DNA from: Gracilinanus agilis
Lineage: Eukaryota
Assembly (NCBI RefSeq): GCF_016433145.1
Contig: NC_058130.1
Location: 710,116,708 to 710,180,707 of the forward strand
DNA length: 64,000 bases
Reading direction: 5' to 3'
The notes beneath the pieces are model-generated. The model worked only from the letters and a program-made list of their open reading frames with translations, was not told the origin of the DNA and ran no database searches. A program made the position numbers and the translations under genes. Below are positions 1-64,000 of the stretch, piece by piece; position 1 is the first letter of the stretch; every line of letters begins with the position of its first letter.

Positions 1-134
1 GGTTCAAATTCGGCCTCAGAAACTTCCCAGCTGTGTGACCCTGGGCAAGTCACTTGACCACCATTGCCCACCCTTTACAACTCTTCCACCTAGAAGCCAA
101 TACACAGAAGTTAAGGGTTTAAAAATATATATAT
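1..134 (+). mobile_element. SINE1-type marsupial SINE (5' end cut by the window edge)
   Basis: tRNA-derived B-box GGTTCAAAT, CORE segment CTGTGTGACCCTGGGCAAGTCACTT, tail AAGGGTTTAAAAA. Confidence 0.85.
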
Positions 135-588
135 TTATCAGTGCATTGTTGGTTCAGGCCTTCCCAGTAAGAAGACTGAATTCCTTTCATGGTGAAGGGC
201 TGGAGGAAGAGATGAGGAGCCAGAATACCTACATTCTGGTCCTTTGGACCTGATCTGTTTCTGGGTGGGGGAGGAGGGGAGAGGAGAGGGAAGAAGGAAG
301 GCCAGTTGGGTGTGGAGTCCAGATCCCTTCTTCCGCTCTGCTTTGCACCTCTAGTTCAGCCAGGCAGGCCAGAGAGGGGGATCAGGCGGATAAGGGGGCG
401 ATGGCGGTTCTCTAGTCCCAGATGCCTCTGCTGGAGGGTCTCGTGGGAAGAGTTAGGTTCTCTAACTAAGAGCAGCACCCCCTCTCCTGTCCCCGTCTCC
501 TAACACCCGCAGAGGGCCACAGGTGGGCACTTTCACAGTTTTGGTGAGTTCCTTCTGGTCCGGCCAGCTCAGGCCAGCTCAGGCCTCC

Positions 589-14666
<14,078 letters not shown>

Positions 14667-14739
14667 AGCTCGCCTCCCCGGGGGTAGCCCCAACCTCAGC
14701 AGCCAGCACAGCCGCAACCCGCCCAGCAGAACTGCCGCT

Positions 14740-14845
14740 CGGCTCTTTAACGCTGCCACCTTCTGGGCCGGACCCCGGAACTCAGGTCTGGCCAATGGCC
14801 CGCGATAAAGGGGCGGGCCCTTCGCCCCACCAACCAATCAGGGAG
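14740..14845 (-). promoter_or_regulatory. MAN2B1 core promoter in a CpG island
   Basis: CCAAT boxes at about 14792 and 14834 and a GC box (GGGGCGGGC) at about 14810, 130-170 nt upstream of the ATG; CpG-rich about 14500-15010. Confidence 0.6.
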
Positions 14846-15372
14846 CGAAAGGGGCAAGACCCGAGAGAAGAGGCGGAGAATGAGCAGACTGAGAGAAACT
14901 TTCTTACACATATATTTGTATTGGTTGCTACAAGTAGTTACAAGCTGCCTGCCCCGCGCCCGCGGCCCCAGCCCGGGCTGCCTCAGCGCGGGGATGTCAG
15001 TCCCAAGACTCAGCCCTCTGGGATGCACCCTGGCCCAAGACGAGGGCAGGCACTGGGGCTCAGCAATCGCAGGATCCTCCTCAGCCCAGGGTGCCCGGGG
15101 CAGGGAGGCTGGAAAGGAATTCGGGGCTGGGGGATACTGACAGGGCCAGAGCCCCAGAATAAGCCATTTTTCAGCGGAGATAAGGTCAGAGTAAGGACCT
15201 TCCAGCGTGGACTCACGAGCTGAGGCCCCAGATTTGGAGCAGAGGCTGAGAAGTGATCACAGGAGTGAGGAATGAATAAATTTCCGTCTTTTTTTTTTTT
15301 CCGGCCCAGAAACCAACAGTGAAAGCCCTAGGGTCCTGAAGTCCAGGCTGAAGAACCGGGAGATTGGTGCCT

Positions 15373-16479
15373 TTACCACGGAGGTGTCATAGGCTGGGGG
15401 TTCTGGAGATAGGACATGACCACAGCAGAAATAGAGAGCCTGTTTGGAGTGAAAGAGGGTGAAGCTAGGACTACAAAGAGCCCAGGAAGAACTGAGGCTC
15501 TTCGATCCCTATGTTAGGTGGGGCAAAAGGGAGGAAAGAGGGAACAAGGACACAGTCACTCCCTCACCTCACTAGGGCTCCCACCAGAGCTATGCCCAAT
15601 CACCAGGACTCACATGAAGCTACTCATCATCTGCTTGGTGTCTTCAGAGCTTCGAGAATTGGCAAAGCTGATAAAGGAACAATAGACAGCAATCCAGGCA
15701 CACCATTTCAACTGTGGAAAAGAAAGGCGGCACATCAGGCTGTGTTGGAGTGCTCTCCTTGATCCAAGAACCCTTGGCCAGAAGCCTCATCCCAGGAGCA
15801 TGTCTTTTCATTCAGGGTGCCCACAAGAGGCATCCTGTCCCACCTCATATACCCTCCTCCCTCTCCCAGGGCTGCACCTTTAGCATGAGGCCACACATGC
15901 TGAAAATCATTCCCAGCAAGTTCATGTAGTCTGGAGTCGGATCCTCCAGGGCTGGGTTGTTCTCTGTGGCAGGTGGCTTGTACCTGGGCAAAGAAAGGTT
16001 TCAAAGAAAAATACTTTCCCAGCCCATCTTGAAGCCCCTCGGCTTTACTTTCCCAAGATTTATTTTCCCAAGCTAAGCAATTGCTCTCTCTAGCTCTCTA
16101 AGCATAGGGAGACAATTATCATGAAATAGGTTTTTCCAGCCTGGGGTCTGTAAGAACAGGAAGTGGAGCCAAGAGAAACAACCTTTCCTCCACGGATCTC
16201 CAAAAGAAGGAGAGACATATAACCAGATTTCTTAACTCTGATCTCTAAGTGCAGGGTCGGGAGTCAAAAAGCCAGCTTCCCCAGGTAAAGATTTCTAAAC
16301 AGAGTGGGGAGTCTAAGGAAATAGCTCTCCCTTGTAGGATCGCTAAGTGCCGGCTGTAGTCATGGAATGGGCTTCGCGGTCGGGAAATCTGGGAGCTTCA
16401 GGGGTCGGGAGGCGGGGCTGGATCCTCACCTGAGCACCTTGTTGGGCCGCCGGGGGTCCGACATGTTGTTCACAGACAT
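15373..16479 (-). CDS. WDR83OS: Asterix / PAT complex subunit, 106 aa, 4 coding exons
   Basis: Exons 16430-16479, 15878-15983, 15614-15711, 15373-15439 (321 nt): [106 protein letters not shown]. Near-identical to the human protein as I recall it. Confidence 0.98.
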
Positions 16480-16678
16480 GGCCTGGCCGGGAAGGGGCGG
16501 GGTATGCGGAGAGGGTTAGAGGAGGCACGCGAAACACTGGCTCTGACCCCGCCCTTTCCGCTCTCGCTGCCGGCACTTCCGGTCGGATACAACCCATCCC
16601 CGAAGCATGGGGGAACGCCTAGAGTGTAACGCTGCGGATGCGGACGCTTTCGTTCCAGTTACTACTCCCAACATGGCG
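16480..16678. promoter_or_regulatory. Bidirectional CpG promoter of WDR83OS/WDR83
   Basis: Divergent ATGs at 16479(-) and 16673(+). GC boxes at about 16494 and 16546, ETS/GABP CACTTCCGG at 16574-16582, YY1-type CAACATGGCG at 16669-16678. Confidence 0.8.
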
Positions 16679-19100
16679 TTTCCAGAGCCGAGACCCACGA
16701 AGCCGGAGCTGCCCCGGAAATCGGTGCGGAGCCTGCCCTGCCGCCAGGGAGCCGTGCGGGCCGTGCGCTTTAACGGTTTGTGCCCACCCTAACAGGGAAG
16801 AGAAGAAGAGGGAAAAGAAGGGGAGAGCGGAAGGGAAAGGGAAGAGGAGAGTGGGAAAGAAGGGTTGGGGCTGGAGGACGGAGGAGACAGCCGTCTTTTT
16901 ACCCTCTCCTCCTCTGCAGTGGATGGTCGGTACTGCCTGACTTGTGGCAGTGACAAGTCGCTCTCCCTGTGGAGCCCCCTCCGGGGGACATTGCTTCGGA
17001 CGTACAGTGGCCACGGGGCAGAGGTGCTAGATGCGGCCGGGTGAGAAGACCCTGCATCCTCCCAATACTTCCTTATTGCCGCCGTTAACCCCCCACTTCC
17101 TCCCTAGATGTTCCCGTGGCAGTTGAACCTTTTTTTGGTCTCAAATGTTTTCCACTTTATCTTTATTTGCGCCCACAGACTGTAAATTACCTCCCCACCA
17201 GAGGCTTCTCCCTAACCTCTGGACCACAATCCCATGCCTTCCTAAAGCTACTTCCTGCACCCCACTGATCCTTGTTTTCCCCCAGCTCATTTGACAACAG
17301 CCGTCTGTGCTCTGGGGGAAGTGACCGAGCTGTTCTGTTTTGGGATGTAGCATCAGGCCAGATTCTCCGCAAATTCCGGGGGCATGCTGGGGTAAGAACA
17401 GGAGTCAGAATGACTGGAGAGGAATCCAAGGCTGCCCTCTCCCCATCTTCCTCTGAACCCAGCACCCAGTCTTTTGGATGTAATCTCCCTGAATTCTCCT
17501 TCACTTGGTGCAAGCCCCTGACCAGTCAGGCTTTACCTACACTCCCTAGCTTCCACCAGACCATGTTGTTTCCCTGGCCTTCAAAGTCTAGTTCAAGAAT
17601 CCCAAGAAACCCTACCTAACCAAATCATTACTTTGTTCCTTTCCACAATTTGTAACTACCACTTAACTTAGTTCTGCCTGAGTTTTATGGCTTCATACAG
17701 TAGCCCATATTGACTAATCATTATCCCCATCTTATGCTGGCTTTACAGAAGGTAAACTGTGTGCAGTTCAATGAGGAGGCCACCGTGATTGTGTCTGGTA
17801 AGTTGAGAGTTCTGAGGGTAGGAGAAAGCTTCAGATGCCTGGGTCTTGCCCCTGCTTGCATTTCACTGGGAACTGGGTTCTGATTCCAGGCTCTATTGAT
17901 TCAAGCATCCGGTGCTGGGACTGCCGCTCACGACGACCTGACCCAGTCCAAATCCTAGATGAAGCCAAGGATGGCATATCTAGCGTGAAGCTGTCAGATC
18001 ATGAGATCCTAGCAGGGTGAGTACCAGAGGAAATTTAAGGAAAGAATGTATCTGCAGTGGCCAAGTGAAATCCTAACATTTCCAAACCCCTGCTGTCTCC
18101 CCCCAGTTCTGTGGATGGACGCTCTCGGCGCTATGACCTTCGAATGGGAGAGCTATATGCAGACTATGTGGGAAGTGAGTGTGAGACCCAAGGGGCTTGG
18201 GAGGGCCCAGCTGGGAACATTAATCCTCTCCTTGACCATTTTACAGGTCCCATAACTTGTGTGTGCTTCAGCAAAGATGGCCAGTGTACTCTCATTTCCA
18301 GCCTTGACTCTTCCCTTCGACTCCTGGACAAGGATACAGGGGAGCTGCTTGGAGAGTGAGCGAGATTACAAAGCGGGTGGCCTGTCATCAGTTCAACCAA
18401 TTGTTGTGTTAAGTTCCTTGTACCCACCTTTCCAGCCACCAGAAAAGTCACAAAGAAAGCTATGAAAAAGGGGGATGGCAGGTGTACAATTCTAAAACAT
18501 GAGATAATGAGGGGCACCAATCAGAAATTAATGTTCCAAGGGGGTCTGGGAAAGCTTCACGGTTGAAGGTCACATCTTGGTTGGGCCTTGATTGAATAGA
18601 AGGGGACTTCAACAAAGCCAGGCAGAGAAAACAGAGGAGAAATAAGATTATTTGATAAGGCAGAAGACTACATTATGGAAAGCCTTGAACCCACTTTTTG
18701 CCCTGGAGTTATTCAGAAGCCAGCCTGACGTTTCCCTACCTCAGGTACACAGGACACAAGAATCAGGAATACAAGTTGGACTGCTGCCTAAGTGAACGAG
18801 ATACCCATGTGGTCAGCGCCTCAGAGGACGGAAATGTCTACTTCTGGGATCTGGTGGAGGTGAATGCCCTCATCTTCCAGTACTCAATAGCAACCAGCAC
18901 CCTTCCTTCTCTCTCTTCCTCATTACAGTCTTTCTTTCCTATTCTAGGGCACTCTGGCTTTGACCCTGCCTGTGGGTAGAAGTGTGGTCCAGTCCTTGGC
19001 CTTCCACCCCACAGAGCCCTGCCTGCTGACTGCCTCAGAAGGCAATGTCCAGTGCTGGCGAGAAGAGTCATTTGTAGCAGAGGATGAACTGCCGGCTTGA
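16673..19100 (+). CDS. WDR83: WD-repeat protein 83 (MORG1), 9 coding exons, 316 aa
   Basis: Exons 16673-16775, 16920-17040, 17286-17391, 17749-17797, 17890-18016, 18107-18174, 18247-18355, 18745-18859, 18948-19100 (951 nt). Begins MAFPEPRPTKPELP...GAVRAVRFNVDGRYCLTCGSDK; WD repeats (GHAGKVNCVQFNEEATVIVSGSIDSSIRCWDCRS, GHKNQEYKLDC); ends ...EDELPA*. Confidence 0.98.
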
Positions 19101-19137
19101 AAGGCAGCACAGACATACATGGATGGGACGCATGAAG

Positions 19138-19143
19138 TTTATT
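19138..19143 (-). terminator. AATAAA poly(A) signal for DHPS
   Basis: TTTATT on + at 19138-19143, about 190 nt beyond the DHPS stop. Confidence 0.75.
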
Positions 19144-19265
19144 GACCTTAGGGATCTGTACGATTACCTGCCACATAAAGGGACCTTTATCCCAGGCCTG
19201 GGTATTTGCTGATCTTGGCCAGGGCACCATGAATGTTGGGAATGCCTGGGAAGTAATTTAGAGAC

Positions 19266-19271
19266 AATAAA
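19266..19271 (+). terminator. AATAAA poly(A) signal for WDR83
   Basis: AATAAA 165 nt after the WDR83 stop. Confidence 0.75.
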
Positions 19272-19329
19272 TAGGAGAGATCAGGGGTCAGGACCCCCCA
19301 GCTTCCAGGTCCCTATCGGAACCAGCTGC

Positions 19330-22288
<2,959 letters not shown>

Positions 22289-22379
22289 GAGCCCTCTGGG
22301 GGAGGTCCGAGGTCAGGGTCAGGCCGCCCGGTCCGACCTCGGCTCACCGGGGGCTCAGCGTGATCCCAGCGCCCGCATC

Positions 22380-22460
22380 CTTACCCCAGCTAGCACCGGA
22401 AGTAAGGCCAGGGAACAGAGACGGTAAAGGACCGGAAACGGCGCGGGTCACGTTTTCTTC
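22380..22460 (-). promoter_or_regulatory. DHPS promoter elements
   Basis: ETS CCGGAAGT at 22396-22403 and a second ACCGGAAA at about 22431, in a CpG-rich region about 110-150 nt upstream of the ATG. Confidence 0.5.
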
Positions 22461-22909
22461 TGCACAGACCTCCTACGGGTGCTGCCGAGGCTCGAGAGTT
22501 TCGCCAGCCCTCGCTCGCCCCCTATCGGTCTCCTGCAGAGAGCCTTAGGGCTCCCCGCTGTGGTTTCTGTCCCTCCAAGTCTGGAAGACGCTTTAGTCCT
22601 TGGCACCATGTTTAGGGACGCACGAGATCCCGCTTTGGGCAGGGCCAAGGCCTGCTCCGGGGCTAAATAAACTGGGTCATGTCCCTGTCTCTCTCGGAGT
22701 CTCTAAGTTACCCCTGCAAAATCACGGACTCGGACCAGTTCAGCTGACTGTACCTCTTCCAGCCTACTCTGCACATTTCACAGATCAGCCTATCAGCAGA
22801 GTTGGAGGTTGTTGTGTGCAGTGCCCTGAACTAAGAACAGCGAAAGATGTAAAGTTCAGTCAGGAAAGCATAACTGCCTTATGCAGCTCATTCTAGCAGA
22901 GAAGCTAGA

Positions 22910-23136
22910 AATGGTTGTGGTTCAGTCTTCATAATACCATTTGGGGTTTTCTTGACAAAGACCCCTAGAGTGGTTTGCCATTTCCTTCTCCAGCTCATTT
23001 TACAGATGAAGAAACTGAGGCAGTTAAATTACTTGCCCAGGGTCACACAGCAAGTACTCATCCAAGGCAGGATTTGAATTCAGTTTCTTCTGAAACTGAG
23101 CCTGGGACTCTATCCACTGAGCCACCTGACTGCCCA
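22910..23136 (-). mobile_element. MAR1-type CORE SINE
   Basis: GGGGTTTTCTTGACAAAGA...GAGTGGTTTGCCATTTCCTTCTCCAGCTCATTTTACAGATGAAGAAACTGAGGC. Confidence 0.75.
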
Positions 23137-23334
23137 CAGCTAGAGATATCAAGGCATAAAGTTATACACTCTTTATATGAGCAGTAGAGCTACAAAATAA
23201 AAGCAGGCTTAATATGCAGGAAGGAATTGGGATTCAGAGAGCTTAAGGAACTTTTCCCAATCACATAATATCTAGCTAGCTTCCAGAAACTGTACTACTG
23301 TCCTCTAACTCAGATCTTTTTCCACTGTACACTA

Positions 23335-23525
23335 AAGCAACGGTCTTCAAAACTTTGTTATATCAGGCACTTCACCAATCAACAATGTTTGGGCACATAG
23401 ACTAGATTGATGGTTTCCAAAACTTTTTATATCATGCATCTTGTCATTCAAAAAATGTTTGAGCATATGACCCCAACATGTATATATTTATTTTTAAGTT
23501 CTCTATATACACTCATTTATAAATT
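23335..23525. mobile_element. Possible hAT/Charlie-type MITE remnant(s)
   Basis: Two CA(A/G)TGGT(C/T)TTC(C)AAAACTTT starts resembling hAT-Charlie terminal inverted repeats; heavily decayed. Confidence 0.35.
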
Positions 23526-23548
23526 ATGGAAATGTATAATAGTGTAAG

Positions 23549-23780
23549 GGCAGCTAGGTGGTACAATGGATAAAAGACTGGAGTCAGGAAGACCTGTGTT
23601 AAAATCTGGCCTCAGACACTTCAAGCTGTGTGACCACGGGGCAAGCCACTTAACCCTGTTTGCCTCCTCATCTATAAAAAGAGCTGGAAAAGAGAATGGC
23701 AAACCACTCTAATATCTTTGCCAAGAAAATCCCAAATGGAGTTATAAAGAGTTGGACCTGACTGAATGACAACAAAATAA
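23549..23780 (+). mobile_element. MAR1-type CORE SINE
   Basis: GGGCAGCTAGGTGG...GAATGGCAAACCACTCTAATATCTTTGCCAAGAAAATCCC...ACTGAATGACAACAA. Confidence 0.75.
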
Positions 23781-24039
23781 TGATATAGTGGAAAGAGAAA
23801 TGGGTTCATGTCCTGACAAATGGTGACTATATTGAAGATCTCAAAGTGCTCCTGCTCTAGGCAACTCTAAAGCTGCAAATTGCCAAGATGTTAACCTGCA
23901 TTAGTGGAAGAAATTTTCCTCATCTAGGAGTCTCCCAAAAGAATGAAAATCACAGTCCTTATCACCCTACTACTAGGATAATATATGTTTGATAAAACTT
24001 TATAAAAAAATGTAAATTTTTAAAAGATGACATAAACTT

Positions 24040-24420
24040 TGATTATATGGTCAATAGAGAGCTATTGGAGTTTACTGAAAAGGGAAAGGTGTGTTTTGGC
24101 CTCTGTCCTTAGAAAATCACTTTGGCAGCCATGTGGAGGATGGATGAGGTAGGGAAGCCAACTAGACTGCTGGTCAAAGTCTAGATGAGAGGCTCCAAAG
24201 GCCCCAGCAAGGGTAAATGGAGAGGAGGTAGTTGTGAGAGGTAGAAACAAGACTACATTGACTGGCTATGTAGATCGAGGCAGGGACTGAGTACTGTGTG
24301 GTGGCTCTGAATGTGCCTGGAAGGAAGGTGGTGTCTTTCCCTGGAATAGGTTAGTTCAGAAGAACAGCAGGTTTAAAAGGAAAAGATAAAGTAATACTAT
24401 AGAGCACAACCTTTCCTTGT
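24040..24420 (-). mobile_element. L2 LINE fragment
   Basis: GAGCTATTGGAGTTTACTGAAAAGGGA...TTAGAAAATCACTTTGGCAGC, L2 reverse-complement pattern. Confidence 0.6.
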
Positions 24421-25769
24421 CCTCCTTGACTCCCTGACAAGAAAATGGGAAGGAGGGGAAAGATGGTTCTTCCTCTTGGGAAGCAGGACCTGACCATAAG
24501 AAGACCTTAGTGGCACAGCATTGGCCTCTCCCCATGGCTGCCACACATTCCCTGGGTCAGAACCACTCCAAGTGACAGGCACCTGACGAGGCCATAAGAG
24601 GTCAGTGGTGGGATGCAGCGAAATAGGGAAACATTGAGCCCTGATGGTCAAAGGGAATTGGAGATGGTGGAAGGGAATTTTGATTATTTCTAATTTAACA
24701 AAGGCCAAATAGAGGATTTCCATATACATCAAAGGCAAGGGTTGTACATAAAACTGAGGATTATTATAAGGTTAGGATAACTTTTCTTTGGATATGTGAG
24801 GGTTGGACATAAATAAGGCCATGACGGGTTGTGGAAGGGAAGGAGAGATTCATCTTCCCCACCCCTGTGGTCATGTACCATTTGAGGTAATGCCACAGTC
24901 CTTCACTTTGGAGCCTACTGCTATAGGTGATCTCTGTTCCTTCTGGCCATGACCTCCCACAGTCCAAGAAATCAGGCAGGACCCTGAGACATCAAGCTCG
25001 TGTGTTGGACCCCCAACACCTTTAAGTCTCCTGCCTGACAACTAGGTTACCATGATGTTCTTCCTTTGCCCACTTCACAGCCACTGCAGCTGCTGCTGCT
25101 TCCTGGCAGTGACATTTCATTCCCCAGGTGTCCTGGCTTCAAAGGCACTAGTGGGAGAGAAGAAAGGGAAGACTGCACCCTGGGAGTCCAGGGGACTGGG
25201 CTATTATGAGTGGATGGAGGAGGCTGCATTGCTCCCTGGGCACTAACCAGATCCAGCCCCTGACACTGAGAGGAACTCTCCTTGGAGAGGTGAGGATTAT
25301 AGGATTTAAAGTAGAAATATGAAAAAACTATTTAGTCCAATACCTTTATTTTACAAAAACCCTGAGGCCTGGAGATGGGGGAAGACTAGAAGAGCTGAGC
25401 TTTGCCTCTGAATCCAGACTCCACATGCAAAGCTCAAACAGCCTTTCTTGACTTCCAGGGAATGATCAAATGATGCATTCTTGGGCCTGGGGCAGCCAGG
25501 GCAATTCAGGTTAGGAAGGAGAGATGAAGGAATCTGGCTTGGGAACCATAGTATTTAAAGCTAGGAAAGGTTGTGAAGACCATCTAGTTTGATCACTTCA
25601 TTTCTCAGATGAGCAAACTAAGGTAGGGGGTGTAACTTTCCAAGACTGCAGTCACACCGTAAGTGGCAGAACAAATCTTTCAGCCTGGGGGATGGGAGGG
25701 GGGGGAAGGGGCCAGAGTGACTCAGGCAGGGACTGACCTCTCTCCCTGCAAGAATATAGAGGAGCTTGA

Positions 25770-26125
<356 letters not shown>

Positions 26126-27139
26126 TTTCCTCTCAAGGAACCCTTGTACCTTGAGATATCCCCATTGTGAGATCCTTTCCCTCAAATTCCTGAATCAACA
26201 CTCCTATCAAGATTCCTCACCTCCCTATCCTAAGATGCCCTTACCATCAGGTCCCTGTGGCCTGAGATATTCCCCACTCCCCCGAATCCCCAAGTCCTGA
26301 GCCATTCCCATCCTGCAACATCCCTTTCCAAGAGCCCTCCTCTCGTTTCCCTTCAGTCCCACATGGGGCCTAAGAGCCCCAGGAAAAGCCATGGTTTAGA
26401 CTTTATTAAAGATTAGGTCCTTAACTCCAGGTCTGAGTGAGAGTTCATATGTCTGGGAAGGAGAACCTTAAGTACCACTGTGATCCATCTCCCAAGGACC
26501 TAAGGGCCCAATGCATGCATCTCACAGCCACCCCTTCACATGGGCTCTCTCTCAATCTCTAACCAACATGCTTCTCATGTCACAGGTATGATTCTGCCAT
26601 TCAATAAGCCATACGGTCACAAACTGTAAACTGCCCCACCTTCACCCCCCACCCTCCAAGGGCAGAGCCACACACAGACACCCAATCTACATCCACACAA
26701 AGGCACAAAAGGCACCCAGGCAGAGGTCCCACAGGGCCCAGGTCGAAGCAGGGTGGGATGATCCAACAGGTTTATTCCTGAGCTTCTTAGCTCTCAATGG
26801 TGAGGGAAAGGGTATTTCAATAATAAATAACAGGGAGGTGGGGGGAGAGGGATCGGGTCTGGACGATACCGGAGGGACCCTCAATACTTCTCCTGTCCTG
26901 GAGGATGGGGTTTATCCCTCACTAGGAGCTATGGGCTTGCACGGTGGGAGCAATAGAGTTCCAGCCCCTAGAGAAAATGGCCAGAGCTTCTGGTAGCACC
27001 ACAGAGCCAGGTCCGAGACCCAGAGAGTTGGGATGGGCCCCAACAACAGAGTTTGGGGCCATGGAGGGGGAAGCATGAGCAGCAGCATAGGTCCCAAGAT
27101 GCCTCAACCAGACCCAGTCCTCTGAGCCGCATCCCCTCT

Positions 27140-30100
27140 TCAGGGCTTCAGTCTCCACACTTCCAGAGACAGGCCCCCAGATGCAGCTACTACCACATTA
27201 CCATCAGCACAGACCTGGCAGAGGGAAATCAGGTACAAACCTTATTGGAATGCAGCGGGGAGAAAACAAGAGTAAAGCAGAGCTTAGGCAAGGAGGCCTT
27301 ACCCCATTAAGAACATTGTGATGGCTTCGGGTACAGATGGTCCGTGGTGGGTCAGTGGGCACATGTACCTGGGGAGGAAAGACCAGGCTCAGAGTGTGGA
27401 GGTGGGGATCTGTAGCTCACTTTGGGAGCCCTGGCCAGCCATTGCTTACCCGAATGGTCTTGTCTGTGGATGTGGTGTAAAGTGACCCCAAGGAATGTTC
27501 AATGCCAGTGATTTGTGACCTATGTCCCACATCAAAGGACTACAGGGAAGAGTATGATACAAGGGATGAAACACGACATGCAGGGTTTTTATCACCCAAC
27601 ACCAGGCCCTGCTCTCCCCACACCCTCTTAACCCTGATCCCAGCTAAGATCATATTCCCAGGGCTCCTCTGCACCACCCCCTTTCCCAACTCCTAGAATG
27701 GAAAACACCCCATACCCCCCCCCCAAAAGGGCTTAGCGATCACCTAGTCCAAACCTGTCATTTAACAGAGGAAGTCTCTGAAAACTTGTGAGATTATTTG
27801 CCATGGTTCACCCTCCAACCCCTGATGTCAGAAGAGAAATGGACAAGGGAGGAGGTTGAGCCAAGGTGAGTAGAACTGAGAAGTAGCGCACCCTAATATG
27901 CTTGAACTGGCCTCCATGGTTCTCAAATACATAGAGCAGGCCTTGGTTGTCCCCAGCCCAGAGCTGCGGCTGCCGATAGGACATGCACAGAAGGTAGGAC
28001 TCCAGCTGGTGGGAAGAAAGGGGAAGGCTCAGGAGAGGAAAAATCAGGCCCTGTCTGCTACTCTACCCCACAGCTGGGTCAGAGGCCAAATGCCACCCCT
28101 CACCCCCATCCAGGATGGGGCCAGGGCAGGGGCAGCATCAGACCTGGATCTGCTCTTCCCCCCAATCCCCAATGGGTCCCAGCACCTGCAGCCGCTGTAG
28201 GACGCTGTTGGTCCGACGCTCAAACACCACCAGTGTTCGGTCCTCACTTCCTGAGATGATGTACTGGTCATCAGCCAGCAAGGCCAGCACAGCACTGGAA
28301 TGCAGCCTTCGGCTCTTCACCAGGGCCTGGCCCGCTATGCCAGGGGTGAGTTAAGCATTAGAATAGCTGATCACTTCCTCCCCTCCCATGGGCTCCAGGT
28401 CCAGGCCAGGTAGATTCTTGGGAAGGTTGCCTTCTGAGACTTGATCAGCCACCCCCAGCTAGCACAAGGAGCTCCTGCTCTCAACTATACATCCCTGGAA
28501 GAGTCTTCTCTTTGTGGCAGACAAAACCCTTTCCTATACTCCCCAGGGGACCCTGCTTTCCCTATCTCTGCCCAGGATTCTGTGGGCCCACCTCGGGGGT
28601 CGTAAACAGTCACTTTCTTATCATAGGTGCCAGTGACCAGGATGTCAGGACGGTAGGAGAGACAGAGTACTGCAGCCTTGCCCCTAGGGAGACAGGAATG
28701 GGGCTGGGGGAAGGAAAGGTGGGCCCTCTGGGCCTTACACTTTTCCATCCCCATAAGGCTTGAACCTTAGCACTCCCTCCCTCGCCCTCACTGCATACCT
28801 GATCTCCCCAAACTGCTGCCCATCAGCCTCCATGTCCCAGAGTTTCACCGTGCTATCCCAGGAGCCCGAGCATACACGGTTATCCTGGGCAGCCAAGGAC
28901 CAGACCCAGCCCTGGAGAATTGGGAGAACATGAAATGCCATTTGGGGGGCACAGGAATAAGCCCAACAGAAAGATCATCCCAAAGCCTGGCTCCCAATCT
29001 TTCACCTTGTGGGTCCCACTCCGCTGGGTACCCAAGGCCTTGACCAGAACCTTGCCTGGCTCTACTCCAAGCTGTCTTAAGTCCCATAGGTTGACATTTC
29101 TGTCCCGGGAGCCAGAGACACAGAGTGCTCCACCCTGAAAGACACAGGTGGAGTATGAAGGCCATAAGAACCATGGAATTTAGAAACAAGAGGACAGGAC
29201 TTAGGAGCTAGATGTGACCTGAGATCATCCAACCCAACCCCATCCAACAGTACAGATTGAAGAAACTGAAGATCAGAAAATTTAATCTGTATGCCCAAGA
29301 TCACAAAGAGCTGGGATTCAAAGCAAGTTCAATTCCAAACCCCAAGTTCTTTCCACCATGCCTAAGATTGGTGTTCAAATTCTGGCTCTGGTAATCAGGA
29401 ATAAACAGCTCTCTGGGTACAGTCACCAACATTCATACAGAAAGTTAAAGTAAGGCCAAGGCATCTTTTAGGAAAAGGCACTTGAGCTGTAACTTGAAGT
29501 GAGTTCAGGAATCCAAGATGCAGAAGTGAAGAATGAGAGCATCCTGGGCAGGCAATAGGAAGAGCTGTGCAGAGATACAGAGGGGAGAGGCACAATTCAC
29601 AGACAAGGAGGAGTTTACACAGCACAGGCTGCAGCTTTAAATGCTCTTTAAAGAGGCTTTTCAAGCAGGAGGGCAAGTCTGACCCGTCCCTTTAGGACTG
29701 TGCATTTGTTAGCTGTGCAGTAGCCAGATATAAAGGGGACAGCGAAGAGGAGGAGACTAGTTGTAACCATGGAGGGTAACAGGTGACAATGACCTGTTAC
29801 TTGGATCTGAGAGAATGTAGAAGAATCAATTGGCTGCTAACTGGATAAAGGAGGGAGAAGAATGCAAGATGGTCGTGCCCTTAACAGAAATGGCCAGTTA
29901 AGAAAAAGGATGGGAGGTTTGGAAAAAAGACCTGATGACTTCATTTTGGGACAGGTAGCTTTGGAAATGTTTGGGAGAGGTCCTGCAATGGCCACTCACA
30001 GCTCACAACAGTCAACTTTTAACTTCTATTTTCTCATCTATCAAGTCTACTCCTTGCACTCTATCCCTTAGAGGTTAGGCTTTGTAATCCTACAGTCAGA

Positions 30101-30992
30101 AATCTAATGTTACCTTTGCTAAGGTCTCTTGCAGCTCTAAGTCCTACAGTTCAAATCTAGATTCCCTCCGGCCTCCCCAGGCCAGAGACTTGCCTTGTCC
30201 TCACCTGCAGCAGGAGCACAGAGTCAATGGAGGCGAAGTGGCCATCAGATAAGCAGAAGTATTCCGCCCGACGCCCATCATCTGCCCAACCGGCCAAGTG
30301 CTCCTCTAATTCGATGCAGGCAGCTGGCCAGTCAAAGTCCTCCTCTGGGAGGGGAGCGGGGGAGGCGGGGTAGTGAGGTCTGAACCACACCCCATCCAGA
30401 AAGCCTGTCTTCTCTAGGGCTCCCTCCTCACCACAGCCTCACTACCCAATTTTACAACCCTCTCCTCCCAGACCCATGGCCAGGGTAACAACTCGGTGCA
30501 CCCAAAGGACTCCAGGCCCCACACCCAGTAAAGTCCCACGATTAACAAAGGTTCGGTTTGGGTCCCTCCCCATGCCCTCGCACCTTCCACCACAGGGTAG
30601 GGCCCACCCAGGAGCTTCTGCACGCGGATCTTCCACATGACCTGGTCCTGGACAATATCTCGGAGGGACCTGCACACCAAGGGCAGGACCTCCAGCACCA
30701 GCCTTGCCTCGAGGTAGGAACAGATCTCCAGGATCAGCTCCAGCGGCAGGCCCAGCAGCCCCGACGCGGCCGGGCCGGTCTCCCCGCCGGGGGAAAGCCT
30801 GGACTCGCGCCACAGCTCAGCAGGGGGTGGCCGGGGACTAACCACGGGCGGTGGGGCCAGGACCGCGCGGGCCAGAGCTGGGCCAGGCGAGCCCAAAACT
30901 CGGTCGATGTACTCCTGGGCTTGGGCGTCGGGGTCCATCTCGGGATCCGAGTCTTCATCCCAGTCCTGGGAGTCGTCGGGGGGCGGCTCCAT
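27140..30992 (-). CDS. FBXW9: F-box/WD repeat protein 9, 10 coding exons, 458 aa
   Basis: Exons 30584-30992, 30205-30344, 29006-29134, 28799-28911, 28592-28683, 28186-28334, 27892-28005, 27450-27539, 27303-27368, 27140-27214 (1377 nt). F-box [16 protein letters not shown]; WD repeats ([38 protein letters not shown]). Confidence 0.97.
29420..30000 (-). mobile_element. L2 LINE fragment in FBXW9 intron 2
   Basis: Decayed purine-rich L2 reverse-complement pattern (TTCATTTTGGGACAGGTAGCTTTGGAAATG). Confidence 0.5.
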
Positions 30993-31379
30993 GCCAGCGA
31001 GACACCCTTGGGGGGCGGAGGTGAGGGGAACAGCACCCTGAGAGCATACGATCACAGGATGAGGCTGGAAGGGCCCCCTCGGGCCGCTCAATCCAACCCC
31101 CTCACTTTACGCAGGAAGACACGGTGCCTCAAATCAGTGAAGTGATTCGCCCAGTGTCACACGAGCAGTAAACGGCAGAGGCAGTACTCATTCCAATCCA
31201 GCGCTCTTCCCACCTCGCCGCGCGGCACTATGGGAGTCCTGGGTCTGGGGCGAGAGGAGCCCGGGGGATGGGAGTGAGGACGGAGGACGGGCTTAAGGGT
31301 CTCTCCCACAGCCACCCCACCTCCCACCTGTCACCTGTCACCCACTCCGCCGCCACTACCCCTGCTGCATTCCGTCTCC

Positions 31380-31430
31380 AAGGCACCAGGAGTCACTTCC
31401 GGCGCCGGCTGATGACGTAGAGGAAGGCAG
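31380..31430 (-). promoter_or_regulatory. FBXW9 promoter elements
   Basis: ETS CACTTCCGG at about 31395 and CRE-like TGACGT at about 31413, in a CpG-rich stretch upstream of the FBXW9 first coding exon. Confidence 0.5.
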
Positions 31431-31629
31431 TACCACAGAACGGGAGGCGCCACCTGTGCTGATGGACTCTCGAATACTTCGGAATGCCGAGCCCACCAGA
31501 CCGTGACCATTCATTCCTCTTCTTGGCAGGTGGCCCCACCCTTCCGACCCCGCCCCACCCAACCCGGCTCCAGCAGGCGGTCCCACCCTTCCGACCCTCG
31601 GGCAGACACAAAGGCAGAGGCAAAAAACT

Positions 31630-31966
31630 TGAGTCACAAGAAACTGGTTTTTAGTCAACAAAAAAAAATTATACATAAAATGAGAAAAATCTCATTGGAG
31701 CAAAGGTGCAAGCAGTTGCTTCAACACTAATCCACAGCAGTTTTACCATAGGAAACATTACAGCACATTTACAAATGTACAAATCGAGGATTCAACAGAC
31801 AGGAGGCTAAAAACTAGAGTCAGCACCGTCACCCAGGCCAAGCAAACTCCCGAAATCAGAAACTAACTCAAACAGAGGCAGAGGCAGTTGGATCATGGAG
31901 CTTTAACTTCATCGTGAAAAAAAAAATTAAATAAAACAAACTAAAAAAATTAAATAATCTGGAAAG

Positions 31967-32001
<35 letters not shown>

Positions 32002-34265
32002 GCACCGCTGTCCCTTTCTCTGGGTCCCTCAGAGCCTAAGCATGGACCTCCCTCATCCTGAGTGAAAAAACGCCTAGCCTGGATGCTACAAGACTATACC
32101 TCAAGCACCCCAGGGGAAAAGGCTCTCCAAAAACAAAACAAAAAAAAAACAGAATTTAAAAAATAAAATTAACAAAATAAAATTTAAAAAAACATTTGTA
32201 AACGGCTCCCAGAGACCTGCTCGAGTTTTTACGCGATTTTATAAAATTAAATTAAAAATCTGAGCTGAGGAATGTGCGTGACACCACGCTTGAAATGGTG
32301 AATGAGGGATGGAAGAGAAATGGAAGGGAATGACAGGCTCTGACTCAAAAGATACAGGATTCCCCATCCTGAGATGGAAGGCAGGCATAAGTCCCAGGGC
32401 ATCACCTAAGAAAAGGGAGATCTTGGCCCCTAGAGAAGGGCTGACAAAAGACACCAAAATCCAAGAACAGAGGAGACAAGAGGGAGCAGAAAGCCACTGG
32501 AATGTTTCCCAGTTGAGTTTGCTTCCATCAAAGCCCATTTGTGACACCTCTCCAGGGGCTACAGCACTGATCCCTCCTCATTGTAATCCCTTAGTCTTTT
32601 GCCCACATCTGGGGTCCACCAGGATACTGACAGTTCCCAGGCCCAGAAAAAAACCCCACCAGACCTCATTTCCTTAGGTTCGGGTTGGGCAGCATTTATA
32701 GAGGTCCCTATCCTAGTTTCCACAAAGCAATGTCTGCCTCAAATAACCACTTCTCACTCACTTCTCCCCTCTGGGCTCTTATTAAGGACTGAGGGAATGA
32801 ATAAGTAGAAATTCTATGGGTCATCTATTTCACTTTTCCCCTCTCACTCTGATTCACAAGGGCTCTGACTTCCCACTGCCACCACTTGGCTGACAATTCC
32901 CAGCAAGTAAACCACCCAGAAGAAAGCTTTTCTTGGCTATGGTCAAAGCTGGTTCCAGCCATTGTCCCAATACCAAAAATGTTAAATAAAATGAGACAAG
33001 AAAAGGATGGCCCTGAGGCCTGAACAGGACAGAAAAGGAAACAGGAAGGAACCCCTAAGACTGTCCTATCAACATTTCTAGGAGAGAGAAAGAAGAGATA
33101 CTAAGTTGTATTCATTCAGTTTATGCTCTGATATCTTAGGGCTCATCCACATATGGGGAACCAACAGTGGTAGAGAAGCAAAGTCTTCCTCCCTGTGGGA
33201 AGATTGCTAGGTAGCCTCAAGATGGAGGCTGGGAGACAGTTGACCCAAGTTGAAGGGGCTCACCTTATGCTCCGAACACGCCACATCTCCCAGCTGCTAC
33301 CTGCTTCCCCTTCTGTCCCCCCTCCCCCCACTGGGTTTGAAAGGGAAAGGTGAAGTAAACGCAATAGCAGCAGCAGCACGATACAGGTGTACAACCGGTG
33401 AGAGGAGAATTCGCTGAGCAGTAGCTTTAAAAGCATGCGTCTCTACAGTGCTGACCAGCGTAGCGGGGCCCAGGGCCCAGGAAATGGCTGCCCTCCTGGA
33501 TGAATCATTGGGCTAGACAGCCCAGAGGAGGACCTGTACCTTCTTTTTCTCCCTCCCCACCCCACGGCCCCAAGGCACTGGGCTCTTGCCAGTTGGGACC
33601 CTCTGTCATGGCATTCTTCAGACCAATGCACAGCACCTATTACAGAAGCATCTTAAACTCTAGATGAAGGTTACATTTAAGTCATTATGGCCTAACTCAC
33701 AGGATTCGCTACTCTAAATGTCACCATGCAGTCAGGGAAAAAGGTGGGAGAACCAGGCAAAGCCCCACTCCCACCAATCTGGATGCACCATAATCCCCAC
33801 AGCGACACCCCCCACCCCGCCAGACTGATGGGCAGTACCAGAATAGTGGCTGCTTGTTCTATTTTTCCTTTCGTTTTTAAACGTTTTTTAACCCTACTCC
33901 GTGCGCACGAGAGAGACCACCTGTGTCAGTGTCTCTCGGATCACTAGAACAATTCCCTTTCCCCGTTTGTTTCCCCTTCTTCCTCCTCTTCCTCCTCCAA
34001 AACAAGATCCTGTTGCAGCGAGTCCTCCCCCCACCCACCGCCCCCCGTGTGGCTGGCACTGCTCAGGCTTCTGCCAGAGATGAAAGCCCCTGGTTTGTAG
34101 AATGAGCGTGGAGGCCCCCCACCCCCCACCCCCGCAATGGCAGGAAGACGGGAAGTCGTTTAGTTTTGTGTCCCACGTACTCCTCCCTAACCCCCCACTG
34201 ACAGGGCACTGCAACACCTGGATGCTGATGAGCTCCCAGCAACCCCTCCCAACGCCGTCAGGAAC
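31630..34265 (-). other. TNPO2: TNPO2 terminal non-coding (3' UTR) exon
   Basis: Donor AG|GTAAGA at 34418, 25 nt after the stop; acceptor ctctctttgcccccag at 34266. Long U-rich UTR; variant signal ACTAAA at 31650-31655 followed by a GU/U-rich tract. Confidence 0.6.
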
Positions 34266-34443
34266 CTGGGGGCAAAGAGAGAGGAGGAAGGAGTGTCAGC
34301 AACAGGGCCCAGTCCCCAGTGTCCAGAGCCCCAGGCTGCTCCCAATAGCAGCTTCACCTCTCTTCCACCCTTCTCCAGAATGGGCCTCACAGGCTACTCC
34401 TGGAGGCCTGGGTCTTACCTAGTGCGTGGTCTCCCAGCTTCAC

Positions 34444-43925
<9,482 letters not shown>

Positions 43926-44466
43926 TTAGAACCTCCCGGGTAGGTCCTGGTCACATAAGTGGACACCAGTGCTGGCCCTCACAGGGGAGGGCGGAGATGA
44001 GGAGGCAGAAAAGTCCCTGGGGCCACGTGGGGAGGCCAGGGGAAGGGGGGGGAGGGGCGCAGCAGCAACTACAACAAGAGCCAGAGCTGATCACTCCCCC
44101 ACACCCCGCTCTCTGCTAGAGGTCCCCGAAGCGCTGGCCCCAGGGAGAAAGGAAGAGGGCCTCGGTCCCTCCTGGGCTGAGCCGGGGGAAAGACGAGAAG
44201 GGGGGGGGGGGAGGTGCCAAGAGGAGGGTGCACGCTGGCCTGAGGCCTCAGCCCTCCGCACCCCCATCCATCTGGGCCGCCGCCGTCGCGCCGAACCACC
44301 TCCTCGCTGCTTGCCCCGCTCTCCCCAGCTCCGGGCCCGGGCCCACTAACAGGCCAGGCCGCTCCCCGAGGCCCAGCTTCGGCCCCGGAGCGCCTGCTCC
44401 CTCACAACAGGCCACAGCTGGCAGCCGGCTGGACCGGGGGCCGTAGGCTCAGGCCGAACCACTCAC

Positions 44467-44680
44467 CGGGACCCGACGATGACCAGGGCAGCGGAGACTA
44501 CGGCGGCGGCGGCGGCGGCGACGGCGGCGGCGACTCCTCGCTCTGCGGCTTCTCCCGAGACACACACGGGGAGGAGCGAGGAAGCGAATAAAAAATAAAA
44601 AAAAAAAAAAAAAAAAGGGAACGCGACTTGGCCTGAGCCGCAGCGGCTTCCGTCCACCGTTCAAACTGTCTCCCTTTAGC
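44467..44680 (-). other. TNPO2: TNPO2 non-coding first exon
   Basis: GC-rich with a (GCC)n tract, donor CCG|GTGAGT at 44466; acceptor ccttttag at 43892 sits 14 nt before the Kozak ACCATGG. Confidence 0.6.
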
Positions 44681-44845
44681 CAATCAAAACTCTGGGCGGG
44701 CCCAGGGACACGAGAGGAGGGAGGAAGGCGAAAGGCGCCGGGCGGTGGTGGGAAAGGAAGAAGAGGCGGAGCATATTCTCGAGGGTGTCACGTGATCAGC
44801 GACTGAAGCGGAACCAGAAGAGGGACTCTGTCACGTGATGAGGGA
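44680..44845 (-). promoter_or_regulatory. TNPO2 promoter
   Basis: CCAAT at about 44681, GC box GGGCGGG at about 44695, two GTCACGTGAT E-boxes at 44787-44796 and 44830-44839. Confidence 0.6.
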
Positions 44846-46115
44846 GACACCACCCCCCACCCCCCACTTCTTGGGTCTCTCTAGCCTTTCAGTCCTCCAG
44901 TCTCTCTACCTTTCCATCCCTGCACATATACTGGAGTGAGTGATCCCGGTGTTCTATGTGTCGAAGAGTCATGTATCCTCATCTTCAAGATCCAGAAGCC
45001 TCGTTTCTTATCCAGGGCCACCCTCTTTTCCCCTGCTACATTTCCTCTCACCCTTCCTGAGGTCCAGCTCTACCACTATGGGCTGTATAACTTTGAACAA
45101 ATTAACATGTCTGGGTCTCAGATTCATCATGTGAAAAATGAGAGGGCGATCACCTGTAAAGATTCTCTTCCAGCTCTGTCTATTATTAACCTATAAATGC
45201 AATTAATTGTTTCAGGAGCACTTTGGATATATATTACCTCCTGTTCCAGACTAGCCTTCCAAATTCCCTGATTTGACTTGTTTCCTTCTCCATAAAATGA
45301 AGTGATTGAAGAAGATCCCTTTTAGCTCACTGTTTCCATGATTCCAGGGTTCATACATACTAATAATCTTCCATTCCTGCCCCTTACCCTCCCCAGGTTT
45401 CCTTGTTTCTTGACTTTTTTCCTCTTATACCATTCTTCCTCAGACTTTCTGCTGCCAGCTTCCTAAAGCCCAAGGCCAAGCAGGTATGTAAGAAGGTAGT
45501 TGTCATTTTGTTTGGTCTGTGAGTTCTGAATCATCACCTCCAGGGCAGAGATTTGAAGAACTTAATTTATTGTTTTGTTTTGTTTTTTCAGTAGCTTCCA
45601 TCCATCAAATATCTTAATCATCCCAATGTTTAGGAAAATAGGAGAGAATGGGAGGTAAAATGGAGACAACTAACACAAAGGCCTGAGGGAGAATGAGCTG
45701 GCCATTGTAACAATTGAAAAGGCCAGCCAGAGTGGAGGAGAGTAGATTAGGGCATACTGGGACTGTCGACATCTATAATGGGGAAATCCTGGCTCTAAGG
45801 ATCTTGGATTTAGGCTCCTGGGCAAGGAAAAGGATGTGTGTGTAATTGTAGAGATTAATTAAAAGGAGAAGCAATTCTCTTTTCATAAAGAGACCTCTGC
45901 TGGAATTTCCATTATTAGGGGCATAAGAAAGAACCAATGAACAGTATGAATTAGGATTGTGACCATCACCCTATTGTTTAAAGAGAGTAGAGAGTAAAGA
46001 GCAATTTGAGGTGGAAGGACCTGAAATTTGATCTTTAGCTTGGTGTGTAATTTTAGATAAACATCTTCTCCGTTGCTTCAGTTTCCTACTCTCTAAAATA
46101 AAAGGGGTGGAGGTG

Positions 46116-46500
46116 GGGAGCTAGGTAGTATACTAGATAGACTGAGAGTCAGAAGGATCTGGTTCAAATCTAGGCTTAGATACTTCCTAGTTTTGTGACC
46201 CTGGGCAAATCTCTTAACACCAATTGCCTAGCTCTTCACACTCTTCTGTCTTATAATTGATCCTAACACAAAAGGTAAGGGTTTTAAAATATATATAATA
46301 AAGTAGGAGGCAACTAGGTAGCTCAGTGGATTGAGAGTCCAGAGATGGGAGGTCCTGGGTTCAAATGTGACCACAGACACTTCCTAGCTGGGTGACCCTG
46401 TGCAAGTCCCTTAACCCCCATTGCCTAACCCTTACCACTCTTCTGCTTTGGAAGGTAAGGGTTTAAAAAATATATGTGTGTATGTACACACACACACTCC
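46116..46500 (+). mobile_element. Two tandem SINE1-type SINEs between the TNPO2 and RNF11-like promoters
   Basis: Two consecutive bodies, about 46116-46300 and 46305-46500, with (TA)/(CA) tails. Confidence 0.85.
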
Positions 46501-46939
46501 TATATATAAAATAAAGTAGGGTCTAAATCATGATTCTATGAACTCCCTGGGGTTCCGTAGTCTTTGCAGCCTAGGCCCAAGGGAGGTTTTGCACTTCCTA
46601 GAACCTTCCTGAGTTCCCAGAAGGATCCTGAAAGACAACTTAGGGTTGAACAAACGATCAAGGCCCCAGCTTGCTATAATGAAAGGGCTGCCAAGATAAG
46701 AATGAGGAAGAATAGAAAGGTTTCTTTCTCTCTTTTATCCTACTCTGGGCTCAAGGGCTTTGCCTTCATTCTTTCCACAAATATTTTTCAAAACTAGGAC
46801 ACCTGCCATGAAAAATTACAATAGAAGGCTGGATTCTGTCCAAACAGCTAACAGCCGCTTACCGCCATCCCCTCATCACTTTAGATGTCACTATAGGTGC
46901 CCCAGGTCTACAGAGCTTTAGGGTCTCAACCGAGGCCAA

Positions 46940-47290
46940 AAGCAAAAACACGTGGTTCCCGCCCCCCTCCCGCTGCCCGCATGGAAGCGAGAGGAAGCAG
47001 CTCGCTTTCGCGTGCACATGCGCATGTGAAGCCCTGCTCCTTGCTCAGTTTCATGCCCCTCCCCCGAGCGCACCCGTAACTACAACTCCCACGATGCTCT
47101 GCGCCTCGAGCTGGGGCACTTCCGGCCAGGGCTGTAAACAGCAGTGAGTCCTAGCTGGGCCGGGAGCCCCGGCGGTGGAGGGAGGATGGCGGGGCCCGGT
47201 CTGCCTGGGGTCCCCGGAGCTGGAACGAACGCCGGGGCCTGGGTACCCGGAAGGAGGGGCCTCGGCCGCCGCTGAGCGGGCCGGGCCGGG
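46940..47290 (+). promoter_or_regulatory. CpG-island promoter/5' UTR of the RNF11-like gene
   Basis: E-box CACGTG 46949-46954; NRF1-like palindrome CACATGCGCATGTG at about 47015; ZNF143/THAP11 composite ACTACAACTCCCACGATGC 47079-47097; ETS CACTTCCGG 47117-47125. Confidence 0.7.
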
Positions 47291-47291
47291 C

Positions 47292-49529
47292 ATGGGGAAC
47301 TGCCTGTCGTCGCAGCGATCCGGGACCGGGGCTGGAGACGAGGCGGGGGCCGGAGCCGCCGACGATCTGTCTCTGCTCAACGACTCCGGGGACGGGAACA
47401 GCCTCCCCGGGGACCTGCCGCCGCCCCCGCCGCCCCCGCCGCCCTACAGGGTGAGAACCGCGCCGGACAGACCGGGCTGGGAGCTGAGGAACGGGGCATC
47501 CACCACCCACTCCGCCCCACAGGAGCAGGGCTGGGCACAGGGAGAGACCCTAGGCATATGCCGCCATCCGCGCACCCCAGAAGGGCAGAGCAGGGCTCGA
47601 CTCGGGACAGGAAAACCCCTAGTGTCTTCGACCACCCCTAGAGAGGCAAGGCTAAGTCTTGAATAGGGTAACTCTGCCATTATTCAACTCATTGCCCCAG
47701 GGCAGAGCAGAACTGGGAACGGGGACCTTGAGAATCTACCTGAAACCACCCAGCTTCCTAGAGAGAGAAGGCAAGATTAGGCAGATAGGACTTAAGTCAT
47801 CTCACTTATCACCTCCAGAGAGGAAGGGCTGGGCTGGGCACAGGGAAATCCCTGGGCATCCCCACCACCCATGGCCTCCAGAGGGTCAGGAGGAACTGGG
47901 GACAGGAAGATCTCAGCGTTCCACTTCAACAACTCTGAAAGTCAGGCTGTGCAGAAGACAGGAAACTTTTGGAATCTACTCTTTTCACCTTAAGGAGTGG
48001 ACAGGAGTAAAGCAGAAGGATTAGGGAATGGGGGATCCTGGAATTTGCCAAGCTGGGGACAGAAGGACTGACTAGAAGTCCCAAAAGAAATGCAGAGGCC
48101 TTCCTACTGAATAAAATCATTAGACAATGGAAATAGCACAGGATTCAGGAAGGAGACCTCTTTGAATTCTAGCTCAGGCAGTTACTACCCTGTGAACTTG
48201 GGCAAATCCTGTCCCTTCTGTTTCCTTCTTTGGAAGATAAAGCGGTTGGATTAAATGATCTCTCAGGCCTCTCCAGCTCTAGATCTTATGATCATACACA
48301 GAGATAGGGGAACTTATTTAAATCAAGCAAGTCAATATTGAATTGAGATAGTGATATTGGACAGGGAGGGATATGGGCTCAGTTCCATTCAGGTGGAGCA
48401 CTTGATTTTGTAAGTAGGAGGATTCTCAGGGAACTGTAGTATTGACCCTATTAAGGCAGGCCTAGAACTAGACTACTTGAGGAGACCAATGGGAGCTAGA
48501 CCCAGGCAGGTTGAAAGATGAGTTTCCCAGAGACAAGTTGCCATGTATATCCTGTCCCCATTCCCCCCCTCCCCCCAGGGACGGGAGCCAATCCCAGTGT
48601 ACCACCCATCTCCGGGCCAGAGTCGACTGGCCACACAGCTCACAGAGGAGGAGCAGATCCGCATCGCCCAGAGAATTGGCCTGATCCAGCACCTGCCCAA
48701 GGGTATCTTCGACCCTGGCTCTGAGGGGTCCGAAAAGAAAATGAAAGAGTAAGGGTGGGGAATAAGATGAGGATGCCCCAGGCTCCAGAAGGGAATGTTG
48801 CTGTATATCTGCAGGCTAGTCCTCCTGGAAGCAGGGATCTGTGACCCTTCAGTAGCTGAAGCTGCCTTTTTTGTCTTTTTAAAAAGTAGATCTGGGAAAA
48901 TACCCAGGCCTCTGCGACATACCTGTTGTGTCTCTGACAGGATCCTTAAGTTTGGCACCAGTTGCTCCATTTTGGGGGCTCACTGTCCACTCCTTGCCCC
49001 ACCCACCCAAACCTGCCAGCTCCAGAAGGACAAGGTTTTGGGTCTCTCCCAAGCCATGAACTCAAGGGCAGGGCCATGGTCTTCTACTTTTCTGTTTTCT
49101 CCAGACAGATCCCCAAGAGCAAGTCCAAGGTCTGCCATTCCTTGTCTCTCCCAGCTGACATCCTTGAAGGCAGGCCCTAGTATCTCCTCAATCAACAATG
49201 TAGTTCAAGGCTGGGTGCACAAGGGGAAGCCTCTGTGGCAATTAGAGATGAGATACTGGGCTGGAGTGGCCTGGGAATGGAGGGGACAGGGTCGGGAGGG
49301 TGGAGAAAAGGGCGAGAACTGGCAATACATATTCTCATCCATCCCTGGTCCCTGCAGGTGTGTGATCTGCATGTTGGACTTTGTGTATGGGGATGCCATA
49401 CGCTTCTTGCCATGCCTGCACACCTACCACGTCCACTGCATTGATGACTGGCTCATGCGCTCTCTCACATGTCCCTCTTGCATGGAGCCAGTGGACGCAG
49501 CCCTGCTTTCCTCCTATGAGACAAGCTGA
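47292..49529 (+). CDS. RNF11-like RING-H2 protein (RNF11 paralogue), 3 exons, 166 aa
   Basis: Exons 47292-47450 (159 nt), 48579-48748 (170 nt), 49358-49529 (172 nt), all GT-AG. MGNCLSSQRSGTGAGDEAGAGAADDLSLLNDSGDGNSLPGDLPPPPPPPPPYR|GREPIPVYHPSPGQSRLATQLTEEEQIRIAQRIGLIQHLPKGIFDPGSEGSEKKMKE|CVICMLDFVYGDAIRFLPCLHTYHVHCIDDWLMRSLTCPSCMEPVDAALLSSYETS*. RNF11-family hallmarks: MGNC, DDxSLL, PPxY, RING-H2 C3H2C3. Confidence 0.93.
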
Positions 49530-50689
49530 ATTTGGAACCTGGCAGCCAACATGTCCCCTGGGCCTACTCAGGTGAGCCCTGGGGAAAAGCAGCAGCAATA
49601 GCTGCTGGAGCTAGAAATTTTTTACATTTGGGGAACTGAATACTGAAACTAGGCAGGTCCCCATCCAAGAGGTTGCTGTTCTATGGATGTCCTGGCCTCA
49701 GATACATCATGCTAACTTTTCAGTGTCCCTAGCTCAAGTTTGATGCTTTTCAAGTAAAGTTACTCCAGTTTCCTCTCCCCCCAAAACCCATCTCTAGACT
49801 ATTTTTACCACTGTTTTTAAAGATGATCCTGAAAACTAATCTTTTTCAACCCTATTGCTGAACCCCAGAGCCTAGTACCTGAATCTTCTTTTAGGGGTGC
49901 TATATTTCAAATCCTAAAGTCAAACATCCACTGTGGCTAAAGTCCAGTGAGGACTGGAGTGGTGAGGGTGCAGGAAGAACAGATTATACGTTGGTCCCCT
50001 CTGTGTGGGCCTTTGCTGGTGGGAATTGAAAGCCAGGCCACTTTTGCAAACAAGCCTGATGTTTTGCTATCTCCCTTTTATCTTCTGGAAGTAGAAGGAA
50101 ACTTGTCTCCCTTCTTGTACCTGTGACCTACCCCAAGCCAATTTGAGTCAGAATTCCAACCCTTCCCCTCAGTTGGGCCAACTTTGATCAGTCACAATAC
50201 CTATTCTGTTCTTTCATAATCTTGGGAGTTGGACAAATGGGATTGGGGTAGTCATCTCTTCTACCCCTATTCCTTGGACAAGTTGAGTCTTGCTTACCTT
50301 AAGGCCTTGGTTTAGAGCTGAGGACAATGGATCATGCATGACCTGCTTTGGGGAGGTTCTTAGGTTTGGGTTGTGTTTTTTTTGTTTGTTTTTTTAAGCC
50401 AAACTGTGGATCGGGGATGCAGAGAGGGAAGCAGCATGGCATGGTTTCACACATATGGCTCACCTGAGGAAGTACTGCCTTCAACATAGCCGAGACCCCA
50501 CCCCCACCCATCCTAGGGCACAGGCCTCCTTTCTGCTGGCAGGGGCTTTTGCTCCTGGTCATTGTGGTGTCCCCAGGCCACCCCCACTCTAGAGGGAGGG
50601 TGACTAGAGAGGAACCTTATAAATGATTATCTCTGGGCTAGTTCCAGTAGAAGAAATGAACAGGGCCCCTGATCATGTGGAAGACAAGC

Positions 50690-50695
50690 AATAAA
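50690..50695 (+). terminator. AATAAA poly(A) signal for the RNF11-like gene
   Basis: First AATAAA after the stop (about 1.16 kb), followed by TGTGTTG; a second AATAAA lies at 50818-50823. Confidence 0.6.
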
Positions 50696-51056
50696 ATGTG
50701 TTGCACATAAAATGGACCCCATGTACTGTTTGAATGAGAATCAGAGCTGGAGAAAACCAAGGGCATTCAGTCCTATAGACCCAAAGAAACAAGGTTAAAA
50801 TTCAAGTCATACAATTAAATAAAAGACCTATAAGCTTGTTAAAGCCAACAGAACAGAACTTCAGGCCTCAGGATCCCTGGGAGAGAGAACCCAAGTCCTT
50901 GTGGATTCTTCAGAAGAGCTGGTATTACTTGTCACAAGCATACAGGTCCTAGAGAAACCTGATCAGAATACAGCTTGGCTCAGCTCTTCAGACAGTGGGT
51001 AGAATTGCTCTCACCACTTCTGAACAAGTGTAGAGCCCTATTTTTCTGTACAGAGT

Positions 51057-51260
51057 ACTTTTTTTTTTTAAATTAAAACCTTGTCTTAGAATCAATACTG
51101 GGTATTACTTCTAAGACAGAAGAGTGGTAAGGGCTAGGCAATGGGGGTTAAGTTGACTTGCCCCGGGTCACAGAGCTAGGAAGTGTCTGAGGCCACATTT
51201 GAACACAGGACCTTCTGTCTCTGGGCCTGACTCAGTCCACTGAGCCACCCAGCTGCCCCC
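51057..51260 (-). mobile_element. SINE1-type SINE
   Basis: Reverse-complement SINE body ending CCACTGAGCCACCCAGCTGCCCC. Confidence 0.85.
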
Positions 51261-51636
51261 TAGAGTAGACTTTTAAAGGGTGTTAAAGTTTCTTCCTGTA
51301 CTGAACTTAGATCCTATGTACCTGTTGAGGTCAGAGAGAGAGCTCAAATAGCCTGAGAACTCATAGCCACTGCCAGTGAAGTGAATAAATCTACTTAGGG
51401 TACTAATTCTCACTTGGCCCAAGCTATTCTAGAAAATAGCTGTTGGAGATCAAATGCATCAGCAGATTTCATTCTCCCTGGGGCCTGGCAATTAAGAGGT
51501 AAAATTCAAATCTAGACTCTCTTGCCCCTTTTTCTAAAAGTATGACCTATAGCAAGTCACTTAACCTTAATTTCTTCATTTATAAAATGAAAAGGATTGG
51601 ACTTGGTGGGCTATAAGGTCCCTTCCAGCTCAATAT

Positions 51637-51837
51637 TTTTTTTTAACCCTTACTTTCCATCTTGTAATCAATACTGTGTATTGGCTCCAAGGCATAAGAA
51701 TGGTATGGGTAGGCAATGGGGGTCAAGTGACTTGCCCAGGGTCACATGGCTGGGAAGTGTCTGAGGACAGATTTGAACCTAGGACTTCCCGTCTCTAGGC
51801 CTGGCTCTCAATCCACTGAGCTACCCAGCTGCACCCC
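51637..51837 (-). mobile_element. SINE1-type SINE with TSD
   Basis: CCAGCTCAA(T/C)AT at 51625-51636 and 51838-51849. Confidence 0.88.
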
Positions 51838-51966
51838 CCAGCTCAACATCTCTTGAGCCTGTGATCCTCAGGCCTGGGACTCCAGCTTAGAACAACAAAG
51901 CTAGCAGGCAGGGGACATAAGCTGCCTCCAGAAGGAACACATACAGGCGGCTCTTAGATCACTTTT

Positions 51967-51972
51967 TTTATT
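51967..51972 (-). terminator. Candidate distal AATAAA for TRIR
   Basis: TTTATT on +; a proximal ATTAAA candidate lies at 53361-53366. Confidence 0.4.
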
Positions 51973-53706
51973 TTCATTTAAAGTCAGCATTTTTTAACAT
52001 TAATTCCTTGAGGAAGGGTAAAGGGGCCACACAAAGGGATGTGTGTGGGGGTGGAGAAAGGGAGCCAGAAGGAGGAAAAATGACCAGTGGCTGCTCTAAG
52101 TTCAGACAAGAGCAGCACCACAGGACAGCAGGAACTACACCATTACCACCCCCCTGCATCCTGAAGCATTACCTCACTGTCCAGGGACAAGCACCATCCA
52201 TGCTACTGGGGGGGGGGGGGCGGGCGGGAAGAAGAGGCCTTTTAGGAAGAAAAGGGAAAGCACAAGGAGCAAAAGCCCCAACCAGCCTTCAGGGGGGAAA
52301 CTTGCCCCCAAGGCTACCTAAGACATCAAACTGGGATCAGACAGAAAACATCATTCAGAGGCAAGGGACAGTCTTCACTCCCCAGTCAGGTTCACTTTCC
52401 CTAAGCCAAGGGGCAAGAGACACATACTGGGTCAAAGGAATTGTCCCTTCAATTTTCCCGACACAACACACAGGAAACACTTGCCCCACCACACCTCCCC
52501 AGGCACCTAAATACAGGCTGAAGGGGACAATTATAATAAAGGCAAAAATCAAAGTTAAATTTGAGGTGTCCCTGAAGCATGGCCTTAGATAAGCGCCTTC
52601 AGAGGAAAACACATACTCAAAAAAACATCACATTTATGAAAGGGATGTAATGGGGCAAGCCAGAAGTTTAGGTTTTGGAGTAGGTATTTAGGGGTAGGGA
52701 GGGACTGAGGGAGACATGGGCACTTGGATTTAGGACGTGTGGACACTAAGTGGTTTTTTAAAATCAAGTTTTAGAAGAGTCTTGCTTGGCCTGAAGGTGA
52801 GGGAATTGGCACAGATGCTGGCCTCATGGCAGGCCAACCAGTTATAAAAGAAGTCTGATGATGTTACTCCCTTTGAGGGTCATAGTGATTCAAAGGGACC
52901 TTAGAGAGGGGAGTTATGGACATCTGGGGAGAGGGGAAAGTAGAAGACTTGGGGGAAATAGCTAGGGGCATGAAATAAATTTCACAGGGGACTTGGGCGG
53001 AGGAAAGAAGTCAATCTAGAGAAAAAATAACACACATCAAACGACACTGAACTCCAATGTCCAGTGCCACCTGCCAGCCCCACCCAAATCACCATAGCCC
53101 AAATACATTACAGGGCAGGAGCCAGGCTGCTAAGAGCCCCAGCAAAACCCACTAGCACTATCTCCAGAAAGGAGGTTGGGTTTTTTTTGTTTTTGTTTTT
53201 TTTTCTGACAAGCCCTTACCATCCAGGGGGGCAGAGATGGTTTTCCAAAAGGTACCAGGAGTCTACCAAACCAGAGGGGCCCCTAGAAAAGATGGCAGCA
53301 CCAACACAGGCCCTGGATATAATTCAGGGTGAAGTCATTCTCAATTTCCTAGCCTGTCTTTTTAATTAAAAAAAAAAAAGAAAGAAAAGAAAAGAAACAA
53401 AAATCCTCCAGCTATTTAGTTGAGTTCTTTACTTCCCAGAAGTGATGGGGAAGATAGAGAGGGAGGGATGAAGGATCGGAGGGGAGAGTGGTGGGGAGGA
53501 AAAAAAGATCAAGAGAAACAGTAAACCACGTACTAATAAGTCTCAGAAGTCAAGTGCTCAAGGTATAAAAAATCTTGAAGAATCATCCGCTGGCGCCAGA
53601 AAGCTACAAGTTTGTCTTCTGTGTTTGAGTCCTTGGTGAAAATGCTATTGTTCTTTTGCTGCGTTAAATAAGTATGTACAATGCAGAAAGTCCTTGGCGG
53701 AAAGAG

Positions 53707-54992
53707 TTATTTCACCAGGGGCCGGGTTTTGTCATCATCACTGCACTGATGTGCCTTGTATTTTTTCACTTCCGCCATGTACTTGGCCCAAGCATCTCCT
53801 TTACTTGTCATAACCTGGGGAGCAGGGACAAAGGGGGGAGGGGGAACAGGCACACAAGCCATGAGGCCCAGAAGCAAGGGGCTTCAAAACACCCAAGGCC
53901 CAGTTCTTCCCCTGGTCTTAGACCTTGGCCTGCTAGATTTGGTGTAAGGAGCCAGGTTCACAGTCACATAGAAGGGGAAAAGTCCCTTCACTTCTGAAGT
54001 CTGGGACTTTTGCGGTGACTTGGACCAGCCTATTCTCCCTGACAGAAAAGTCATCCCTAGACCCCAAGACTGTACATGCTGCTGGCACTCACCTCATCCT
54101 CGGTCTTCTGCTTCTTGGCTACTATTCCTGTCTTGAGGGCTAGCTTGTTCCCGCCTCTCCGCTTGCCCACCTGGGTGAAGGGATAGAAGACTGCAACCAT
54201 TATAGGAGCCCTGGGGGCTGCCCTGGCGGCCATGTAGCCCACTATACAACGGGACAGGGAGTCCTGGCCTTAGATCATCTTAGCTCCTCATGCCTGTCGT
54301 GTAGTACCAAGCCGTGCCCAGCCTGGCCAACCTACGCAGCAATCAGAGAGGAGCACAAGGGACTTCTCAGGACGATGCAGCCCGAACTTGCTCAGTCAGC
54401 CCGGGCAGGGCAGTGAGCCTGGTGATAACCCTGGCTCCAACTAACACCATCCCTTGACCCCCAGTCAGACCCTCCTCTTCCCCAAGAGAGCCCCACAAAA
54501 GAGCTAAAAGCACAGAGATTAGACAGCCAACTGCCCCACACCATTTGGTTATCTCAATGGCGAAGCTTGGAAAGACCCTGAAGGCCCCAGCTCCAGCCTC
54601 TGATGTCTCAGCTGGTATCAGTCTGGCCGGTTCACGAACATTTTTCTTATGCTGTCTCCCCTCCTTCCCGGTCCCCGACACTCTTCCAACAGCTTTCCAA
54701 ACCGCAGCTTGCCCCCGCCCCTCCCGCCCCGCTCCCTCCAGAACAAGGAGGGGTAGCAAAGGTCGAATTTTTGGGAGGGAGGGTGACAAAAATCGGGGCC
54801 CGGAACGGGCAGCTCCAGGGTTTAAAAGGCGGGGAGGGGAAAGCCCTTTGAGCGACGCCCCCACCCCCAGCCTGACCCGCACCGCGGCCCCCGGGATGGC
54901 CGGGCGTGCGGAGTCCGAGGGGAGGCCCGTGCTACGGGGCCCTCGGCAAGGTGGCGGCGCCAGGCTCGCCCTCCCCCGCCCCAGGGAAGGGG

Positions 54993-55034
<42 letters not shown>

Positions 55035-55475
55035 CGCGGCGCGGCCCGTCCCGCCCTCCCGCGGGCGGCGGCTCCTTACGAAGCTGAGCGCCGCCGGGCC
55101 GGGCCCGCTCCTCTTCTTCGGCTCGCCGCCGCCGGCGGGAGTCGGGGCGGCGGCGGCCCCCGGGGGCGGCGGCGGCTCATCTGGACTCTGCTGCTGCTGC
55201 CGCTGCCGCCGCCGCTCCTCCTCCTCCTCCATCTTCCGCTTGAACAGCTCCAGGAAGCTGCCGTCGTTGGCGAACAGGTTCACGCCCCCCGAGGCCGGGC
55301 CCGACGCCGCTGTCGCGTCCTCCTCCTCCTCCCCGGCTCCCGAGCCCGCCCCGGACTCGGCCCCAGCGCCGCCTGGCCCGGGCCACCGGCTCCCGCCTCC
55401 CCCGCCAGCGCCGCCGCCCGCGGGGCCCGACGGCTCCCGGCCCGCAGGCTCCGCCCGTCTCCCTCGGGCCGCCAT
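53707..55475 (-). CDS. TRIR: Telomerase RNA component interacting RNase (C19orf43), 3 exons, 193 aa
   Basis: Exons 55080-55475, 54093-54170, 53707-53814 (582 nt). MAARGRRAEP...VNLFANDGSFLELFKRKMEEE...ALSF|VGKRRGGNKLALKTGIVAKKQKTEDE|VMTSKGDAWAKYMAEVKKYKAHQCSDDDKTRPLVK*. The ATG lies in a YY1-type CAAAATGGCGGC. Confidence 0.97.
54995..55032. repeat. (CT)n microsatellite in TRIR intron 1
   Basis: About 18 CT units. Confidence 0.9.
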
Positions 55476-56278
55476 TTTGTGACCAGGTGCCGCGCAAAGG
55501 AGACTGGGAAGGTTCCCGGCCCCGCGCAAAGCCCTCCCTCCCAGCGGCTTCCGGGCAAAGGATTCTGGGAAGCAACACCCTTTCTTTCTATCGCCCCTCC
55601 CAGGCCTCCCACCTCCGAACCTTAACTTGTTGAGGAGGGGAAGTAAAAAGGGGTGGAGAAAGAGTACTCTGTCCCAGGCCACTCCTTATTTGAGCCTCCG
55701 TTTCCCTGTCTGTAATAGGTATATAGTGCTTAAATGTTTCCCCATTCCTAGGGTCGATTTTCCGAAGTTCCTTCCAGCTCCAAATAAGCCCATCCTCACC
55801 TACCTGTATGACCTGGGACAGCCCCAGGAGAATGCTGAGACCCTGGCTGCAGGGCTGCCTCTGGCATTCTATCGGAACGATGACCCTAAGCACATTTAAC
55901 CTCTCGGATCTTGAGTTCCTCCAAGTACGAAATGGGCATAATAAAAACGTGCAACTCCTGGAAACAGCACTTTGATTAACTGTAGAGCACCATATAAATG
56001 AGCATTATTGGGCAAATCACTTCCTCTATCTGGCCTGTTTCTTCTTCAAGGGGCTAGTTGGTCTAAATAGATACACACTCAATAAGCATTTCCTCAGTGC
56101 TTACTAATGTTCAAGCCACTATGGGAGAAGAAAAATAGAGTCCCTGACCTCAGTAAGATTTCTCTAGTCAAGGAAACAAATGAATCAATTAAAGGCATTT
56201 ATTAAATACTTATTAAGTGCTTACATTTCTTTTGGTGATCTCATTGGCTAACATAGAATTGATTAGCTTCTCAATGTT

Positions 56279-56483
56279 TGTTTGTTTTTTTAAACCCTTA
56301 CCTTCTGTCTTGGAGTCAATACTGTGTATTGGCTTCAAGGCAGAAGAGTGGTAAGGGTAGGCAACGGGGTCAAGTGACTTACCCAGGGTCACCCAGCTGG
56401 GAAATGTCTAAGGTCAAATTTGAACCCAGGACTTCCCGTCTCTAAGCCTGGCTCAGAATCCACTGAGCTACCCAGCTGCCCCC
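56279..56483 (-). mobile_element. SINE1-type SINE with a perfect 14-bp TSD
   Basis: AGCTTCTCAATGTT at 56265-56278 and 56484-56497. Confidence 0.9.
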
Positions 56484-56499
56484 AGCTTCTCAATGTTGA

Positions 56500-57330
56500 T
56501 AATTAACTTGGTCTCACATGCCTAGACATGTTCTCCTGGATGTCTCCTGCAAACTGAGTTCATCATCCCCTCACCCCCAAAGCCTTCCTTCTTCCTAACT
56601 TGCTATTATTGTTGTCACCTTCCCAGTCATCCAGACTCACAGCCTAGGTGTCTTCCTCAACTCCTCACTCTCTTCCCCCATAGCCAATCAACTGCCAAAT
56701 CCTGCTTTTTCTACCATTCTGATAACTCTTATACTTTCTCTCCTCTGGCTCTGTCACAAGCCTGGTATATAGATCCTTAAACCCTCATGACTAGATCATT
56801 GTAATAACCTGCTGGTTGGTCTGGCTCCCTCAAATCTCTTCCCACTCCAGTTTATCCTTCATTCAGCTATCAAATTGAACTTCCCAAATCTCAGGTCCAA
56901 AAAATGTCACCCCTCCTATTTAATAAACTCTTGTGGCTCCATATTACTTTCTGGATCAGATATAAAACTCACTATTTGGCTTTTGAAGCCTTTCATAACC
57001 TAACTCCTTACCTTTCTAGTCTTTTTATACCTTACTCTCTTTCATGGTCTCTGCAATCATTCCTCATATCCCAGTCTCCTTATCTTGGCTTTCAGAGCTA
57101 ACTTGTAATTTCAGTGCAAGTCCCACCTTCTAGAAAGAAACCTTTCCAAGCTCCTTAACCTTAGTTCCTTCCCTTTGAAATCTATAACTTATTCTGTTTA
57201 TATTTTTCGTACACAATTGTTTGTGTGTTGTCTCCCCCATTAGACTTCAAGTTCTTTGAAGGCAGGAACTTTTTTTTGCCTTTCTTTGTAGTCCAAGCAC
57301 TTAGCATAGTGCCTGGCCCTCAAGGTATTT
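56500..57330 (+). mobile_element. L2 LINE 3' fragment
   Basis: TCCCAGTCATCCAGACTCACAGCCTAGGTGTCTTCCTCAACTCCTC... ending CACTTAGCATAGTGCCTGGC. Confidence 0.7.
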
Positions 57331-58179
57331 AACCCTGCAGTGTACCCAATACTCAGCTAAGTACTAGGGAGATAAACATTAAAAAAAGCAACACTCCCTG
57401 GTGTCACAGGATTTATATTTTAATAAGGAAAGACAAACCATATTAAGCAATATAGTCCTTAAGGAGGAATGTTTTGGGAGTCAGTCATAAGGAGGTGAGT
57501 GAAGCCAAAGGACCTGAAATCTGAACATACAATAAACCTAGAATAATAGTGATAATAAATAGAATCTCAAAACATGAGACAGGCCATGATTGCTGATGTG
57601 CAGTGGGACTTTAAGGCTTCTATAAAGTTTTTCACTTGAACACTTTTGAGGTCAAAGAAGGAAGATTAGTTCTGATGCAATCAGGAAGGGTTCCTGGAAA
57701 TGCCACCTGAATTTAGATTTGGAAGATGTCTAGATCTCAAAAACCAAAGATGGGGGTGGGGAGGGACATCTGAGATAGAGCATACAGTGGCCAAAGGCTG
57801 GCAAGAATGAATTGTTTATATAAGGGTTAGCAAAGAATCCAGTTGTGCTGGAGTATAGCTAAATGAAAGGGAATATTAGTGTGAGACAAGTCTGGAAATG
57901 TAGGAAAAATAGGGGAGCCTCTTCATGATCTCAAATCCTAGATCCATGCAGAAACTCTAGTGTATACTCACATAGCTCTTGGGGTCTATAAAGCACCCAC
58001 AGACATATTGACCAAACCTAAGAACTAAGCCCACTACTAGAGCAATGAGGGCTCCTTCCAAAACTGAAGGATGGGAGTTGGGGGTCCCAGGCAGCTGGTC
58101 CTCATCTCAGCAGTCTCTTTGGCTTCTGCCCAGGTGATCTGAAGTGGAAGGGACACAGGACTCAAGAACCAGAAGTCCT

Positions 58180-58360
58180 GGGGCAGCTGGGTAGTTCAGT
58201 GGATTGAGAGTCGGGCCTAGAGATGGGAGGTCCTAGGTTCAAATTTGGCCTCAGACACTTCCCAGCCATGTGACCCTGGGCAAGTCACTTGACCCCCATT
58301 GCCCACCCTTACCACTCTTCCACCAAGGAGCAGAAGTTAAGGGTTTAAAAAAAAAAAAAA
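58180..58360 (+). mobile_element. SINE1-type SINE (short-tail variant) with TSD
   Basis: GAA(C/T)CAGAAGTCCT at 58166-58179 and 58361-58374. Confidence 0.88.
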
Positions 58361-58419
58361 GAATCAGAAGTCCTAGGTCTAAAAAATGCAATGGGTGAAA
58401 CTCAAAAAGCAGCAGCTTT

Positions 58420-58900
58420 CAATTCAACAAATATTTATTAAGCATATGTATTGTGGAAGACACAGTGCTAGCTGCCAGGGATGAAAAAGCAAACACTAGA
58501 CCAACTTTGTCCTCAAAGGTCTTACATTCTACTGGGTGGGAGGGGAAGGAGACAGGGTGTGTACATAGACAAGTAAATACAGGGTAATGTTAGAAAAGAT
58601 CAAATACTAATATTTAAGGATGCCTGAGAAGGCTTCTTGGAGGAGGTGGCTGAACTGCAAAGGTAACTAAGTTTTCTGAAAGGTGGAGATAAGGAATTAA
58701 TTCTAAGCAGTGTGGAGTGAATAGCCTCAGGGAATTTTGTCTTTTGTACTAACCACAATCAGAAGCCACTGAAAATTTTTGGGCAGGACACTGACATGGA
58801 CAGAGCTGGACCTTAAAATTAATTTAGTATCTGTTTTGAGGACAGAGTTTCAAGAAAAGAGAGTAGATGTTAGGAGACCATCCTGTTCCAGCAAGGGTTG
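58420..58900 (-). mobile_element. L2 LINE 3' end
   Basis: TTCAATTCAACAAATATTTATTAAGC is the reverse complement of the L2 terminus. Confidence 0.65.
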
Positions 58901-59149
58901 ATCAGACCCTTACTATGTGCAAGCATTATGTCAGATTCCTAGGGATTAAAAATCTAAATGAAAAACCGTTTCCTGACCTTATGAAGCTAACACTTTATAG
59001 GAAGAGCTATTCCATAAACAAAGATTAATGATAAGGCGAGAGGTGACCAGTGCTAGAATTTTACTTGTGAGTAAAAGGGAGATAGACAGGTATATAACAT
59101 GTGTGTACACATATACACACATATGTAAACTATATTTTAAAATAATTTT

Positions 59150-59530
59150 TTGTTGTTTTTTTCAGTCGTCTTTTTTTTTTTTAAAGCCCTTACATTCTGT
59201 CTTGGAATTAATACCGTGTATTGGTTCCAAAGCAGAAGGGCTAGGCAATGGGGGTTAAGTGACTTGCCTAGAGTCACACAGCTAGGAAGTGTCTGAGGTC
59301 ACATTTGAACCCAGGACCTCTTATCTATAGGCCTGGCTCTCAAAGCACTGAGCCACCCAGCTGCCCCCTCAGTCATTCAATCTTGTCTGACTCTTGGTGA
59401 CCCTGTTTAGGGTTTTCTTGGCAAAGATACTGGAGTGGTTTGCCATTTCCTTCTTCAGCTCATTTGACAGAAGAGGAACTGAGGCCAACAGGGTTAAGTG
59501 ACTTGCCCAGGGTCACACAGCTAGTGTCTA
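59150..59530 (-). mobile_element. SINE1 nested in the tail of a MAR1 SINE
   Basis: SINE1 about 59170-59368 splits MAR1 (TTTTTCAGTCGT | TCAGTCATTCAATCTTGTCTGACTC...GGAGTGGTTTGCCATTTCC). Confidence 0.8.
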
Positions 59531-60067
59531 AGGCACATTAAAACAATTTTATCTATTTGAAGATGTAACAGGCTTCCTCAAGAAGGTATGATTGCCACTA
59601 CTGGCAATCTTGGTTCATTCACTAAGGAAAAGGAAAGCATTAAATGCCTTCCGTGAGGCAAGGTTCTGTGCTAAGACTGGCCAGATGTTGAGGATACAAA
59701 GTAGAACAAGTACATCTTCCAGGAGCTAGCCTTCTTCTAGGGGAATATATAGGTTAAGTATAAATATAAGATACTTTGAGAAGGAAAATAAGTAACCAAC
59801 CAAAGGATCAACAAAGGTTCCTTGTCAGGGACAAAAATTAAGTGATAAGAATAATGACAATAAAAGTTTCTTGTAGAAGGTGGCTTCAGTGCTGGGGCTT
59901 GTAGGAACCTCAGGTTTTTAAAAGGCAGAGTAAAGAGGGAGAAAGGAGCATTCCAGGAAGGGGTATATATAATTTGTGCTACAGAACAAAGACAGGAAAA
60001 GAACAGTCAGCTTTGGGGGGAAATAAGGTCATCTTGGGCCTAAAGTGTATATGGAAGAATAATGGGA

Positions 60068-60270
60068 AGGGGCAAGCTAGACAGCTCAGTGGAAAGAATG
60101 CCAGGCTTGGGAATGGGAGATTTGGGGTTAGAATTTGACCTCAGATACTTCCTAGCTGTGTGACCCTGGGCAAGTCCCTTAACCCCCATTGCCTAGTCCT
60201 TACTGCTCTAATGCCTTGGAATATATTGATTCTAAGATGGAATATAAGCATTTGTTTTTTTGTTTTGTTT
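60068..60270 (+). mobile_element. SINE1-type SINE, diverged
   Basis: GGGGCAAGCTAGACAGCTCAGTGG...CCCTGGGCAAGTCCCTTAACCCCCATTGCC. Confidence 0.75.
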
Positions 60271-61479
60271 TGTTTTTTAAGTAATGGGAAATAAATCTGT
60301 AGAGATTGACTAGAGCTATTTTGTGAAGGGCTTTAAATGTTAAGCTTGGGTTTCCTGCTGCTGCCAAACAAATCCAAGTCTTCTCCATCCTTATATGTGG
60401 TGGGATTGACTAGGTAAGAACAATTTTTGATTGAATCAAATACTCAAAATTGAGCAATGAATTGTCTGTAAACCTTCTTCAATCAAACAAGGTCATTCTG
60501 TCAGAGACTGGGTCAGCCAGAGATAATTTCTATAAAAGGAAAAAACTATCTCTGAGCTGGAGAGAGATTGTGAAGTTCTGGATTTGAGGGGCTGGAACAA
60601 GCACGACATTTCCAGTATATCTTGGGGGAGCAAAGGGAGAGTGAGATTAGAGTAGTCAAAACGTTTATGAAGCACTTACTAGTTCCAAGTACAGTGATAA
60701 ACATTGGTAATATCAGTGTAAGCTAAAAGAAAGATAGCCCCTGCCCTCAAGGAGATGATATTTGAATGGATATAAAACATAAAGAGGAATTGAAAAGGGA
60801 AGGGGTGCTAAGTGCCCAGTGGAAAAGCAGTTCAAGATTCAGGAGCTAAAAGAGAGCATAGTGCATGGGCATGAGTATTTCTACAAATGGAGGTTCTGAG
60901 GACTCTCTCACCCATCAGAATAGGATAGAAATGTCTCCAGCCTAAGAAAGCTGCTGGGGCAGAGTTGGAAAGTAGTTGGAAAGTGTGGCAGAGAAGAGAG
61001 ATGTCCAGAAATGTCATTGGCTTGCCAGGCATCTTGGAGAGGAGGACACAGGTCAGCTCTGATGCCTGTCTATCCACAGTCAATGTAATATAATTCGCTG
61101 TTCTGTTTCCACTAATCTGAATTTTGCCTCAACCATTAAGAAGCCAGGGGTTACCTAGAGACAGATATGAATGTATTATTAGACAGAAAGTCCAACCTCC
61201 ACTAAGATGTTAAGAATTTTCTTAACTGGTAGTTCAGAGTGATTGGAACTGAATTCAAAACATTTCATATAAAATGAACACCCTAAAGACCAAGAGGGAC
61301 CATAATATTGCTCCATTGACCTAAAATGAACTAATGATTGTAATAAGGTGTTACATTTAAAAACCTTCCCTAGCCACTCCCATCTCTTTGAGTTATCTGG
61401 TATTATAGGATGATCTCTTCCCTTTCTCAATAAAAGTCCTTTAAAAAAAAAAAAAACAACCTATTTACACTAGTTGCTT

Positions 61480-63010
61480 CTCCCTTGTTACAGTGTTAAC
61501 ACACTGGCTTCTCAACCTTTTGCAATTGGTTCCTGATCTCATCAAATGGAAACTGCTCTTCCCAAAGTTACTAATGATTTCTTTACATTATTGCCAAATC
61601 TCTCTCTCCATGTTTCCATGATATTACTCTCTCCTGGTTCTCCTCTTCCTGTCTGACCATTCCTTCTCTGTCTCCTTTGCTGGATCTTTATCCAGTTCAT
61701 GCCTGCTTATGGTAGATATCCTATAGGGTTCTGTCCTAGTCTCTCTTCTGTTCTTCCTCTGTATTATTTCATTTGGTGACCTTATCAGCTTCCATCATCC
61801 TATGCTGATGATCTTCAGATCTACTCATCCAGGCAACCTCTCTCCTAACCTCTAGACTTGCATTATCCACTGTCTAGCAGACATTTCAAACTATGGGTCC
61901 AATTGACACTTTAAACTCAGCATATCCAAAACCAAACTCCATTATTTTTCCTCCAAAGCCCTACCCCCCTTCCAAACTTCCCTATTACTATTGAAGGTAC
62001 CACACTCTTCCCAGTCATCCAGACTCACAACCTAAGTGTCATCCCTGACTCCTCTCTCCCTATATCTCACTATATTCAATCAGTTGCCAAGTCCTATCAA
62101 TTTTACATTTGCAGCATCTCTATTCTGACATAGCTACCATCCTGGTGCAATACTTAATCACCTCCTGCCTGAACTATTACAATAGCCTGCTGGTTGGTCT
62201 CTCTGATTTAAGTCTTTCCCATTCCAGAATACTCTCCACTCATCTGTTAAACTGATCTTCCTAGAGCAAATATCTGACCATTTCAGTCACTTCCTATTCA
62301 ATAAACTTCAGTGGATTCCTCATTATCTCTAGAATCAAATATAAAATCCTCTGTTTGGCATTCAAAGTCCTTCACAATCTGGCCCCTTCTGTCATTTCAG
62401 TTTTCTTACTCCTTGTTCCCCTCTATGGACTTTGCAAAGCATTGACACTGGTTTGCAAACCAGCAGGTTCTTCCTCACAGAAGATATTTCTTCTCATCTC
62501 CAGGCATTCTCTCTGGCTGTCCCCAATTCCTGGAATTCCTTCCCTCCTCATCTCTTCTTCCTGGCTTCCCTGGCTTTCTTCAAATCTCAGCTGAATCTAC
62601 AAAAAAGCTTTCTTGATGCCTCTTGATTCCCTGTCTCTCCTATTGATTTTCTCCAAGTTATAGTTATTTGCACATTGTCTCCTCCATTAGACTGAGCTCC
62701 TTGAAAGTAGGAACTGTCTTTGGCCTTTTTGTAGATCCCCAGCACTTCACATAGAGCCACGTATGTAACAGATGCTCAGTTGACTAAAAAAATCTGATGG
62801 CCTTGTCTCAATGCTCACCCTTTTTGATCTCTTAACAGCATTGGACATTGTTGACCACCCCCTCATCCTAAATATTCTCACCTCTCTAGACACTGCTAGA
62901 CATTGTTCCAGACATTCAAGACATTGCTCTCTCTTGGGTCTCCTTCTAACTGTATGACCATTGATTTTCAATCTCCCTTCCTGGCTTATTATGCAGGTTA
63001 TACTCACTAA
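61480..63010 (+). mobile_element. L2 LINE fragments
   Basis: AATGGAAACTGCTCTTCCCAAAGTTACTAATGA...CCTATGCTGATGATCTTCAGATCTAC (RT YADD region)...ATTAGACTGAGCTCCTTGAAAGTAGG; a second fragment restarts at about 62780. Confidence 0.75.
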
Positions 63011-63043
63011 CTCTGTTTTGGATCCTCTTCTCTCTTCTCTCTT

Positions 63044-63078
<35 letters not shown>

Positions 63079-63129
63079 AAACCTTTATCTTCTGCCTTAG
63101 AATAAATACTAACTATTTGTTCCAAGGCA

Positions 63130-64000
63130 GAAAAGGGAAGAGTTTAGCAAAATTAATAAAATATTTTTAAAATAGAAAATTTATTTAGTATTCCACACCC
63201 ATGATCTTCTTCTTCTACAAAGAAGCAGGTGAAAGTATAGTTTCATATTTCTTGTGTAAAGCTAAGCTTGGTCATTTTAATGTGGAAACTTTCATTTTCA
63301 ATTTTTCTTGTTATTTCTAGCCTTCCAATTGCGTTATTGTCATCCTTGAGTACATAGTTTTCCTGGTTCTGTTTATTTCACTTTGCATCAGTTCATATAA
63401 TTTTTTCCAGGACTTTTCTATATTCATTGTATTCATCCTTTCTTACAGTCTAGTAATATGCCATTATATTAGTGCACCACAATTGGTTTAAATGATTCCC
63501 CAAATAATGAGCATCTATTTTGTTTCAAGTTCTTTAATAATCACCAAAAAAGTACTGCTGTAACTTGGTGCTTATAGGGCTTTTCTTGTTATCCTGACCT
63601 CTTTGAAGTTTAATTCTAGCTATGGAATCTCTAAGTCAAAGGGTAAAGATATTATAGCAACTCTCATTCATAATCCCAAGTTGTTATACAGATTGGTTGA
63701 ATTAATTCACAGCTTTTATTACATTAAAAGGTGCTTATTTCCCCCACAACATTTCCCAAATCAACTCTTCCCATTTTGTGTCATCTTTATCAATTTTCTG
63801 GATGTAATATGAAATCTCAGGGTTGTTTTGCATTTCCTTTATTTTAAGTGAGTTAGACTATTCTCTTATATAGATATTAATAATTTCTAATTCTTTTGAG
63901 AATTGCTTGCTTGGATCTCACCACTATTTGTCTATTGGGAAATAGCTTTTGATCTTATGTATTTGTTAGTTGTCTATATATATTTTGGATAACATAACTT
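63130..64000 (-). mobile_element. L1 3' region (ORF2 end/3' UTR)
   Basis: T-rich reverse complement: GGTTGTTTTGCATTTCCTTTATTTTAAGTGAGTTAGACTATTCTC, TTCTTTTGAGAATTGCTTGC. Confidence 0.7.

Follow-up and report, generated by a model that had tools for sequence, protein, structure and literature searches.

The 64,000-nucleotide stretch of the Gracilinanus agilis genome analyzed here (the window) carries a real and intact three-exon gene of the RNF11 family, RNF11-like, placed between TNPO2 and TRIR. Very probably, this gene is the orthologue of rnf11a of teleosts and sharks, that is, a paralogue of RNF11 that arose before sharks and bony vertebrates split, kept its place beside TNPO2 and TRIR in tetrapod genomes and disappeared on the placental stem. 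An ohnologue lost in placentals had been proposed in a preliminary description of this DNA, and the reading as an old duplicate, with 2R as its probable origin, is supported by the phylogeny, the shared intron positions, the synteny, the gap at the placental site, the lack of a placental protein of this type and the purifying selection acting on the gene. Its retention in marsupials, also proposed there, is correct but understated, as nearly all jawed vertebrates except placentals keep the gene.

The three coding exons sum to 501 nt and encode 166 amino acids plus the stop, with coordinates and content exactly as first described (Table 1); the central region encoded by exon 2, PVYHP...TEEEQIRIAQRIGLIQHLPKG, is conserved. 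Once joined, the exons give a protein identical over 166/166 positions to the RefSeq protein XP_044514359.1, "RING finger protein 11-like [Gracilinanus agilis]" (P0323), which represents the same gene with the same three-exon model and no difference. When aligned with koala, the exons peak at 0.81 to 0.99 identity per 100-nt bin (0.97 to 0.99 for bins lying within exons 2 and 3), with the introns mostly at 0.5 to 0.8. Given this match and these conservation peaks, the gene is far beyond chance. The flanking CpG-island promoter and AATAAA signal reported previously agree with the composition bins and with the AATAAA at 50690. The sequence upstream of the ATG is 78 to 92% identical to that of koala, and the 50600-50700 bin around the AATAAA reaches 96%. 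We can predict that the transcript ends near 50710. The CpG island of RNF11-like points away from that of TNPO2 (about 44000 to 45000), with approximately 3 kb between them. Expression of the gene is suggested by its CpG island, by the conservation around the poly(A) signal and by the existence of a RefSeq model. A ZNF143-type promoter motif is present 213 nt 5' of the ATG in the window; koala and the other orthologues showed no match to the pattern, and it was set aside as evidence.

Table 1. Features of the RNF11-like locus and its neighbours in the window
Feature	Position	Strand	Description
TNPO2 (neighbour)	34000-44350 (approximate)	-	transportin-like ORFs; head-to-head with RNF11-like
CpG-island promoter and 5' UTR of RNF11-like	46900-47500 (about)	+	GC 0.61-0.75, CpG observed/expected 0.71-0.92, 200-nt bins
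Coding exon 1	47292-47450	+	159 nt, aa 1-53; starts with ATG; donor CAGG/GTGAGA
MGNC	47292-47303	+	aa 1-4
DDLSLL	47361-47378	+	acidic di-leucine motif, aa 24-29
PPPY	47436-47447	+	aa 49-52
Intron 1	47451-48578	+	GT...AG, phase 0
Coding exon 2	48579-48748	+	170 nt; polypyrimidine run and CAG before acceptor; donor AAGA/GTAAGG
Intron 2	48749-49357	+	GT...AG
Coding exon 3	49358-49529	+	172 nt including TGA stop; acceptor CTGCAG/G
RING-H2	49359-49481	+	aa 111-151; C-x2-C-x14-C-x-H-x2-H-x2-C-x10-C-x2-C
RSLTCP	49458-49475	+	Akt/14-3-3-type site, aa 144-149
Probable 3' UTR of RNF11-like	49530-50710	+	ends at AATAAA 50690-50695, the first past the stop
TRIR exon 1 (neighbour)	55080-55475	-	tail-to-tail with RNF11-like

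RNF11-like is an ordinary, already-known, though unstudied gene, as public annotation lists it under that name. It is annotated in 10 marsupials (including Monodelphis XP_001362925.1 and koala XP_020850742.1), 2 monotremes, 3 palaeognath birds and 2 alligators, as well as in turtles, squamates and frogs, and is named rnf11a in teleosts and sharks. The notion of an unannotated or marsupial-specific gene has to be abandoned, since there is a RefSeq RNF11-like in G. agilis itself and the gene corresponds to teleost and shark rnf11a. "RNF11-like" is an automatic and uninformative label, also given to RNF11-derived extra copies in placentals (Pteronotus P0080, Prolemur P0153). In the literature searched, rnf11a, rnf11b, RNF11-like and RNF11 ohnologs appear only in passing gene-list mentions, with nothing on evolution or function, and we found no biochemical work on any RNF11-like or rnf11a protein.

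All the features of the RNF11 family are present, namely, MGNC, the di-leucine motif, PPxY, RING-H2, the threonine of RSxTCP and the 170/172-nt exons, and each of the four protein motifs originally listed (MGNC, DDLSLL, PPPY and a complete RING-H2) was located in the window protein. M1, G2 and C4 are unchanging across an alignment of 19 sequences, in which the eight RING-H2 (C3H2C3) ligands, 8/8 present in the window protein, are also invariant, together with R144, S145, T147, C148 and P149 of the RSLTCP site. Pfam zf-RING_2 (PF13639) matches aa 110 to 151 with an E value of 5e-13, and aa 101 to 156 match the RING, and only the RING, of the solved structures of RLIM, RNF38 and Arkadia/RNF111 (E values of 1e-12 to 1e-14), in support of a RING fold of the ordinary, E2-binding kind; there was no RNF11 chain among the PDB sequence matches. 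Exon 1 also carries a nine-proline run (aa 43 to 51) and, before the di-leucine motif, a 13-aa Gly/Ala insert that is specific to marsupials.

Canonical RNF11 (154 aa; human 1p32, rnf11b in teleosts) shows approximately 68% full-length identity to the window protein and shares with it, in the same order, MGNC, the acidic di-leucine, PPxY, the conserved TEEEQIRIAQRIGLIQHL segment, RING-H2 and RSxTCP, with introns at equal positions; the di-leucine motif of RNF11 reads DDISLL. The two types can be told apart by diagnostic residues, with KGIFDP, KK.KEC, CVICML, LPCLH and YHV in RNF11-like versus KGVYDP, KKIREC, CVICMM, LPCMH and YHL in the canonical protein. They also differ in clade, chromosome region and rate, as RNF11-like evolves faster, whereas RNF11 hardly changes across the jawed vertebrates compared. 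The rnf11a proteins of teleosts and sharks (Dunckerocampus P0036, Heterodontus P0094) belong to the same clade as RNF11-like, have an x/170(173)/172 exon plan and share MGNC, DDxSLL and RING-H2 with it, plus PPPY in the case of teleosts. Teleost rnf11a has a short exon 1 of 99 nt, unlike the window gene, while that of sharks (Heterodontus was used as the shark locus) has its own Gly/Ala-rich insert after the di-leucine and has lost a clean PPxY.

In the first tree, RNF11-like and rnf11a form one clade of 27 rows apart from canonical RNF11/rnf11b with support values of 99/96; with another sampling the values were 87/96, and the clade was present in 98% of bootstrap trees. The window protein falls inside this clade in both trees. 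The canonical sequences appear as an unresolved comb of near-zero branches with no supported sister clade, although monophyly of the group was not rejected (p-AU 0.33). A hagfish sequence lies outside both groups; with only long branches among the invertebrate outgroups, we do not trust the root position or the hagfish placement, and since the canonical sequences are too slow, the tree alone cannot date the duplication relative to cyclostomes.

The first alternative to be considered is that the window gene is the only RNF11 of this genome, i.e., a relocated orthologue. No point in its favor was found, and it is hardly credible, because both a canonical-type RNF11 (P0103) and RNF11-like (P0326) are present in Monodelphis, which the 99% identity of TRIR exon 1 shows to be a close relative, and because emu, Candoia and sharks (Cetorhinus P0049 for rnf11a and P0338 for rnf11b) also hold both types, with the window protein inside the RNF11-like clade. 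Exons 2 and 3 of the Monodelphis canonical gene are identical to those of bird and turtle RNF11, and, judging from this species, G. agilis would also possess a second, canonical RNF11. The existence of RNF11-derived extra copies in placentals could suggest instead a retrocopy or a recent duplicate specific to marsupials. This explanation is also extremely improbable, as the window gene has two introns at the RNF11 positions, there are orthologues at the same site in monotremes, turtle and frog, and the clade includes sharks and teleosts. The exon plan x/170/172 was found in koala, turtle, frog and shark, and echidna has the 170-nt exon 2 as well. Canonical RNF11 of a bird has 123/170/172 nt, which agrees with the sizes previously given for exons 2 and 3 of canonical RNF11. 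These exon sizes, common to both paralogues, argue against a retrocopy, and the earlier interpretation as an ancient duplicate stands.

The surroundings of the gene are well conserved. The gene order in the window is MAN2B1 (GH38), a WD40 gene, a DHPS-like ORF (a call made by eye, without a Pfam match), an F-box gene and TNPO2; positions 44000 to 45752 align just upstream of a koala gene of 899 aa with IBN_N/HEAT domains, and TRIR exon 1 is 99% identical to that of Monodelphis and 96% to that of Trichosurus. Synteny was read from the immediate neighbours (10-kb flanks) in seven non-placental species. The order TNPO2(-)/RNF11-like(+)/TRIR(-) is found in koala, turtle and wallaby; in echidna RNF11-like adjoins TNPO2, and in Xenopus it is followed by a gene of 243 aa and then GET3. 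Shark rnf11a adjoins KRI1, pipefish rnf11a an NFI gene and canonical bird RNF11 a TTC39-type gene. Human 19p13 and 1p31-32 are a usual pair of 2R paralogous regions, and both RNF11 types occur in sharks and bony vertebrates with immediate neighbours that fit 19p13 and 1p32. The genomic RNF11 gene would have been duplicated before the split between cartilaginous and bony vertebrates, most likely as part of the early vertebrate (2R) genome duplications, given that the copies lie in regions of the 19p13 and 1p32 types. We consider it unlikely that a small-scale (segmental) duplication took place before the jawed-vertebrate radiation in place of 2R. The tree leaves loose both the canonical group as a clade and the hagfish position, and the comparison over 10-kb flanks is below chromosome scale, which gives some room to such an event; however, TNPO2, TRIR, GET3, KRI1 and the NFI gene on one side and the TTC39-type gene on the other mark regions that are usually paired, and a duplication older than the shark/bony-vertebrate split agrees with 2R.

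In tetrapods, the gene would have stayed beside TNPO2 and TRIR until its loss on the placental stem. The syntenic site was inspected in three placentals (pig, elephant and mole rat), all of which show GET3, TRIR, a gap of 6.3 to 7.9 kb with no gene called in it, and TNPO2. DNA was compared for pig and mole rat, and the elephant gap was judged from gene calls alone. The preliminary description had called for a search for decayed exons at the human site; it was carried out for pig and mole rat, where no relics of exons 2 or 3 were found in the TRIR-TNPO2 loci, either by tblastn with six RNF11-type proteins or by nhmmer with exon profiles. The same DNA profiles detect the exons of the bird paralogue and of pipefish with E values of 1e-37 to 1e-48. 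The candidates that did appear were proline-rich low-complexity sequence in the TNPO2 CpG island and chance matches (best E value, 0.03), which were rejected, as control loci give chance matches of equal size. All the full-length placental proteins recovered (20/20) have canonical-type residues, and against the amniote RNF11-like profile all of them fall short of its score tier. Thus, the absence at the placental site that had been proposed is borne out by the empty gap in these three species and by the lack of a protein of this type among the placental ones recovered, and RNF11-like appears to have been lost in placental mammals.

The coding sequence is under purifying selection, as anticipated, with dN/dS values for exons 2 and 3 of 0.07 (window versus koala), 0.04 (versus turtle) and 0.09 (versus echidna). 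These two exons differ from koala in one amino acid, and their synonymous sites are approximately 5 times less diverged between the didelphid and koala than the flanking introns (K = 0.26 for intron 1 and 0.28 for intron 2), so that the coding sequence could overlap with a function at the nucleotide level. For exon 1, dN is 0.06 and dS 0.35 versus koala. What is new here is the loss of the PY tyrosine in several marsupials and in monotremes. It is replaced by C in koala and Trichosurus, H in Dromiciops and S in wallaby, is also replaced in Petaurus, and is absent in monotremes. The di-leucine is altered as well in monotremes (DDLSPL) and among some marsupials (DNQSLL in Trichosurus), whereas the RING is invariant across all marsupials aligned. 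The PY motif stressed in the preliminary description is intact in this species and lacks its tyrosine in those other marsupials and in monotremes. As the tyrosine is gone in several of these animals, the strongest selection in mammals probably falls on the central region and the RING and not on WW-domain docking.

These repeated losses, together with the dasyurid gene models that omit the DDLSLL/PY part, the long branch of echidna and the complete lack of the gene in placentals, could be taken to mean that RNF11-like is on its way out in mammals and is dead or nearly so in G. agilis. This is very improbable, since here the ORF is intact with all its motifs, exons 2 and 3 are a single residue away from koala with a dN/dS of 0.07 against an intron divergence K of 0.26 to 0.28, and the RING does not vary among marsupials.

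For the function of an intact RNF11-like gene, every step is transferred from RNF11, in which roles have been described for Gly2 (myristoylation), Cys4 (palmitoylation), the di-leucine, PPxY, the RING and Thr135, the Akt and 14-3-3 site within RSxTCP (PMC7697665). By analogy, N-myristoylation of Gly2 and palmitoylation of Cys4 would anchor the protein to membranes, and DDLSLL would direct its sorting to endosome/Golgi by GGA-type adaptors. PPPY may dock the WW domains of NEDD4-family HECT ligases (ITCH, SMURF), a step that is less convincing for mammals taken together, many of which have lost the PY tyrosine, and the RING-H2 would bind E2s such as UBE2N/Ubc13 and UbcH5. The product would be a small adaptor that modulates ubiquitination at the membranes of endosomes and carries a putative Akt/14-3-3-type switch at RSLTCP, and the role in TGF-beta, NF-kB and endosomal sorting suggested at the outset is likewise predicted from RNF11. 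More tentatively, and with some doubt on our part, there may have been two ancestral RNF11 adaptors, of which the second was dismantled stepwise in mammals, first the PY tyrosine and then, on the placental stem, the whole gene, with a job that was independent of PY. In such a scenario, monotremes would have lost the tyrosine on their own and Australian marsupials on at least four occasions, with the RING and the center frozen, and the PY-independent job, e.g., sequestering of E2s via the RING, may have been absorbed by placental RNF11.

As a genomic finding this is modest: many duplicates dating from the early vertebrates have been lost in a single lineage, and this gene is already in RefSeq, in UniProt and under its teleost and shark name (rnf11a). 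Its relevance lies in that the work on RNF11 (NF-kB/A20 complex, TGF-beta/SMURF2, EGFR sorting) has been done almost wholly in placental systems, and a 2020 review of RNF11 names no paralogue (PMC7697665). A second gene of close similarity may be present in zebrafish, Xenopus, chicken relatives, opossum and most other vertebrates, and this bears on how knock-outs and morpholinos are read in those models, given the possible redundancy. Placentals, in turn, offer a natural experiment on how an animal manages without RNF11-like.

The RNF11-like gene lies between TNPO2 and TRIR, and its coding exons, found exactly where and as long as in the preliminary description, join into 501 nt coding for 166 codons and a TGA. 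Both introns have a GT donor, a polypyrimidine tract and an AG acceptor, and the window has no N runs. The protein matches RefSeq XP_044514359.1 ("RING finger protein 11-like [Gracilinanus agilis]") at 166 of 166 residues, so the model proposed from the sequence is exactly the public one. All the described motifs are present, as are the CpG island and the AATAAA. The protein begins with MGNC, followed by DDLSLL (aa 24-29), a nine-proline run ending in PPPY (aa 43-52) and a complete C3H2C3 RING-H2 (aa 111-151; Pfam zf-RING_2, E 5e-13), with RSLTCP at aa 144-149. The 100-nt bin around the AATAAA, the first one past the stop, is 96% identical to koala, above the rest of the 3' UTR (~0.65-0.84), and is probably the poly(A) region. 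Upstream of the ATG we also observed ACTACAACTCCCACGATGC, which we take to resemble the ZNF143 (SBS) promoter motif; the genes of koala, turtle, frog, echidna, fish and bird showed no such pattern in their upstream sequence.

Features of the RNF11-like locus, in window positions
Feature	Position	Strand	Length or property
Non-coding block upstream of TNPO2	44522-44668		
CpG island at RNF11-like 5' end	~46900-47500		GC <=0.75, CpG observed/expected <=0.92
ACTACAACTCCCACGATGC	47080-47098		213 nt 5' of ATG
Coding exon 1, RNF11-like	47292-47450	+	159 nt
PPPY	47436-47447		
Coding exon 2, RNF11-like	48579-48748	+	170 nt
Coding exon 3, RNF11-like	49358-49529	+	172 nt
Conserved 3' bin	50600-50700		100 nt
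First AATAAA past stop	50690		
Microsatellite, TRIR intron 1	55019-55046	-	short, (GA)n-type
TRIR exon 1 donor	55079		

In a maximum-likelihood tree of the RNF11 family with invertebrate outgroups, the RNF11-like/rnf11a sequences (27 rows) form one clade with a support of 99/96, whose internal order follows the species tree (sharks, teleosts, frogs, amniotes), with monotremes and marsupials grouped together among the amniotes. Under another sampling, the support was 87/96 and the clade appeared in 98% of bootstrap trees. Canonical RNF11, the paralogue at human 1p32 (rnf11b in teleosts and sharks), has changed very little: its branches, close to zero in length, are arranged as a comb, and the test does not reject monophyly (p-AU 0.33). 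As both types are present in sharks (Cetorhinus and Carcharodon), a snake (Candoia), emu and Monodelphis, the duplication is older than the split between cartilaginous and bony vertebrates. The coding exons of RNF11-like measure x/170/172 nt in koala, turtle, frog and shark, 120/170/184 nt in echidna and 99/173/172 nt in pipefish (rnf11a), while canonical RNF11 in a bird has 123/170/172 nt, with exons 2 and 3 as given in the preliminary description. An origin as a retrocopy is excluded, since both paralogues share this exon plan. Together with the separate clade, the exon sizes bear out the initial reading of an ancient duplicate.

RNF11-like is annotated in marsupials (Monodelphis, koala, wombat, Trichosurus, Petaurus, tammar wallaby, Dromiciops, Antechinus and Sarcophilus), platypus, echidna, emu, kiwi, ostrich, two alligators, turtles, snakes, lizards and frogs (146 aa), and under the name rnf11a in teleosts and sharks. 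The gene was first described as retained in marsupials; it is indeed present there, but with such a wide distribution "lost in placentals" is the fitting label. The palaeognaths emu, kiwi and ostrich were the only birds with this type of protein in our searches, and all 22 neognath entries among those listed are of the canonical type, which could be a second loss or could reflect a gene that lies in GC-rich microchromosome sequence and is missed because of poor assembly. As a gene, RNF11-like is already known, with the same model in public annotation; as a protein it is unstudied, and our literature search found no papers on any RNF11-like/rnf11a protein.

The absence from placentals was examined at the site itself, located by the TRIR anchor in pig, African elephant and blind mole rat. 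All three have the order GET3 (-), TRIR (+), gap, TNPO2 (+), with no called gene in the gap (7.5, 6.3 and 7.9 kb, respectively). The locus DNA of pig and mole rat is free of Ns. In it, six RNF11-type proteins used as tblastn queries matched nothing for exons 2 and 3; the matches obtained were all proline-rich and of low complexity, close to the TNPO2 CpG island. Likewise, nhmmer profiles of these exons gave no E value below 0.03 there, compared with 1e-37 to 1e-48 for the pipefish gene and the bird paralogue. The region is orthologous, as the non-coding block upstream of TNPO2 (likely a conserved promoter-proximal element) aligns at 76-77% over ~100 nt to the corresponding position 5' of TNPO2 in pig. 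No relic was thus found in either DNA, although exons decaying for >100 million years might escape detection. An amniote RNF11-like profile, run against a set of 5.8 billion proteins, placed only sequences from marsupials, reptiles, monotremes, emu and alligators above canonical RNF11. All 20 full-length placental matches have signature residues of the canonical type, including a Pteronotus protein named "RNF11-like" (P0080); a 21st entry, a divergent lemur protein, has one signature residue only, of the canonical type. P0080 and the very divergent 146-aa Prolemur simus protein (P0153) carry canonical signature residues with many substitutions, and are probably derived RNF11 copies (retrocopies?) rather than RNF11-like orthologues.

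The window reads GH38 gene (MAN2B1), WD40 gene, an ORF without Pfam match that we take by eye to be DHPS, F-box gene, TNPO2 (-), RNF11-like (+) and TRIR (-), whose exon 1 is 99% identical to that of Monodelphis. Just past this exon, the microsatellite, a trivial feature, is translated as RERERERE where the ORF runs on beyond the donor. In koala, turtle and wallaby, transportin (-) precedes RNF11-like (+) and is followed beyond it by a gene (-) of ~150-210 aa without Pfam match, which in koala and wallaby fits TRIR. Transportin also adjoins RNF11-like in echidna, and the Xenopus order is RNF11-like, a 243-aa gene and the ArsA ATPase GET3. Shark rnf11a adjoins KRI1 and pipefish rnf11a an NFI gene, both of which have human counterparts at 19p13; canonical RNF11 in a bird adjoins a TTC39-type gene, matching human 1p32. 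This neighbour pattern is as expected for a pair from the early vertebrate whole-genome duplications (2R), an origin that, as the view covers 10-kb flanks, we infer.

Coding exons 2 and 3, compared with 11313-11482 and 12079-12250 of the koala locus L001, differ at 5 of 339 nt, one change being nonsynonymous (dN 0.004, dS 0.05, ratio 0.07); dN/dS is 0.04 against turtle and 0.09 against echidna. Against koala, exon 1 has a dN of 0.06 and a dS of 0.35 (ratio ~0.18), the introns diverge by K = 0.26-0.28, and the exons stand out as sharp conservation peaks. The gene is under purifying selection, which acts most strongly on its centre and RING. With four synonymous changes, the synonymous sites of exons 2 and 3 are ~5-fold less diverged from koala than the flanking introns or exon 1 (by dS; binomial P ~2e-5), an unusually low synonymous divergence that may merit follow-up.

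RNF11 requires Gly2 myristoylation and Cys4 palmitoylation for membrane localisation, uses di-leucine motifs as sorting signals and binds the WW domains of ITCH, SMURF and NEDD4-type ligases through its PY motif; its RING has validated contacts with UbcH5, UbcH6 and Ubc13, the tight binding of the latter inhibiting K63 chain assembly, and Akt phosphorylates Thr135, creating a 14-3-3 site (PMC7697665). The same review makes no mention of a paralogue, and all the functional elements it lists are present in the window protein. By analogy, RNF11-like would most likely sit on endosomes as a lipid-anchored adaptor and modulate both HECT ligases and the availability of E2s, as RNF11 does. A sequence search found no RNF11 chain in the PDB; the nearest RINGs there to that of RNF11-like are those of RLIM, RNF38 and Arkadia.

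In the N-terminal region, after MGNCLSSQ, there is a 13-aa Gly/Ala insert, RSGTGAGDEAGAG, found in all the marsupials compared and nowhere else in A1, a 19-sequence protein alignment. The PPxY tyrosine is kept in the two didelphids, wombat, all compared sauropsids and frogs, teleost rnf11a and canonical RNF11, while shark rnf11a has no clean PPxY. Koala and Trichosurus have Cys in its place, Dromiciops has His and wallaby Ser; in Petaurus it is displaced, and neither platypus nor echidna has it. The 130-aa dasyurid RefSeq models leave out the entire stretch from DDLSLL to PY. The RING is the same in all the marsupials of A1. As wombat has the tyrosine and its sister koala does not, several of the losses must be independent, judging from these sequences, and much of the mammalian clade therefore seems able to do without WW-domain docking, although the PPxY of Gracilinanus agilis itself is textbook-intact. 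This repeated loss may merit follow-up.
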